The notes under the pieces: generated by a model | Seen by the model: only the letters and a program-made list of their open reading frames with translations | Told to the model about the DNA's origin: nothing | Databases searched by the model: none | NCBI GenBank assembly: GCA_963666565.1 | Contig: OY762911.1 | Coordinates: 4,256,001-4,320,000, forward strand | DNA: 64,000 nt | Source of the DNA: Thermoanaerobaculia bacterium | Lineage (GTDB): Bacteria > Acidobacteriota > Thermoanaerobaculia > Multivoradales > Multivoraceae | Reading direction: 5' to 3' | Shown: one piece after another, positions 1 to 64,000 of the stretch | How positions within the stretch are numbered: the first letter of the stretch is position 1 | Layout: each line of letters begins with the position of its first letter | Program-made: the position numbers and the translations under genes

Positions 1-284
1 TCGGGCTGGCCCACGGCCGCGTCCGCGAGCTGCGGCAGGTTGACGAGGAAGGCGGCGAGAGTCACGTCGTCGTCGTCCCGTTCGAGGATGAAACGGAACT
101 CCTCTCCCTGCGGCCCCGTGCCCGCCCACTCGCCGAGAGTGAAGACGACAAGCTCGACGCCCAGGAGGTCGCCGCGGTTGTCGCAGCCGCCCAGCGACAG
201 AAGCAGAAGCGACGCGGCCAGGAGAACCGCCGGCCGGCGGAGGCGGCGTGCGGGCCGGGTCGGCGGAGAATCGGAAGCGGTCAT
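1..284 (-). CDS. Putative lipoprotein, partial (runs off the left edge)
   Basis: Manual translation from ATG 284: MTASDSPPTRPARRLRRRPAVLLAASLLLLSLGGC-DNRG...; basic N-region, hydrophobic core and lipobox LGGC; open to the window end. Confidence 0.6.
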   Translation of the reverse strand, partial: MTASDSPPTRPARRLRRPAVLLAASLLLLSLGGCDNRGDLLGVELVVFTLGEWAGTGPQGEEFRFILERDDDDVTLAAFLVNLPQLADAAVGQP

Positions 285-306
285 CGGGCGAAGGCGGGAT
301 CGGGGT

Positions 307-1791
307 TCACCCTATCGCAGCGCCCCGCGTCCCCCGCCGCCGCGCCGCCAGCAGGCCGACCGCGAAGATCGTGAGCGTACCGATGACGGTGATCATGTAG
401 CTGTGCAGCGGAATGCGCAGCATCGCGAGGCCGCCGTCGAGCCGCGGCGACAGGGTCATCCAGACGATGACCAGCACGCCCACGGCCACCCCCGCCTGGG
501 CCGCGCCGCGGCCGGCGCGGGGCGCCAGCCGGTCGAGCGCGAACAGGCCGAGCAAGCCGCCGGCGAAGATGCCGGACACCGTCCACCAGACGTCGAGCAG
601 GCTGCCCGCGCCGATCATCAGCAGCGCCGCGCCCGTGCCGAGCACGCCGATGACGACCGTGGACCGCCGCAGCACGCGCAGATCCTCGGCCTCGCCGCCG
701 TCGGCGCCCCGATCGGGCTGGACGTAGGTGCGGTAGATGTCCGACAGGAAGACGGTGGCCGAGCTGTTGAGCGAGGTGTCGATGCTGCTCATGGCGGCCG
801 CGAACAGCGCCGCGATCAGCAACCCCGCGGCGCCGGCCGGCAGCCGGGTCGAGATGTAGTGCGGAAAGGCCTGGTCGGCGGCAAGGCCGGCCGCCTCCGG
901 CTGGCCCTGGAGAACGACGAACAGCCCGGTGCCGACGAAGAAGAACACGGCCGACACCGGCAGGTAGAGGCCGGCCGCCAGCCACACGGAGCGCGACGCG
1001 GCGCGGTCGCCGTTGGCCGCGTGGTAGCGCTGAACGTAGCTCTGGTCGATGCCGAAGTTGTTGAAGTTGATGAACAGGCCGTAGACCAGGACGACCCAGA
1101 AGGTCGAGGTCGTGAAGTCGAGGGAGAAGCTGCCGAGGGAGAACTTCTCCGCCGCCCCGGCCGTCTCGACCAGCCCGCCGAAGCCGCCCGGCGCGTCGAC
1201 GATCAGGAGCCCGACGACGAACAGCGCGCCGACCGTCAGCACGACGCTCTGGATCACGTCGGTCCAGATGACCGCCTCGATGCCGCCGACGAGCGTGTAG
1301 ACGGTGACGACGACGCCCGTGACCAGGACGATCCAGGCCACCGGCCAGCCGGTCAGCGCGTTCATCGCCAGCGCGACGCCGAAGAGGATGGAGCCGACCC
1401 GCGCGAACTGGGTCAGCAGGTAGCAGGCGACGGCGTAGGTCCGCGCCCAGCGGCCGAACCGGGCTTCGAGGTGGTGGTAGGCCGAGACGGCGCCGCCCCG
1501 CCGGTAGAACGGAACCCACCAGCGGGCCGCCAGGAACGCCGCCACAGGCAGGGACAGCGAGAAGACGAAGGCGTTCCAGTTGCCGCCGTACGCCTGTCCG
1601 GGCACGCCGATGAACGTGTTGCTGGAGAGGAACGTGCCGAACATCGACATGCCGACCGCCCAGCCGGGCAGCGCGCCGCCGGCGACCATGAAGCCGCGCG
1701 CCGTCCCGCTCCGTTTGGCCAGCGAGAGGCCGAGGGCGACGACCGCCAGGAGGTAGGCGGCGAAGACGACGAGATCGAGGCCGGCGGTCAC
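307..1791 (-). CDS. Sodium:solute symporter (SSS family, SiaT-like)
   Basis: C-terminal part of ORF 307..2616; GTG 1791 overlaps the upstream stop; motifs GMSMFGTFLSSNTFIG, GGIEAVIWTD, DQSYVQRY, AAAMSSIDTSLNS. Confidence 0.9.
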   Translation of the reverse strand: MTAGLDLVVFAAYLLAVVALGLSLAKRSGTARGFMVAGGALPGWAVGMSMFGTFLSSNTFIGVPGQAYGGNWNAFVFSLSLPVAAFLAARWWVPFYRRGGAVSAYHHLEARFGRWARTYAVACYLLTQFARVGSILFGVALAMNALTGWPVAWIVLVTGVVVTVYTLVGGIEAVIWTDVIQSVVLTVGALFVVGLLIVDAPGGFGGLVETAGAAEKFSLGSFSLDFTTSTFWVVLVYGLFINFNNFGIDQSYVQRYHAANGDRAASRSVWLAAGLYLPVSAVFFFVGTGLFVVLQGQPEAAGLAADQAFPHYISTRLPAGAAGLLIAALFAAAMSSIDTSLNSSATVFLSDIYRTYVQPDRGADGGEAEDLRVLRRSTVVIGVLGTGAALLMIGAGSLLDVWWTVSGIFAGGLLGLFALDRLAPRAGRGAAQAGVAVGVLVIVWMTLSPRLDGGLAMLRIPLHSYMITVIGTLTIFAVGLLAARRRGTRGAAIG

Positions 1792-2942
1792 TCGGTAGGC
1801 AGGACCGGCGCTTCCGCCGGCCATTCTCCGCCGGGCATCGGATATCGCGGCAGTTTCGCCGGATCGAGGACGACGTGCCGGATGCGGGTGCGCCGGTGCG
1901 TGTACGTCACGTGGACCAGTCCGTCGCCGGTCTGGACGACCGCCGGATAGGAGTACTCGCCGTCCTGGTCCTCCAGCATCAGCGAGGCGTCCCAGGCGTC
2001 GCCGTCGTCCGAGAGCGCGACGTTCAGGCGCGACCGGGAGCCGGCCCAGGCGCCGTCGATCCGCACCTTGTGGTTGTAGACGAGGAGGTGCCGGCCGTCG
2101 GCCAGGGTGACGCCGTCGACGCCGGCGTCCGGGTTCGGCAGTCCGGTGGCATGGATCGGCCCCCAGGTGAGGCCGGAGTCGGTGGAGCGGGAAGCGGCCA
2201 CGCGGCTCTGCTTGGACCGGAACAGCGCCAGGAGTTCGCCGTCGCCGAGCGTCAGGATCGTCGGCTGGATGATCCAGAAGTCCTCGCCGTCCGCGGTCGC
2301 GCCGGCCAGCGAGTCGGTGCGGGCCCACGTCCGGCCGAGGTCGGCCGAGCGCTCGAAGTGCGCCCGCCAGGCCGGAGGCTCGGGAGCGTCCTCGATGCTC
2401 GATCCGGCGAGCATCGAACCGTCGGCGAGGGCGATCGGCTTGTTCTTGATCGGTCCCAGGATGCCGTCGGGCAGGCGGCGCGGCTCGCTCCAGGTGCGGC
2501 CGTCGTCGGCCGATTCCATGACCATCCCCCACCACTCCGGCGGACTCGGGCCGACCTTGAAGAAGAGCAACAGCGGCGCGCCGTCCCGCGGCGGCTGGTA
2601 GAGAACCGGGTTCCACGTCGGGTAGCGGGTACCGTCGGCCTGCACGCCGTTGGCGACTTCGACGGGCGAACTCCAGCGGCCGCCTGACGAAGAAACGGCG
2701 CCGGCCGCGGCCGCCCGTTCGCCTTCAAGCCGGCTGAACCAGATGCCGACGTCGGCGTTGCGCTCCGCCGTGCCGCCGAACCAGGCGGCCACCAGCGCGC
2801 CGGAGGCCGTCTCGGCGATCGTCGAGGCGTGGCATTCCGGGTGCGGCGCGGTGTCGAAGACGAACTCGGCGAGCGCCACGCCATCCTGAGCCGTCGCCGG
2901 CAGTCCAGGCAGCACGAACGCGACGGTCGTCGCCGCCGCCAT
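1788..2942 (-). CDS. Secreted sialidase-like (BNR/Asp-box) protein
   Basis: HASTIAET, WNPVL, GPIKNKP; Asp-boxes SADDGRTW, SADLGRTW, STDSGLTW, SDDGDAW; EYSYP. Start is ATG 2942 or CTG 2981. Confidence 0.85.
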   Translation of the reverse strand: MAAATTVAFVLPGLPATAQDGVALAEFVFDTAPHPECHASTIAETASGALVAAWFGGTAERNADVGIWFSRLEGERAAAAGAVSSSGGRWSSPVEVANGVQADGTRYPTWNPVLYQPPRDGAPLLLFFKVGPSPPEWWGMVMESADDGRTWSEPRRLPDGILGPIKNKPIALADGSMLAGSSIEDAPEPPAWRAHFERSADLGRTWARTDSLAGATADGEDFWIIQPTILTLGDGELLALFRSKQSRVAASRSTDSGLTWGPIHATGLPNPDAGVDGVTLADGRHLLVYNHKVRIDGAWAGSRSRLNVALSDDGDAWDASLMLEDQDGEYSYPAVVQTGDGLVHVTYTHRRTRIRHVVLDPAKLPRYPMPGGEWPAEAPVLPTE

Positions 2943-2977
2943 CGATGCGGCGACGACCGAGGTGCGGCTACGACGAG

Positions 2978-3517
2978 TCAGGAGCCTGCCTCCCCGGCTG
3001 CCCCGGCAAGCACGAGTTCCTCCGCCTGCCGCACGATCTGGCCCGCGCGTTCCCGGAGCTCCGCGTCGGTCGCGCTGCTGATCGGATGCTCGATCACCGC
3101 GAACGAATAGCCAGGCGCTCCGCACGCGCGCGCCATCAACTCGGCGCCGTCGACGAACGCCGACGTCATCACGCCCACCGCCGGCACGCCCGCCCGTTCG
3201 AACGCGACCGCGTCGTGCAGACTGCACGACGAGCAGCTCCCTCAGTCGCCGACGCCGGTAACGACCAGCCGGCGCCTCGCCAGCCGCCGCACGAGCTCCT
3301 GCTCGGCCGGCGCGCTGTAGTTCCCCTTCGTCGCGCGCTCCACCGAAGCCGCGCCCCAGCGTTCCCGCAGCAAGGCCTCGACATGGTCGAAGAGCGGCGC
3401 GACGCCCGCCTTCCCGTTCGAGAGCAGGGCGACGTCGATGCCTGCCAGCTCCGCCAGCCGGGGCGCCGGCGAGAGTGGCGCCGGAGAGCCCTCCCAGGAG
3501 GGGTCGAGGACTTGCAC
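2978..3517 (-). CDS. UGSC-family selenoprotein (Sec at in-frame TGA 3242-3244)
   Basis: ORFs 3242..3517 and 2978..3187 share one frame; readthrough gives GVGD-U-GSCSSCSLHDAVAFERAGVPAV; SECIS-like hairpin follows. Confidence 0.88.
3211..3231 (-). promoter_or_regulatory. Bacterial SECIS-like hairpin
   Basis: Minus strand CGTCGTGCAG-T-CTGCACGACG, a perfect inverted repeat starting 10 nt after the UGA; apex GCAGTCTGC resembles the E. coli fdhF SECIS apex GCAGGTCTGC. Confidence 0.8.
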
Positions 3518-3550
3518 GGCTCGGAGTGTAGCCGCGGAATGCCGCCCGGT

Positions 3551-4579
3551 TCAGAACCGGTCCGCTTCCCAGAACGCGAACCGTTCGGGCGGCAGGCGGC
3601 GGGCCAGGAGGTCGCCCTCGTTGGCGACGCCGAGCCGGGAGGCCAGCGCGCCGTCGTCCAGGCTACGGACCATCCACGTCGCGGGAGGCCTCGCGTCCGG
3701 CGGCACCTCGTCCCATGCCGGCTGCGTGTCGATCCTCGTGCCGGTGGCCGCCAGCAGAGCTTCCAGAGGCTCGTCGCGGACCAGGGGCATGCGAATCGAC
3801 TCGACGTTCCGCCCGGTCATGGCGGCGGCCAGCAGGTCGCGCAGGGCAGGAGCGCCGTCGGCCGCCCGGCCCCACTCCAGGACGCGCAGACGTCCGTTGA
3901 AGTCGGCGACGCGCAAGTAGGCGGTTGCGCCGGTCGCGTCCTCCGCAATCCAGACGTCCTCCTCCGGGGTGCCCGCAAGCCGGAGGCTGCCTTGCCAGTC
4001 CGCCGTCGAGCGGCGGTCGACCACGCCGTCCAGCGGCGCGCCGGCGGCGCCGGCGGCGTAGACGCCCCAGAGGCGTCCCAGTTCGCCCTCATCGGCCGCC
4101 GGATCGTAGGGCCGGGCGCCGCCAGCCGGCGACCCCTCAACCCCCGGCCAGTGCAGCGTGCGCCAACCGCGCGACCAGGGCCGATAGCCGTACCGCCCGT
4201 ACCACCGCAGCCGCTCGGCCAGCAAGTAGGAGAGCACCATCCCCCTGTCGCGCATCGCGTCGATCGCCCGCTCGAGCAGCGCGCCCGCCACGCCGCGGCG
4301 CCGGCACTCCGGCCGGGTGAACACGCTGCCGATGCCGCCCATGGGCAGTGCCCGGCCGCCAATCCGCACCCGGCGCGGGAAGATCTGGACGCACGAGACG
4401 AGTTCGCCGCCCCGGTCCGCGACCCAGACGTTCCGCGGCTCGAACGCGGGGTCGAGTTCGACGTACCGCCGGAAGAAGTCCCGACCCCGCTGGCCGTCGG
4501 GAAAGGGCCAGCCGTCCAGGAGGTCGAGCAATGCCTCGATCTCGCTCGCGCGGAGGGTCCGGAGCCGCGTATCCGCCAT
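3551..4579 (-). CDS. GNAT family N-acetyltransferase (Eis-like)
   Basis: MGGIGSVFTRPECRRRGVA acetyl-CoA motif A; WYGRYGY. Confidence 0.8.
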   Translation of the reverse strand: MADTRLRTLRASEIEALLDLLDGWPFPDGQRGRDFFRRYVELDPAFEPRNVWVADRGGELVSCVQIFPRRVRIGGRALPMGGIGSVFTRPECRRRGVAGALLERAIDAMRDRGMVLSYLLAERLRWYGRYGYRPWSRGWRTLHWPGVEGSPAGGARPYDPAADEGELGRLWGVYAAGAAGAPLDGVVDRRSTADWQGSLRLAGTPEEDVWIAEDATGATAYLRVADFNGRLRVLEWGRAADGAPALRDLLAAAMTGRNVESIRMPLVRDEPLEALLAATGTRIDTQPAWDEVPPDARPPATWMVRSLDDGALASRLGVANEGDLLARRLPPERFAFWEADRF

Positions 4580-4614
4580 GGCAGCGACTCTGCCACGCGA
4601 AGCGGCACGCCCCC

Positions 4615-4648
4615 TTGACGCCGAGGCCGGACTTAGCCAGACTTAGCC
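4615..4648 (+). promoter_or_regulatory. Probable sigma70 promoter/operator of the TA pair
   Basis: TTGACG (4615) -17 nt- CAGACT (4638), overlapped by direct repeat GACTTAGCC x2 (4630, 4640). Confidence 0.5.
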
Positions 4649-4679
4649 CGGTCGAACTTCTGGAGGGGAGAAACGGAGA

Positions 4680-4934
4680 ATGCAGGTGAACATGCACGAA
4701 GCCAAGTCACAACTATCGCGCCTGGGCCGGCTGGCCTGGGAGGGCGAGGAGGTCGTCATCGCCAAGGCGGGAGAGCCGTACCTGCGGCTCGAGCCCTACC
4801 GCGAGGAGAAACTGGAGCCCCGCAAGCTGGGAGGCCTGGAAGGGAAGATCTGGATGGCGCCGGACTTCGACGAGCCCGCGGAAGACCTGTGGGAGTTGAT
4901 GGTGAACTCGAAGATCTTCCCTGACGAGACCTGA
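4680..4934 (+). CDS. Phd/YefM family antitoxin
   Basis: MQVNMHEAKSQLSRL...GEEVVIAKAG; directly upstream of a PIN toxin. Confidence 0.9.
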   Translation: MQVNMHEAKSQLSRLGRLAWEGEEVVIAKAGEPYLRLEPYREEKLEPRKLGGLEGKIWMAPDFDEPAEDLWELMVNSKIFPDET

Positions 4935-4936
4935 CG

Positions 4937-5317
4937 TTGGAGCGCCTTCTGCTCGACACCCACACGTTCCTGTGGTGCTTGTCCAGTCCAGGGAGACTGC
5001 GCGTAGCGGCCCGCAGCGTCATTGAAGATCCGCGCAACCAGATCTTCGTCAGCCCGATCACGGCCTGGGAGATCACGTTCAAGCGCCTCCGGGGGCAGAT
5101 GGACGCTCCCGACAACCTCGCCGCGTTGGTCGACGAGAAGGGCTTCACGCATCTGCCGCTGACGTTCCACCACGCGGAGTTGGCGGCGCGCCTGCCGCAG
5201 CACCACAAGGACCCGTTCGACCGCTTCCTGCTCGCCCAGGCGCAAGCCGAGGGACTCACCGTCGTCACCCGCGACGCGCACTTCCCACTGTACGGGGTGC
5301 GGACCATCCGCGCCTGA
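4937..5317 (+). CDS. vapC: VapC family PIN-domain toxin
   Basis: LLLDTHTFLW, HKDPFDRFLLAQA, VVTRD. Confidence 0.92.
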   Translation: MERLLLDTHTFLWCLSSPGRLRVAARSVIEDPRNQIFVSPITAWEITFKRLRGQMDAPDNLAALVDEKGFTHLPLTFHHAELAARLPQHHKDPFDRFLLAQAQAEGLTVVTRDAHFPLYGVRTIRA

Positions 5318-5405
5318 AGCCGACCCGGCGGCGCGGTCGACATCGCCTCGACCGTGGTCCGCACCGTGCATGCCCGAAGCTGAGCCGGCAGCGCCGTCGA
5401 CGTGC
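5297..5405 (+). repeat. Degenerate 60-bp tandem duplication across the vapC stop
   Basis: gtgcggaccatccgcgcctgaagccgacccggcggcgcggtcgac (5297) vs gtccgcaccgtgcatgcccgaagctgagccggcagcgccgtcgac (5357). Confidence 0.55.
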
Positions 5406-5454
5406 ATCGATTCCAAGGCCGGCGCAGCGACGCGGCGGCGCTAGGCTTCACCCA

Positions 5455-7572
5455 ATGAACCCGCGCGCAGCATCGCTCCTCACCTTCCTTCTCTCGCCGC
5501 TCGCCCTCGCGGCCCAGACCGAACTGCCAATCCGCGTCGAGCCGTTCCTGCAACAGGTCGCGGAGTACGAGCCGCCCGCCGGCGACGCGGCCGCCCCGAC
5601 TCCCGCCGCCCCGGCGCCCCTGCGCAACGTCGACGCTCCCGGCGAAGTTCGCGACGTCGTCACGGATGCCGCCATCCGGATCGCGGTCGCCTCCTCCGCG
5701 GGCCTCTACCTGCGGGACGGTTCCGAGACGACCTGGCGCCGCCTGTTGCCCAGCGACGGCGACCGGAGCTGGGCGCCGGTCGATGTGCGGGCGGTGGAGT
5801 TCGACTACGACGGCAGGCTGTGGTTCGCCTCGCCCCAGGGCCTGGGCGCCCTCGACGAGATCACGGGCGTCTGGCGGCTCTACGACCGTCACGACGGTCT
5901 GCCCTGGAACGACTTCACGGACCTCGCCGCGGCGCCGGACGGCTCGATCTGGGCGGGAACGACGCGCGGGCTCGTCCACCTGATCCCCGGCGCCGCTCCG
6001 GACGATCCGCCCCGCTGGCAGTACCGGCAGGGACGGCGCTGGCTCCCCCACGACCACGTGCTGTCGGTCGAAGTCGCGCGCGACGGAACGGTGCGCGTCG
6101 AGACCCCCGCCGGTTCCGGCGCCATCCGCCTGCAGCCGATGACCCTGCGCGGAAAGGCCGAGCGCTTCCACGAGGCGATCGAGCGCTTCCACCGGCGCAC
6201 GCCCTACGGCTACGTCCTGGGCGTCGCGCTCGAGCGCCCCGGCGACACCTCGGCGTTCCGCCAGCCCGACAGCGACAACGACGGCCTCTGGACCTCCATG
6301 TACGGCGCCGCCGAGTGTCTCCGCTGGGCCGTCACCGGCGAGCCGGAGGCGCGCGAGAACGCCCGCAAGGCGTTCGAGGCGCTGCGTTTCCTGCAGCTCG
6401 TGACCCAGGGCGGCACGCCGCCCGCCGAGCCCGGCTTCGTCGCCCGCACCATCCTGCCGATCGACGGCCCGGACCCGAACGCGGGCCGCCTGGAGAGCGA
6501 CCGCCGGATGCGCGAGGAGCGGGACGGCCTGTGGAAGACGATCGACCCCCGCTGGCCCACAAGCGCCGACGGCAAGTGGTACTGGAAGAGCGACACGAGC
6601 TCGGACGAGCTGGACGGCCACTTCTTCTTCTACGGCCTGTACCACGACCTGGTCGCGGACACCGAGACGGAGCGCGCCGAGGTCCGCGAGACGGTGCTCG
6701 CGATCGTCGACCACCTGATCGACCACGGCGGGGCTCTCGTCGACCATGACGGGCAGCGCACCCGCTGGGCCGTCTTCGGCCCGGAGCAACTGAACCACGA
6801 CCAGGACTGGTGGGAGGAACGGGGCCTCAACTCGCTTTCCTACCTGGCCTACCTGCGGATCGCCCAGCACATGAGCGACCAGCACATGAGCGCCGCCGGG
6901 CCCGAGGCCGGGGCGCGGCGCGGGCAGCGCTACGCCGACGCCGCGCGGCGCCTGCTCGACGACCACGCCTACCTGGCCAACCTGCGCAACCCCAAGGTCC
7001 AGAGCGGCCCCGGCACCGGCAACCAGTCGGACGACGAGATGGCGTTCATGAACTACTACCACCTCCTGAAGTACGAGCGGGACGAGACGGTACGCAGCGT
7101 TGTCGCCCACTCGCTCCGCCAGTACTGGAAGGTCATGCGGCCCGAGCGGAACCCGCTGTTCGATTTCATCCACGCCGCGGCCATCGACGGCGCCGGCTAC
7201 CGCGACGCCTTCGACGACGAGACCTACAGCCGCGCCGACTACCCGCTCCGCGACGCTGTCGAGAGCCTGGTCCTCTATCCCCTCGAACGCTTCGACTGGG
7301 CGCTGTCGAACAGCCACCGCCTCGACATCGTGCTGCTCCGCCACCAGGAAGAACGCCGCGGAATCCGCGGCCACCTGCTGGACGGCCGCGTGCTGCCGAT
7401 CGACGAGCGCTTCGTCAACCACTGGAACCACGATCCCTGGCGGCTCGACCACGGCGGCCAGGGCCGCTACCTCGCCGACGGCGCCAGCTTCCTGCTGCCC
7501 TACTGGTTCGGCCTCCACCACGGGCTGATCGAGGAAGCGGGCGAAGACGATCCGGCGGAGCCGCCGCGTTGA
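5455..7572 (+). CDS. Secreted protein: regulator-propeller-like N-terminus plus probable helical-barrel (six-hairpin glycosidase-like) domain
   Basis: Signal peptide (ALA-AQ); DGLPWNDFTDLAAAPDGSIWAGT propeller repeats; acidic motifs DSDNDGLWT and WKSDTSSDELDGH; fold is inferred. Confidence 0.6.
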   Translation: MNPRAASLLTFLLSPLALAAQTELPIRVEPFLQQVAEYEPPAGDAAAPTPAAPAPLRNVDAPGEVRDVVTDAAIRIAVASSAGLYLRDGSETTWRRLLPSDGDRSWAPVDVRAVEFDYDGRLWFASPQGLGALDEITGVWRLYDRHDGLPWNDFTDLAAAPDGSIWAGTTRGLVHLIPGAAPDDPPRWQYRQGRRWLPHDHVLSVEVARDGTVRVETPAGSGAIRLQPMTLRGKAERFHEAIERFHRRTPYGYVLGVALERPGDTSAFRQPDSDNDGLWTSMYGAAECLRWAVTGEPEARENARKAFEALRFLQLVTQGGTPPAEPGFVARTILPIDGPDPNAGRLESDRRMREERDGLWKTIDPRWPTSADGKWYWKSDTSSDELDGHFFFYGLYHDLVADTETERAEVRETVLAIVDHLIDHGGALVDHDGQRTRWAVFGPEQLNHDQDWWEERGLNSLSYLAYLRIAQHMSDQHMSAAGPEAGARRGQRYADAARRLLDDHAYLANLRNPKVQSGPGTGNQSDDEMAFMNYYHLLKYERDETVRSVVAHSLRQYWKVMRPERNPLFDFIHAAAIDGAGYRDAFDDETYSRADYPLRDAVESLVLYPLERFDWALSNSHRLDIVLLRHQEERRGIRGHLLDGRVLPIDERFVNHWNHDPWRLDHGGQGRYLADGASFLLPYWFGLHHGLIEEAGEDDPAEPPR

Positions 7573-8528
7573 CGAAAGACGCGGCCGGCGCCCCGCGCGT
7601 GGCGCTCCAGCTCTACACGCTCCGCCGGCAGGCCGAGCAGGACCTGGAAGCCGCCCTCGACCGGGCGGCGGAGGCCGGCTATCGCGAAGTCGAGTGGTTC
7701 GGGGGTCTGTGGGGACGCACGGCCGAGGACCTCCGCGGGCTTCTGTCGGAACGCGGCCTCGGGATCCTCGCGGCCCACGTGCCGCTCGCCGACCTGGAGG
7801 CGGATCCCGCCGGAGCGATGGAGACCTGGCGCGCGCTCCACTGCCAGGTGCTCGTCTGCCCGTGGCTCGACGAAGCCCAGCGCGGCGACGGCAGCCGCGC
7901 GCACTACCTGGAACTCGGCCGTCGGCTCGACCTGCTGAGCTACCGGTTCCGGGCCGGCGGCTTCCGCTTCGCCTACCACAACCACGACTTCGAGTTGCTG
8001 CCGTTCCACGACGTTCAACCCGCAAGCGGACCGTCTTCGACCGGGGAGCGACGACGCCGGGCGGAATGCACGGCCGCTCGAACGCAGCGCGACTTCCGCC
8101 ACGGGCCGCCAGGCCGCGACGGCCTGCGAGCGCTCGTCTCCCGCCGCTCTCACGACGGCTGGGGACTGGAACTGGACATCTACTGGGCGGCCTTCGCCGG
8201 CGCCGACCCGGAGGCGCTGATCCGGGAACTCGGGGACCGGGTCCATCTCCTGCACCTGAAGGACGGCCTGCTGCCCGGTCCGCCGGAGGAACGCGCGGCG
8301 GAGCGGGCCACGTCCGAGCGCTGGTTCCGGCCACTGGGCAACGGCGACGTCGACGTGGCCGCCTGCGTCGACGCGGCGCTCGAGACCGGCGTGCGCCTGT
8401 TCGTCGTCGAGCAGGACGAGACGGCGGAAGCCGGCGGAGCGGCCGAGCGGGACTCGGCCGCGAGCCTCGGATACCTCAAGACGCGGACGGCTCTTGGCGC
8501 CGCCGCGGGCAAGGCTTCCGCGCCATGA
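7569..8528 (+). CDS. Sugar phosphate isomerase/epimerase (xylose-isomerase-like TIM barrel)
   Basis: TTG 7569 overlaps the upstream TGA; ALQLYTLR, YHNHDFE, ELDIYW, LHLKD, VEQD. Confidence 0.85.
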   Translation: MTKDAAGAPRVALQLYTLRRQAEQDLEAALDRAAEAGYREVEWFGGLWGRTAEDLRGLLSERGLGILAAHVPLADLEADPAGAMETWRALHCQVLVCPWLDEAQRGDGSRAHYLELGRRLDLLSYRFRAGGFRFAYHNHDFELLPFHDVQPASGPSSTGERRRRAECTAARTQRDFRHGPPGRDGLRALVSRRSHDGWGLELDIYWAAFAGADPEALIRELGDRVHLLHLKDGLLPGPPEERAAERATSERWFRPLGNGDVDVAACVDAALETGVRLFVVEQDETAEAGGAAERDSAASLGYLKTRTALGAAAGKASAP

Positions 8529-8595
8529 GCCGGGGCCTGTCCAGGCTCGACGCGGCGACCGCGATCGGTACGGCAGCGGCGGGGAACCACGCGCC

Positions 8596-10179
8596 ATGAC
8601 CTGGGGCCTCTCCGGGCTCGATACCGCGATCGTCCTCGTCTACCTGGCGGGGATACTGGTCATCGGCACCACTTTCAGCCGCTACGTCAAGACCAGTGGC
8701 GACTTCCTGCTCGCCGGCCGCGCCCTGCCCTTCTGGGCGATCGGCATGTCGATCGTGGTCAGCGACATCGGCGCCACGGACTTCATCGCCGTCGCCGGCG
8801 GTACCTACCGCTACGGCCTCGCCCAGGCCAACTTCGACTGGCTCGGCTCGATGCCGGCGCTGCTGATCGCTGCGTTCCTGATCGTCCCGTTCTACTGGCG
8901 CAGCGGCGTCTACACGGTTCCCGAGTTCCTGGGCCGGCGCTACGGCAGCGGCGTGCGCAGCTTCCTCGCTCTGGCCTGGGGCGTCATCCTGGTGCTCAAC
9001 CTCGGGATCATGATCCACGCCACCGCGCTGCTCATGCGCACCGTGCTCGGCTGGGATCCGCAGTTCTCCATCTGGATCACGACCGCGATCGTCGGCATCT
9101 ACACGATCAGCGGCGGGCTGGCCGCGGTCGTGATGACCGACGTGCTGCAACTCATCGTCATGTTCGTGGGCGGCGCGGCCCTGGTCGCGCGGGCCCTCTA
9201 CGAGGTCGGCGGACTGACGGCGCTGCGCGACGGCGTCCTCAACCAGGGCGCCCAGTACGCGGACCACTTCTCGCTCTACCTGCCGCACGACACGGCGACT
9301 CCCTTCCCCTGGACCGGGATCGTTCTGGGGCTCGGGATCGTGCTCTCGGTCGCCTACTACACCGGCAACCAGACGATCGTCCAGCGCGCGCTCGGCGCGC
9401 GCAGCGAGTGGGACGCGAAGGCCGGCGTGCTGCTCGCCGGCTTCCTGAAGCTGTTCATCCCGCTGCTCGTCGCGCTGCCGGGGCTGGCCGCGATCCTGAT
9501 CGTCCCGGACCTGCAGAACGCCGACGAGGCGGTGCCGAGCCTCATCGCCCGGTTGCTGCCGCCGGGATTGCGGGGACTGATGTTCGCTGCCTTCCTGGCG
9601 GCCCTGATGTCGAGCGTCGACTCCAACCTGAACTCGGCGACGACTCTCTGGAGCCGCGACCTGCTCGGCCGCCTGCGACGGCGCCTGGGCCGCGCGGAAC
9701 TCGGGACCGCCGCGGAACTCCGCTTCGGCCGCATCCTGTCCGCCGTGCTGCTGCTGGCGGCCGCGTTCATCGCGCCCGAGATCGAGCAGCGCTTCAGCAA
9801 CATCTACAACGCGATCCAGACCGTCTTCTCCCTGATCCAGGGGCCGACCCTGGCCGTGCTCCTGCTCGGCATCCTCTGGCGCGGAGCGAACCGCTACGGC
9901 GGCGCCGCCGGGCTGGTGTCGGGCGTCGGGTTCTGCCTGCTGCTCAACAGCCCGGCGATGGATGGGCTGTTCTCGTCCGAGGAGCCGTTCCTGTTCGTCG
10001 CCTGGTGGTCGTTCGTCTTCACCCTGGGCGTGACCTGGATCGTCAGCCGGTTGACGCCGCCGGAGCCGCCGGAGCGCCTGCGCGGCCTGGTCTGGGGCGA
10101 GGTGCGGAACGACGGAGCGGTGCAGGCGGCGCTGCGAAGCCGGGTCGCCCAACTGCGGGAGAACGGCAATGAACCGTGA
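8596..10179 (+). CDS. Sodium:solute symporter (SSS family)
   Basis: ATG 8596; DFLLAGRALPFW, TVPEFLGRRY, GGLAAVVMTD, NQTIVQR, AALMSSVDSNLNS. Confidence 0.92.
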   Translation: MTWGLSGLDTAIVLVYLAGILVIGTTFSRYVKTSGDFLLAGRALPFWAIGMSIVVSDIGATDFIAVAGGTYRYGLAQANFDWLGSMPALLIAAFLIVPFYWRSGVYTVPEFLGRRYGSGVRSFLALAWGVILVLNLGIMIHATALLMRTVLGWDPQFSIWITTAIVGIYTISGGLAAVVMTDVLQLIVMFVGGAALVARALYEVGGLTALRDGVLNQGAQYADHFSLYLPHDTATPFPWTGIVLGLGIVLSVAYYTGNQTIVQRALGARSEWDAKAGVLLAGFLKLFIPLLVALPGLAAILIVPDLQNADEAVPSLIARLLPPGLRGLMFAAFLAALMSSVDSNLNSATTLWSRDLLGRLRRRLGRAELGTAAELRFGRILSAVLLLAAAFIAPEIEQRFSNIYNAIQTVFSLIQGPTLAVLLLGILWRGANRYGGAAGLVSGVGFCLLLNSPAMDGLFSSEEPFLFVAWWSFVFTLGVTWIVSRLTPPEPPERLRGLVWGEVRNDGAVQAALRSRVAQLRENGNEP

Positions 10180-10263
10180 GGCAGACCGCACCGAACGCTC
10201 GCGTCACCATGCGCGGCTTCGGGCCCGCGTACCGCGTGCCCTCGTCTTCCGGCGCCGAACGCC

Positions 10264-10503
10264 ATGAGAACGATCCTCGAGTTCGTCCTCGGCCCGGTCC
10301 ACGCCGCAATGGGCGCCTTGCCACTGTGGAGCGCTCGCGTCGCCGTCGCCCTGCTGCTCGTTCTGCCGGCGGCGGCAGTCTGGCGGCTCGGCCGCGACTG
10401 GGTGTTCCGCGGCGCACCCGACCGGGCGAGGTGGCGCGACCTGCGGATCTGGGCCGCACTGTTCATCGTGCCCTACCTCCTGATCTACCTGTTGCTTGCC
10501 TGA
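10264..10503 (+). CDS. Small membrane protein
   Basis: 79 aa with two hydrophobic segments; GAPDRARWRDLRIWA; in operon with the SSS gene. Confidence 0.7.
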   Translation: MRTILEFVLGPVHAAMGALPLWSARVAVALLLVLPAAAVWRLGRDWVFRGAPDRARWRDLRIWAALFIVPYLLIYLLLA

Positions 10504-10741
10504 CCTGCCGTTCATCGACGCCATGACCTCCGACCACACCGACCGCGACCGTTCCACCGCCCGCATCCTGGGCGTCTTCCTGGCGGTGCTCGCGATCCCG
10601 GTCCTCGTCGGCGCCTTCTCCGCCGCGCAGACGATCGACCTCGCGCTCGGCACCGCCGCCGGTGCCGCTCTCCTGCTGGCCGCCGCCGTCCTGACGATCT
10701 ACGGCAGCCGCGGCCGCCGGAAGCCGCCGGAAGAGCGCTGA
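10496..10741 (+). CDS. Small two-TM membrane protein
   Basis: Two hydrophobic helices; TTG 10496 overlaps the upstream gene (alternative ATG 10523). Confidence 0.6.
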   Translation: MPDLPFIDAMTSDHTDRDRSTARILGVFLAVLAIPVLVGAFSAAQTIDLALGTAAGAALLLAAAVLTIYGSRGRRKPPEER

Positions 10742-11367
10742 GCGAACCGCCGCAGCCGGCGCCGCCTACGTCCCGCGCAAACGGGGAGGCGGCCCAGACG
10801 ATCGCGCCGACCGTCCCGGAAGACGAAGCGCGCCGCCGCCTGGCAGGCGGACGGCTGCGCCGCCTCCGCGGCGGGCGGCCCGTCGCCTTCGAACTCCTGT
10901 ACCTGCCCCACTGGCTCGTCGTCTACGAGACGGTCGGCTCCGCCGAGCGACTGGCGGTCCTCGTCTGCCGGCTCAGCGGGCAAGCCGCGCACATCCGCCT
11001 GCAAGACGTCGAAGTCGCACCGGGACCGGCAACCCTGCCGCCCGCGCTCGACCCTGCCCAAGCGGAAGAGCGGGCCGCCGACTTCGCCCGCCGCGTCCTG
11101 CTGATGGCCGCCCGCGGCAAACGCCGCCGCGAACTCGGCAAGCCGATCCGCTCCGAACCCTGCGGCTACCCGTACTGGGTCGAGTACCTGGAACGCGGCA
11201 GCAACGTCGACTTTCGCGCCGTCGACGCCGTCTCCGGCAAGCGCGCCGGCGCCGCCGTACGCGGCGCCATCGCCCGCGGGATCGCGGCGGACAACCCGTT
11301 GACCGAAACACGCCACCGACGTCCAGCCCAGTCGGGTCAGGAGGGGTCGGCGCCCAGGCGCCTCTGA
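10738..11367 (+). CDS. Hypothetical protein, probable CTG start
   Basis: Frame of ORF 11104..11367 is open with protein-like sequence from CTG 10738 (CTGA overlap): IAPTVPEDEARRRL...ELLYLPHWLV...GYPYWVEY...RAVDAVSGK. Confidence 0.65.
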   Translation: MSEPPQPAPPTSRANGEAAQTIAPTVPEDEARRRLAGGRLRRLRGGRPVAFELLYLPHWLVVYETVGSAERLAVLVCRLSGQAAHIRLQDVEVAPGPATLPPALDPAQAEERAADFARRVLLMAARGKRRRELGKPIRSEPCGYPYWVEYLERGSNVDFRAVDAVSGKRAGAAVRGAIARGIAADNPLTETRHRRPAQSGQEGSAPRRL

Positions 11368-11492
11368 ACGAGCGACGGCCGACGCCTTTCCGGAAGCCGA
11401 CGCTGAACCGGAGCGAGTGAAGCGGAGCGAGCGCAGTCCTTCCATCTCCTCTTGAGCGCGAGCGTCACCTGGGCGCCGACCCCTCCTGACCC
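11334..11492. mobile_element. MITE/REP-like element with perfect 25-bp inverted repeats
   Basis: gggtcaggaggggtcggcgcccagg (11334-11358) and its exact reverse complement (11468-11492). Confidence 0.6.
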
Positions 11493-11563
11493 AAGACGGG
11501 CGGGTGCGTCCGACGCCGCCACGAACGGGGCTAGACTCGGTCTTCCCGACCGAGGAGAACCGA

Positions 11564-12532
11564 ATGGCCGAGGCTTTCGACACGCAGACCTGGATCAGCG
11601 GACCGCTCCGCTCCCCCAGACAGATGCTCGCCGAACAGGAGTACGGCGGACACATGTCCATCCATGACGACTCCACCGCCGAGAAGATGGGCTTCCAGGC
11701 CGGAGGCCCGATCGAAGGCCCGACCCACTTCAGCCAGTTCGTGCCCCTGCTTCACGACCTGTGGGGTCAGGAGTGGTTCGAGACCGGCTGCCTGAGCGCC
11801 CACTACCGGAACATGGTCGTCGAGGGCGAGCAGGTGCGAGCCCTGGTCGAGAGCGCGGCGAACGGCCGGACCCAGGTCCGCATCCGGGCCGAGAAGGCGG
11901 ACGGCACGGAAGTGCTCGTCGGCACGGCCTCGATCCGCGGCGACATCGAGTCGTCCGAGATCGGGACGCGAATGGCCCGCCTGCGGCCGCCGGGACCGCT
12001 CGTCGTCCTGCGGGACCTCGAAGTCGGCATGAAGGGGAAGGGACTCGAAGAGGTGCGGATGGACTTCGACCGGCACATGGGCAAGCTCTATCCCTTCAGC
12101 CTGAACCAGAAGCTCGCCAGGATCACCGAGCCCTCGCCCTGGTACACCGAGGACGAGGGCGGCTCGTCGCCCTGGGGCCGCGCGATCGTCCCGCTGGAGA
12201 TGGTCAGCGTGCTCGCCGGCTACTCGAACCGCAAGGCCGGCTTCCCGACGCGCGGACCGGCGGTGGGCCTGTTCGCCGGCCAGCAGATCCGGATGATCGA
12301 CGGGCCGCTCTTCGTCGGCCGGGACTACCTCCTGGAGCGCGAGATCGTGGCGCTCAGCGAGAGCCGGCGCACGGAATCGAACTGGGTCAGGACGACCTTC
12401 CTCGACGCGGAGACGAAGACGCCGAAGGCCGAGATGATCCTGAACAACGCGACGCTCAAGCACTCATTCGAGGGCTACGAGGAAGAGCGTGCGGCGTTGG
12501 AGGCCGCGGCAGCGAAGGCGGCGACGGCATGA
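11564..12532 (+). CDS. Hypothetical protein, probable double hot-dog (MaoC-like) fold
   Basis: RBS GAGGAG before ATG 11564; SIHDD, GGPIEGPTHFSQF, GPLFVGRDY; coupled to an acyl-CoA ligase. Confidence 0.6.
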   Translation: MAEAFDTQTWISGPLRSPRQMLAEQEYGGHMSIHDDSTAEKMGFQAGGPIEGPTHFSQFVPLLHDLWGQEWFETGCLSAHYRNMVVEGEQVRALVESAANGRTQVRIRAEKADGTEVLVGTASIRGDIESSEIGTRMARLRPPGPLVVLRDLEVGMKGKGLEEVRMDFDRHMGKLYPFSLNQKLARITEPSPWYTEDEGGSSPWGRAIVPLEMVSVLAGYSNRKAGFPTRGPAVGLFAGQQIRMIDGPLFVGRDYLLEREIVALSESRRTESNWVRTTFLDAETKTPKAEMILNNATLKHSFEGYEEERAALEAAAAKAATA

Positions 12533-14283
12533 ACGACATGCGCGAAGCGAAGTCCGAGCCGATCGTCGGCCAGATGACCTACGACGAGTCGGTCGCCTTC
12601 CTGACCGCTCCCGGCGCCGATTGGGAGCTCGTCACCGAGACCGTCCGCGGCGTCGAGTACAAGGTCTTCAGGAACCTGCCCCCGACCCTGCGCGACGTCT
12701 ACGACCAGGCGCGCCAGGACCACGGCGACAAGGACTTCCTCGTCTTCCAGGACACGCGGCTCACCTACGCCGAGGCCTGGGAACGCGCGGCCGCGCTCGC
12801 CCACCAGTTGGTCCACCGCTACGGCGTCAAGAAGGGCGACCGGGTCGCCATCGGCATGAGGAACTACCCCGAGTGGGTCATCGCCTTCATGGCGATCACG
12901 TCCTCCGGCGCCATCTCGGTGTCGCTCAACGGCTGGTGGTCGGGCGAAGAGCTGGAGTACGGCTTCAAGGACTCCGGCGCCAAACTCGCCTTCTTCGACT
13001 GGCAACGCTACGAGCGGGTCGCCGGCAAGCTGCCGGGCCTCGGTGTCAAGAGCATCGGCGCACGTTGGGAAGAGGAGTTGCCCGAGGGCGTGGACGACTT
13101 CGAGGAGGTGTGGCGCGAGGCGGCCGGCCAACCGATGCCCGATGTCGACCTGGGTCCCCACGACGACGTGACGATCCTCTTCACCTCGGGTACCACCGGC
13201 TTCCCCAAGGGCGCCGTCTCCAGCCACCGCGCCGTGCTCAGCGGCATCGGCAGTTGGGGCTACTACGCCGCCCAGCGGATCGCGATGGGCCTGATGGACG
13301 AGCCGGAGGAGGACCCCGAGTTCCAGCCCTCGATCCTGATGCCGCTGCCGCTGTTCCACGTCAGCGGCAGCCACGCCGGCCTGCTCGCCTCCTTCGGCGC
13401 CGGCCGCAAGATCGTGATGATGTACAAGTGGAACCCGGAGCTCGGCCTGGAGCTGATCGAGCGCGAGCGCGTGACCTCCTTCAACGGCGTCCCCACGATG
13501 ACCTGGGAGATGCTCCAGTCGCCGGCGCTCGGCGAACGCGATCTGCGGAGTCTCATCGCCGTGTCCGGCGGCGGCGCGCCGATCCCCGGCGGCATGGTCG
13601 ACCGCCTGCAGGCCCTGATGCCGGACAAGCACTGGTCATTCGGCTGGGGAATGACGGAGACGAACGCCGGCGGCGCCGGCAACACGGACGAGGGCCTGGT
13701 CGAGAAGCCCGACAGTTGCGGTCAGCCCTGCCCGATCGTCGAACTGAAGATCATCGACGACGACGGCGCCGAACTGCCGTCCGGCGAGCAGGGCGAACTG
13801 ATCATGAAGTCGTCGATGAACATCCGCGGCTACTGGAACCGCCCGGAGGCGACCGCCGAGACGATCCAGGACGGCTGGCTGCGCACCGGCGACATCGCCG
13901 AGATCGACGAGGACGGCTTTCTCTACATCCGGGACCGCAAGAAGGACATGGTGCTCCGCGGCGGCGAGAACATCTACTGCGCCGAGATCGAGCGCGTGGT
14001 CTACCAGCATCCCGCCGTCTACGAAGCGGCCGCCTTCGGCGTCCCCGACGAACGGCTGGGCGAGGAGCTGGCGGTCGTCGTGGTGCCGAAGGAAGGCGCC
14101 GAGCTGGACGCGGCGGGCGTTCGCGCCCACGTCGCCGAGCACATGGCCCGATTCAAGGTGCCGCGCTACGTGTGGCTGCAGGACGAGCAGTTGCCCCGCG
14201 GCGCCACCGAGAAGATCCACAAGCGCACCCTGCGCGACCGGATGCTGACGGAAGCGCCGGAGTTTCAGCCGTGCGCCGGATGA
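12529..14283 (+). CDS. Long-chain acyl-CoA synthetase (class I adenylate-forming)
   Basis: FTSGTTGFPKG, GWGMTET, GWLRTGD, RGGENIY. Confidence 0.92.
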   Translation: MNDMREAKSEPIVGQMTYDESVAFLTAPGADWELVTETVRGVEYKVFRNLPPTLRDVYDQARQDHGDKDFLVFQDTRLTYAEAWERAAALAHQLVHRYGVKKGDRVAIGMRNYPEWVIAFMAITSSGAISVSLNGWWSGEELEYGFKDSGAKLAFFDWQRYERVAGKLPGLGVKSIGARWEEELPEGVDDFEEVWREAAGQPMPDVDLGPHDDVTILFTSGTTGFPKGAVSSHRAVLSGIGSWGYYAAQRIAMGLMDEPEEDPEFQPSILMPLPLFHVSGSHAGLLASFGAGRKIVMMYKWNPELGLELIERERVTSFNGVPTMTWEMLQSPALGERDLRSLIAVSGGGAPIPGGMVDRLQALMPDKHWSFGWGMTETNAGGAGNTDEGLVEKPDSCGQPCPIVELKIIDDDGAELPSGEQGELIMKSSMNIRGYWNRPEATAETIQDGWLRTGDIAEIDEDGFLYIRDRKKDMVLRGGENIYCAEIERVVYQHPAVYEAAAFGVPDERLGEELAVVVVPKEGAELDAAGVRAHVAEHMARFKVPRYVWLQDEQLPRGATEKIHKRTLRDRMLTEAPEFQPCAG

Positions 14284-14400
14284 CCGACGCACGGCCTGAG
14301 ACGCGGTGGCGCGGAACGCGCCAGCCGGGTAACGCAGCCGTGCGCCGGATGACCGACGCACGGCCTGAGACGCGGTGGCGCGGAACACGCCAGCCGGGTA
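14266..14400 (+). repeat. 69-bp tandem repeat (2 copies)
   Basis: cagccgtgcgccggatgaccgacgcacggcctgagacgcggtggcgcggaac(g/a)cgccagccgggta twice. Confidence 0.9.
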
Positions 14401-14404
14401 GCCA

Positions 14405-14881
14405 GTGACCGACGAAGTCCGGATCGAACCCGGCGACCCCGCCGACCCCGCCTTCGTGCGCCTGCACGAGGCGCTCGACCGGGAACTCGGCGAGCTCTAC
14501 CCCGCCGACAGCATCTACAGCGTCGAGCCCGACAAGCTCGACGCCCCCGGCTGCTGCCTCCTCCTCGGCCGGAACGCGGACGGCGAAGCGGTCGCCTGCG
14601 GCGCACTCCGCCAACTCGGCCCCGATCAGGCCGAGATCAAGCGGATGTACGTGGCGCCGGAGTACCGTCGGCAGGCCCTCGGACGCCGCATCCTGGAGGA
14701 ACTCGAAGCCCGAGCGGCGGCCTTCGGCTACAAGTCGCTGCGGCTCGAAACCGGCGAACTCCAGCCCGCCGCGATCGGCCTTTACCGTTCCTTCGGTTAC
14801 GTCCGGATCCCCTGCTACAACGAGTACGCCTACGACCCGCACAGCCTCTGCTTCGAGAAGAAGCTGGAAGCCGGCGGCTAG
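14405..14881 (+). CDS. GNAT family N-acetyltransferase
   Basis: AEIKRMYVAPEYRRQALG, LRLETGELQPAAIGLY. Confidence 0.9.
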   Translation: MTDEVRIEPGDPADPAFVRLHEALDRELGELYPADSIYSVEPDKLDAPGCCLLLGRNADGEAVACGALRQLGPDQAEIKRMYVAPEYRRQALGRRILEELEARAAAFGYKSLRLETGELQPAAIGLYRSFGYVRIPCYNEYAYDPHSLCFEKKLEAGG

Positions 14882-14882
14882 G

Positions 14883-14958
14883 CTGGGTGCGCGGGTCTTC
14901 GCCAGGACTGGGTGCGCGGGTCTTCGCCAAGACTGGGTGCGCGGGTCTTCTGACCCGC
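14883..14958 (+). repeat. REP-like tandem array (3 units, 25-bp period)
   Basis: ctgggtgcgcgggtcttc at 14883, 14908 and 14933; only the last has the full hairpin. Confidence 0.85.
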
Positions 14959-14991
14959 CCGCGTGCCCGGCCGACGCTAGTATTCGACGCC

Positions 14992-15612
14992 ATGGCCAGC
15001 ATCGATCCGATCGGCCGCCGCCGTGCCCTCCAGGTGATCGGGGGCGCGGCCGCACTGCCTCTCCTGCCCGAGGAACTGTTCGGGAACGCCCATCTGGCGC
15101 ATGTCCACCTGCACCGGCAGGAAACCGCCGGCGAGCCGGCGCCGCTGGCCGTGCTCTCGGAGGGCCAGGCCCGCACACTCGACGCGATCGCCGAGCGGAT
15201 TCTCCCGGCCACGGACACGCCCGGCGCAGGCGACGCCGAGATTCCCGCCCTCGTCGACCGGCTGCTCGCGGGCTGGCTGCCGGATGCGGCGCGCGATCAC
15301 CTGCTCGCCGAACTCGACCGCTTCGATGCCCGCGCCCGCGAGCGCCAGCCCGAGGCGGCCGGCTTCGTCGACCTCGCCGAGTCGGCGCAGGACCGACTCC
15401 TGGCCGAAGCCCAGGACGAGGCTCTCGCCGAGCGCGGCGGCCGCGGCTTCTCGCGCAACCCGAACCGGCTCCACGAGCAGCCGTTCTTCGACCTGGTCAA
15501 GTGGCTCACCCTGTTCGGCTACTACACCTCCGAGGCGGGCATGAAGTCGGAGCTCGGCTACCGGATCGTGCCCGGACGCTGGGATCCCTGCGTCGACCTG
15601 GAAGAAGCCTGA
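14992..15612 (+). CDS. Gluconate 2-dehydrogenase subunit 3 family protein (Tat signal)
   Basis: GRRRAL Tat motif; ILPATDTPGA; LTLFGYYTSEAG; upstream of a GMC oxidoreductase. Confidence 0.88.
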   Translation: MASIDPIGRRRALQVIGGAAALPLLPEELFGNAHLAHVHLHRQETAGEPAPLAVLSEGQARTLDAIAERILPATDTPGAGDAEIPALVDRLLAGWLPDAARDHLLAELDRFDARARERQPEAAGFVDLAESAQDRLLAEAQDEALAERGGRGFSRNPNRLHEQPFFDLVKWLTLFGYYTSEAGMKSELGYRIVPGRWDPCVDLEEA

Positions 15613-15687
15613 ACGTCTCCGGATCGCCGAGCCACCGGGAAGGCCGAGCGCAGTCGAAACCACGAGCACCACGGGAATCCAGCAGCA

Positions 15688-17409
15688 ATGGTCCAGATCA
15701 TCGAACGCAAGACCTGGGACGCCATCGTCGTCGGTTCCGGCATCACCGGCGGCTGGGCTGCAAAGGAACTGACCGAGAAGGGCCTGGAGACGCTGGTGCT
15801 CGAGGCCGGCCCGCCGGTGGTCCCCGAGCGGGACTACAGCGAGCACACGCCGCCCTGGCAGATGCCATACCGGGGGCTACGGGATCGCAAGCACCAGGCC
15901 GAGCGGCAGCCGGTTCAGAGCCGCGCCGCCGCCTGCGACGAGTGGTCGGGAAAGTTCTTCGTCGACGACATCGACAACCCGTACTCGATCGGCGACGGCG
16001 GCCAGGAGTTCCTGTGGATCCGCGCCCGCATCGTCGGCGGACGGTCCCTGCTGTGGGGACGCCAGAGCTACCGCTGGAGCGACCTGGACTTCGGCGCCAA
16101 CGCCCGCGACGGTTACGGTACGGACTGGCCGATCCGTTACCGCGACCTCGCGCCGTGGTACGACCGGGTGGAGTCCTTCGTCGGCATCGCAGGCCAGCCG
16201 GAGAACATGCCGCAGCTACCCGACGGGAAGTTCCTGCCGCCGATCGCCCAGAGCTGCATGGAGGAGAAGGTCCGCGAGGGCCTCGACCGCGCCTTCGGCG
16301 GCACGCGCCGGTTCACGCCGGCCCGGGTCGCCGTGCTCACCAAGCACCATCTCGGCCGCCGCGCCTGCCACTACTGCGGCATCTGCCGCCGCGGCTGCAT
16401 CAGCCGGTCCTACTTCTCCAGCCTGAACGCCACGCTGCCGGCGGCCGAGGCGACCGGCCGGCTGACCGTGCGCCCCAACAGCGTCGTCCGCAACCTGGTC
16501 TACGACGAGCGGACGGACCGGGTCAGCGGCGTCCATCTGATCGACGGCGAATCGATGGAGTCGATCGAGGTACGCGGCCGCATCGTCTTCCTGTGCGCGT
16601 CGACGATCGAGTCGGCGCGCATCCTGCTGAACTCGAAGACGCCCCGCTTCGCGGAGGGACTGGCGAACTCCAGCGGCCAGGTCGGCCGCAACCTGATGGA
16701 CCACATCTTCCAGGTCGGCGCGAACGGGAACCTGGACGGCCTGGAGGACAAGACGACCTTCGGCAGGCGCCCCAACTCCTGCTACCTGCCGCGGTTCGTC
16801 AACCTCGACGGTGACCGCGCCGAGGCCACTCGCGAGAAGAGCTTCCTGCGCGGCTTCGGCTACCAGTGCGGCGCCCGCCGCGGGACCCTGTGGCAAGGCG
16901 GCATCGGCCAGCCGGGCTTCGGCGCCGACTACAAGGCGAGCCTGCGCGGGCTCGCGCCCTGGCGTCTCAACTTCAGCGGCTTCGGCGAGAACCTGCCGAA
17001 CCCCGACAACCGGGTGACGATCGACCCGGATCTCGAGGACCGCTGGGGCATTCCCGCGGCCCGGATCACGATGAGCTACGGCGAGAACGAAGAGGCGATG
17101 CGGGAGAGCATCCAGACCCGCGCCGCCGAGATGCTGGAAGCGCTCGGCGCGAAGAACATCCGCACCTTCAACCGGAACTCCCTGCCCGGCTTCGCCATCC
17201 ACGAGATGGGCACGGCGCGAATGGGCCGCAACCCCGCGACCTCCGTCCTCAACGGCTGGTGCCAGTCCTGGGACGTGCCGAACCTGTTCGTCACCGACGG
17301 CGCCGCGATGGCCTCGTCCGCCTGCCAGAACCCGAGCCTGACCTACATGGCGCTCACCGCGCGCGCCTGCGACTACGCGGTGCGCCGGATGCGCCGGCTG
17401 GAACTCTGA
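15688..17409 (+). CDS. GMC family oxidoreductase (glucoside 3-dehydrogenase-like)
   Basis: GSGITGGWAAKELTEKG FAD motif; CHYCGICRRGC; HEMGTARMG; CQNPSLTYMALTARA. Confidence 0.92.
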   Translation: MVQIIERKTWDAIVVGSGITGGWAAKELTEKGLETLVLEAGPPVVPERDYSEHTPPWQMPYRGLRDRKHQAERQPVQSRAAACDEWSGKFFVDDIDNPYSIGDGGQEFLWIRARIVGGRSLLWGRQSYRWSDLDFGANARDGYGTDWPIRYRDLAPWYDRVESFVGIAGQPENMPQLPDGKFLPPIAQSCMEEKVREGLDRAFGGTRRFTPARVAVLTKHHLGRRACHYCGICRRGCISRSYFSSLNATLPAAEATGRLTVRPNSVVRNLVYDERTDRVSGVHLIDGESMESIEVRGRIVFLCASTIESARILLNSKTPRFAEGLANSSGQVGRNLMDHIFQVGANGNLDGLEDKTTFGRRPNSCYLPRFVNLDGDRAEATREKSFLRGFGYQCGARRGTLWQGGIGQPGFGADYKASLRGLAPWRLNFSGFGENLPNPDNRVTIDPDLEDRWGIPAARITMSYGENEEAMRESIQTRAAEMLEALGAKNIRTFNRNSLPGFAIHEMGTARMGRNPATSVLNGWCQSWDVPNLFVTDGAAMASSACQNPSLTYMALTARACDYAVRRMRRLEL

Positions 17410-17552
17410 TTCGACACGGCACCGCCCGTTCGCCCGCCCAGGCCTCGTCCGCACGCCGATGACGGACACGCGGACGGGTTGACGCACGACGCGCTCAGTA
17501 TCGCCGGGGGATCTATGATTCCGGTGCAATGAACGCGAGAGGAGCAACGCCC

Positions 17553-18647
17553 ATGCGCCCGACCCACCGACTCGCCACCTGCCTCGCCGTCGCCGCCCTG
17601 GCCTTCGGCCTTGCCGCCTGCGGAGGCGGCAACGGCGACGTCGACGCGCCGACCGGCGCCGTCGTCGAGACCGACACCCACACGCTCGAGGAGGTCGCGC
17701 CCGGCGTCTACTTCATCGTCGGCCGGGACGACGCGATCTTCGTCCAGAGCAACGCGATGCTCGTCGTGACGGACGAGGACGCCCTGGTCGTCGACTCGCA
17801 CGTCACGCCGGCCGCGGCGCGGGCCCTGCTCGCCTCGATCGCCGAGGTGACCGACAAGCCGGTCACGCACCTCGTCAACACCCACTACCACTTCGACCAC
17901 GCCCACGGGAACCAGGTCTTCCCAGACGGCGTCGCGATCCTCGGCCACGAGTTCACCCGCGCGATGCTGATGACGGACGTGATGAGCCAGCCGACCGCCG
18001 CCATCTTCACCGGGGGCATTCCGAACCAGATCGCCGGGATGAAGGAGGCGGCGGACGCGATGGAGGACGGCCAGGAGAAGGACCGGGCACTCAACGCGAT
18101 CCGGGTCCAGGAGGCCCACTACGTGGCGGTCGGCGAAACGGAACCGACGCCGCCCAACGTCACCCTGACCAGCCGCATGACGATCCACCGCACCTACGAG
18201 GGCCAGGACCGGCCGATCGAGCTGCTCCACCTCGGCCGCGGCCACACCGGCGGCGACGTCGTCGTCCTGCTGCCGAACGAGCGGGTCGTCTTCACCGGCG
18301 ACCTCGTCCTCGCCGGCGCCGCCTACATTGGCGACGCCTACGTCGACGAGTGGCTCGACACCCTCGACCGCTTCGAGGAGCTCGAGTTCGACCTCATCCT
18401 TCCCGGCCACGGCCCGACGTTCAGCGACATGGCCCAGGTCGATGCCCTCAGGCAGTTCCTGGCCGACTTCTGGAACCAGGCGTCCGCCGCCCACGAGCAG
18501 GGTCTGACTCCCGAGGAGGCGATCGCCGAGATCGAGTGGCAGGGGTTCCTGGCCGCCGCGCCGGACGCCCTGAAGATCCACTGCGTCGAAACGGCGTACA
18601 GCAGGATGGACGAAGCCGGAGAGGCGGAAGACGCCGATCCGGCCTAG
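17553..18647 (+). CDS. MBL-fold metallo-hydrolase lipoprotein
   Basis: Lipobox LAAC; NTHYHFDH, GHTGGD, FTGD, PGHG. Confidence 0.88.
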   Translation: MRPTHRLATCLAVAALAFGLAACGGGNGDVDAPTGAVVETDTHTLEEVAPGVYFIVGRDDAIFVQSNAMLVVTDEDALVVDSHVTPAAARALLASIAEVTDKPVTHLVNTHYHFDHAHGNQVFPDGVAILGHEFTRAMLMTDVMSQPTAAIFTGGIPNQIAGMKEAADAMEDGQEKDRALNAIRVQEAHYVAVGETEPTPPNVTLTSRMTIHRTYEGQDRPIELLHLGRGHTGGDVVVLLPNERVVFTGDLVLAGAAYIGDAYVDEWLDTLDRFEELEFDLILPGHGPTFSDMAQVDALRQFLADFWNQASAAHEQGLTPEEAIAEIEWQGFLAAAPDALKIHCVETAYSRMDEAGEAEDADPA

Positions 18648-18733
18648 CCGCCCCACCCGCCGGGACAACGTGCCGATTTCGCTAAGTTCCGCGTTTTGTG
18701 GTATTTACAACGAAACACCGTTAGCATCCCGGC

Positions 18734-19525
18734 ATGGAACAGCAGCACGTTGCTCCCCTCTCCGTAGGCGCCTCCGCGCTCGATCGCGCGGTGGAGCGCG
18801 CGAGCGTCTGGCTGCTCGACCGCTACGGCGAAGAGGTCGAGTGGGCGATCGAGGACCAGTTCCTGATCGGCCTCGACGACCAGGAACGGATCGACCTGGA
18901 GGAGCAACTCCAGGCCCGGAGCAACCGCGACCAGTCGACCTTCTTCGCCAACGCGATGAGCTGCATTCTCGCCCAGGGGCGCTTCGAGCCCGACGCGGAG
19001 GAGGGCGACTGCCGCTCCTTCAGCTTCGCCGACAAGCTGCTCGGCGCCGGCGGCCTGCTGCTGGAGGCCACCGAGCGCCAGTGGCTCGAGGCTCTGGTCG
19101 GCAGCACCCTGCAGCTGTACCGGATGGGTCCGCTGGACGAAGACCTGATTCCCCTCGACGAAGTGACCAGCCGCGAACGGGTCTGGGTGGAGCCCCACCC
19201 GGCGATGGACCCGCTGGAGGAGGGAGACCTGGTCGGCGCCCGCGTCGTCACCCGGACGGACGAGGACGCGGACCGCGTGTGCGGAGTCTTCGGCTTTCCC
19301 GCCGGCGACGCCGAGCGCGACCTGGTCGATCTGGTCGAGACGGCGGCCGCGCACGCCCGCAGCAACAAGGGCGAGATCCTCGGCATCGCCGAGGTCGTCG
19401 CCACCGCCTGGCTGCGCGCCTTCCTGCCCGACGCCTCGACCCGGGGGCCGCAGGCGGTCCCCGACGGCGGCGCCGGACCGGCCAGCGCGCGCCGGATCCT
19501 GGAGTGGCCGGCCTCCAGGGACTGA
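18734..19525 (+). CDS. Hypothetical protein
   Basis: 263-aa acidic ORF with typical codon bias; no firm family. Confidence 0.7.
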   Translation: MEQQHVAPLSVGASALDRAVERASVWLLDRYGEEVEWAIEDQFLIGLDDQERIDLEEQLQARSNRDQSTFFANAMSCILAQGRFEPDAEEGDCRSFSFADKLLGAGGLLLEATERQWLEALVGSTLQLYRMGPLDEDLIPLDEVTSRERVWVEPHPAMDPLEEGDLVGARVVTRTDEDADRVCGVFGFPAGDAERDLVDLVETAAAHARSNKGEILGIAEVVATAWLRAFLPDASTRGPQAVPDGGAGPASARRILEWPASRD

Positions 19526-21051
19526 GCGGGCGGGTCACCCGGAACGAACCTCCGATTCGCCGCCAGGCGAGATCGCGCCGGCAGCGGTCGAGCCAGGCCG
19601 TCAGCGGGTCCCGCCGCGCTCGTCGCCGGCAGCGGTCGAACCGAGCCGGCAGCCGGACCCGCGGCACGCACCAGCGACCGGGAGCCGCGCGCTTCCTGGC
19701 GGCTGCCGCCTTCGGGCTTGTGGCCGCCGCTGGCGGGGCCGCCGGGCAACCTGCCCGGACGGCTGCGACGGCTGCGACCGAGACCGCGACCGGACCGGTG
19801 GCCATCCGCAGCTACCAGCTCCTCGTACCCCGCGAGCTGGCCGGCAGCGGCATCGACCCGGAGGTCGAGGTCCGAATCGAGATCGACGCCGCCGGGTCGG
19901 TTTCGAGAGTCGAAGTCCTCGCCATCGAGCCGTCCTCCGAGTTCGACGATCTCCTCCGGTTCCAGGTCGAGCGCAGCGTCGGCGGCTGGCGCTACGGTCC
20001 GGCACGCGACAAGGACGGCGCCGCCGTCCCCTCCAGCCTGTCGTGGCGGATGAAGTTCCAGAGCCCGGAGGAAGAGCGGAACGCTCCCGCCCGCAGGCGC
20101 TTCGATCCGCAGCTCGACGTCCTCGTCTCGGCCGGCGCCCTGCCGGATCCGATGCCGCAGCCGACCCTCTCCGAGCAGGCAAGGGTGCTGAACCGGACGA
20201 TCGAGGTCGCCGAGAAGTACATCGACCGCGAGCGCCGACGACGGCGCGAGACGGATCGCTTCATCCTGATCAGCGACGCCGCGGACGAGTCCACGGTCGA
20301 CATCCTGGCCGGGAACATGGAGGCGGCGTTCCGCATGTTCCACGGGCTGTTCGACCGGCACGTGGAGCCCCTGCCCGCCCGCTTCCGGATCGTCGTCTAC
20401 CTGTTCGACGACCGCGCCAGCCTCCGGCGGCTGCAGGAGGAACTCGGCGGACGGATGCCCGGCGGCGGCTTCTACCACTCCCCGGGCCTGCTCGCGTTCC
20501 ACCGGGAAGTCCGGTACTTCGACGAACTGCTGCACACGATGCTCCACGAGGCGTTCCACGCCTTCAGCGACACCTACCTGACCGGGCCCGGTTCGGACCT
20601 GCCGCGATGGGCCGAGGAGGGAATGGCGGAGTACTTCGGCAACTCGAAGATCGACCGGGGCGAGATCGTCCCGGGCGCGGTCGACCGCGGCCGCTACGCG
20701 ATCCCGCATGGCGGCGGGAGGCCGGTGCGGCTGCAGAGCCTGACCGCCTGGAACCTGGACGAGGCGCGGTCGGTCCTGCGGAACGGGGAGGCGCCGGCGA
20801 TCGCCGAGCTGATGGAGGCCACGCGCGACACGTTCTACGGCGAACGGGCGCGCCACTACTACGGCTTCTCGTGGCTCCTGACCCACTTCCTCCAGCACGG
20901 CCGGGAGGACTGGGAGAGCGGGCAGTCCTTCGCCCGGATGCTGCTCTACCTCGCCGAGGGCTACCCCGGCCGGGACGCGCTCGAAGCGGTCTTCAAGACC
21001 ACGCCGGCGGAAATCCAGGCCGAGTTCGAGCAATACGTCCGCGGCCTGTAG
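19522..21051 (+). CDS. TonB-C-like domain + DUF1570-like HExxH peptidase domain protein (start uncertain)
   Basis: VEVRIEIDAAGSV...WRYGPA (TonB-C-like); LHEAFHAF and PRWAEEGMAEYF (gluzincin-like); start CTG 19522 or GTG 19720. Confidence 0.65.
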   Translation: MSGRVTRNEPPIRRQARSRRQRSSQAVSGSRRARRRQRSNRAGSRTRGTHQRPGAARFLAAAAFGLVAAAGGAAGQPARTAATAATETATGPVAIRSYQLLVPRELAGSGIDPEVEVRIEIDAAGSVSRVEVLAIEPSSEFDDLLRFQVERSVGGWRYGPARDKDGAAVPSSLSWRMKFQSPEEERNAPARRRFDPQLDVLVSAGALPDPMPQPTLSEQARVLNRTIEVAEKYIDRERRRRRETDRFILISDAADESTVDILAGNMEAAFRMFHGLFDRHVEPLPARFRIVVYLFDDRASLRRLQEELGGRMPGGGFYHSPGLLAFHREVRYFDELLHTMLHEAFHAFSDTYLTGPGSDLPRWAEEGMAEYFGNSKIDRGEIVPGAVDRGRYAIPHGGGRPVRLQSLTAWNLDEARSVLRNGEAPAIAELMEATRDTFYGERARHYYGFSWLLTHFLQHGREDWESGQSFARMLLYLAEGYPGRDALEAVFKTTPAEIQAEFEQYVRGL

Positions 21052-21060
21052 CGCCGGCCG

Positions 21061-21190
21061 CTGGGTGCGCGGGTCTTCCGACCCGCCGCTGGGTGCGCGG
21101 GTCTTCTGACCCGCCGCTGGGTGCGCGGGTCTTCTGACCCGCTGCCGCCGGAGGCGGCCAGAAGTACGCGCCGGCCGCAAGGCCGGCCCC
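21061..21190 (+). repeat. REP-like tandem array (3 x 28 bp) plus hairpin tail, between convergent genes
   Basis: ctgggtgcgcgggtcttc(t/c)gacccgc at 21061, 21089 and 21117, then gccgccggaggcggc. Confidence 0.9.
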
Positions 21191-21191
21191 C

Positions 21192-22646
21192 CTACCGCTC
21201 GCCCAGCGCGTCGTACGCGGCCTGGTGCCGCGCCGCCTCTTCCTGGCGGCCCAACACCCGGTAACAGACCCACAGTCGGTAGTGGGCCAGCCGCCGCTGC
21301 GGATCGAGTTCGACGGTCCGCAGGAGCCGCGGAATCGCCTCTTCCCAGCGCTCGAGCTCCGTCAGCGCCAGGCCGCTGAAGAAGAAGTTGTCCGCCCGCC
21401 GGTCGTTCAGTTCGGCCGCCCGGTCGAGCGCCTCGACCGCCTCCTCCCAGCGCTCGGCCCGGTAGGCCGCGAAGCCGAGGTTGTGCCAAACCGCCTCGAA
21501 GTGCCCGAGCTCGACCGACGCCCGCCTCAGGAGTTCGATCGCCCGGTCGAAGTTCCCGGCGCTCAACTGGTTGGCGCCCTCGTTCAGGAGCGACTGGGGG
21601 TCGGTGACGTACCGCCACCGGTTCGCCGCCGCCCGTTCGTGCGCGGCCCGCTCCTCCGCCGTGCCGTACAGATGGACCAACGCTCCCTGCGCCTCGACCC
21701 TGGCCCAGCTCGTCGCCGGGGCGTGCTTCTCCGCCAGCCGGAACAGGGACTCCGCGTCCGCGAATCGGCCCGAATCCCGGAGGTTCCAGGCCGCCGCCAG
21801 CACGTCGGCCGCGTAGTCGCTGAGCGCCAGGCCGTCGTTCGGGTCGATCTCCCCGGCGAGGAGTTCGAGTTGCCGGTTCGCTTCATCCACCCGACCGGCA
21901 CGCGCCAGGGCCCGCGCGTAGAGCGAGCGGATCTCGGCGCCGCCGCCCTCCGCCATCTCGCCCAGCAGGTCGGCGACCGCGTCCCAGCGTTGCTGGAGAA
22001 TGAACAGGCGCAGCAGCGCCCAGGCGATCTCCTCGCTCGCCGGCTCCAGGTCTCGCAGTTCGACCAGCGCCTCGGTCGCGTCGGCCGGCCGCCCCAGCCG
22101 CTGGTCGAGCAGCGCCTTCAGGCGCAGCAACCGCGCCCGGTCCTTGCCGCCGGCCGCCGGTCGTCGCGATCGATCCTCGCCACTATCCGCCAGCCGCCGC
22201 GCCCGCTCCTCGCCGCCGTCCGCGAGCCGCCGTTCGACGAGGCCGAAGGCGGCGCGCAGCACCTCTTCGTCCGCCTCCTCGCTGCGAGCGATGAACTCCA
22301 GCACCCCCGCCGGCGGCGCGGACGCCGGATCGTCGATGGCGGCGAGCAGCTCCCGGCGGACCTGCTGCGTCTCCTCCTCGGGCAGCGCGTTCCGCCGGTC
22401 CGCCCGGAGCAGTCCGACGAGCGCCGCCGTGGGCTCGTTGCACTCTTTCCGGGCCTGCCTGAGCCACCCGACCTCGGAGTCGGCGCGCGACTCAAGTTCC
22501 GCTATGCGCGCCCGTCGCATCAGGCGCAGGCACTCCAGGTCCGGGAGTTTGCCGCCAGTCGCCGCCGTTTGCCCGAAGGCCGGCAAGGGCGCGACCGGCG
22601 CCAGAAGCGCCGCGAGCAGGCAGCCCAGGAGAGTTCGCAAGCGCAA
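21192..22646 (-). CDS. Secreted tetratricopeptide-repeat protein
   Basis: Signal peptide after TTG 22646; TPR patterns VWHNLGFAAY, FFSGLAL, AHYRLWVCY; internal 11-aa repeat RRLADGGEERA x3. Confidence 0.8.
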   Translation of the reverse strand: MRLRTLLGCLLAALLAPVAPLPAFGQTAATGGKLPDLECLRLMRRARIAELESRADSEVGWLRQARKECNEPTAALVGLLRADRRNALPEEETQQVRRELLAAIDDPASAPPAGVLEFIARSEEADEEVLRAAFGLVERRLADGGEERARRLADSGEDRSRRPAAGGKDRARLLRLKALLDQRLGRPADATEALVELRDLEPASEEIAWALLRLFILQQRWDAVADLLGEMAEGGGAEIRSLYARALARAGRVDEANRQLELLAGEIDPNDGLALSDYAADVLAAAWNLRDSGRFADAESLFRLAEKHAPATSWARVEAQGALVHLYGTAEERAAHERAAANRWRYVTDPQSLLNEGANQLSAGNFDRAIELLRRASVELGHFEAVWHNLGFAAYRAERWEEAVEALDRAAELNDRRADNFFFSGLALTELERWEEAIPRLLRTVELDPQRRLAHYRLWVCYRVLGRQEEAARHQAAYDALGER

Positions 22647-22750
22647 GGCCGCGCTGTGGCGCAGGGAACGAGTCCGCCTGCCGGGTGCGCGGGTCTTCTG
22701 ACCCGCTGCCGCCGGAGGCGGCGCGGAAACGCGCCGGCCGGAAGCCGGTT
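22642..22750 (+). repeat. Extended REP-like element (inverted partner at 24150-24250)
   Basis: gcgctgtggcgcagggaac...cctgccgggtgcgcgggtcttctgacccgctgccgccggaggcggc. Confidence 0.8.
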
Positions 22751-22834
22751 CAGCCCTGGGCAGCCACATCAACGCATGCCAAGCCGGCGGACCGGCTTGA
22801 CGACGCTCCGGCTTCACCTGCGCCGCCCGCGTGC

Positions 22835-24046
22835 TCAGGCGCTCTCCACCGCGGCCGCCATCCGCTCCAGGATCTCCTCGAGAATGGCCCGCGAGGTGGC
22901 GAAGTTGAGCCGCGTGCAGCGCTCGAATCCGAGCGGCGAGCCCGGCGGGCCGAACTCCGCGCCGTCGTTGAGCGCCACCCTCGCGTGCTTCAGGAAGAAG
23001 CGGGACGCCGGCATCGGCAGATCGAGCCCGCGGCAGTCGAGCCAGTAGAGGTAGGTCGCCTCTTGCGGACCGTGGACGATCCCCGGCAGGCGCCGATCGA
23101 GGAAGTCCGTCAGGAAGGCGCGGTTCGCGTCCAGGTAGGCGACGGTCTCTTCCAGCCAGGGTCCGCCGTCGCGCCAGGCCGCCCGCGCCGCCTCCACGCC
23201 CAGGATGCCGGCGTGGGCGAGGACGAAGTGCGGCAGTTCGTCGAATCGCTTCCTGAGCTTCTCGCTGCCGAACACGAGCAGGGCGAGTTCGAGCCCGGCA
23301 AGGTTGAACGACTTGGTTGCCGACGTGATCGTGACCGTCCGCTCCCTCACTTCGGGGCCGAGGGTCTCGAACACCGTGTGTTCGTGCCCGGGGAACACGA
23401 GTTCGTTGTGGATCTCGTCGGCGAGGACGATCAGGTCGTGCTCGATCGCCAGTTCGGCCACCGCTTCCAACTCGCTCCGCGTCCAGACGCGGCCGCTGGG
23501 GTTGTGCGGGTTGCAGAGCATGAAGACGCGGGTGTCCTCGTCGATCGTCGCCCGCAACCGGTCGAGGTCCATCTCGAAGCGCCCGTGCCTGGAACCGGAT
23601 TGAGGCCCCCGCCGGAGCGGCGATTTCACGAGTCGCCGGCCCGTGCCCGAAACCGCCTCGAGAAACGGCGGATAGATCGGCGTCTGGATGACGACCCCCT
23701 CGCCCTTCCCTGCGCCCAGCATGACGGCGAGATCGAGTCCCTGGAGCGCATTGACCAGGAAGCGGATCCGCTCCGGTTCCACCGTCCAGCCGAGCTGTTC
23801 CTCCATCCGCCGGCCGAAGATCTCCGGCAGGTCGCCGATCTCCGGCGGCTCGCAGTAGCCGAGGTCCGAGCGGTCGACGAGGTCGCGCACCACGCGCCGG
23901 ATCGGCTCGGCTATCGGAAAGTCCATGTCCGCCACCCACGCCGGGATGACGCCGCCGCCCTTCGCCGTGTAGCGACTCCACTTGAACCCCGTGCGGGCCT
24001 CGAGGTCGGCGAGCCGGAGGCTGTCGAACTCCTCTCTCAGGGACAC
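22835..24046 (-). CDS. patB: MalY/PatB family PLP-dependent C-S lyase
   Basis: PAWVADMDF, LCNPHNPSGRVW, DEIH, SATKSFNLAG, TYLYWLD, RLNFATS. Confidence 0.92.
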   Translation of the reverse strand: MSLREEFDSLRLADLEARTGFKWSRYTAKGGGVIPAWVADMDFPIAEPIRRVVRDLVDRSDLGYCEPPEIGDLPEIFGRRMEEQLGWTVEPERIRFLVNALQGLDLAVMLGAGKGEGVVIQTPIYPPFLEAVSGTGRRLVKSPLRRGPQSGSRHGRFEMDLDRLRATIDEDTRVFMLCNPHNPSGRVWTRSELEAVAELAIEHDLIVLADEIHNELVFPGHEHTVFETLGPEVRERTVTITSATKSFNLAGLELALLVFGSEKLRKRFDELPHFVLAHAGILGVEAARAAWRDGGPWLEETVAYLDANRAFLTDFLDRRLPGIVHGPQEATYLYWLDCRGLDLPMPASRFFLKHARVALNDGAEFGPPGSPLGFERCTRLNFATSRAILEEILERMAAAVESA

Positions 24047-24149
24047 GGCGGCAAGCTATCAAGCGGAGCCGGCCTCCGGCCGGCGCGTCTCCTCGGTGGC
24101 GCGCTCGATGTCGTTGCCGGCCGCCGCAGTCGCAGCCGATGGACCGCCC

Positions 24150-24250
24150 GCTGAGCCGGCGGCGTTCTCTCCGGCCGCCTTCGGCGGCGGCGGGTCAGAA
24201 GACCCGCGCACCCGGCAGGCCCGGTTCCCTGCGCGACAGCGCAATCTTGC
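24150..24250 (-). repeat. Extended REP-like element, inverted copy
   Basis: ggccgccttcggcggcggcgggtcagaagacccgcgcacccggcaggcccggttccctgcgcgacagcgc. Confidence 0.8.
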
Positions 24251-24279
24251 GGCGGCAAACGTTGCTAGGGTGCGGCCCC

Positions 24280-25296
24280 ATGGCACTCAAACTCGGACTG
24301 CAACTCGGTTACTGGGGCGCGGGACCGCGTCCCGGCTTCCTCGACACGGCCATCGAGGCGGAAGCGCTCGGCTACGACTGCGTCTTCACCGCCGAGGCAT
24401 GGGGCTCGGACGTTTTCACGCCGCTGGCCTGGATCGGCGCGCACACGTCGAAGATCCGGCTCGGCACCGGCATCGCCCAGATCTCGGCTCGCACGCCGGC
24501 CGCAACGGCGATGCACGCGATGACCCTCGACCACCTGTCGAAGGGCCGCGTCATCCTCGGTCTCGGCGTCTCCGGTCCCCAGGTCGTCGAGGGCTGGTAC
24601 GGCCAGCCCTTCGCCAAGCCGCTGTCACGCACCCGCTCCTACGTCGAGATCATCCAGAAGATTCTCGCGCGCGAAGAACCCGTGACCCAGCACGGCGAGC
24701 ACTACCCGCTCCCCTTCACCGGGGAAGGCTCGTGGGGACTGGGCAAGCCGCTCCGCTCGATCGTCCACCCGTTGCGTTCCGACCTGCCCATCTTCCTCGG
24801 CGCCGAAGGGCCGAAGAACGTGGCCCTGGCCGCCGAGCTGTGCAGCGGCTGGCTGCCGCTCTACTACTCGCCCTACCGGCCCGAGGTCTACGCCGACTCG
24901 CTCGCGGGCCGCGGCGACGGCTTCGAGATCGCCTACGGCGCCCGCCTCCGCGTCCACGGCGACGTGTCCGAGGCCCTTCTGCCGATCAAGCAGTCCCTGG
25001 CTCTCTACGTCGGCGGCATGGGCGCGAAGAACCGGAACTTCCACCGCGAACTGATGGCCCGCATGGGCTGGGAGGAAGAGTCGCTCCGCATCCAGGAGCT
25101 CTTCATGACCGGCAAGCGGGAGGAAGCCGTCGCCGCCGTCCCGGACGACTTCGCCGACGAGATCTCCCTCGTTGGGCCGCCGGAGCGGATCAGGGATCGC
25201 CTCCAGGCCTTCGAGGACAGCGACGTGACGACGCTGCTCGTGGGCGCTGCCAGCAAGGACGAGTTGCGGCAGGCCGCGGAGATCGTGCTCGGCTAG
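24280..25296 (+). CDS. LLM class, probably F420-dependent, oxidoreductase
   Basis: AEAWGSD, ARTPAATAM, LGLGVSGPQVVEGWYG, GAEGPKNV. Confidence 0.9.
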   Translation: MALKLGLQLGYWGAGPRPGFLDTAIEAEALGYDCVFTAEAWGSDVFTPLAWIGAHTSKIRLGTGIAQISARTPAATAMHAMTLDHLSKGRVILGLGVSGPQVVEGWYGQPFAKPLSRTRSYVEIIQKILAREEPVTQHGEHYPLPFTGEGSWGLGKPLRSIVHPLRSDLPIFLGAEGPKNVALAAELCSGWLPLYYSPYRPEVYADSLAGRGDGFEIAYGARLRVHGDVSEALLPIKQSLALYVGGMGAKNRNFHRELMARMGWEEESLRIQELFMTGKREEAVAAVPDDFADEISLVGPPERIRDRLQAFEDSDVTTLLVGAASKDELRQAAEIVLG

Positions 25297-25328
25297 TCCA
25301 GCCGCGGCCGAGCGGCAGCAGCCTTCCG

Positions 25329-25354
25329 CTGGGTGCGCGGGTCTTCTGACCCGC
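25329..25354 (+). repeat. REP-like single copy
   Basis: ctgggtgcgcgggtcttctgacccgc. Confidence 0.85.
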
Positions 25355-25439
25355 CCTCGGGTCGTGCCGCGAAGCGGTTCTGCCCGGGGCTCGGCACCAT
25401 TGGCAGCATCAATTCGCCAAGACTAGGTAACTTGTTGCC

Positions 25440-26075
25440 ATGAGATTCGAGGAACTCGTCGCCGCGGTCGCCGACGAGCCCGTCTTCGAAACCGGGCTTC
25501 TGCTGGCCGGACCCGCCGACCCCGGCAACGTCAGGCGGCAACTGTCGCGCTGGGTCCGCGGCGGCAGAGTGTTGCAGATGCGGCGCGGACTGTACGCACT
25601 GGCGCCGCCCTGGCGGCGCCGCGTTCCGCATCCGTTCCTCCTCGCCAACCGGCTCGCGCAGGGCGCCTACGTCAGCGGGCCGGCGGCGTTGGCCTTCTTC
25701 CACGCGATTCCCGAGTACGTCCCGGAAGTGACCAGCGTGACGCCAAGCCGACCGCATGTCCGGCAGACGCCCTCGGGCCGCTTCTCTTTCCGCCGCCTCA
25801 AGGCGGACCGCCTGTTCGGCTACCGGCTGATCGATCTCGGCGACGATCAGCAGGCGTTCGTGGCGACTCCGGAGAAGGCGCTGCTCGATTCCGTCTACCT
25901 GCAACCCGGCGGCGACGACCGGGACTACCTGCGGGAGCTCCGACTCGACTTCGACACCCTGAACCTGGACGCACTCGATGAGACGGCGGCGCGCTTCGCG
26001 GCACCGAAGACGACTCGAGCGGCCCGCCGGGTCCGTGAACTCGCGGCCGAAGCGCCAACATACGAGCTTCCGTGA
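25440..26075 (+). CDS. Type IV TA antitoxin, AbiEi-like
   Basis: QLSRWV...RRGLYAL wHTH; AYVSGPAAL; ATPEKALLD; coupled to an AbiEii-like start. Confidence 0.82.
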   Translation: MRFEELVAAVADEPVFETGLLLAGPADPGNVRRQLSRWVRGGRVLQMRRGLYALAPPWRRRVPHPFLLANRLAQGAYVSGPAALAFFHAIPEYVPEVTSVTPSRPHVRQTPSGRFSFRRLKADRLFGYRLIDLGDDQQAFVATPEKALLDSVYLQPGGDDRDYLRELRLDFDTLNLDALDETAARFAAPKTTRAARRVRELAAEAPTYELP

Positions 26076-26429
26076 AAGACCACCTCAAGAGCCTGATCCA
26101 GGGGCGCGACCCCCTCCAGGCACGCAACGTGGTCAGGGAGTACTTGCAAGCGCGCGTTCTCCGGTCCATGCAGGGCGCCGGCGCCATGACCGCGTTGGCG
26201 TTCCAGGGCGGCACCTGCCTGCGATTCCTCTACTCGCTTCCCCGACGGACGGCCTCAAGGTACTTCGTCGGATCGTACGCCTCGCGGTTGCCCTCAAGCG
26301 CGAGCGCTGGAAGACGTCCGGCCCTTCCTGGAAGAACAGGACGACGTCGACCTCGTTACACGCAAGAACGCGCTCCGTCTTCTCGACGAACGGAGCCGGG
26401 CGGACCGAGACCGGCCGAGCAGGGCGTGA
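26072..26429 (+). pseudogene. AbiEii-like nucleotidyltransferase toxin with internal deletion
   Basis: N-terminus REYLQARVL...FQGGTCLRFLYSLPR stops before the expected SEDLDF; a C-terminus-like segment EDVRPFLEEQDDVDLVTRKNALRLL lies in another frame and ends at TGA 26427-26429. Confidence 0.75.
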
Positions 26430-26505
26430 ACGAATCCCTGTCCCAGCGGGGCCCGCGCCAAGCGACGGCGCACCAGCTCGAAGCCGGCGCCGCACGAGGC
26501 CGCGG

Positions 26506-26910
26506 CTATGCCCGTGCCAGGCGGCGGCCGTTGCCGCTGCGCGGGCGGCCGCGGCGGCCGACGCCGGAGGTGCGGCTGAGCGGTACCCGGCGGCGGCGGA
26601 GGTGGGCCTGCCGCTTGACGCGGCGGCGGGCGGTCGCGAAGGACTGGTTGATGGCGACCGGAATGGAGGCGGCGGTCGAGCGGTGGACCACCACGTCCGG
26701 GCCGGGCAGCGCGACCTTGACGACGACGTCGAAAGCCAAGCCGCCCCGGTGATGCCGGCCGGGACCGGCCACGGTCACTTCGCAGTCCACGATCCGCGAG
26801 TTGAAGCGCTTCAGGGCCGCCGCCTCGAACTCGATCGACCGCTTCAGGTCGTCGTTCAGTTGGACGTTCCGGGTGCGGATCCTGATCGGGAAGCTCGGAC
26901 TGGTTCTCAA
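26506..26910 (-). CDS. HPF/RaiA family ribosome-associated protein
   Basis: RBS GGAGG before TTG 26910; PIRIRTRNV, RIVDCEVTV, VKVALPG, AINQSFATARRRV. Confidence 0.72.
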   Translation of the reverse strand: MRTSPSFPIRIRTRNVQLNDDLKRSIEFEAAALKRFNSRIVDCEVTVAGPGRHHRGGLAFDVVVKVALPGPDVVVHRSTAASIPVAINQSFATARRRVKRQAHLRRRRVPLSRTSGVGRRGRPRSGNGRRLARA

Positions 26911-26983
26911 CGCTGGTGCCCCTCCGCGGTTGACGCCGACATCGTACAACGCGGGTCGCGGAACGGGCCTAACGGCCGGTTTC

Positions 26984-27076
26984 TGGCCGCCTCCGGCGGC
27001 AGCGGGTCAGAGGACCCGCGCACCCAGCCGGAACTGCAGGGCGGTTCACACCGGGTGCGCCGGCGTCCCCGCCGGC
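26984..27076. repeat. REP-like pair (type A reverse, type B forward)
   Basis: ggccgcctccggcggcagcgggtcagaggacccgcgcacccag, then gggtgcgccggcgtccccgccggc. Confidence 0.8.
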
Positions 27077-27112
27077 GTCCGAACAGAACGCGTCGCGGAG
27101 CGGCGACCCGCC

Positions 27113-28135
27113 CTACCCGTCCATCGCCGTGCCGACGGTGCCTCGCAGATAGACGTCGATCAGCCGCGGCAGGGCGTTCAGGTCGTAGCCGCCTTCCAGC
27201 ACCGACACGAGCCGTCCCTCGCAGATCTCTTCCGCCAGTTCGGCGAGCCCGACGCCGAAGCGGTGGAAGGCCCGCTCGGTCAGCTTCATGTCGGCGAGCG
27301 GGTCGTTCCGCCAGGCGTCGAATCCGGCCGACACGAGCAGCACGTCCGGGTCGAACGACCGCACTGCCGGCAGCAGCAGCTCGTCCATCGCCTCGCGGTA
27401 GGCCTCGTCGCCGCTGCCCGCCGGCAGCGGGGCGTTGAACGTCGTTCCCTCGCCCTCGCCAACGCCCCGCTCGTCGGCGGCGCCCGTGCCGGGCCAGAAC
27501 GGGAACTGGTGAACGCTGAGGAAGGCGACGTCGGCCCGGTCGTCGAACAGGTGCTGGGTGCCGTTGCCGTGGTGGACGTCGAAGTCGAGGACCGCCACCC
27601 GCTCGACGCCGTGCACGTCGATCAGGCCCTGCGCCAGGATCGCGACCTGGTTCAGGTAGCAGAAGCCCATCGCACGGTCGCGCTCGCAGTGGTGCCCGGG
27701 CGGCCGGGCGACGCTCATCGCCCGGTGGCCGGCGCCCAGCATCGCGTGGTCGCCGGCCGCCAACGCGGCCTCGACCGCGGCCCAGGCGGCGTCCGCCGTC
27801 CCCGGCGACAGCGGGTTGTCGTCCGTGTCGAGCATCGGCGTCGGGGAGCTCGGGAAGCTCCCCTCAGCCGCCGACGCCGCCACCGAGGCAACGGCGGCCT
27901 CCATCCGCTCGATGTACTCCTGGTCGTGTACCAGCGCGGCGAGCCGGCGCGCCTGCCCGGCCATGCCCCGAACGGTCTCGTCGGCCGCGGCCGCCCCGGC
28001 TTCCACGAGGTCCCAACCCCGCTCTTCGAGGTAGGGCAGAGCGAGCCGCAAGCGCTCCGGCCGTTCGGGAAAGCCCCTCGGCACCGCATGCTCGTCGCAG
28101 CGCGAGTCCCAGAAAACGCTCATTGGTGAGTTCAT
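27113..28135 (-). CDS. Histone deacetylase family (AcuC/AphA-like) amidohydrolase
   Basis: PERPER, RPPGHH, MGFC, DFDVHHGNGTQ, SAGFDA, LEGGY. Confidence 0.93.
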   Translation of the reverse strand: MNSPMSVFWDSRCDEHAVPRGFPERPERLRLALPYLEERGWDLVEAGAAAADETVRGMAGQARRLAALVHDQEYIERMEAAVASVAASAAEGSFPSSPTPMLDTDDNPLSPGTADAAWAAVEAALAAGDHAMLGAGHRAMSVARPPGHHCERDRAMGFCYLNQVAILAQGLIDVHGVERVAVLDFDVHHGNGTQHLFDDRADVAFLSVHQFPFWPGTGAADERGVGEGEGTTFNAPLPAGSGDEAYREAMDELLLPAVRSFDPDVLLVSAGFDAWRNDPLADMKLTERAFHRFGVGLAELAEEICEGRLVSVLEGGYDLNALPRLIDVYLRGTVGTAMDG

Positions 28136-28219
28136 CGGCCTCCCCACCGACCTTGCGGACCGAAGTCCGCCTCTGCCCACGATCCTGGTGGCGATCCGCG
28201 GTCAGGATCGAATAGTGTA

Positions 28220-28235
28220 CATGTTCATGAACATG
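28220..28235. promoter_or_regulatory. Palindromic TA operator
   Basis: Perfect 16-bp palindrome CATGTTCATGAACATG, overlapping TGTACA, at the antitoxin start. Confidence 0.6.
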
Positions 28236-28529
28236 AACCGTCCACTCGTCACGGAACAGTACTCCATCGCCGACGCCCGCCGGAACCTCCCCGGCCTGAT
28301 CCGAAGCGCACAGCACGGAACTGCCGTCGAACTCACGCGCCGCGGCAAACCCGTCGCGGTCCTGATCGGACGGCGGGAGTTCGATCGACTGACCTCGGGC
28401 CGGCGCTCCTTCAGCGAGGCATGGAGCGCCTTCGCGGAGAGCGTGGACCTTGCCGACCTGGCCCTCGACCCCGACGAGTTGCTGGAGGGCGTCCGCGACA
28501 ACAGTCCCGGACGCGACGTCCGCCTGTGA
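28233..28529 (+). CDS. Phd/YefM family antitoxin
   Basis: YSIADARRNLPGLI, VELTRRGKPVAVL. Confidence 0.9.
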   Translation: MNRPLVTEQYSIADARRNLPGLIRSAQHGTAVELTRRGKPVAVLIGRREFDRLTSGRRSFSEAWSAFAESVDLADLALDPDELLEGVRDNSPGRDVRL

Positions 28530-28951
28530 GCGCCGCCAGATTCCTGCTCGATACGAACACGGTGTCGGAACCGCTTCGCCCGAGGCCCAACCCGAACGCC
28601 GTCGAGCGGCTGCGCCAGCACGAGGCGGAGGTCGCCATCCCGGCGCCCGTCTGGCACGAGCTCCGGTTCGGTTGCTCCCGGCTCCCGCCGTCGCGGCGCC
28701 GGGACGCCTTCGAGCGCTACCTGGAGGAGATCGTGCTCCTCAGCTTCCCGGTGTTGAACTACGGCAGGAGAGCGGCGGACTGGCACGCTCGCGAACGAGC
28801 CCGGCTGGCCGCCTCTGGCCGAACGCCGCCCTTCGTGGATGGCCAGATCGCGGCCATCGCGCACGTCCGGGGCCTGGTGCTGGTGACCTCGAACATCAGG
28901 GACTTCCGGGCGTTCGAGGGTCTTGAGATGGAAGACTGGCTGGCAGAATGA
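28526..28951 (+). CDS. vapC: VapC family PIN-domain toxin
   Basis: GTG 28526 overlaps the antitoxin stop; FLLDTNTVSE, DGQIAAIA, LVTSNIRDF. Confidence 0.92.
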   Translation: MSAARFLLDTNTVSEPLRPRPNPNAVERLRQHEAEVAIPAPVWHELRFGCSRLPPSRRRDAFERYLEEIVLLSFPVLNYGRRAADWHARERARLAASGRTPPFVDGQIAAIAHVRGLVLVTSNIRDFRAFEGLEMEDWLAE

Positions 28952-28997
28952 ACCGGCCGCCGGATTCCCCGCAGGCGGCCATTGGAGCGAGCCAATC

Positions 28998-30359
28998 ATG
29001 ACGATACGAAGCGCAGCCTCCTCGATTCGCTCCCGTCTTCCCGCGGCCGCGCTCGCCGCGGCGCTGGCGGCCCCCGTCGCCGCCTCCGACAACTGGCCGT
29101 CGTTCCGCGGCAACGGCGCGGACGGCGCCGGCGCCGGAACGCCGCCGGCCACATGGAACGTGGAGACCGGCGAGAACGTCCTGTTCCGCGTGGCCGTACC
29201 CGGCCTGGGCCACTCGAGCCCGGTGATCTGGGGAGACCGCCTGTTCCTGACCTCGTCCGTGCCCGAAGGCGAGGAGGCCTCGCTCAAGGTCGGCCTCTAC
29301 GGCGACATCGCGCCGGTCGTGGGCGAACCGCCGCAGCGCTACGAGGTGCTCGCCTACGACAAGCGGACCGGCCAGCCGCTCTGGCGGCGCACTGCGTTCG
29401 AGGGCACGCCGGCAGTCAGGCGGCACACGAAGGCCTCCCACACGAACTCCACGCCGGCGACGGACGGCGAAGTCCTCGTCGCCTTCTTCGGTTCCGAAGG
29501 GCTCCACGCCTACGACCTGGAGGGCAACCCGCTCTGGAACCGTCAGTTTGGGGTGCTCGACTCCGGCTTCTTCATGGTGAAGACAGCGCAATGGGGGTTC
29601 GCGAGTTCGCCCCTGGTCCACGACGGCCGCGTGATCGTCCAGGTCGACGTCCAGGGCGACTCGTTCCTCGCGGCGCTCGACGCGAAGACCGGCGAGGACG
29701 TCTGGCGGACCGGGCGCGACGAGATCCCGACCTGGAGTACGCCCGCCGTGTTCGCGCGCGGCGACGGCGGCCGACAGATCGTCGTCAACGGCTACCGGCA
29801 CATCGGCGGCTACGACTTCGACACCGGCGAGGAAATCTGGCGGCTCGAAGGCGGCGGCGACATCCCGGTGCCGACGCCGATCCGCGCCGGCGACGACGGA
29901 CCGATTCTCATCACCAGCGCTCACGGGCCGATGCGTCCGGTCTACGCGATCGACCCGGAGGCCGCGGGCGGGATCGATCCCGAGCACGAAGCGATGCTCT
30001 GGTTCCACGAGCGGCTGGGGAACTACATGCAGACGCCGATCGTCGTCGGCGGCCTCGCCTACTTCGGCTTCGACAACGGCGTCGTCACCGTGTTCGACTG
30101 GAAGACCGGCGAGCGGGTCGCGCAGCGGCGCCTGGGCCGCGGCGCCTCCGGCTTCACCGCTTCGCCGGTCGCCGCCGGCGGGCACGTCTACTTCAGCAGC
30201 GAGGACGGCGACGTGTACGTCATCGAGGCCGGCCAGGAGTTGAAGGAGGTCGCGGTCAACGAACTCGGCGAGACGTTCATGTCGACGCCGGCGATCTCGG
30301 ACGGCGTCATCTACTTCCGGGCGCGACGGCACCTGATCGCGGTGGGCGCCGCATCCTGA
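28998..30359 (+). CDS. PQQ-binding-like beta-propeller protein (BamB-like), copy 1
   Basis: Signal peptide; NWPSFRG, PGLGHSSPVIWGD, STPATDG, repeated propeller blades. Confidence 0.88.
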   Translation: MTIRSAASSIRSRLPAAALAAALAAPVAASDNWPSFRGNGADGAGAGTPPATWNVETGENVLFRVAVPGLGHSSPVIWGDRLFLTSSVPEGEEASLKVGLYGDIAPVVGEPPQRYEVLAYDKRTGQPLWRRTAFEGTPAVRRHTKASHTNSTPATDGEVLVAFFGSEGLHAYDLEGNPLWNRQFGVLDSGFFMVKTAQWGFASSPLVHDGRVIVQVDVQGDSFLAALDAKTGEDVWRTGRDEIPTWSTPAVFARGDGGRQIVVNGYRHIGGYDFDTGEEIWRLEGGGDIPVPTPIRAGDDGPILITSAHGPMRPVYAIDPEAAGGIDPEHEAMLWFHERLGNYMQTPIVVGGLAYFGFDNGVVTVFDWKTGERVAQRRLGRGASGFTASPVAAGGHVYFSSEDGDVYVIEAGQELKEVAVNELGETFMSTPAISDGVIYFRARRHLIAVGAAS

Positions 30360-30412
30360 CTTGCGCCGCAGCGGAAGCACCGACGCGGCGGGACGCACAA
30401 AGGACACCGACC

Positions 30413-31792
30413 ATGACTCACGCGCATCCCACCAGAACCGCCGGCCTTTCCCAGGCCCTTCAGTGCCTGATCCTGGCGGCTGCGCTGGTCGCCGCGACAC
30501 CGTCGGACACCGCGGCCTCCGACAACTGGCCGTCCTTCCGCGGCAACGGCGCGGACGGCGCCGGCGGCGGCTCGCCGCCGGCGACCTGGAACGTGGAGAC
30601 CGGCGAGAACATCCTCTTCCGGGTCGCCGTGCCGGGCCTCGGCCATTCGAGTCCCGTGATCTGGGGCGACCGCCTCTTCCTGACCACGGCGGTGCCCGAG
30701 GGCGGCGAGGCGTCGCTCAAGGTCGGGCTCTACGGCGACGGCACGCCGGTCGAGGGCGAGCCGCCGCAACGGTTCCAGGTGCTGGCCTTCGACAAGCGGA
30801 CCGGCGAGCCGCTCTGGCAGCGCACCGCCTTCCGGGGCACGCCCGCGATCAAGCGGCACATGAAGGCATCGCACACGAACTCGACGCCGGCGACCGACGG
30901 CAGCGTGCTCGTCGCCTTCTTCGGCTCCGAGGGCCTGCACGCCTACGACCTGGACGGGAACCCGCTGTGGAACCGGCAGTTCGGCGTGCTCGACTCGGGG
31001 CCGTACGACTTCCCCACCTACGAGTGGGGGTTCGCCAGCTCCCCCGTCGTCCACGACGGCCGGGTGATCGTCCAGGCCGACATCCTGAGCGACTCGTTCG
31101 TCGCGGTGCTGGACGCCGCAACCGGCGAGGACGTCTGGCGCAAGTCCCGCGAAGAGGTCGCCACCTGGAGCACCCCCGCCGTCTTCCCGCGCGCCGGCGG
31201 CGGCAAGCAGGTCGTGCTCAACGGCTACCGGCACATCGGCGGCTACGACTTCGACACCGGCCGGGAACTCTGGCGGCTCGAAGGCGGCGGCGACATCCCG
31301 GTGCCGACGCCGATTCGCGCCGGCGACGACGGGCCGATCCTCATCACGAACGCCCACGGCCGGCTGAAGCCGATCTACGCGATCGATCCGGACGCCGAGG
31401 GCAAGCTCGATCCCGGGCACGACGCGATGGTCTGGTTCCACGAGCGCCTCGGGAACTACATGCAGACGCCCATCGTCGTCGGCGAGCTCGCCTACTTCTG
31501 CTACGACAATGGCGTGGTGACGGTGGTCGACTGGCGTTCAGGCGAACGCCTGGCCCAGAAGCGACTCGGCCGCGGCGCCTCCGGCTTCAGCGCCTCGGCA
31601 GTCGCGGCCGACGGCCGCATCTACTTCAACAGCGAAGTCGGCGACGTGTACGTCATCGAGCCGGGGCCCGAACTGAACGAGATCGCGATCAACGAACTCG
31701 GCGAGACGCTGATGGCGACCCCGGCGATCTCGGACGGCGTCATCTACTTCCGGACGCGCCGCCACCTGGTCGCGGTCGGCGCGGGTTCGTAG
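30413..31792 (+). CDS. PQQ-binding-like beta-propeller protein, copy 2 (tandem paralog)
   Basis: Closely similar to copy 1 after its own signal peptide. Confidence 0.88.
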   Translation: MTHAHPTRTAGLSQALQCLILAAALVAATPSDTAASDNWPSFRGNGADGAGGGSPPATWNVETGENILFRVAVPGLGHSSPVIWGDRLFLTTAVPEGGEASLKVGLYGDGTPVEGEPPQRFQVLAFDKRTGEPLWQRTAFRGTPAIKRHMKASHTNSTPATDGSVLVAFFGSEGLHAYDLDGNPLWNRQFGVLDSGPYDFPTYEWGFASSPVVHDGRVIVQADILSDSFVAVLDAATGEDVWRKSREEVATWSTPAVFPRAGGGKQVVLNGYRHIGGYDFDTGRELWRLEGGGDIPVPTPIRAGDDGPILITNAHGRLKPIYAIDPDAEGKLDPGHDAMVWFHERLGNYMQTPIVVGELAYFCYDNGVVTVVDWRSGERLAQKRLGRGASGFSASAVAADGRIYFNSEVGDVYVIEPGPELNEIAINELGETLMATPAISDGVIYFRTRRHLVAVGAGS

Positions 31793-31841
31793 GGAACAGG
31801 GCCTCTCGAGCGGCGACGGCCTTGCAGCCGGCGCGTACCCT

Positions 31842-31885
31842 TGGCCGCCTTTGGCGGCAGCGGGTCAGACGACCCGCGTACCCGG
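31842..31885 (-). repeat. REP-like copy between convergent genes
   Basis: ggccgcctttggcggcagcgggtcagacgacccgcgtacccgg. Confidence 0.8.
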
Positions 31886-31909
31886 TTGGCGGCCCCTTCC
31901 GTAGCTCGG

Positions 31910-32290
31910 TCAGGCCTTGCGCTGCAGCACGCCGCTGAAGCTCTCCCGGTACTGGTGGGCGACGTAGAGCCCGAGCACCAGGGCCACTACGCCAATGGCC
32001 GTGCCCTCCGGCGCCAGGAAGACGTGGAACAGCAGGATGTTCAGGACGATCGGCGCCAGCGCGACGAGTGCCAGCGGCACGAACAGGCCGAGGATCAGCA
32101 GGACGCCGCAGGCGATTTCCGTCACCTTGACGACCGGCCAGAGGTAGCCCGTGTCCATCATGGCCCCCATGAAAGCCGCCGCCTCGTCTCCCATCTCGGG
32201 TTCCGGCCCCAGCCCGAACAGACCGATGACGCCGAACACGGCGAAGATCAGCCCCAGCAGGACGCGGGCAATCGTCGGAAGATGCTTCAT
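31910..32290 (-). CDS. DoxX family membrane protein
   Basis: ARVLLGLIF, TGYLWPVVKVTEI, LAPIVLNILLFH. Confidence 0.85.
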   Translation of the reverse strand: MKHLPTIARVLLGLIFAVFGVIGLFGLGPEPEMGDEAAAFMGAMMDTGYLWPVVKVTEIACGVLLILGLFVPLALVALAPIVLNILLFHVFLAPEGTAIGVVALVLGLYVAHQYRESFSGVLQRKA

Positions 32291-32413
32291 CGTCTACCCT
32301 CCCTGTCGCCCCGCTTCTCCATGAGGCGGGAAACCAGCTTAGCGTCCGAGAAAGGGACCTGCGAACAGACGGCCGCTCGCAGGCCGGCGCCAGCGGCAGT
32401 CGGGAGCTCACCG

Positions 32414-34363
32414 ATGAACGATGTACACCGAAGCGCGATTCTCTGGCGGCCTTCGGCGGAACAGGTCGAGGCCTGCAACCTGACCCGCTACGTGCGGTGG
32501 CTGGAGGACGAGCGCGGTTTGCGGTTCTCCGGCTACGACGAGCTCTGGCGCTGGTCCGTCGCCGACCTGGAGGGGTTCTGGGGCTCGATCGCCGAGCACT
32601 TCACGGTCCGGTTCCACACACCGCCGGAACGAGCGCTCGGCAGCCGCTCGATGCCAGGCGCGCGCTGGTTTCCGGGCGCGACGCTCAACTACGCCGAGCA
32701 CGCGCTGGCCAGCGCCGGCGACGAGCCGGCCCTCGTCTGCCGGGGCGAGGCGGGCGCACGGCGCGCGTTCAGCCGCGACGACCTGCGGCGCGAAGTCGCC
32801 GCCGCGAGAGCGGGTCTGCGCAGGCTCGGCATCGAGAGCGGCGACCGGGTCGTCGCCTACTTGCCGAACGACGCCGAGGCGGTCATCGCGTTCCTCGCGA
32901 CCGCCAGTCTTGGCGCGGTGTGGTCGAGTTGCCCGCCCGAGTTCGGCATCGAGAGCGTCCTGGACCGCTTCCGGCAGATCGAGCCGAAAGTCCTGATCGG
33001 AGTAGACGGCTACCGCTACAACGGACGGGACTACGACCGCGGCGGCGATCTGGAACGGATCGTCCGCTCGCTGCCGACACTCGAAGCTGCGGTCCTCGTC
33101 TCCTCGGCGGCCGGCGATGCGGGCGAGCCGCGACGCATCTCCTGGGCCGAACTGACCGCCGAACCAGGCGAACTCGCCTTCGAGGCCGTGCCGTTCGATC
33201 ACCCGCTCTGGATCCTCTACTCGTCCGGCACCACCGGCCTGCCGAAGGCGATCGTCCAGGGCCACGGCGGCATCCTGCTGGAGCACCTGAAGCAACTGGC
33301 GCTGCACACGGATCTCGGGCCCGGCGACCGCTTCTTCTGGTACACGACGACCGGCTGGATGATGTGGAACTACCTCGTCTCGGGGTTGCTCCTGGGCACG
33401 ACCGTGGTGCTCTTCGACGGTTCGCCCGGGTGGCCCGATCTCTCGGCGCTCTACCGCCTGGCCGACGAGGAGGCCGTGACCTGCTTCGGGGTCAGCGCGC
33501 CGTTCCTGATGGCATGCCGGGCCGCCGGGCTCGAACCCGGCAGGCGATTCGGCTTCGAAGCCCTGCGCGCCATCGGCTCGACCGGCGCGCCGCTCCCGGC
33601 CGAAGGGTTCGACTGGGTCCATGAGCACGTGAAGTCCGACGTCTGGCTCGGCTCGCTGTCCGGCGGCACGGACGTCTGCACCGGCTTCGTCGGGCCGAAT
33701 CCGCTGCAGGCGGTCCGGCGCGGCCGCATCCAGTGCCGCTCGCTCGGCGCCAAGGTGGAGGCGTTCGACGAGGGCGGCCGCGGAGTGACCGGGCAGGTCG
33801 GCGAACTCGTGCTGACGGAACCGCTGCCCTCGATGCCCCTCTTCTTCTGGAACGACGAGTCGGGCGACCGCTACCGGAAGAGCTACTTCGAGCACTGGCC
33901 CGGCGTCTGGCGCCACGGCGACTGGATCGAGTTCGACGGGGACGGAAGCTCCGTCATCTACGGCCGCTCCGACTCGACGCTCAACCGCGGCGGCGTGCGG
34001 ATGGGCACCTCCGAGTTCTACCGCGCCGCCGCGGAGTTGCCGGAGATCGAGGACTGCGTGATCGTCGACACGGGCAGCCTGGACCGCGAGGGCAAGCTTT
34101 GGCTGTTCGTCGTGCTGGCCGAGGGCGTCTCCCTCGACGCCGCGCTCGCCGACCGCATCCGCCGCCACCTCCGCGCCCGGCTCTCGCCCCGCCACGGGCC
34201 GAACGAGATCAGGGCGATTCCGGAGGTCCCGACGACCCTCTCCGGCAAGAAGCTCGAGGTGCCGATCAAGCGCATCCTGGCGGGCGAGCCGGTCGAGAGC
34301 GCCGTGAACGTCGGGACGCTCAAGAACCCGGAGTCGATCGCGGCTCTGGTCGCGTCGCTGTAG
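32414..34363 (+). CDS. Acetoacetate--CoA ligase
   Basis: WFPGATLNYAE, YSSGTTGLPK, WMMWN, SGGTD, GRSDSTLNRGGVRMGT, SGKKLEVPIK. Confidence 0.92.
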   Translation: MNDVHRSAILWRPSAEQVEACNLTRYVRWLEDERGLRFSGYDELWRWSVADLEGFWGSIAEHFTVRFHTPPERALGSRSMPGARWFPGATLNYAEHALASAGDEPALVCRGEAGARRAFSRDDLRREVAAARAGLRRLGIESGDRVVAYLPNDAEAVIAFLATASLGAVWSSCPPEFGIESVLDRFRQIEPKVLIGVDGYRYNGRDYDRGGDLERIVRSLPTLEAAVLVSSAAGDAGEPRRISWAELTAEPGELAFEAVPFDHPLWILYSSGTTGLPKAIVQGHGGILLEHLKQLALHTDLGPGDRFFWYTTTGWMMWNYLVSGLLLGTTVVLFDGSPGWPDLSALYRLADEEAVTCFGVSAPFLMACRAAGLEPGRRFGFEALRAIGSTGAPLPAEGFDWVHEHVKSDVWLGSLSGGTDVCTGFVGPNPLQAVRRGRIQCRSLGAKVEAFDEGGRGVTGQVGELVLTEPLPSMPLFFWNDESGDRYRKSYFEHWPGVWRHGDWIEFDGDGSSVIYGRSDSTLNRGGVRMGTSEFYRAAAELPEIEDCVIVDTGSLDREGKLWLFVVLAEGVSLDAALADRIRRHLRARLSPRHGPNEIRAIPEVPTTLSGKKLEVPIKRILAGEPVESAVNVGTLKNPESIAALVASL

Positions 34364-34370
34364 CCGCCCA

Positions 34371-34560
34371 CTGGGTGCGCGGGGCTGACATCCGACCGCC
34401 CGCAGACGGGCGCTCGGACTGTGACGCGGCTGGCGCGGGGACGCGCCAGCCGGGTTCCGACCCGCTGCCGCCGAAGGCGGCCAGGAAGACGAACCGGCCG
34501 GAGGCCGGCACCACTGGGTGCGCCGGCGTCCCCCGCCGGCCAGCCGCCGAAGGCCGGCTC
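34371..34560 (+). repeat. Composite REP-like region between convergent genes
   Basis: Partial ctgggtgcgcggg (34371); gacccgctgccgccgaaggcggcc (about 34459); type B ctgggtgcgccggcgtcccccgccggc (34514). Confidence 0.7.
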
Positions 34561-34568
34561 CGCCTTGG

Positions 34569-37334
34569 CTACTGGTTCAACTTGCCCGCAAAGTCGCCGC
34601 CGCGGAAGATCGAGACGTTCTCCAGCGAGATGTACTTCCGCAGCGCCTCGTTCACGTCGTCCAGCGTCAGATCGGCGATCGCCTGCTCCTGGGCCGCCAC
34701 GAACGCCATCGTCCGCTCGCTGAACAGGTTGTTGTTCAGCATCGACGCCACGGTACGATCCTGCGACCTTCCGTTCTGCTGCCGGTCCAGGTAGCCGCGC
34801 CGGGCGACCTCGAACTCCTCCTCGGTGAAGCCGCCTTCGAGCGCCTTGCCCACTTCGTCGCGGAAGGCCGCAACCACCTTGTCGGCGTTCTCCGGCGCGA
34901 AGATCGCGAACGTGAGGAACAGCGCGCTGTCGTCGACCGGCGGCGCGGCAACCTGCGACCCGACGCTGTAGGACAAGCCCTCCTCCTGGCGGATTCGCGT
35001 CGCCAGCCGCGAACTGAGGAATCCACCGCCAAGCATGTAGTTCGCCATCACCAGGGCCGGATAGTCCTCGTCGTCGTCGCGCATCGAGAAACTGGTGACC
35101 GCCATCATCATCGCGTTCGTCTTGTCCGGCGTCTCGAGGTCGACGCTCACCGTCTCGACGTCGCGGTACGGATCCGCCACGCGCTCGTAGGGCTCGGCCG
35201 CCCGCCAATCCCCGAACAGCTCTTCGAGCACACCGGCGACCTCGTCCGCGTCGAAGTCCCCGACGATCGCGATCGTGCCGCCCTCGCCGCCATGGAAGGA
35301 CGCCCAGAAGTCTCTCGCCTCCTCGACGGTCGCCGCGTTGAGGCGCTCGATCTGCTCGTCGAAGGTCGGCGAGTACCTGGGATGGTCCGCCGGCCAGCGG
35401 TTGAAGTGCCTGCTCATCGCCATCGGCACCTGCGCCATGGGTTCCGAGCGTTGGGACTCGATCCCGGCCAGGCGCTCCTCGCGCAAGAGATCGAACTCCT
35501 TCGCGTCGAAGGCCGGCTCGCGGAGGATCTCCGCCACCAGACCCAGCACGGCGACGAGATTCTCGCGCACCGTCGTGAACGACCCGCTGGCGATCAGGAC
35601 ACCGCCGCCAACACCGCCCTGCGCCTTCAGGCGATCCAACTCGTCACTGACTTCCTGTCTCGACCGGTTGGTTGTGCCACGCATGAGCATCGCCCCGGCC
35701 AGGTCGCCTGCCGTCGCGCGGCCCATCAGCGCCGCCTCGGTGCCGTGGCGGAAGGCGAAGCTGACGCTGACCGACTCGCCGCGCGTCTGCTTCGCCAGCA
35801 GAGCGACCTTGACGCCGTTCGAGAGTTCGAAGGCCCGGGTACGGCGGTCGATGTTCGCCGGCGTCGGGTCGAACGCCTCGCCCTCCGCGACCGCCTCGCG
35901 CCCGGCGTAGTCGGCCACCAGAGCCGCGACATCCGGCGGCTCGGGAATCTCCGCCCGCTCCGGCGTCGTGTCCGTCGGATGGAAGTAGCCGACGGTCCGG
36001 TTCGAGTTCCGCAGGTAGGTCTGCGCGACCTCGTGGACGCCCTCCGCCGTGACCTGCTCCAACCGGTCGCGGTGGAGGAAGAACAGCCGCCAGTCGCCCA
36101 TCGAGGCCCATTCGCTCAGATCGAGCGCGATCCGCTGCGGATCGTTGAACGCGAGTTCGATGCGCGAGAGATAGTCCCGCTTGGCGCGCTCGACCTCTTC
36201 CTCGGTGGGCGGCTCGGCGGCGACCTCGTCGAGGGTCGCGAACAGCGCCTCGGCGGCCTCCTCCAGGGAGTCCTCCTCACGGACCATCACGTTGGTCATC
36301 AGCACGCCCGGCTGGTTGAGCTGCAGGCTGGAGGCGAAAACCGCCGCCGCCAGCCCGGGCTCGACCAGGTTCCTGTACAGGCGTCCGGCCGGCTCGACGC
36401 CCAGGATGTGGCTGAGCACTTCGACCGCCGCGTACTGTTCGTGTGCGCCCGGCGGCACGTGGTAGACGGCCATCACGAGCTGCGTGTCGCCGACCCGCCG
36501 CAGGGTCACCGTCCGCTCTCCGTCCTGCGCCGGCTCGGCGGTGTAGGTGTCGAAGAGCGTGTTGGCGCCGGTCCGGTCGGGCCGCGGAGTGGGACCGAAC
36601 TTCTCCGCCACCAGTTCCAGCGCCCGATCGACCTCGAACCGCCCGGCGACAACCAGGATCGCATTGTCCGGCTGGTAGTACTTGCGGTAGAAGGCCTGCA
36701 GCCGCTCGATCGGCACGTTCTCGATGTCCGCCCGCGCGCCGATCGTGGAGTTGCCGTAGTTGTGCCAGTCGAAGGCGGCCGACATGACCCGCTTTCGCAG
36801 CACGCCCATCGGCTGGTTCTCGCCGCGCTCCCACTCGTTGCGCACGACGGTCATCTCGGACTCGAGGTCTTCGGCCGAGATGAAGGAGTTCACCATCCGG
36901 TCCGCTTCCAGATCGAGCGCCCACTCCAGGTTCTCGTCGGTCGCCGGGAAGGTCTCGAAGTAGTTCGTGCGGTCGAACCAGGTCGTCCCGTTGGGGAACG
37001 CGCCGTACTCCGTCATTTCGGCCGGGATGTCCGGGTGGTTCGGCGTGCCCTTGAAGACCAGATGCTCCAGCAGGTGAGCCATCCCCGTCTCGCCGTAGCC
37101 CTCGTGGCGGGAACCGACGAGGTACGTGATGTTCACGGTGATCTGCCGCTTGCTCTGGTCGGGAAAGAGCAGGAACCGGAGGCCGTTCTCCAGCCGGTAC
37201 TCCGTGATCCCTTCGACCGAGGCCACCTTGGTGACGCCGTCCGGCAGGTCCTGCGCCGCGAGCGGCAGCGCCGCCGCCAGCCACGCGAGCAGGCAAGCGG
37301 TCAACTTGAAAGCGAGCTTCGTCTTGCGCTTCAT
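34569..37334 (-). CDS. M16 family zinc protease (PqqL-like), secreted
   Basis: HLLEH inverted zinc motif; NGTTWFDRTNY; two-halves M16 architecture; signal peptide. Confidence 0.93.
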   Translation of the reverse strand: MKRKTKLAFKLTACLLAWLAAALPLAAQDLPDGVTKVASVEGITEYRLENGLRFLLFPDQSKRQITVNITYLVGSRHEGYGETGMAHLLEHLVFKGTPNHPDIPAEMTEYGAFPNGTTWFDRTNYFETFPATDENLEWALDLEADRMVNSFISAEDLESEMTVVRNEWERGENQPMGVLRKRVMSAAFDWHNYGNSTIGARADIENVPIERLQAFYRKYYQPDNAILVVAGRFEVDRALELVAEKFGPTPRPDRTGANTLFDTYTAEPAQDGERTVTLRRVGDTQLVMAVYHVPPGAHEQYAAVEVLSHILGVEPAGRLYRNLVEPGLAAAVFASSLQLNQPGVLMTNVMVREEDSLEEAAEALFATLDEVAAEPPTEEEVERAKRDYLSRIELAFNDPQRIALDLSEWASMGDWRLFFLHRDRLEQVTAEGVHEVAQTYLRNSNRTVGYFHPTDTTPERAEIPEPPDVAALVADYAGREAVAEGEAFDPTPANIDRRTRAFELSNGVKVALLAKQTRGESVSVSFAFRHGTEAALMGRATAGDLAGAMLMRGTTNRSRQEVSDELDRLKAQGGVGGGVLIASGSFTTVRENLVAVLGLVAEILREPAFDAKEFDLLREERLAGIESQRSEPMAQVPMAMSRHFNRWPADHPRYSPTFDEQIERLNAATVEEARDFWASFHGGEGGTIAIVGDFDADEVAGVLEELFGDWRAAEPYERVADPYRDVETVSVDLETPDKTNAMMMAVTSFSMRDDDEDYPALVMANYMLGGGFLSSRLATRIRQEEGLSYSVGSQVAAPPVDDSALFLTFAIFAPENADKVVAAFRDEVGKALEGGFTEEEFEVARRGYLDRQQNGRSQDRTVASMLNNNLFSERTMAFVAAQEQAIADLTLDDVNEALRKYISLENVSIFRGGDFAGKLNQ

Positions 37335-37404
37335 CTTTGCTTCTCCAGGAGTCGGCGCAGCCCCGCGCTGCGCGTCCAAGGTCTTGTGCGGGAACGTCCT
37401 GATG

Positions 37405-37433
37405 TAGAACGGAGCCGGGTCCCGATTGTTTCC
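37405..37433 (-). promoter_or_regulatory. ECF sigma-factor-type promoter upstream of the M16 protease
   Basis: Minus strand GGAAAC-N16-CGTTCTA. Confidence 0.55.
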
Positions 37434-37473
37434 GGGTCAAGGCACCTTGCGTGGAGACTACCGCCGAGCGCCG

Positions 37474-38598
37474 CTACCGGCCGGCCCGGGTGTCCAGGCT
37501 GACGCTCTTCAGCAGGGCGAACACCGGCGAACCGACCGCGAGGCCAAGTTCCGCCGCCGACGCCCGCGTGATGCGGGCCCGCAGCCGATGCGATCCGAGA
37601 TCGACGGTCGCCTCGGCGAAGGCGGTCGACTCGTCCCGGTCGAGCGCCACGAGGACGCCGGACAGCACGTTGCGGATGCTGGTCGGCGACGGGCGCTCGG
37701 TGGCGAGCGAAACGTCGCGGGCGCGAACGAGCAACCGCGCCGACTCGCCGGGGGCCAGGTGCTCGATGCGCGGAACGCTGAGCCGCTGGCCGTCGAGGTC
37801 GAGCCAGGTCAGGCGGTACTCGTCGTCATGGGCGCCGACCCGCGCCTCCAGCACCGTCGCGGCCTGGAACCGCTCGGTGAGCGGCGCGAGGTCGAGCTGT
37901 TCGAGCACCTCGACCGTTCCACCGAACGCCTGAACACGGCCTTCGGCGAGCACCAGAACGCGGTCGGCCAGGAGCGCCACCTCGTCGACGGCGTGGCTGA
38001 CGTAGAGCGTCGGGATGCCGAAGCGCGGGTGAAGCGCCAGCAGGTACGGCATGATCTCCGCCTTACGGCGCCGGTCGAGGGCTGACAGCGGTTCGTCGAG
38101 CAGCAGCAGCCGCGGCCGGCTTAGCAGCGCCCGGCCCAGCGCGGCGCGCTGGCGCTCGCCGCCGGACAGGGTGTGCGGCCGCCGGCCGAGCAGCGGCGCC
38201 AGATCCAGGGCGTCGACGACGTCGTCGCGGTTGACCGCCGCAGCGACGCCGAGTTCCGGTGTACTCCGCCGATCCGCGTAGCCGAGGTTGCCCTCGACAT
38301 CGAGATGCGGAAACAGGCGGCCATCCTGAAAGGTGCAGCCCACGGGACGTCGGTGAGGCGGGGTCCGCACTCCCCGCCCACTGTCGAGCCAGGTCTCGCC
38401 ACCAAATGCGATCCGGCCCCGGGCGCAGGCCTCGAAGCCGAGAACCGCCCGCAGCAGGGTCGTCTTGCCGCTGCCCGACGGGCCGAAGACGGCTGTCACG
38501 CCGGCGGCGGGAATCGCCTGCTCAACGTCCAGGTCAAAGCCGGAGAAGCCGACCCGAACGTCGAGTTCAAGAGTTGTGCCCTCCCGCTCAGGCGACAT
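37474..38598 (-). CDS. modC: Molybdate ABC transporter ATP-binding protein
   Basis: GPSGSGKT, LSGGERQR, LLDEPLSALD, C-terminal TOBE domain (TSIRNVL). Confidence 0.95.
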   Translation of the reverse strand: MSPEREGTTLELDVRVGFSGFDLDVEQAIPAAGVTAVFGPSGSGKTTLLRAVLGFEACARGRIAFGGETWLDSGRGVRTPPHRRPVGCTFQDGRLFPHLDVEGNLGYADRRSTPELGVAAAVNRDDVVDALDLAPLLGRRPHTLSGGERQRAALGRALLSRPRLLLLDEPLSALDRRRKAEIMPYLLALHPRFGIPTLYVSHAVDEVALLADRVLVLAEGRVQAFGGTVEVLEQLDLAPLTERFQAATVLEARVGAHDDEYRLTWLDLDGQRLSVPRIEHLAPGESARLLVRARDVSLATERPSPTSIRNVLSGVLVALDRDESTAFAEATVDLGSHRLRARITRASAAELGLAVGSPVFALLKSVSLDTRAGR

Positions 38599-39265
38599 GA
38601 ACCGGCAGCCTCCGGTTGAACACGTAGACGAACACGAGCACCACGAACGCGAACAGCAGCAAGCCGGCGGCAAGCGTGTGCGCCTCCGCGTAGCGCAGGG
38701 TCTCGACATGCTCGTAGATGGCGATCGAGATGACCCGCGTCTTGCCGGGGATGTTGCCGCCGACCATCAGCACGACGCCGAACTCGCCGATGGTGTGGGC
38801 GAAAGTGAGCACCGCGGCGGTCAGGAAGCCGCGCAGCGACAGCGGCGCAGCGACGGTCAGGAAGGCGTCGAGCGGCGACGCGCGTAGCGCGGCAGCCGCC
38901 TCCAGAGGACCCCGGCCCAGCGACTCGAAGGCGGCCTGCAGCGGCTGCACCATGAACGGCAGCGAGTAGACGACGGAGGCGATCAGCAGCCCGGCGAACG
39001 AGAACGTCAGCGTCGTGTCCGTGACCTCGACCCAGAGCCCGCCCAGCCACGACCGGGGGCTCATCAGCAGCAGCAGATAGAAGCCCAGCACCGTCGGCGG
39101 CAGGACGAGCGGCAGCGCCGTCACCGCCTCGACCACCGGCTTGGCCCGCGAGCGCGTCCGCGCCAGCCACCACGCAAGCGGCGTCCCGAGAACGGCCAGC
39201 ACCAGGGTCGCGGCGCCCGCGAGTTGCAGGCTGAGCCACAGCGGGCCGAGTTCAGGCAGGTCCAC
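38588..39265 (-). CDS. modB: Molybdate ABC transporter permease
   Basis: LPLVLPPTVLGFYLL, FAHTIGEFGVVLMVGGNIPG. Confidence 0.95.
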   Translation of the reverse strand: MDLPELGPLWLSLQLAGAATLVLAVLGTPLAWWLARTRSRAKPVVEAVTALPLVLPPTVLGFYLLLLMSPRSWLGGLWVEVTDTTLTFSFAGLLIASVVYSLPFMVQPLQAAFESLGRGPLEAAAALRASPLDAFLTVAAPLSLRGFLTAAVLTFAHTIGEFGVVLMVGGNIPGKTRVISIAIYEHVETLRYAEAHTLAAGLLLFAFVVLVFVYVFNRRLPVHVA

Positions 39266-40229
39266 GGCGGCGGTTCTCAGCGGGCGCGGGCGTGACGGCA
39301 AGCGCGGGCGTGGCGGCGGTGGCGGCACCCGCCCCGTCTGGGGCCGGAGGCGCCGGCCCCCGCCGCGGCTGAGCGTGGTCGAGCCGCCCGGCTCCTTCGG
39401 CGACGGGAGGCTGTTCGCCACGGCGTTGCTGCCCGCGCTCGTGCAGACGCCGACGTTTGAGGAGGTCCGCTTGCGATACCAGGGCGTAGCCGAAGGACTC
39501 GATCGTCTCGAGGCCGCCCGGGCTGTGCAAGAAGACCTGGAACGCCTGAGCAGCCTCGCTGCGCTCGGCGCGCTTGAGCAGGACGGCGTCCTGGCGGATC
39601 GGCGGGTGGAGGTCTGCCGGGACGTTCCAGGAGCTCCCCGCAAGACCGTTGCGGGGACTGAGGACGGACGAACGCGCGACGAGGCCCAGTTCCGCGTTGC
39701 CGGAAGCGGTCATGGCGAAGGCCTGTCCGACGTTCTCGCCGAGGACGATCCTCGACTGGAGACTCTCCCACAGGCCGAGTTCGCGCAGGGTCTCGCGGGC
39801 GGCGGCGCCGTAGGGGGCCAGATCCGGGTTGGCAAGCGCCAGCCGGCGGAAGGCGGCGGTCCTCAGCGTGTCGGCGTCGACGGCGATCGTCGGATCGGCG
39901 GTCCACAGCACGAGTCGCCCGATGGCGTAGGTCCGCCGGGAGTCCTCGACGGCGAGCCCCTGTTCGACCAGCAGCCGCGGCCGCTCCTGGTCGGCGGCGA
40001 GAAACAGGTCGAAGGGAGCGCCGTGGAGAATCTGGGCGTAGAGCTTGCCGGTCGAACCGACGGTCACCGTCACCCGGTGGCCGGTCTCGCGCTCGAAGTC
40101 GACGGCGAGCGCCTCGACGGCTTCCGCCGCGTTGGCGGCCACCGCGACCGTCACCGTCGTCTCGCCCGCCCAGGCGCCGCCAGCCGTCAGGACGAGCGCC
40201 GGCAGGAGGCCCGTCCGGGCGGCCCTCAA
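39252..40229 (-). CDS. modA: Molybdate ABC transporter substrate-binding protein (with C-terminal extension)
   Basis: TTG 40229 overlaps the ggt stop; VAVAAN, GSTGKLYAQI, APYGAAA, GENVGQA. Confidence 0.92.
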   Translation of the reverse strand: MRAARTGLLPALVLTAGGAWAGETTVTVAVAANAAEAVEALAVDFERETGHRVTVTVGSTGKLYAQILHGAPFDLFLAADQERPRLLVEQGLAVEDSRRTYAIGRLVLWTADPTIAVDADTLRTAAFRRLALANPDLAPYGAAARETLRELGLWESLQSRIVLGENVGQAFAMTASGNAELGLVARSSVLSPRNGLAGSSWNVPADLHPPIRQDAVLLKRAERSEAAQAFQVFLHSPGGLETIESFGYALVSQADLLKRRRLHERGQQRRGEQPPVAEGAGRLDHAQPRRGPAPPAPDGAGAATAATPALAVTPAPAENRRRGPA

Positions 40230-42010
40230 ACGGCGACCGCCTGCGCCGTCCGCCTCGGATCGCCGCAGGCGACGGCACCGTCCTCGTCGATCAGGACGCC
40301 CTCGAACGAACCGCAGAGCCAGTTCCACGGGTTGACGACCTCGACCGTCTGGCCGGTCTCTTCCAGCAGCCGGACCGGATCGCCCGGCAGGTCGGCCTCC
40401 ACGATCAGCGCGCCGGGCACGCCCATCGACGAGCCGCCGAACCGCGGCTTGTGGACTGAAGTCTCAAGATCCAGGTCGAAGTCGAGCAGGTTCGTCGTGT
40501 TCTGGACGATGTTCTCGGTCAGCGAGACGCTCGGCGAGCCGGATGCGAGCACCGGCTTCCCGTCCCGCGTGAAGATGTTCGGGCAGATGCGGGCGTGCGC
40601 CCGGCCGCCCGGCTCGACCGGGCCGGAGCCGAGGTGGACGCCGGAGGCGCAGGCGTAGACGCCGTCGACGTAGATGCCGGTACGGAACGGCATCGACATG
40701 ACCGAGTGCAGCACGGTGGCGACGTTGCCCGCGGCGTCGACCACCGTGACGTGGTTCGAGCCCGGTGGAGGCGGCGGTACCACGCCCAGCGCCTCGTACC
40801 GGTCGTTGGGGCTGGCCGGCTTGCCCTCGAGCGCGGCGAACCGCTCCGCCGCGTAGTCCTTCGAGATCGCCCGCTCAACCTCGGGCAGGGTGCCGTCGAA
40901 GCGGCCACCCACCGCATCGGAGTACACCCGCCCGATGATCTGCATCATCCTGAGCGTCGTCTCGCCGGACTCGAACGCGGGGCCCGCCTGCTGGAGGTCG
41001 AGCAGCTCGACCATGTTCATGATCTCGACCAGGGCCTGGCCGCCGAAGTCCGGCGCGGGCGAACCGACGACGCCGTAGTCGCGGTAGGTGCCCATCACCG
41101 GCTCGTCCCAGAACGCCTCGTAGGCCGCCATGTCGTCGGCGGTGATCAGGCCTCCTCTGGCCTGCACGGTCTCGGCGTACCGGCGGCCGAACTCGCCCCG
41201 GTAGAAATGGTCGCCGCCTTCGGAGGCGAGCCGCTCGAGCGTGTCGGCGAGGGCGCTCTGCACCAGCTTGTCGCCGATGTTGCGCAGCGTGCTGCCGTCG
41301 AAGTAGATCTCCCGGCTGAAGGGCTCCCGGCCCAGCACCGCCGACTCGACGAACATCTCGCCCCACAGAAATGGGTGGATCTCGAAGCCGTCGCGGGCGT
41401 AGTGGATGGCCGGCGCCATCACGGTAGCCCGCGGCAGCAGGCCGTGGCGCTCGAGCCCGGCCTCGAAGCCGCCCCAGAACCCCGGCACGAAGCAGAGCGT
41501 GCCGTCCGTCTTCGTCATCAGCGCGCCGAACTCGGCCACGTCCATGTTCCGCACGTCCGGCACCGCCTGCGGCGCCGCCATCATGCCGTTGACGTAGGTG
41601 TACTCGCCGGAGGCGGCGTCGTAGTAGAGCATCGACAGGCAGCCGGAGAGGGTCGTCATGTGCGGCTCGACCACGGCCTGGGCGATGCTGGCGGCCATCA
41701 CGCCGTCGCAGGCGTTGCCGCCCAGGGCGAGCATGTCGGCCGCGGCGGCCGACGCCAGGGGATGGGTGCAGATGGCCAGGCCGTTGGCGCTGCGGACGGC
41801 CTGCTTGGGGCCGAAACGGGCGGTCGCCACCAGGGCGCGCCGCTTTTCGTCGTCCGGGGGCGTCCAGCCGTTGACGGCCGGCGGCGCGAGACCCTCGGGC
41901 TCCGATCCCGGTCCGCAACCGATCGCCATGGCCGCGCCACCGGCCGCCGCAGCCAGCAGGGTCCGGCGATTCAGAGTCAGGTCCGCCGTTTCAACGAGTC
42001 CTCTTCCCAT
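40226..42010 (-). CDS. ggt: Gamma-glutamyltransferase-family Ntn-hydrolase, divergent; Tat lipoprotein
   Basis: RRTLL Tat motif plus IGC lipobox; GGNACD, FYRG, GGLITADDMAAY, VVDAAGN, DPRR. Confidence 0.82.
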   Translation of the reverse strand: MGRGLVETADLTLNRRTLLAAAAGGAAMAIGCGPGSEPEGLAPPAVNGWTPPDDEKRRALVATARFGPKQAVRSANGLAICTHPLASAAAADMLALGGNACDGVMAASIAQAVVEPHMTTLSGCLSMLYYDAASGEYTYVNGMMAAPQAVPDVRNMDVAEFGALMTKTDGTLCFVPGFWGGFEAGLERHGLLPRATVMAPAIHYARDGFEIHPFLWGEMFVESAVLGREPFSREIYFDGSTLRNIGDKLVQSALADTLERLASEGGDHFYRGEFGRRYAETVQARGGLITADDMAAYEAFWDEPVMGTYRDYGVVGSPAPDFGGQALVEIMNMVELLDLQQAGPAFESGETTLRMMQIIGRVYSDAVGGRFDGTLPEVERAISKDYAAERFAALEGKPASPNDRYEALGVVPPPPPGSNHVTVVDAAGNVATVLHSVMSMPFRTGIYVDGVYACASGVHLGSGPVEPGGRAHARICPNIFTRDGKPVLASGSPSVSLTENIVQNTTNLLDFDLDLETSVHKPRFGGSSMGVPGALIVEADLPGDPVRLLEETGQTVEVVNPWNWLCGSFEGVLIDEDGAVACGDPRRTAQAVAV

Positions 42011-42102
42011 CGCTGCCTCCCTCACTCAAGTCTGGCATGAGGTTACCTTGCGCCAAGGCAGCCAAGGCGGCGCCGGCCTCTCGCGACCGCGGTTCGCTTC
42101 GG

Positions 42103-42128
42103 CTGGGTGCGCGGGTCTTCCGACCCGC
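42103..42128 (+). repeat. REP-like single copy
   Basis: ctgggtgcgcgggtcttccgacccgc. Confidence 0.85.
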
Positions 42129-42233
42129 ATCGAGCGCGATGCCGCGAAGCGGCGAGCCCGAGCCGGCCGGCCGCCTCCGGCTGCTGCCGTAAGATGCCTC
42201 ACCCAACCAACGAGGCAAGGGAGAGTTCGAGCC

Positions 42234-43007
42234 ATGTCCGAGCCGGTTCTGCTGGTCGAGAAGTCCGAAGGCATCGCCACCCTCACGCTGAACCGTCCAG
42301 GCGTGCTGAACGCCCTCTCGGAGGAGCTGCGCGACCTCCTCGCGCGGACCATCGAGGACCTCCACCAGGACGACGAAATCGGCGTGGTCATCCTGACCGG
42401 CGCCGGCCGCGCCTTCTGCGCCGGCCTCGACCTGAAGGAGATGAGCGATCCGGACCGGAAGCGCCGGTCGATCGCCGACCCGCCGAAGCTGCTCCGTTCG
42501 CTCCATCAACCCGTGATCGGCGCGATCAACGGGATCGCGGTGACCGGCGGCTTCGAGATCGCGCTCTCCTGCGACCTGTTGATCGCGACCCCCGAGGCGC
42601 GCTTCGCCGACACCCACGCCCGGGTCGGCCTGCTCTCCGGCTGGGGCCTCTCGGCGCGGCTGTCGCGGGCCATCGGCCCCGGCCGGGCCAAGGAACTCTC
42701 GCTGACCGGCAACTACCTGTCGGCGGACCGCGCCTGCGAGTGGGGCCTGGTCAACCGGATCGTGCCGCGAGAGGAGCTGCTCCCCACCTGCCGCGCCCTG
42801 GCCGTGGACATGCTGACCTGCCAGCGCGACGTGATGTTCCAGTACAAGCGGATGATCGACCGCGGCTTCGACCTGACCCTCGGCGACGCGATGGACTACG
42901 AGATCGAAGTCAACCGCATGTACCGCGGCCCCAGGCCCGAGGAAGTCGGCGAAAGGCTCGCCGGCATCCGCGCCCGCGGCCGCGCGCAGGCCGAAGACGC
43001 CCGCTAG
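42234..43007 (+). CDS. Enoyl-CoA hydratase/isomerase family protein
   Basis: TLNRPGVLNAL, FCAGLDLKE, GGFEIALSCD, FADTHARVG. Confidence 0.92.
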   Translation: MSEPVLLVEKSEGIATLTLNRPGVLNALSEELRDLLARTIEDLHQDDEIGVVILTGAGRAFCAGLDLKEMSDPDRKRRSIADPPKLLRSLHQPVIGAINGIAVTGGFEIALSCDLLIATPEARFADTHARVGLLSGWGLSARLSRAIGPGRAKELSLTGNYLSADRACEWGLVNRIVPREELLPTCRALAVDMLTCQRDVMFQYKRMIDRGFDLTLGDAMDYEIEVNRMYRGPRPEEVGERLAGIRARGRAQAEDAR

Positions 43008-43107
43008 CCGGCGGAGGCGTGTACCCGCCCGGGAGGGGCCAGCGGGGGCTTGCCTCCTGCTGCCGTTCGCGCTTTCTCGAACAAGGGGAGGTCGGCGTCG
43101 GCTCACA

Positions 43108-43133
43108 CTGGGTGCGCCGGCGTCCTCGCCGGC
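43108..43133 (+). repeat. REP-like type B copy between convergent genes
   Basis: ctgggtgcgccggcgtcctcgccggc. Confidence 0.7.
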
Positions 43134-43183
43134 TTCCGGAGAAGACACGCCGCGAAGCGGCGACCATGCGGCCGCGGCCCGGT

Positions 43184-44758
43184 CTAACCTTCGGAGGCGG
43201 TCGGCACGTCGAAGTACTTCTCGACGATCCAGTCGGGTTGCCAACGGTCGGGTTCGCGTTCGGTGCCGGTGAGATCGCGGTGCAGCGGGGCCGGGTCGGC
43301 GACGGAGAGCGGCACGGTGTCGCCCATGGCGGTTTGCCAGCCTTCCAGGAGAGCTTCGAGGCGGGTTGCGGTTTCCGCGTGGCCGGGATCGGCGACGAGG
43401 TTCGTCAGTTCGTCGGGGTCTTCGGCGAGATCGAAGAGCTGGCGGTGGTTGACCTTGGGGTACACGATCAGCTTGAAGCGGTCGTCGCGAACGGCGCGCA
43501 TGACGTCGCGGTAGGGCAGGAAGACGCTCCGGCGCCAGGTTGGATCGCCGCCGGACCAGAGGGACGCCAGGTCCCGGCCGTCGATTCCGGACGGCGCCTC
43601 GACGCCCCCGGCTGTGAGCAGGGTCGGGAACAGGTCGTAGAGGTAGGTGAATGCCTCGGTCGCGCCGTGCGGGATGCCCGGGCCGCGGACGATCAGCGGG
43701 CAGCGCATGGAGTGTTCGTAGAGGTTCTGCTTGCCGAGCAGGCCGTGGCTGCCGACGGCGAGGCCGTGGTCGGCGGCGTAGACGACGATCGTGTTCTCCG
43801 CCTGGCCGTTCTCGTCCAGGGCGCCGAGGATGCGTCCAACCTGCTCGTCGAGGTGCGTGATCAGGCCGTAGTACTCGGCGAGCTGGTCCCGGATCGTGCC
43901 CTCGGTGCGCGGCCACGCTGCCAGGTTCTCGTCGCGGAGGATGAGCGCGCCGTTGTCGAAGGGGTGCTGCGGCATGTAGTTCGGCGGCAGCGGCAGGTTG
44001 CGCTGGTAGTAGCGCTCGCGGTACTCCGGCGGCGGCTGGCGCGGATCGTGCGGCGCCGTGAACGGCACGTAGGCGAAGAACGGCTGCTCCGTGCCGCCGC
44101 CGCGCGCCTTGGCCGCCTCGGCCCGCTCGTTCAGGAACTCGATGACCGCGTCGGCGAACAGCTCGCTGGAGAAGGTCTCCCCCACCCGCCGGCGCACCAT
44201 GCCGCCGTTCTCGATGTCCTGAACCTCGGTTCGGGTGTGGTCGGCCATGCCGCCGAGGTAGATCGCCGTGCCCCGGTCGAAGCTCCGCAACAGCGCCTCC
44301 TCGCCGTTGTGCCACTTGCCGGTGATGAACGTCCGGTAGCCCGCAGTCTCCAGCAGCCGGGGCAGGGTCGGCACGCCCTCCATGTCGTTGGGCGAGCGCA
44401 TCCAGCTCCGGCCGGTCAGCACCATCGCCCGGCTCGGAACGCACACGGCGCCGCTGTTCGAGCCGAACACGTAGTTGCGCCGGAAGCTCCACCCTTCCTC
44501 GACCAGACGGTCCAGGTTCGGTGTGTCGATCAGCTCGTTTCCCCAGGCGCCGATCGTGTCGGCGCGCTGATCGTCGGCGAACAGGAACAGGACGTTGGGC
44601 CGCGGCGGCCCCGGGGCTCCGTCGGCGCCGGACCCATCGGTCGGCGGCGCCGCACAGGCGAGGAGTGCGAGACACGCGGCCCACGCCGCCCCGCTCCGGG
44701 CCCGGGAGGCAACATCCCGCGCGCCGCTCCGCCGCCGGCCGTTCAACGGCGAACTCAC
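43184..44758 (-). CDS. Sulfatase-like hydrolase (Cys-type), lipoprotein
   Basis: PNVLFLFADDQR, CVPSRAMVLTG, GKWHN, ADHG, GKQNLYE; lipobox LLAC. Confidence 0.92.
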   Translation of the reverse strand: MSSPLNGRRRSGARDVASRARSGAAWAACLALLACAAPPTDGSGADGAPGPPRPNVLFLFADDQRADTIGAWGNELIDTPNLDRLVEEGWSFRRNYVFGSNSGAVCVPSRAMVLTGRSWMRSPNDMEGVPTLPRLLETAGYRTFITGKWHNGEEALLRSFDRGTAIYLGGMADHTRTEVQDIENGGMVRRRVGETFSSELFADAVIEFLNERAEAAKARGGGTEQPFFAYVPFTAPHDPRQPPPEYRERYYQRNLPLPPNYMPQHPFDNGALILRDENLAAWPRTEGTIRDQLAEYYGLITHLDEQVGRILGALDENGQAENTIVVYAADHGLAVGSHGLLGKQNLYEHSMRCPLIVRGPGIPHGATEAFTYLYDLFPTLLTAGGVEAPSGIDGRDLASLWSGGDPTWRRSVFLPYRDVMRAVRDDRFKLIVYPKVNHRQLFDLAEDPDELTNLVADPGHAETATRLEALLEGWQTAMGDTVPLSVADPAPLHRDLTGTEREPDRWQPDWIVEKYFDVPTASEG

Positions 44759-47565
44759 CACTCCAGCCGGACGCCGACCTCGAAGCGCCGCGGCTGCCGG
44801 TAGCGCGTCGGCTCGCCCGGGCCGGCGCCCCGCCAGCAGCCCCTGGAGTACGAGCAGACGCTCAGGACCTGCTCGTCGTCCAGCAGGTTGTAGACGGATG
44901 CCATCAGCCTTGCCCGCACCCCGTGTCCGTGTTCACTGTGATGTACGTGGCCGTGATCGTGATCGTCCTCTTCGGCGTCCCCGCCACCGAAGCGGAAGGC
45001 CCGCGACACCTGGAGGTCGATCTTGTGATTCTCGTTCGCCTCCAGGCTGCCGCGCGGCGCCTCGTAGACGCTGCCGTAGGGCGTGCCCCAGTTCCACGGA
45101 GTGTAGACGAACGGCGACGACCAGGTGGCGCCGAATCCCAGGAGGAACTCGGCGGGCAGGCTGACGTGCCCGTGGACCTTGACCCGGTGCCGGCGATGGT
45201 CCGGGAGGAAGCCGTAGCGGTTCTCGTAGTGGTCGGGGTAGATGTCGAAGTCCGAGCCCGTGGCGCCGGTGTAGGCGATGTTGCCCTTCGACTCGGAAAC
45301 GACCCAGGAGGCCGTGATGTGGGCCCTCGACGACCACCTGGTCTCGAAGTCGAGCAGGAAGCCCTGGTAGTCGCGCCTCAGTCCCGGCAGGTTCGCCACT
45401 ACGTAGTGGTCGCAGGCGGAGCCGGCGGACGGCGTCGGCCAGTTGCCGTTGCAGGTGTCCTCGATGATGTCGTGCGTCGCCTTGTCGACGTAGCTCAGCC
45501 CCAGCGACGTCCGCCGCGCGACCTCCACCTCCACGCCCAGGATCGCCTCTTCGGCGAAGGTCGGTTCGAGTTCCGGCTGGACGCGGTTCGGTTCGGCGTA
45601 GAAGGACCAGAACAGGAACCAGCCGAAGGGATCGTGCGCCAGGCGGTCCGCCGTCCAGCCGGGGACCACGTGCCCGCCGATCGACCGGGCGCCCCCCGCC
45701 ACGTCCATGCACTTGTCGGGCGTCACGCGCAGGAAGAGCGCCGAGAACGCCGAACAGGAACGGTAGTAGTTCCAGGGCGTCGTCACCACGCGGGTGAAGC
45801 TCGCCAGCCGCAACGCGCTCGGGTGCATGAAACGGCCCCAACTGGCCCGCACGGCCAGCCGGCCGTTCCCCAGCACGTCCCAGACCGCCCCGAACCGCGG
45901 CTGCAGCTTCGCCAGCGACGCGATCTCGGCGCCGACGTCGTTGTCGAAGCCCACGCCGTCCCGGCGCAGGCCCACCTTGAACGTCAGATCGTGGGTCGGG
46001 CGCCAGGTGTCCTGGAGATAGGTCGTCAGCAACTCGCCCGACGACGGCGACGGCGGCGCGTGCGGCCGCACCAGGTAGCTGTACGGTGCGCCCAGGAAGT
46101 TGTAGAAGACGCCGCCGCCCGTCAGGTTGCTCTGCCTGACGTAGGCCAGGTCGGCGAAGTCCACGCCGAAGCGGACTTCATGGTCGGCGCCGCCGTGGCC
46201 GCTGAACCAGGCGACGCTCGCCGACGCCTCGTCCCGGTCCCTGCTGGAGAACGACAGTCCGGAAGCGTTCACCGAAGCGCCGTAACCGAGGCCGACGTCG
46301 ACGTGGCCGCTCGTGTCGAGGTCGCCGCTCATCGGAGTGGCAGCCGACTCGCCGCGCGACCGCGAGAGGGTCAGCCGCCACTCGAACCGCGAAGCCGTGA
46401 GCCCCATCGCGTCGACGCTGGCGATGCCCGTGTCGCCGTCGCTGCGGCTCGCCGCCTCCGCGGCGGTGAACCGGCTGGCGTTCGCGTTCAGCACCGTCGG
46501 CCGGTCGCCCACCCAGCGGCCCATGACCTGCCACTGCGGGCTCGCCTGCCAGGTGAGCTTGGCGAGGTAGTTGTCCCGGTCGAGCTGGCGCGTCGTCGGC
46601 GACTCGGTCGGGGTTGCCTTGTCCTGGATCCGGCTCAGCGCGCCGAAGTACCAGAGCCGGTCCTGCAGGAACGGTCCGCCGAGCGTGAACGAGGGCTCGG
46701 AGTACTCGAAGATGTCGTCGTCCTTGTCGAAGTGCTCGCCGTTCGTGTTGAAGTTCGTGTCGCGGTAGCGCAGGTCGAAGGTGCCCGAGGTGTCGTTGCC
46801 GCCGGACTTGGTGATCACGTTGATCACGCCGCCCGTCGCGCGGCCGTAGCGCGCCTCGAAGCCGCCCGTCTCGAAGTTGATCTCCTGGATCGCGTCGAAG
46901 TTCAGATGGACCCCGACCGTCGCCGAGACGGGATCGGTCGAATCGACGCTGTCGATGTAGTAGACGTTCTCGGCCTGGGTCGACCCGAAGACGTGGGGAT
47001 TGGCCGAGAGCGGCGCCCGCGTCCCTTCCCGCCGCCGCCGCGACTGCGTCTGGGCCACCCCCGGCGCCTGGGCCAGGACGTTGTAGTAGCGCCGGTTCAG
47101 CGAACCCACCGACGACTCCTGCAGATGCTCGTAGGTGAACGTCTGCGACGTCGAGACCTGCTCCGGATCGACGACCGGCGTCTCGGCCACCACGGTGATC
47201 TCGCCGGCGAACTCGCCGAGCTCCAGGTCCACGTGGATCTCCGTCACCCGGTTGAGCCGCACCTCGACTTCGCTGCGGCGCTGCGGGACGAAGCCCTCGA
47301 GCTCGACGTCCACGGTGTACACGCCGGGCGGAAGGCTGTGGAAGTTGACGCCTCCGTCCGCGTCGCTGAACTCGGTGCGCGTGCCCATCAGGGAAGGCGA
47401 GGCGATGGTGACGGCGGCGCCGGGCAGCGGCGCGTGGTCGGCGTCCTCGATGTGGCCGGCGAGGCGCCCCGTCGGCTGGGCGGACGCGGGCGGGGCGGCG
47501 CCCAGAAGCGCGAGGGACAGAAGGGAGCAGCGAAGGAGGTTCCGGAAACCGGCGAACTCGGTCAT
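44755..47565 (-). CDS. TonB-dependent receptor (Oar-like, carboxypeptidase-regulatory N-domain)
   Basis: LPGAAVT, LPPGVYTV, GGFEARYGRATGGVINVITKSG, LQPRFG; C-terminal VRLEW. Confidence 0.9.
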   Translation of the reverse strand: MTEFAGFRNLLRCSLLSLALLGAAPPASAQPTGRLAGHIEDADHAPLPGAAVTIASPSLMGTRTEFSDADGGVNFHSLPPGVYTVDVELEGFVPQRRSEVEVRLNRVTEIHVDLELGEFAGEITVVAETPVVDPEQVSTSQTFTYEHLQESSVGSLNRRYYNVLAQAPGVAQTQSRRRREGTRAPLSANPHVFGSTQAENVYYIDSVDSTDPVSATVGVHLNFDAIQEINFETGGFEARYGRATGGVINVITKSGGNDTSGTFDLRYRDTNFNTNGEHFDKDDDIFEYSEPSFTLGGPFLQDRLWYFGALSRIQDKATPTESPTTRQLDRDNYLAKLTWQASPQWQVMGRWVGDRPTVLNANASRFTAAEAASRSDGDTGIASVDAMGLTASRFEWRLTLSRSRGESAATPMSGDLDTSGHVDVGLGYGASVNASGLSFSSRDRDEASASVAWFSGHGGADHEVRFGVDFADLAYVRQSNLTGGGVFYNFLGAPYSYLVRPHAPPSPSSGELLTTYLQDTWRPTHDLTFKVGLRRDGVGFDNDVGAEIASLAKLQPRFGAVWDVLGNGRLAVRASWGRFMHPSALRLASFTRVVTTPWNYYRSCSAFSALFLRVTPDKCMDVAGGARSIGGHVVPGWTADRLAHDPFGWFLFWSFYAEPNRVQPELEPTFAEEAILGVEVEVARRTSLGLSYVDKATHDIIEDTCNGNWPTPSAGSACDHYVVANLPGLRRDYQGFLLDFETRWSSRAHITASWVVSESKGNIAYTGATGSDFDIYPDHYENRYGFLPDHRRHRVKVHGHVSLPAEFLLGFGATWSSPFVYTPWNWGTPYGSVYEAPRGSLEANENHKIDLQVSRAFRFGGGDAEEDDHDHGHVHHSEHGHGVRARLMASVYNLLDDEQVLSVCSYSRGCWRGAGPGEPTRYRQPRRFEVGVRLEW

Positions 47566-47736
47566 GGGCGATACTCCACGATGAAAGACCGCCAAACCGC
47601 CCGGCCCGCGATGCACCCGAAGCGACGACGGCCGACAAAGCCGACCGGGGACGATACTGCCAGAGACGGGCCCTGCAAGCTACACTGACGGGCCGCCCCT
47701 CCAGCGCAACGACCGACCATAGAGCCGCACTATCCC

Positions 47737-49272
47737 TTGATCCGACGCACTCCCGTTCTGGTCGGCATCGCGCAGGTGCTCCAGCGAGCCGACGATCCGG
47801 CCGACGCCCGGCCGCCGATCGAGTTGATGGTCGAAGCCGTCGACAACGCCCTCGATGATGCGGGAGCGGGCGGCCTGCGCCGGCGGATCGACTCCGTGCG
47901 GGCGATGAAGGGCGTGTGGGGCTACGGGAACCCCGCGCTGATGGTGACCGAGGCGCTGGACATGCCGGGCGCCGAGACCGGGCTCTCCGCGGTCAGCGGC
48001 AACCAGGTGCAGGCGGTCCTCAACCGGAGCGCGCTGGACGTCCAGGCCGGCCGCCGCGAGGCGATCGTGCTCTGCTCGTCCGAGTGCGGCCGCACGATGG
48101 GCCGCGCCGCGAAGGCCGGCCTGGAACTCGACTGGCTCCAGGACGACGATCCGCCGAAGCCGCCGGACGCGAGCTACGGCGACACCCGCTGGACCCGGCA
48201 CGAGATGGAGATGGCGCGCGGCATCCAGCAGGCCGTGCAGTACTACTCCCTGTTCGAGATCGCGCTGCGCCGCCGGAACGGCGAGACCGTGGAAGCGCAC
48301 CGCGCCCGCATCGCCGAGCTCTGGGCGGGTTTCAACCGGGTGGCGCAGGGCAACCCGAACGCCTGGATCAGGAAGCCGCTGACCGCCGGGGACATCGGCA
48401 CGGTGTCGCCCGCCAACCGCGCCGTGACCTACCCCTACCCGAAGCTGATGAACGCGAACATGCGGGTCGACATGGCGGCCGCGCTCGTTCTCTGTTCGCT
48501 CGACCTCGCGCGCTCGCTCGGCGTGCCGGAGTCGAAGATGGTCTTCCCGCTGAGCGGCACGGACGCCGTGGACCACTACTTCGTCTCGGAGCGCGACAAC
48601 CTCCACTCCTCGCCGGCGATCCGGCTGGCCGGACGGAGGGCCCTGGAACTCGCCGGCGTCGAGGTCGCGGACCTCGACTTCGTCGACGTCTACAGTTGCT
48701 TCCCCAGCGCGGTGCAGGTCGCGGCGCGCGAACTCGGCCTGGACCTGGAGCGCCCGCTCTCCGTCACCGGCGGCCTGACCTTCGGCGGCGGGCCGCTCAA
48801 CAGCTACGTGATGCACTCGATCGCCCGCACCGCGGAACTGCTGCGCGAGCGGGACGGCGGCCGCGCCGTGGTGACCGCGAACGGCGGCATGCTGACCAAG
48901 CACTCCTTCGGCGTCTACGGCGCCGCGGAACCGGACCGCCCCTACCGCCACGAGGATATGACGGCGGAGGTTCACGCGCTACCGAAGCGGACCGCCGCCG
49001 CCCGCTACGCGGGCCCGGCCGAGATCGAGTCCTACGCGGTGATGTTCGGGGGAGGCGCCGCGCAGTCGACGAAGTCGTTCCGCTCCGTGTACGGCAACCG
49101 GGCAGCGCCCACCGCCGAACCGTCCGTCGCCCACCTGGCGTGCCGGCTGCCCGACGGCCGGAGGGCCTGGGCCAACGTCGACGATCCCGACACGCTGAGC
49201 GCGATGTGCGAACAGGAGTTCTGCGGCCGGCCCGTCCAGCTCGACGGCGCCGGCGCCGCCGAGTGCCGGTGA
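47737..49272 (+). CDS. Acetyl-CoA acetyltransferase-like (non-canonical thiolase)
   Basis: RTPVLVG, YPYPKLMNAN, DVYSCFPSAV, VTGGLTFGGGPLNSY, TANGG. Confidence 0.82.
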   Translation: MIRRTPVLVGIAQVLQRADDPADARPPIELMVEAVDNALDDAGAGGLRRRIDSVRAMKGVWGYGNPALMVTEALDMPGAETGLSAVSGNQVQAVLNRSALDVQAGRREAIVLCSSECGRTMGRAAKAGLELDWLQDDDPPKPPDASYGDTRWTRHEMEMARGIQQAVQYYSLFEIALRRRNGETVEAHRARIAELWAGFNRVAQGNPNAWIRKPLTAGDIGTVSPANRAVTYPYPKLMNANMRVDMAAALVLCSLDLARSLGVPESKMVFPLSGTDAVDHYFVSERDNLHSSPAIRLAGRRALELAGVEVADLDFVDVYSCFPSAVQVAARELGLDLERPLSVTGGLTFGGGPLNSYVMHSIARTAELLRERDGGRAVVTANGGMLTKHSFGVYGAAEPDRPYRHEDMTAEVHALPKRTAAARYAGPAEIESYAVMFGGGAAQSTKSFRSVYGNRAAPTAEPSVAHLACRLPDGRRAWANVDDPDTLSAMCEQEFCGRPVQLDGAGAAECR

Positions 49273-51005
49273 TGATCCGCCTCGCCGCGGCGGGACTCGC
49301 CGCGCTGCTGCTGACCGGCTGCCTGGGCCACCCCGCCGCACCGGCCCGCAGCGCGATGTTCGACTACGACCCGGGCGCGGACCCGATCGCCAACCCCGAC
49401 TCGCTGTTCGCGCCGTTCGACCCCGAGCGGGCCGACACCGAGGCCACGATCAACCGCTACTCGCTCGACCAGCCGACGTCGCTCAACCCGCTCTTCATCC
49501 GCGCCTGGACCGACGGCTTCCTCTACCGCCTGCTGTTCGATCCGATCGCTCACCGCGCCCCGGACCTCACCGCGGAGTGGAACCCGGCGATGGTGGACGA
49601 GGTCGAGGAGCTGGAGGGCGGCCTCGTCCACCGCATCAGGCTCCATGCCGGCATGCGCTGGCACGACGGCGCGCCGGTCACCTCCGAGGACGTCCGCTTC
49701 AGTTGGGAGGCGATCGCCGACGACAACGTGCCGGCGGTCGACTACAAGTACAAGGCCGCCGAGATCGAGGACATCCGCGTCATCGACGACATCACCTTCG
49801 ACGTCGTCCACCGGCAGGTCTCGGCGCTCCGCATCGACAACCTCTACTTCCCCGTCGTCCCGGCGCACATCCTGAACGACCCCGAAGAGCGCGCGGCCGA
49901 TCCGACGCTGCGAACCAGCGCCTACTACAACCGCTACCTGCGGGAACTCGGCATCGGCAACGGACCGTTCCGCTTCGTCGAGTGGATCCATGCCGACCGC
50001 GTGGTGGTCGAACGCTGGGAGGACTACCACCACGACAAGCCGCCCATCCGCCGCCAGGCGATCACCACCCACAGCGACCGCAACGCCGCCCTGCTCCAGT
50101 TCCGCAAGGGACAGCTCGACGACATCTGGCTGACCGTCCAGCAGCACGGCAGCCAGACCAACGACGAGGAGTTCCACGCCGCGGGCGTCAAGGCGTGGGG
50201 GCCGCGCTGGATGCAGGCCTACATCGGCTGGCAGCAGGGCGGCAACAACCACTTCTTCGGCGACGTCAGGGTGCGGCGGGCGATGGCCCACGCCTACGAC
50301 GCGGAGCGCGTGCTGCGGCAGGTGAGCTGGAACGTCTACACCCGCTCCAACGGGATGTTCCCGCCGAGCCACTGGAGCCACAACCCGGAGGTCCAGCCGC
50401 TGGAGTACGACCTGGAGAAGGCCGCCGCGTTGCTCGACGAGGCCGGCTGGCTGACCAGCCCCGACGACGGCTGGCGCTACAAGGAGATCGACGGCGAGCA
50501 GGTCCAGTTCCACTTCATGATGAACCTGCCCCAGTCCTTCGTCGACGCCCGCCGCATGGTCGACATCTACCGCGACGACCTGCGCCGCATCGGCGTCTCC
50601 TTCGACACCGAGATCCAGGAGAACGCGAGCCGCTCGCCGCTCCTGATCCAGCACGAGATGATCGCCCACGTCGACACCTACCAGGTCTTCGCCGACCCGG
50701 ACATCTGGCGCAACTTCTTCCACACCGAAGCGATCGACAACGGCCGCAACTACGACAGCTACAGCAACCCCAAGGTCGACGAACTTTTCGACCGCTCCCG
50801 CATGGAACTCGACCGCGACCGCCGCGCCGACCTGCTGCGCGAACTCCAGGCCCACGTCCAGGCCGACCAGCCCGCCCTGTTCCTGTGGAACTACAGCACC
50901 ACCTGGGGCTTCAGCAAGCGGATGCGCGGCGTCGAACTGGGGCCGGCGGGGGTCACCGCGTTCGTTCCCGGGACGCGGGCGTGGTGGGTCGAGAAGGATG
51001 ACTGA
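49269..51005 (+). CDS. ABC transporter substrate-binding lipoprotein, family 5 (peptide/nickel)
   Basis: Lipobox LTGC; WHDGAPVTSEDV, GNGPFRF, DVRVRRAMAHA, YDLEKAAALLDEAGW. Confidence 0.9.
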   Translation: MMIRLAAAGLAALLLTGCLGHPAAPARSAMFDYDPGADPIANPDSLFAPFDPERADTEATINRYSLDQPTSLNPLFIRAWTDGFLYRLLFDPIAHRAPDLTAEWNPAMVDEVEELEGGLVHRIRLHAGMRWHDGAPVTSEDVRFSWEAIADDNVPAVDYKYKAAEIEDIRVIDDITFDVVHRQVSALRIDNLYFPVVPAHILNDPEERAADPTLRTSAYYNRYLRELGIGNGPFRFVEWIHADRVVVERWEDYHHDKPPIRRQAITTHSDRNAALLQFRKGQLDDIWLTVQQHGSQTNDEEFHAAGVKAWGPRWMQAYIGWQQGGNNHFFGDVRVRRAMAHAYDAERVLRQVSWNVYTRSNGMFPPSHWSHNPEVQPLEYDLEKAAALLDEAGWLTSPDDGWRYKEIDGEQVQFHFMMNLPQSFVDARRMVDIYRDDLRRIGVSFDTEIQENASRSPLLIQHEMIAHVDTYQVFADPDIWRNFFHTEAIDNGRNYDSYSNPKVDELFDRSRMELDRDRRADLLRELQAHVQADQPALFLWNYSTTWGFSKRMRGVELGPAGVTAFVPGTRAWWVEKDD

Positions 51006-51378
51006 ATGGCCGCCCGTGGACCCGTTCGTCGCCGCGGCGGCGTATCGCAGTCTTCGTCGCGTCGAATGGGATGACTCGGAAGAGGAGAACGGAACGATGG
51101 TGCTGCTGGTCCGCAACCGCGTGAAGGACATCGACCACTGGAAGCGCATCTTCGACGAGCAGGAGGCCGCCGGCATGGCCGCCGGCCTGTCCGTCAGGCA
51201 AGTCTGGCGCTCGGCCGACAGGGCGGACGAGGTGTTCTTCATCCTCGGCGTCGAGGACCGCGCGAAGGCCGAGGCGTACATGGCGACGCCTGAAGCCGCC
51301 GCGGTCGGCGAGGAGGCGGGCGCGATCGAGGGGGAGTACTGGTTCCTGGAGGAGTTCTCGGCAACCAAGGAAGGTTGA
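50998..51378 (+). CDS. Small hypothetical protein (dimeric alpha-beta barrel-like); core starts at ATG 51097
   Basis: VRNRVKDIDHWKRIFD, VWRSADRADEV. Confidence 0.65.
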   Translation: MTEWPPVDPFVAAAAYRSLRRVEWDDSEEENGTMVLLVRNRVKDIDHWKRIFDEQEAAGMAAGLSVRQVWRSADRADEVFFILGVEDRAKAEAYMATPEAAAVGEEAGAIEGEYWFLEEFSATKEG

Positions 51379-51453
51379 GCCGGGCCGGGATCTGCTGGCG
51401 GGATCCGGCGCCACCGCAGCGAGGCGCGGCAACGGCGCTATCCTTCCGCCGAA

Positions 51454-52370
51454 GTGGCCGCCCCCACGATCTTCGAGACCTGCCAACCCCGCGAGGACAT
51501 CCTCCGCGGAGCCGTGACCGATGCCGATTTCGCGGCCGACCTGGCGTCGGTCGTACTTCGCCGCTTCTGCGCGTTTCCAACGGGCGTTCAGGTGCTCGTC
51601 GAGAGCCATAGCGACCACGTCCTGAATGGCATCCGGCGCGCCGCCAAAGCAGGGGTCCTGGAGCCGGAGGACGCAGCGCTCCAGGGCGCCGCGGGCGGCC
51701 CGGCGCTCGCTGTCTGGTCCTGCTGACCGCGACACCGATGCAGGTCCATCCGGAGCAGCGCATCGGCCGCATCGACCGCCTGGGCCAGCGGAGTCCGACG
51801 ATCCAGATCGTAAACCTGCACTACGACGACACTGTGGAGACCGACGTGTACCAGGCGCTGCGGGAACGCATCGGCTTTTTCAAGGCCGTCGTCGGCCGAC
51901 TGCAACCGATCCTGGCGAAGTTGCCACGCTCGATCACGGCGGAAGTTCTCGCCGGCCGGGCCTCCACCGACTCCCTCGCCCACCGCCTGGAAGGGCAGAT
52001 CGACGAAGCGCAGGCCGGCGGCTTCGATCTCGACGAAGTGCTCGAAGAAGACCTGGAGATGCCAGTCCTCCCTGAATCGCCCCTGACCATGGCCGACCTC
52101 GACCGCGTCATCTCACGGCCCGACCTGATGCCTCCCGGCGTCGAAGTGCAGCCGATGGGGCCGCGCGAGTACAGCCTCGCGGCACGCGGGATGCGGGAGG
52201 CGCTCAGGGTGACGACAGACCCGGCGTACTACGAGGACCATTCGGAGAGTATGGAGCTGTGGTCGCCGGGGAATCCGCTGTTCCAGGCACCGCAGGATCT
52301 CGGAGAAGATGACGCCGCCCCCGAAGGCCCGCCGCCCGTCTCCCTGCTGGACCTCCTGGACGCCGGATAG
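51454..52370 (+). pseudogene. Mosaic remnant of a DUF499 / AAA(DUF3696-like) / SNF2-helicase defence-type locus
   Basis: TIFETCQPREDILRG..DFAADL, then VQVLVESHSDHVLNGIR, then LVLLTATPMQVHP fused directly to EQRIGRIDRLGQ and the helicase C-terminus. Confidence 0.72.
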
Positions 52371-52399
52371 TCGAGGCGACTCGGGGCGGTCGTCCGGGC

Positions 52400-53554
52400 T
52401 CAGCCGAGCTCGCCGTTCCACAGCCGGCGGACGAACTCCTCCGGCGGCAGCACGTCGATGCCGTCGTCGGTCCGGCGGGCGCGCGCTTCGAGGCTGACGA
52501 CGATCCGGCGGCCGGCTTGCGGGTGGTCCTGGACCAGGCTGCGGAGGCCCTTCAGGTGCTGGCGGCCGATCCGGCGGCTGGCCTTCGACTCGACGACGAG
52601 TTCCATGTCGCCGACGACGAAGTCGACCTCCGTACCGCCGGCGAGACGCCAGTAGGAGAGCTCGCCCTCGCGGCCGCTGTAGGCGATCCAGGCGGCCAGC
52701 TCGTGGTGGACCCAGTTCTCGAAGGCGTGGCCCCATGCCTCCGAACCCCGTACCAGCCGGCCCCGGCGGGCGAGCCGATTCACGATCCCGACGTCCGCGA
52801 AGTAGAACTTCGGCGCCAGGATGACCCGGCGCTTCGGCCGCTTCCGGTAGGCCGGCAGCCAGCTTCCCAGCAAGGTGTCTTCGAGGATGCCGAAGTAGGC
52901 CCGCACCGTGTGGCCCGAGATGCCGCAGTCGCGCGCGATGTTCGAGAAGTTGACGATTCCGCCGTCGCTCAAGGCGGCGGCGTCCAGGAAGTCGCCGAAC
53001 GTGGGGAGCGACCGGACCGCACCTTCCGCCGCGATCTCCTCCCGCAGGTAGTCGCCGACATAGGCGTCCAGCAAGCGCCGAGGACGACTGCTTCGGTAGA
53101 CCGGCGGCAGGTAGCCGTGGTTCAGGAGTCGGTCGAGGTCGAAGTCGGCGCCGAGTTCGCGCGCCACGAGCCCCCGCAGCTCGTACCGCATGGCCCGGCC
53201 GCCCAGCAGATTCGCCGCGCCCCGCCGCACCTTGCGCGCGCTCGACCCGCAGAGAGCGAAACGGAGCCCGCGGTTCTCGATCAGCCAATGGACCTCGTCC
53301 AGCAGCGCGGGCGCCTTCTGGATCTCGTCGATCACCACCTGCCGGGACGGGTCCGCGCCCTCGGCCTCGATCTCCTGCCGGAGGAGCTCCGGCCGGCGGG
53401 CGTAGCGGCGGTACTCGTCGGCCTTCAGGAGGTCGATCCACCGGCCGTCGGGGTACGCCGCGCGCAGGAGGGTGCTCTTGCCCGTCTGACGCGGACCCCA
53501 GAGGAAGAAGGTCTCGCTGCCGGAGGGCGGGAGAACGAGTGACCGCTCGAACAT
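52400..53554 (-). CDS. AAA+ ATPase with DUF4143 domain
   Basis: GPRQTGKST, IDEIQK, CGSS, PKFYFADVG, FENWV, EVDFVV..ESK. Confidence 0.9.
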   Translation of the reverse strand: MFERSLVLPPSGSETFFLWGPRQTGKSTLLRAAYPDGRWIDLLKADEYRRYARRPELLRQEIEAEGADPSRQVVIDEIQKAPALLDEVHWLIENRGLRFALCGSSARKVRRGAANLLGGRAMRYELRGLVARELGADFDLDRLLNHGYLPPVYRSSRPRRLLDAYVGDYLREEIAAEGAVRSLPTFGDFLDAAALSDGGIVNFSNIARDCGISGHTVRAYFGILEDTLLGSWLPAYRKRPKRRVILAPKFYFADVGIVNRLARRGRLVRGSEAWGHAFENWVHHELAAWIAYSGREGELSYWRLAGGTEVDFVVGDMELVVESKASRRIGRQHLKGLRSLVQDHPQAGRRIVVSLEARARRTDDGIDVLPPEEFVRRLWNGELG

Positions 53555-53560
53555 GCGGCG

Positions 53561-53599
53561 CAGATTATCATGATGATCTGAAGTAGCGCTTCGGATCAT
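53561..53599. promoter_or_regulatory. Overlapping inverted repeats at the AAA-DUF4143 promoter
   Basis: cagattatca/tgatgatctg (1 mismatch) and atgatctgaag..cttcggatcat; contains the TAATCT -10 box. Confidence 0.5.
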
Positions 53600-53716
53600 T
53601 GCGCGAAAGGGGGCACGCGGCGGGCCGCGTCCGTCCCAACTCGGGCGCGCTGCCTCCTGGCTACCGGGCGAGATCACGCAGGCCGGGCCGCGGGTCTCGG
53701 GCGACCGTACGCCCGG

Positions 53717-55318
53717 TCAGACGCCCCTGTTCTCCCGCACCGCGGCCCACAGGCCGACCCAGATGCTGTAGCACATCGCCAGCAGCACGAGGGTGAACGG
53801 GAGACCCGTGGAAACGGTCATCGCCTGCAGGGCGTCGAGCGCGCCCTTGCCGCCGACGAGCAGGAGAACCGCGGCGACGAGGCCCTCGACGGTGGCCCAG
53901 AAGACGCGCTGGCTGATGGGAACGTCCTCCTTGCCGCCGGCCGTGATCGTGTCGATGACCAGCGAACCCGAATCGGACGACGTGACGAAGAACACCAGGA
54001 CCAGGACGATGCCGATCAGGGAGAGGACCGGAGTCAGCGGAAACTGCTCGACCATCCGGAACAGCATGACCTCTTGGGCGGCGGCCGCCACCGGGGCCGT
54101 CGCATCCCCGATCTTCTGGGAGATCGCGGTGCCGCCGAAGGCCGCCATCCAGACGACCGACAGGACGGTCGGCACCAGGATCACGCAGACGACGAACTCG
54201 CGCACCGTCCGGCCCCGCGAAACCCGGGCGATGAACATGCCCACGAAGGGCGACCAGGACACCCACCAGGCCCAGTAGAACGAGGTCCAGGCGTGGGTGA
54301 AACCGGCGTCCTCGCGCCCGAACGGCATCGCCAGCGGCACGATGTTCGCCCCGTAGGCGAGAGCGCCCCTGAACGCCGTTGCGAGAATCTCGCCGGTCGG
54401 GCCGACCGCGACGATCGCGAGCAGGAGCAGCAGGGCGAGGACCATGTTCACTCCCGACAACACCTTGATGCCGGCGTCGAGACCGCGCACCAGCGAGACG
54501 ACGGCGAGCGTCGTGACGACCGAGATCAGGACGACGGCCGCCACGCCGCCCGTGCCCCAGCCGTAGAGCAGGTTGAAGCCGGCGAGGGCCTGGGTGGTTC
54601 CGAGGCCGAGCGACGTGGCGAGGCCGAAGAGGGTGGCGAACACGGCCAGCACGTCGATCATGTGCCCCGGCCAGCCCCGCACCCGGTCGCCGAGAATCGG
54701 GTAGAAGGCCGAGCGCAGGGTCAGCGGAAGGCCGTGGTTGTAGGCGAAGAAGGCGAGCGCCAGAGCGACCACGGCGTAGATCGCCCACGGATGCAAACCC
54801 CAGTGGTAGATGGACGCCGCCATCGCGAGGTCGCGCGCGGCCGCCGCGTCGCCGGCCGCGCCGCCGAGCGGCGCCCCGTCGCTGCGGACGCCGCCCTCCG
54901 CCACCGGACCGTCGAGGGCCGCCCCGAAGTGCGTCAGCGGCTCCGAGACGCCGAAGTACATCAGCCCGATTCCCATGCCGGCGGCGAACAGCATCCCGAA
55001 CCAGCCGAAGTAGCCGAAGTCGGGCTTCGCGTCCCGGCCGCCCAGACGCACCTTGCCGATGGGCAGGAGGACGAGCAGCAGGGCGAACAGAACGAAGAGA
55101 TTGCCGGCGGACAGGAAGAACCAGTCGAAGGTGCTCGTGATGGCCGGAAGCAACCAGCCGAAGAACCTCGCCGCCTGACTCTGGAACGACAGCGTGCCGA
55201 GAACGAACAGGAAGATCACCGCGCTCGAGACGACGAACACGGGGTTGTGAATGTCGAGCCCGAACGGGGTGATGTTGTCCTGCCCGACGCGGAGCTTCGA
55301 CGCCCTGGGGTCTCTCAC
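53717..55318 (-). CDS. BCCT family (betaine/carnitine/choline) transporter
   Basis: MLFAAGMGIGL, HWGLHPWAIY, WAWWVSWSPFVGMFIARVSRGRT, TSSDSGS. Confidence 0.95.
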   Translation of the reverse strand: MRDPRASKLRVGQDNITPFGLDIHNPVFVVSSAVIFLFVLGTLSFQSQAARFFGWLLPAITSTFDWFFLSAGNLFVLFALLLVLLPIGKVRLGGRDAKPDFGYFGWFGMLFAAGMGIGLMYFGVSEPLTHFGAALDGPVAEGGVRSDGAPLGGAAGDAAAARDLAMAASIYHWGLHPWAIYAVVALALAFFAYNHGLPLTLRSAFYPILGDRVRGWPGHMIDVLAVFATLFGLATSLGLGTTQALAGFNLLYGWGTGGVAAVVLISVVTTLAVVSLVRGLDAGIKVLSGVNMVLALLLLLAIVAVGPTGEILATAFRGALAYGANIVPLAMPFGREDAGFTHAWTSFYWAWWVSWSPFVGMFIARVSRGRTVREFVVCVILVPTVLSVVWMAAFGGTAISQKIGDATAPVAAAAQEVMLFRMVEQFPLTPVLSLIGIVLVLVFFVTSSDSGSLVIDTITAGGKEDVPISQRVFWATVEGLVAAVLLLVGGKGALDALQAMTVSTGLPFTLVLLAMCYSIWVGLWAAVRENRGV

Positions 55319-55403
55319 GGCGGAGAACGGTCTTCACGCACCGCCGGCGCCGCGGCGCTCGGCGCGACGGTCGGAACCGCCAGACGCCGCGGAGGTCGGC
55401 GGA

Positions 55404-56942
55404 TCAGTTGAACTGCTCCCGCAGCAGCCGCTTCAGGATCTTCCCCGACGGATTCCGCGGCAACTGGTCGATGAAGTGGACGGCAACCGGCTGCTTGAAG
55501 CGGGCCAGCTTGTCCTGGCAGAACTCCAGGATCTCCGCGCCTTCGAGGCTCTCGTCGGAGCGGACGACGATGGCGACCGGGGACTCGCCCCACTTCTCGC
55601 TCTCGCGGCCGATGACGCCGACTTCGAGGACCTTGGGGTGGCGGCCGATGACTTCTTCGAGCTCGGCGGGATAGACGTTCTCGCCGCCGGAGATGATCAT
55701 GTCCTTCAGCCGGTCCTGGATGTAGACGAAGCCGTCCTCGTCCATCACCGCGCCGTCGCCGGTGTAGAACCAGCCGTCCACGAGACTCTCGGCCGTGGCT
55801 TCCGGCCGGTTCCAGTACTCCTTCATCAGGTGGCGGCCGGCGACCAGGACCTCGCCCGCTTCGCCGGGGGCGCAATCCTTGCCGTCGTTGTCCACGACGC
55901 GCACGGAAGTGTGGAAGAAGGCCTTGCCGGTCGAACCGGCCTTGCGGATGGCGTCCTCTGGCGAGATCAGGCAGGCCGGGCCGCAGGTCTCGGTCAGGCC
56001 GTAGACCTGATGGATCTCGATGCCCAGCTTGTCGTAGGCCTCGATCAGGTTGACCGGTACCGGCGCCGCGCCGCTCATGCACCAGCGCAGGCGCTCGTGC
56101 TTGCAGCGCTCCGGGTCGTAGACCTGGAGCATGAAGTTGAGCATCGCCGGCACCTTGAGCATGACGTCGATCTTCTCCTCGTCGATCAACTGCCAGGTGC
56201 GCACCGGGTCGAACGCCCGCAGCACGACGCTGGTGCTGCCCCGGTGGACGTTGCCGGTCGCGGGCGTCAGGGCGCCGACGTGGAACAGCGGCAGCGACAC
56301 GAGGTAGCGGTCGCCGTAGCGGGTGTCGGCGCTGGCCATGATCGTCAGGCCCGCCCACAGGGCCGACTCGTGGGTGTGGACCGCGCCCTTGGGCAGGCCG
56401 GTGGTGCCCGAGGTGTACATGATGTAGAGCAGATCGTCGTCCGCGGCCCCGATCTCGGGCTCGGCGTCGCTCGCCGCCGACGTCGCGTCGAGGTACGAGA
56501 GGCAGCCGTCCGGCCGCTGCTCGTCCGGGCCGACGTGGATCCACTTCGTCACGTTCGTGCCGTTCTCGCCGCTGCCGCGCGCGATCAGGTCCAGCACCTG
56601 GGCCTGGAACTCGTCGCCGAAGACGAGCGTCTCGGCGCCGGCGTCGCGGATGATGAAGGAGAGTTCCTCGGGCGTCAGCCGCCAGTTGAGCGGCACGCAG
56701 ACGGCGCCGATCTTGGCGACCGCGAAGAAGGTCTCCATGTACTCGACGCTGTTCATCAGCAGCAGGGCGACCCGGTCGCCCTTGCCGACGCCGAGTTCGC
56801 GCAGCGCGTTGGCGGTGCGGTTCGAGCGGAGGTTCCACTCGGCGAAGGTGAAGCGGCGTTCCGTCTCGACATCGACGAAGCCCTCCATGTCCGGCGAGAG
56901 GGAGGCGCGCTTGGTCAGGATGAGGCCGACGTTGTCTTGCAT
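55404..56942 (-). CDS. Long-chain-fatty-acid--CoA ligase
   Basis: YTSGTTGLPKG, YGLTET, YTGD, SGGENVY, LPRNPSGKILK. Confidence 0.93.
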   Translation of the reverse strand: MQDNVGLILTKRASLSPDMEGFVDVETERRFTFAEWNLRSNRTANALRELGVGKGDRVALLLMNSVEYMETFFAVAKIGAVCVPLNWRLTPEELSFIIRDAGAETLVFGDEFQAQVLDLIARGSGENGTNVTKWIHVGPDEQRPDGCLSYLDATSAASDAEPEIGAADDDLLYIMYTSGTTGLPKGAVHTHESALWAGLTIMASADTRYGDRYLVSLPLFHVGALTPATGNVHRGSTSVVLRAFDPVRTWQLIDEEKIDVMLKVPAMLNFMLQVYDPERCKHERLRWCMSGAAPVPVNLIEAYDKLGIEIHQVYGLTETCGPACLISPEDAIRKAGSTGKAFFHTSVRVVDNDGKDCAPGEAGEVLVAGRHLMKEYWNRPEATAESLVDGWFYTGDGAVMDEDGFVYIQDRLKDMIISGGENVYPAELEEVIGRHPKVLEVGVIGRESEKWGESPVAIVVRSDESLEGAEILEFCQDKLARFKQPVAVHFIDQLPRNPSGKILKRLLREQFN

Positions 56943-56959
56943 GGGTTCTCCTCGGGCGT

Positions 56960-57595
56960 TCAGGTGGCGGTCACGGCGTCGTCGAGGCCGTAGCTCTCGA
57001 GCGTTCCGTGCAGGGCGACGATGTCGAGCCCCATGACGAGCAGGTCGTGCTTCTCGCCGGCGAGGTCGCGAACGTGGTTCCGCATCAGGCCCTCGGGACG
57101 GAAACCGAGTCCCTCGAAGGCCGCGACGGCGCCCTTCTGGTCGGGCGTCATGCGCGCCACCACCTTCTCGATCCCGGCGGCGACGGCAGCCTGGAACGCC
57201 CCCTCCACGAGCAGCCGTCCGAGGCCCTTGCCGCGCGCCGCCTCGGAGATCACCACCCGGATCTCGGCGACGTGGGAAGACCACTGCAACTGGCTGCGGT
57301 CGATCGAAGAGTAGCCCAGCAGTTCGTCGTCCGCGAAGGCGAGCAGGGTCGTCATCTGGCCCGAACCGACCTGGCCGATCCAGCGGTCGATCACCTCGGC
57401 GTCGCGGATGTCGCGGCGCAGGAAGAGGAGATCGTGGTCCGGCAGGCCGTCGGCAAACGCCAGCACCGCGCCGCGGTCGTCGGGGCCCATGGGCCGCACG
57501 GTGAGATCGATGGCGCCGAGCCTGCTCGCCACCTCGCCGGCGGACGAGACGGAAGCGGAACCGCGTCCGCCCTCGCTCTTCCGTTCAGCCGTCAT
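56960..57595 (-). CDS. GNAT family N-acetyltransferase
   Basis: VRPMGPDD, HVAEIRVVI..ARGKGLG, FEGLGF. Confidence 0.88.
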   Translation of the reverse strand: MTAERKSEGGRGSASVSSAGEVASRLGAIDLTVRPMGPDDRGAVLAFADGLPDHDLLFLRRDIRDAEVIDRWIGQVGSGQMTTLLAFADDELLGYSSIDRSQLQWSSHVAEIRVVISEAARGKGLGRLLVEGAFQAAVAAGIEKVVARMTPDQKGAVAAFEGLGFRPEGLMRNHVRDLAGEKHDLLVMGLDIVALHGTLESYGLDDAVTAT

Positions 57596-57661
57596 GCATT
57601 ATCCCCCTCCAGCGTCCCGTCTCTCCGGCTCCTCGGCATTCCTTCTCCGCTCGCGGGCGCC

Positions 57662-58789
57662 TTACGTGGACCGCTCGGCCAGCCACTCCTCGAGCCGCGG
57701 CCAGAGGCGGCGCACAGCGTTGCCGCCGGCGACCAGGCTGACGTGGCCGCCCTTCAGGATGAGCTCCTGCTTGTCCTCGGAACCGACCATACCGATCAGG
57801 TCCCGCGCCGCCTCGTACGGCACGATGTGGTCGTGCTCCGCGACGACGTGGATGAAGGGAACCTCGATGTTCGAGAGGTCGACGAGCCTGCCGCCGAGCC
57901 GGAACTCGCCCTTCATCAGCAGGTTCTGCTGCTGGAGTTCCTTCGTCGTCTGGCGGAAGCACTCGCCCGGGAAGGGGATCTGGTCGGCGGCCCAGCGCTG
58001 GAGCCGGCGATACGAGGTGACGAACTCGTCGTTCCACAGGTTGTCCCAGAGCCGCACCCGGCCCGCGACCTGCGACGCCGGCCGCAGGGCGTTGAAGGAG
58101 GCGTAGAGCATCTGCGGCGGGACGTTGCCCAGCCGGTCGACGATCCGGTCGACGTCGAAGTGGACCGGGTCGGTCCAGGTCCTGAACAGCCCCATCCCGT
58201 CGTAGTTGACCGGCGTCGTGAAGCAGGCCAGGTTGCGCAGCCTCCCGCCCGACGACGCGTCGGGGTGAAGCGCCGCGTAGAGCGCGGCCAGAAGACCGCC
58301 CATGCAGTAGCCGACGACCGAGACGTCGGGTTCGCCGCTCCGCTCGTGGACGACCTCCACGCACTCGGGAATGAAGTCGAGCACGTAGTCCTCGAGCCGC
58401 AGGCGCTTGTCCTCGGGCCGGGGCGTACCCCAGTCGATCATGTAGACGTCGAAGCCGCGGTCGAGCAGGAATTCGATCAGGCTGTGGCCCGGCGCCAGGT
58501 CGAGGATGTAGGGCTTGCTGATCAACGACATGACCAGCAGCAGCGGGGTCCGGTAGACCTCGTCCGCCCGCGCCCGGTAGTGGTACAGCCGGAGCGTGCC
58601 CCGGCTGTGGACCGTGTCCTTCGGCGTCAGGCCGACGCCGGGATCGCCGGTCCTGATGTACTCCAGGCCCTTGACGCTGCGGCGGAACGTGCGTTCCATC
58701 TCGCGGCGCACGCTGTCCGCGACGCCGGCGGTCGCGTCCAGCACGGGCGTCGCGCTGCGACCGGGCGGGGCCGCGGCGGGGGTCGTCAT
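57662..58789 (-). CDS. phaC: Polyhydroxyalkanoate synthase, class III-type PhaC
   Basis: GLTPKD, KPYILDL, YMIDWG, GYCMGG catalytic Cys box, DHIVP, GGHVS. Confidence 0.9.
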   Translation of the reverse strand: MTTPAAAPPGRSATPVLDATAGVADSVRREMERTFRRSVKGLEYIRTGDPGVGLTPKDTVHSRGTLRLYHYRARADEVYRTPLLLVMSLISKPYILDLAPGHSLIEFLLDRGFDVYMIDWGTPRPEDKRLRLEDYVLDFIPECVEVVHERSGEPDVSVVGYCMGGLLAALYAALHPDASSGGRLRNLACFTTPVNYDGMGLFRTWTDPVHFDVDRIVDRLGNVPPQMLYASFNALRPASQVAGRVRLWDNLWNDEFVTSYRRLQRWAADQIPFPGECFRQTTKELQQQNLLMKGEFRLGGRLVDLSNIEVPFIHVVAEHDHIVPYEAARDLIGMVGSEDKQELILKGGHVSLVAGGNAVRRLWPRLEEWLAERST

Positions 58790-59268
58790 TCGGCCGCTTT
58801 CCCTTCACCGGCGGCGGTCGAGCCGGACGCGGCCGGCGACGCGCCGGCGGCCTTCGCGTCCGCTTCGACCCCGGCGCCGTCCCTCGCCTTCGACCGGGAC
58901 GGCGGGCGGCGGGTGCGAGCCGGCCGCGGGGCCGGGCTCGCGTCGCCCTTTCGTCCCATCGCCTGGGCCAGCAGACTCTCGATTCGCAGCAGCCTCTCCT
59001 CGACGGCGGCCAGCCGCTCCGCGAGTTCGGCGACATCGGTCCGCGTCGGGAGGTTCATCGCCTGGAAGTAGCGCTGCGCTCCCTCGTTCATCGTCTGCTG
59101 GAACATCGTCATCGCCTCGATCCAGCCGCCCGAGGCGCGGGCGAACTGCTCCGTGCCCATCATCTCGTTGAACGCCTTGTTCATCTGATGCTCGGACTGG
59201 GTCACCCACTCGCGCCACATGGCGAAGGGGTCGGGCGGCGGTTTCGGGGCGGGACGGTCGTCGGCCAT
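58786..59268 (-). CDS. phaE: PHA synthase partner subunit (PhaE-like, short)
   Basis: DPFAMWREW, MNLPTRTDVAELAERLAAVE coiled coil; ATGA-coupled to phaC. Confidence 0.7.
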   Translation of the reverse strand: MADDRPAPKPPPDPFAMWREWVTQSEHQMNKAFNEMMGTEQFARASGGWIEAMTMFQQTMNEGAQRYFQAMNLPTRTDVAELAERLAAVEERLLRIESLLAQAMGRKGDASPAPRPARTRRPPSRSKARDGAGVEADAKAAGASPAASGSTAAGEGKAAE

Positions 59269-59280
59269 GGCGGCTCTAGC

Positions 59281-59616
59281 CTACGACGACTCCTCGGCCT
59301 GCGCGGTGAGCGAGTCGAGGTAGCTGTTCGCCAGGCCGAAGCTGGCGTCCATCGCGGAGCGGTAGGAGCTGCGGCCGTCCTGGAAGAGGCGGATCCACTC
59401 CTGCACCAGGCTCTTGGCCTCGGCCGGAAGCCGCTCGGAGTTCTCGGTCCACTTCGCGATCGCCTCTTCGCGCCGCTCCTGCATGGACGCCGCCATGTCG
59501 AAGCCGGTGTCGAACATGCGCTTCTGGAAGTCGAGCGCGCGCCGGTTGGCGTCGATCAGCGTTCCGCTGAACATCTGCCTCGGGCTCTTCGTCGCCGTGG
59601 TCGTGCTGGTCGTCAT
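59281..59616 (-). CDS. Phasin-like granule protein
   Basis: 111-aa helical protein (LDFQKRMFDTGFD, LPAEAKSLVQEW); first gene of the pha operon, divergent from phaR. Confidence 0.6.
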   Translation of the reverse strand: MTTSTTTATKSPRQMFSGTLIDANRRALDFQKRMFDTGFDMAASMQERREEAIAKWTENSERLPAEAKSLVQEWIRLFQDGRSSYRSAMDASFGLANSYLDSLTAQAEESS

Positions 59617-59730
59617 CTGAGGTCTCCTGGGTGGTACGATCCGTGGCTCGGATGGCCCACCTGGTTGCGGCTCGCAAGCCTGTTTCGACGGGTGCAACGG
59701 TGGCGGTCGCGTCGTGCGACGGCCGCCGTC

Positions 59731-59775
59731 TTGTGCAGTGCAGCAAGAATGCTGCACAATATGCTGCACTGTGTC
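59731..59775. promoter_or_regulatory. Probable PhaR operator
   Basis: ttgtgcagtgcagcaagaatgctgcacaatatgctgcactgtg: clustered TGCAGCA/TGCTGCA repeats between the phasin gene and phaR. Confidence 0.75.
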
Positions 59776-59788
59776 AACCCCCCTCCGC

Positions 59789-60427
59789 ATGACCGAACCG
59801 ATCGTCATCAAGAAGTACGAGAACCGCCGGCTGTACGACACCCACAGCAGCCGCTACGTGAACCTCGACGGCGTCGCCGAACTGGTCCGCGGCGGCCGGG
59901 ACATCCAGGTCGTCGACTCGAAGACGGGGGAGGACGTCACCCGCCACGTCCTGACCCAGATCATCGTCGACGGCGCCAAGGACCCCGAGCACGGACCGCC
60001 GCTCGAGTTCCTCCGCGACCTCGTGCGGGCGCGCGACCAGGCCGGACGGGACTTCTTCCAGTGGTACCTGAAGAGCGCCGGCGAGGTCTACGAACGGATG
60101 CGCGAGTCCATGCGGCGAAGCCCGTTCACGCCGGACCCGTCCTGGATGCGCCTGTGGGACCCGCGCGCCATCGCCGAAGAGATGCAGGCGCAGATGACGC
60201 GCCAGATGGAGGGCATGTTCGGCCGCGCCGGCGGCGACGGCAGCGGCGCCGGGGCAGAGACGTCCCCGGCCTCTCCGCCGGCCGCGGCGGCGCCCCGGCA
60301 GCAGGGCGCCGCACAGCAACACGGCGCCGCGCCGCAGCGGGACGGCGGCGCGACTCGCGCCGAACTCGACGAACTGAAGAATCGGCTCCAGGATCTGGAG
60401 CGCCGACTCGCCGACTCCGCCGACTGA
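59789..60427 (+). CDS. phaR: PHA synthesis repressor PhaR
   Basis: IKKYENRRLYDTHSSRYVNL, VVDSKTGEDVT. Confidence 0.92.
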   Translation: MTEPIVIKKYENRRLYDTHSSRYVNLDGVAELVRGGRDIQVVDSKTGEDVTRHVLTQIIVDGAKDPEHGPPLEFLRDLVRARDQAGRDFFQWYLKSAGEVYERMRESMRRSPFTPDPSWMRLWDPRAIAEEMQAQMTRQMEGMFGRAGGDGSGAGAETSPASPPAAAAPRQQGAAQQHGAAPQRDGGATRAELDELKNRLQDLERRLADSAD

Positions 60428-60431
60428 CCCG

Positions 60432-61307
60432 ATGCCCCTCTCCACCGCCGCGGCCGGCAGCGACCTCGGTTCCTCGACCCGCGAGATCGCCGTCCGCGAC
60501 GTGCTCGCCTACGCCGCCGGCATCGGCGACACCGGCGACGCCGTGTTCGACGACGCCCGGAACGGCGGCGTCGCGGCGCCGCCCTCCTACTGCGTCTCGC
60601 TCGAGTGGCCCGTCGTCAGCCGCGGCCGGGGGTCCGAACTCCTCGGCGGCGAGGTCCACGAACTGAGGCGCGGCGTCCACGCCAGCCAGGACTCCCACTT
60701 CCACCGCCCCATCCGCCCCGGCGATTCGCTAACGACCAGCGGCCGCTACGTCGGCATCCGGAGCACCCGAGCCGGCGTGCTGCTGACCACCCGCCTCGAC
60801 ACCGTCGACGGCAAGGGCCGGCCGGTCGCCACCTCCTGGTCGCGCTCGATCTTCCGCGGCGTCGAGACGGCGGGCCCCAACGCCGATACGGAGCAGGCCC
60901 CCGAGCCGCCCAGGCTCTGCCTGAACGGCGACGCTCCCGGCCGGAGCGAGATCTTCGTGCCGCGCGAAATGCCCCACGTCTACACGGAGTGCGCCCGGAT
61001 CTGGAATCCGATCCACACGGAGCGCGAGGTGGCGCTGGCCGCGGGCCTGCCCGACATCATCCTCCACGGCACGGCGACCTGGGCCCTCGCCGGCCGCGAA
61101 GTGCTCCGCGCCCACGGCGGCAGCGACCCTTCGCGGCTCCGGCGCCTGTACGGCCGATTCAGCGCGATGGTCGTCCCCGGCACGTCCATCGTGGTGGAGC
61201 ACGCGCCCGCCGGCGAGGCGGAAAGCGGCGGACGCCAGGTCGCCTTCCGGGTCCTGAACGCGGAAGGCCGGGAGGCCGTGAGCCAGGGCGTGGCGGTCGT
61301 CGCGTAG
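60432..61307 (+). CDS. MaoC-like double hot-dog dehydratase (PhaJ/hydratase-2-like)
   Basis: LAYAAGIG, VHASQD, WNPIH...AGLPDIILHG. Confidence 0.82.
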   Translation: MPLSTAAAGSDLGSSTREIAVRDVLAYAAGIGDTGDAVFDDARNGGVAAPPSYCVSLEWPVVSRGRGSELLGGEVHELRRGVHASQDSHFHRPIRPGDSLTTSGRYVGIRSTRAGVLLTTRLDTVDGKGRPVATSWSRSIFRGVETAGPNADTEQAPEPPRLCLNGDAPGRSEIFVPREMPHVYTECARIWNPIHTEREVALAAGLPDIILHGTATWALAGREVLRAHGGSDPSRLRRLYGRFSAMVVPGTSIVVEHAPAGEAESGGRQVAFRVLNAEGREAVSQGVAVVA

Positions 61308-61393
61308 AGTACCGGCCTCGTTCCCGGCGCGACGCGGAGTTCGCCGGGGACCGCCAGGCCAACCACGGAAACAACGGACGGAGACAGGAAGAG

Positions 61394-62302
61394 ATGGGAA
61401 TCCTCGACGGCAAGACGGCGATCGTCACCGGCGCCGGCCGCGGCATCGGCAAGGGAATAGCGATCAAGTTCGCGGAAGAAGGCGCCAACGTGGTCGTCAA
61501 CGACCTGGGCGGCGCGACCGACGGCACCGGCGGTTCGCGGATCGCCGACGAGGTGGTCGAGGAGATCCGGAGCGCCGGCGGTTCGGCGGTTCCGAACTAC
61601 GACTCGGTGGCCACCGTCGAGGGCGGCCAGAGCATCTTCCAGACCGCGATCGACTCGTTCGGGGCGCTGGACATCCTGGTCAACAACGCCGGCATCCTGC
61701 GCGACCGGACGATCTTCAACCTGGAAGAGCCCGACTGGGACGCCGTGCTCGACGTCCACCTGAAGGGCCACTACTGCTGCAGCCGGCCGTTCGCCCGCTA
61801 CATCCGCGAGACGAACCGCCCGGGCTGCCGGATCATCAACTTCTCCTCCGTCTCCGGCCTCTACGGCAACTTCGGCCAGTCGAACTACGCGGCCGCCAAG
61901 GCGGGGATCGCCGGCCTGGCCCGGGTGCTTGCCCTGGAGTTGAACAAGTACGGCTGCACCGTGAACACGATCTCGCCGGGCGCCACGACCCGAATGACGG
62001 CGGACCTCCGCGCCTCGCGCGGCATGCAGATCGACGAGGACGCGCCGGAGCAGAGCCCGAACCAGATCGCGCCCGTCTGCGCCTGGCTGGCCTCGGACGC
62101 GGGCCAGGACATGACCGCTCAGATCATCGACGTCATGCGCGGCTGGGTCGGCATCATGCAGCAGCCCAAGGTGATCCGGAAGTTCAGCAAGGAAGGCATG
62201 TGGGACAACCGCGACATCGATCTGATCATGCCGCAGCTCCTCAAGGCGAAGCAGGAGCACGACGAGGCGGTCGACGCGAAGGCTGAGCCGACGCCGGTCT
62301 GA
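61394..62302 (+). CDS. SDR oxidoreductase (MFE-2-type 3-hydroxyacyl-CoA dehydrogenase-like)
   Basis: TGAGRGIG, VVVNDLGG, NNAGILRD, GNFGQSNYAAAK. Confidence 0.9.
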   Translation: MGILDGKTAIVTGAGRGIGKGIAIKFAEEGANVVVNDLGGATDGTGGSRIADEVVEEIRSAGGSAVPNYDSVATVEGGQSIFQTAIDSFGALDILVNNAGILRDRTIFNLEEPDWDAVLDVHLKGHYCCSRPFARYIRETNRPGCRIINFSSVSGLYGNFGQSNYAAAKAGIAGLARVLALELNKYGCTVNTISPGATTRMTADLRASRGMQIDEDAPEQSPNQIAPVCAWLASDAGQDMTAQIIDVMRGWVGIMQQPKVIRKFSKEGMWDNRDIDLIMPQLLKAKQEHDEAVDAKAEPTPV

Positions 62303-62351
62303 GAGGAGCCGGCCGGGCGGCCGGCGCGTCTTCTGGCCGGCTACGCCGGCA

Positions 62352-62466
62352 GCGGGTCGGAAGACCCGCGCACCCAGTGCGGGTCGGAAGACCCGCGCAC
62401 CCGGTGCGGGTCGGAAGACCCGCGCACCCGGTGCGGGTCGGAAGACCCGCGTACCCGGTGCGGATC
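62352..62466 (-). repeat. REP-like tandem array (4 x 27 bp) between convergent genes
   Basis: gcgggtcggaagacccgcg(c/t)accc(a/g)gt x4, no spacers. Confidence 0.92.
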
Positions 62467-62701
62467 AGGTCAGCCAGCGGACGTACCAGGGCGCTCCGTC
62501 GGCCTTGAGCTGCTCCTTGTAGCGCTGGCGTTCCAGCTTGCGCAGGAACGCCTCGCCCTTGTCGAAGCAGCAGTCCTTGTACTTCCGGCCGCTGCCGCAG
62601 GGGCAGGGTTCGTTCCGCTGCACCTTGCTGAAGCGCCGCGGCGCCGTGACGACCGACTTTCGGGTCGCTATCGCGTTGCTCAACCGTCTTCCGCGCTTCA
62701 T
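62465..62701 (-). CDS. Small SEC-C motif protein
   Basis: RNEPCPCGSGRKYKDCC. Confidence 0.85.
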   Translation of the reverse strand: MKRGRRLSNAIATRKSVVTAPRRFSKVQRNEPCPCGSGRKYKDCCFDKGEAFLRKLERQRYKEQLKADGAPWYVRWLT

Positions 62702-62903
62702 CGCACCATCCCCTGCCTGCCTGCATCCCGAGCGCCGTTCCCGGTTCGCGCCGCCGACGCCCGGCGGAACGCCGGGCGCCCGCCGATTGTAGCGTCGCTC
62801 GCTGCTACTCTACGAGCCGCGCCCGCCACGCCGCGACCGGAAAGCTCCAGGCGAGACGGCGGGCCTGCCGGCAACGACACCCGCGGACGATCACCAGGCC
62901 AAC

Positions 62904-64000
62904 ATGAGAATCTGCGTCGTCGGCTCCGGTTACGTCGGCCTGGTTACCGGGGCCTGCCTCGCCGACTTCGGCATGGACGTCGTCTGCGTCGACCAGGACG
63001 AGGCGAAGATCGCCCAACTCCAGGCCGGCGAGATCCCCATCTACGAGCCGGGCCTCAAGACCCTGGTCGCCAAGAACGAAGAGGCCGGCCGGCTGAGCTT
63101 CACGACCGATCTGGCGCCGGCGCTCGAATCCGCGGTCGCCGTGTTCATCGCGGTCGGCACGCCGCCCCGCGAGGACGGCTCCTCCGACCTGCGCTACGTG
63201 CGCGACGTGGCCCGGGCGATCTCCGGCCGGCTCGGCAGCTACAAGGCGATCGTCACGAAGAGCACGGTGCCCGTCGGCACCGGCCGGATGATCGAGGAGA
63301 TCGTTAGCGCGGGCCGCCGCCGCAACTTCTCCGTCGTCAGCAACCCGGAGTTCCTGCGCGAGGGCTCCGCGATCGAGGACTTCATGCGGCCGGACCGGCT
63401 CGTCATCGGCAGCCGCGACCGCCGCGCGACGGACATCATGCTGGAGATCTACTCTCCGCTCCGCGCCCGCGGCGTGCCGATCGTCGTCACCGACGTCGAG
63501 ACCGCGGAGATGATCAAGTACGCCTCGAACAGCTTCCTCGCCACCCGCATCTCCTTTATCAACGAGGTGGCGGAACTCTGCGAGCGAACCGGCGCCGACG
63601 TCCAGGTCGTGGCCCAGGGCATGGGCCTGGACCGGCGGATCGGTCCGCTGTTCCTCCGCCCCGGCCCCGGCTTCGGCGGCTCCTGCTTCCCGAAGGACAC
63701 CCGCGCCATGGCGTCGATGGCGCGGGACGCCGGCGCCCGGGTGCGGATCGTCGAGGCGACGCTCGAGGTCAACCGCCGCGTCCAGGAGCGGATGCTGCAC
63801 AAGATCGAGGCGGCGCTGGGAGACCCGGCGGGCAAGACCGTCGCCATGCTCGGCCTGTCCTTCAAGCCCGACACGGACGACATCCGGGAATCCCCGGCCC
63901 TGTTCGTGCTCGACCGGCTGCTGGCCCGCGGCGCCGCCGTGCGAGCGTACGATCCGGCGGCGATGGACAAGGCGCGCATCGTCCGACCCGAGGCGGTCTA
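62904..64000 (+). CDS. ugd: UDP-glucose/GDP-mannose dehydrogenase, partial (runs off the right edge)
   Basis: Manual translation: MRICVVGSGYVGLV, PIYEPGL, KSTVPVGT, NPEFLREG, GFGGSCFPKD, FKPDTDDIRESP. Confidence 0.95.
   Translation, partial: MRICVVGSGYVGLVTGACLADFGMDVVCVDQDEAKIAQLQAGEIPIYEPGLKTLVAKNEEAGRLSFTTDLAPALESAVAVFIAVGTPPREDGSSDLRYVRDVARAISGRLGSYKAIVTKSTVPVGTGRMIEEIVSAGRRRNFSVVSNPEFLREGSAIEDFMRPDRLVIGSRDRRATDIMLEIYSPLRARGVPIVVTDVETAEMIKYASNSFLATRISFINEVAELCERTGADVQVVAQGMGLDRRIGPLFLRPGPGFGGSCFPKDTRAMASMARDAGARVRIVEATLEVNRRVQERMLHKIEAALGDPAGKTVAMLGLSFKPDTDDIRESPALFVLDRLLARGAAVRAYDPAAMDKARIVRPEAV

Follow-up and report, generated by a model that had tools for sequence, protein, structure and literature searches.

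A UGSC-family selenoprotein gene that heads a BNR-SSS gene run and probably pairs with a partner encoded at a distant locus

Introduction

Proteins carrying a U-G-S-C motif make up a selenoprotein family that ranks among the most abundant in microbes, the GOS survey having yielded 255 sequences (PMC2398784); PMC1976440, PMC9312934 and PMC13188914 describe them as selenoproteins of unknown function. A UGSC/Unknown_1 fusion was reported in PMC2398784 (Fig. S1A); in the entries of Dataset S1 of that paper, the domain fused to UGSC bears the motifs of a family of unnamed ~350-residue proteins that we refer to as the partner, and our equation of Unknown_1 with the partner family rests on these shared motifs. 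The other selenoproteins relevant here are GrdB and PrdB (PF07355): according to the sections of PMC13188914 that treat them, GrdB acts by binding glycine and releasing ammonia, PrdB by cleaving the proline ring.

Here we describe UGSC-A, a member of this family in a Thermoanaerobaculia bacterium of the Multivoraceae (genome G000). Two proteins of this genome fall into clusters with members labelled Acidobacteriota. The window is the whole stretch of 64,000 nucleotides analysed (assembly GCA_963666565.1, contig OY762911.1, positions 4,256,001 to 4,320,000); coordinates without a genome prefix refer to it. UGSC-A shares with the described family (PF24696 and NF041046; the 'UGSC-containing protein' of Zhang & Gladyshev as outlined in PMC1976440 and PMC2398784) the full-length match, the UGSC motif, the Sec/Cys pairs and the downstream SECIS. 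Unlike other members, it is neither adjacent nor fused to a partner gene and is probably leaderless, and it heads a run of a sialidase-like (BNR) gene and a sodium:solute symporter (SSS) gene, a combination confined to this genus among the loci examined. In the portions of the UGSC literature that we covered, we found no report of a split pair or of a BNR-SSS context; the neighbourhood survey of Haft & Tolstoy (2025) lies outside that scope and may discuss UGSC contexts. The original prediction, made from the window alone, survived as to the UGSC selenoprotein, its SECIS, the Sec machinery, the probable leaderless start and the gene overlaps. Its proposed functional tie between the selenoprotein and the BNR-SSS module found no support.

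UGSC-A and its selenocysteine codon

The whole feature lies on the minus strand, which the original prediction had not specified; a plus-strand reading of the same interval gave no meaningful protein and was rejected. UGSC-A (2978..3517) starts at GTG 3517-3515 and its final stop is TGA 2980-2978. As had been claimed, two short ORFs in the same frame are split only by TGA 3244-3242 (codon 92; 3242..3244, minus strand), and reading this TGA as Sec gives a 179-residue protein with the motif G-V-G-D-U-G-S-C-S-S-C, in which the Sec segment is U92-G-S-C95-S-S-C98. The readthrough protein belongs to the UGSC family: it scores 171.6 bits against PF24696 (cut-off 25) versus 58 and 91.6 for the two halves, and 128 bits against NF041046, a narrow margin over the cut-off of 125 that neither half reaches (29.3 and 77.2).

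The U/C-G-S-C motif is present in UGSC-A, and C-G-S-C is invariant across our 82-row UGSC alignment. A check for Cys at the U position found it in 90 of 103 database homologues; two have another residue, and the column is absent from 11, of which 10 end at the preceding Asp. Relatives keep the TGA itself, with exactly one in 49 of the 50 PF24696 matches from 41 related genomes, the remaining match being a 38-position contig-end fragment. The genome has tRNA-Sec (selC), selA, selB and selD, all above cut-off (the selD score being summed over pieces in one frame). Compared with UGSC-A over 20 orthologous loci, dN/dS by crude counting is ~0.13 on either side of the TGA, which indicates purifying selection on both halves. 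Taken from sequence, UGSC-A is almost certainly a Sec-coding gene; it is real, yet an unremarkable representative of a known family without known function. If the TGA were instead a true stop or a sequencing error, leaving a pseudogene or two small genes, one would expect products truncated at the Asp, as gene callers indeed list for the 10 homologues mentioned; the shared TGA, the Cys homologues, the Sec machinery and the selection on both halves leave this explanation with almost no probability. Four contig runs from one study, of unrecorded kind, have no alternative letter or gap at the TGA; their listed contigs break near 3209-3258, and none reaches 31 letters past the codon in both directions, so we give them no weight.

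The hairpin said to begin 10 nt after the TGA is there (3211..3231, minus strand), with a perfect 9-bp stem and a 3-nt loop at 3231-3211 and an energy of -13.3 kcal/mol when folded alone. It can be described as an 8-9 bp stem with a 3-5 nt loop, G at loop position 1-2 and a spacing of 18-19 nt from the UGA, and it falls within all four constraints set out for bacterial SECIS elements in the relevant part of PMC13188914 (a 4-16 bp stem with a 3-9 nt loop; G in the first two loop positions; spacing of 16-37 nt; energy <= -7.5 kcal/mol). The folding energy of the region is nothing unusual against shuffles (z -0.09, -1.28 and +0.48) in DNA that is 70% GC, and an Rfam search at E<=10 gave no SECIS family for it. 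Codon choice at the apex is a stronger SECIS sign than folding energy. Of 49 distinct UGSC genes of the Sec type, 43 have the rare Ser codon AGT there, as against 6 of 191 Ser codons in seven genes of the window. All eight stem pairs are kept in 29 of the 49 Sec-type genes and in 0 of 75 Cys-type genes, the latter mostly from one clade with a different peptide at the hairpin site; random synonymous recoding keeps eight stem pairs in 579 of 20,000 trials. Both sets contain many relatives, so these stem and codon counts are not independent. C98 occurs in only 5 of the 103 homologues and may therefore be imposed by the SECIS, though with it UGSC-A has the complete UxxCxxC of the GrdB type.

The SelD of this genome (G000:C1:4554128-4555060, L016) is a Cys-type (CxxC) domain that ends an 847-codon open frame and is thus probably a fusion, like the Ndh-SelD fusions noted in PMC2398784. 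Three genomes (G255, G323 and G332; L209-L211) have 11 PF24696 matches each, mostly ~600-codon frames with one TGA and with U-S-S-C instead of U-G-S-C, which look like an expanded family of apparent UGSC-partner fusions. In L205 (G226), a UGSC gene has another in-frame TGA 13 codons past the Sec codon, either a nonsense change or a second Sec.

A probably leaderless operon

A -10-type box of the form TANNNT (TACACT, 3525..3530, minus strand) stands at 3530-3525, 7 nt before the GTG as originally predicted. It is kept in orthologues: the 29 orthologous loci compared all have TANNNT 6-8 nt upstream of an ATG or GTG and no SD-like word, and the DNA further upstream varies. TANNNT close upstream of the start is given as a signature of leaderless genes, Acidobacteria included, in the part of PMC3160421 that covers them. 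Given this spacing, the transcript is probably leaderless or near-leaderless, as had been proposed. No two-box promoter came out of a scan for sigma-70 sites. Across the genome, in-frame ATGs show a strong peak of TANNNT at upstream distances of 6-9 nt (73, 39, 28 and 55 ORFs, versus 1-9 at most other offsets), and this excess suggests that leaderless genes are common in the organism.

The UGSC-A stop abuts the next gene by overlapping its in-frame CTG. That gene encodes a BNR_2 sialidase-like beta-propeller (1788..2981, minus strand; start CTG 2981 or ATG 2942; PF13088, 275.6 bits), whose stop overlaps the start of the SSS gene in GTGA at 1791-1788; both junctions are as the original prediction had them. 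The SSS protein has 494 residues (307..1791, minus strand; PF00474, 146 bits; TIGR00813 above cut-off). Next in the run is the 5′ part of a gene for a 182-residue putative lipoprotein (1..284, minus strand), which continues outside the window; the lipoprotein call was made by eye and the protein matched no Pfam family, and this gene is conserved downstream of SSS in loci L049, L050 and L270-L274. SSS comes after UGSC-A in 21 of 21 orthologous loci and BNR does so in 19; in all 21, the UGSC stop shares bases with an NTG in the frame that follows (17 GTG, 1 ATG and 3 CTG). The constant SSS order and NTG overlap argue for an operon that has been stable since the genus arose, and we infer that BNR and SSS are co-transcribed with UGSC-A.

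Upstream and co-oriented lies a GNAT/Eis-like acetyltransferase gene (3551..4579, minus strand; PF13527), which is found within 1.5 kb of UGSC-A, at differing distances, in 13 of the 21 orthologous loci and is probably a separate unit. Between this gene and the next cluster, the plus strand carries a Phd/YefM-like antitoxin and a PIN-domain gene (vapBC-type, 4680-5317). The cluster itself (5455-10179, plus strand) is a second, divergent SSS cluster encoding a 705-residue protein with only a short propeller match, a xylose-isomerase-like TIM barrel and an SSS transporter. At ~14290-14410, between acyl-CoA ligase and GNAT genes, overlapping frames share a duplicated stretch of ~20 residues, which implies a short direct repeat. 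Just outside the window there is a 2,993-codon ORF (G000:C1:4244069-4253050, plus strand; L015) with many ~110-residue Thr-rich repeats and an autotransporter-like end.

A partner gene at a distant locus

Outside the genus, UGSC is usually found beside the partner. For 397 Cys loci collected with a Cys-only pattern, mostly from Actinomycetota, the partner is adjacent to UGSC in 78 of the best 80; among the 10 nearest Sec loci of the outgroup, 9 have it upstream of UGSC and the other lacks upstream DNA, and it is near UGSC in most phylum-level loci. No Pfam family matched it. Around the 80 actinobacterial Cys loci, which are largely from one clade, the other neighbours include Zn alcohol dehydrogenases (60), amidohydrolases (42), SDR proteins (38), MetE-like proteins (20) and aldehyde dehydrogenases (19); they suggest small-organic catabolism without naming a substrate.

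As in the UGSC/Unknown_1 two-gene unit, the genome of the window encodes a cognate partner (partner A, 359 residues) with conserved GWTDGLP and AGC motifs, but everywhere in the genus the two A genes lie at least 49 kb and up to megabases apart. No adjacent or fused partner gene was found at the UGSC-A locus, and the nearest cognate is 239 kb away, at G000:C1:4498476-4499555 (plus strand; L061:8477-9556). Partner A has a conserved Cys90 and a C-terminal CxxC, and is 66% identical to outgroup partners versus 40-42% for the second partner of the genome, partner B. In trees built separately for UGSC and the partner from 40 pairs, the UGSC-A and partner A of the genus are each sister to the adjacent pairs of the outgroup (94/98; 100 in a quick tree). 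Across the genus, the partner A gene sits between a serine hydrolase and a methyltransferase gene and has a conserved TAGGCT box ~15 nt before its ATG.

The second pair consists of Sec-UGSC-B and a Trx-fused partner B, arranged head to head (divergent) at G000:C1:2172101-2174120 (L014). UGSC-B is SD-led and is followed by a gene for a metallo-beta-lactamase fold and a xanthine/CO-dehydrogenase-type cluster. In L044 (G004:C34), a third, divergent UGSC copy lies directly downstream of a partner gene; it groups with a gene from another family (G054), so that transfer or contamination is possible.

The 42 genomes of the genus provide natural experiments on the split pair. Both UGSC-A and partner A were matched in 37 of them, in a screen that partly used only the N-terminal half and left the TGA uninspected in 11 of the genomes so screened. 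The two genes are unlinked in all 37; in the 19 genomes that have both on one contig, the distance between them ranges from 49 kb to 4.1 Mb. In G017, each gene is represented by a fragment at a contig end. Two genomes, each on one contig, have lost the partner. In G337 (98% complete), partner A is absent and UGSC-A has decayed: codons ~76-159 are gone, together with Sec and SECIS, conserved residues have changed, and the remnant forms an in-frame fusion with an intact BNR; the promoter box and SSS are kept. In G021, partner A is cleanly deleted between its usual flanking genes, and UGSC-A and BNR are missing, with SSS kept. An rpoB tree shows these losses to be independent events; selA and Sec-UGSC-B are still present in G337 as well as in G021. 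The reverse case is seen in G002 and G012, where BNR was deleted, independently in each, and UGSC-A and partner A were kept. Two drafts, G001 (210 contigs) and G024 (10 contigs), keep partner A but yielded no UGSC-A, BNR or SSS orthologue. They speak against a strict two-way tie; a near-identical relative of G001, G346, has UGSC-A, so the absence in G001 may be an assembly gap, an account that does not cover G024.

Loss of the partner was thus twice accompanied by loss or decay of UGSC-A, and most genomes keep both genes, a pattern that supports a functional pair. The two co-loss events indicate that UGSC-A follows its distant partner rather than its neighbours, and judging from these comparisons we think it probable that UGSC-A works with partner A in trans.

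Predicted fold and relation to GrdB and PrdB

The model of UGSC (pLDDT 91.6) shows an alpha/beta domain of Rossmann/flavodoxin-like type, in which U92 sits between a strand (84-90) and a helix (93-108). Its best fold-search rows were generic (8s7v_H, Z 11.7, rmsd 4.7, 139 aligned), with no thioredoxin-fold chain among the rows listed. PDB sequence searches with UGSC, the UGSC alignment, the partner alignment and a PrdB-like protein returned nothing significant, and they found no GrdB/PrdB-like chain, so the UGSC fold searches cannot bear on a shared fold. The partner model (pLDDT 89.1) had no structural match at Z>=8, and its Foldseek TM-scores were <=0.29; Cys90 is kept in 70 of 71 partner rows. 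The ESM Atlas offered only unnamed clusters, plus one with UGSC on 16% of its members.

For 67 diverse UGSC rows against GrdB/PrdB, hhalign gave 84.9% (P 6e-6), over ~100 columns with Sec in register; a first attempt with a narrower UGSC profile reached only 33.6%. The GrdB/PrdB set came from the 23 of 30 PF07355 loci with a UxxC readthrough (21 after dereplication); each row was trimmed to the surroundings of its own Sec, and the likeness had been proposed before it was tested. Against a full GrdB-type protein the value was 93.2%, and 51% with the motif masked. As controls, 21 families gave at most 8.2%, and the best score of 30 column shuffles was 20.6 versus 43. A stand-alone PrdB-like selenoprotein of the same genome, which served as a GrdB/PrdB reference, lies beside msrB at G000:C1:3876856-3877749 (minus strand; L186) and has U-P-V-C and a C-terminal CxxC.

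GrdB/PrdB and UGSC both have a UxxC(xxC) where a strand passes into a helix, with E-x-x-G-x-P after it and an H/F-P motif further on; the GrdB motif UxxCxxC, as quoted in PMC13188914, matches UGSC-A. Unlike GrdB and PrdB, UGSC is half the size and has no PF07355 match: PF07355 (GRDB) was not among the Pfam families listed for UGSC at E<=10, and a PF07355 search of its own genome found only another gene. No GrdA, GrdC, GrdE or PrdA was found alongside UGSC in the loci examined (as distinct from whole genomes), and the partner is an unrelated, unnamed family. These comparisons support a remote homology of the UGSC Sec domain to GrdB/PrdB, outside PF07355 itself. We hold GrdB-like chemistry for UGSC and its partner as a tentative analogy, somewhat short of an even chance.

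The BNR and SSS neighbours and alternative roles for UGSC-A

The BNR protein resembles GH33 sialidases and the BNR_2 propellers that occur with SSS transporters in its BNR_2 fold, in its SSS neighbour and in the conserved Arg255, Arg316 and Tyr345; two Arg and the Tyr are found in 21 of 21 homologues. Its matches to GH33 structures are weak (best E 2.8e-5). Unlike GH33 enzymes, it lacks the R-I-P motif and has H-A-S there (by eye), and in the weak alignment its Gln239 takes the place of the sialidase Glu; 'sialidase-like' therefore refers to the fold only. An apparent signal peptide, recognised by eye, would place the protein in a different compartment from UGSC; BNR and SSS proteins have one Cys each.

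Had UGSC-A been recruited into a glycan-uptake pathway, processing an imported sugar acid by redox chemistry or maintaining the BNR and SSS proteins, the conserved UGSC-BNR-SSS order (19 of 21 orthologous loci, SSS in all 21), the overlapping stop and start codons and the joint lack of the three genes in G001 and G024 would all be understandable. That joint absence is, however, what a single block deletion or an assembly gap would also produce, and the original prediction of a functional tie is unsupported wherever the genes come apart. UGSC-A is intact where BNR was deleted (G002 and G012), and SSS is intact where UGSC-A is broken (G337, which retains BNR and SSS beside a Sec-less remnant) or absent (G021, which retains SSS alone). 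Neighbourhood conservation outside the genus points the same way: UGSC is within 1.5 kb of 0 of 21 BNR homologues, SSS is near 2 of the 21, and within the flanking DNA retrieved for the 80 Cys-UGSC loci (5 kb at most) neither BNR nor SSS occurs. With the signal peptide and the single cysteines added, recruitment appears quite improbable. The fate of UGSC-A follows its distant partner and not the sugar-uptake genes, so the BNR-SSS neighbourhood looks incidental, and BNR and SSS are probably unrelated to UGSC-A in function. Similar considerations bear on UGSC-A as a stand-alone thiol/selenol oxidoreductase with no need of a partner. Its UxxC motif, its transcription apart from any partner and the 'likely Trx-like fold' suggested in PMC2398784 would suit such a role, but the model is a Rossmann/flavodoxin-like domain, the partner is adjacent in nearly all of the Cys loci counted above and UGSC-A decays where the partner is lost; we rate it as low as recruitment.

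UGSC-A might also serve, besides or instead of an enzymatic function, as a selenium-gated leader. Lacking Sec-tRNA, ribosomes would stop at codon 92, 264 nt before the coupled BNR start, and BNR-SSS expression would fall. A single leaderless promoter fits this mechanism, as do the NTGA overlap kept in 21 of 21 loci, even after the BNR deletion in G002, and the promoter and in-frame fusion retained in G337. Yet NTGA overlaps are common in bacterial operons, the overlap uses a weak CTG in 3 of 21 loci, and in G000 a downstream ATG is available. SSS in G337 and G021 runs without any Sec gate, and the low dN/dS in both halves together with co-loss with the partner point to selection on the protein. 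A meaningful selenium gating of BNR-SSS is thus unlikely, though less so than recruitment or a stand-alone role; the combined reading, in which readthrough on a leaderless mRNA gates the coupling of a periplasmic glycosidase-like gene and a symporter and UGSC-A is in addition the in-trans Sec subunit of an undescribed GrdB-like bond-cleaving enzyme with the distant partner, sits at the lower end of the same range.

Discussion

The explanation that we favour, and consider likely, is that UGSC-A is the Sec subunit of a split redox enzyme made up of UGSC and its partner and assembled in trans, with BNR and SSS as passengers. UGSC-A would be a cytoplasmic selenoprotein, made from a leaderless mRNA by SelB- and SECIS-dependent UGA recoding, a step strongly supported by sequence. 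An ancestral two-gene unit of UGSC and partner would have been split by rearrangement at the root of the genus, leaving partner A at a locus of its own and presumably acting with UGSC-A in trans. By analogy with the Sec domain of GrdB and PrdB, U92 at the helix N-terminus may attack a small substrate held by the partner, and C95 (perhaps C98), with cysteines of the partner or a thioredoxin, might then resolve the adduct. The BNR-SSS-lipoprotein genes would be an older, independent uptake unit that later came under the UGSC promoter, and passengers that lie outside the enzyme's pathway. The long stability of the operon within the genus counts against this account.

If selenium gating did hold, selenium supply would switch a nutrient-uptake operon, and a selenoprotein gene would have been co-opted as a selenium-sensing leader. 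For the favoured split enzyme, the locus cautions against reading the function of UGSC-A from its immediate operon. Adjacency alone cannot show that UGSC needs its usual neighbour, and the unlinked genes of this genus provide a natural test. What this genus adds is evidence that UGSC and the partner stay functionally tied when unlinked, which names two genes to co-express. Such evidence about the partner matters because UGSC proteins are abundant yet without known function.
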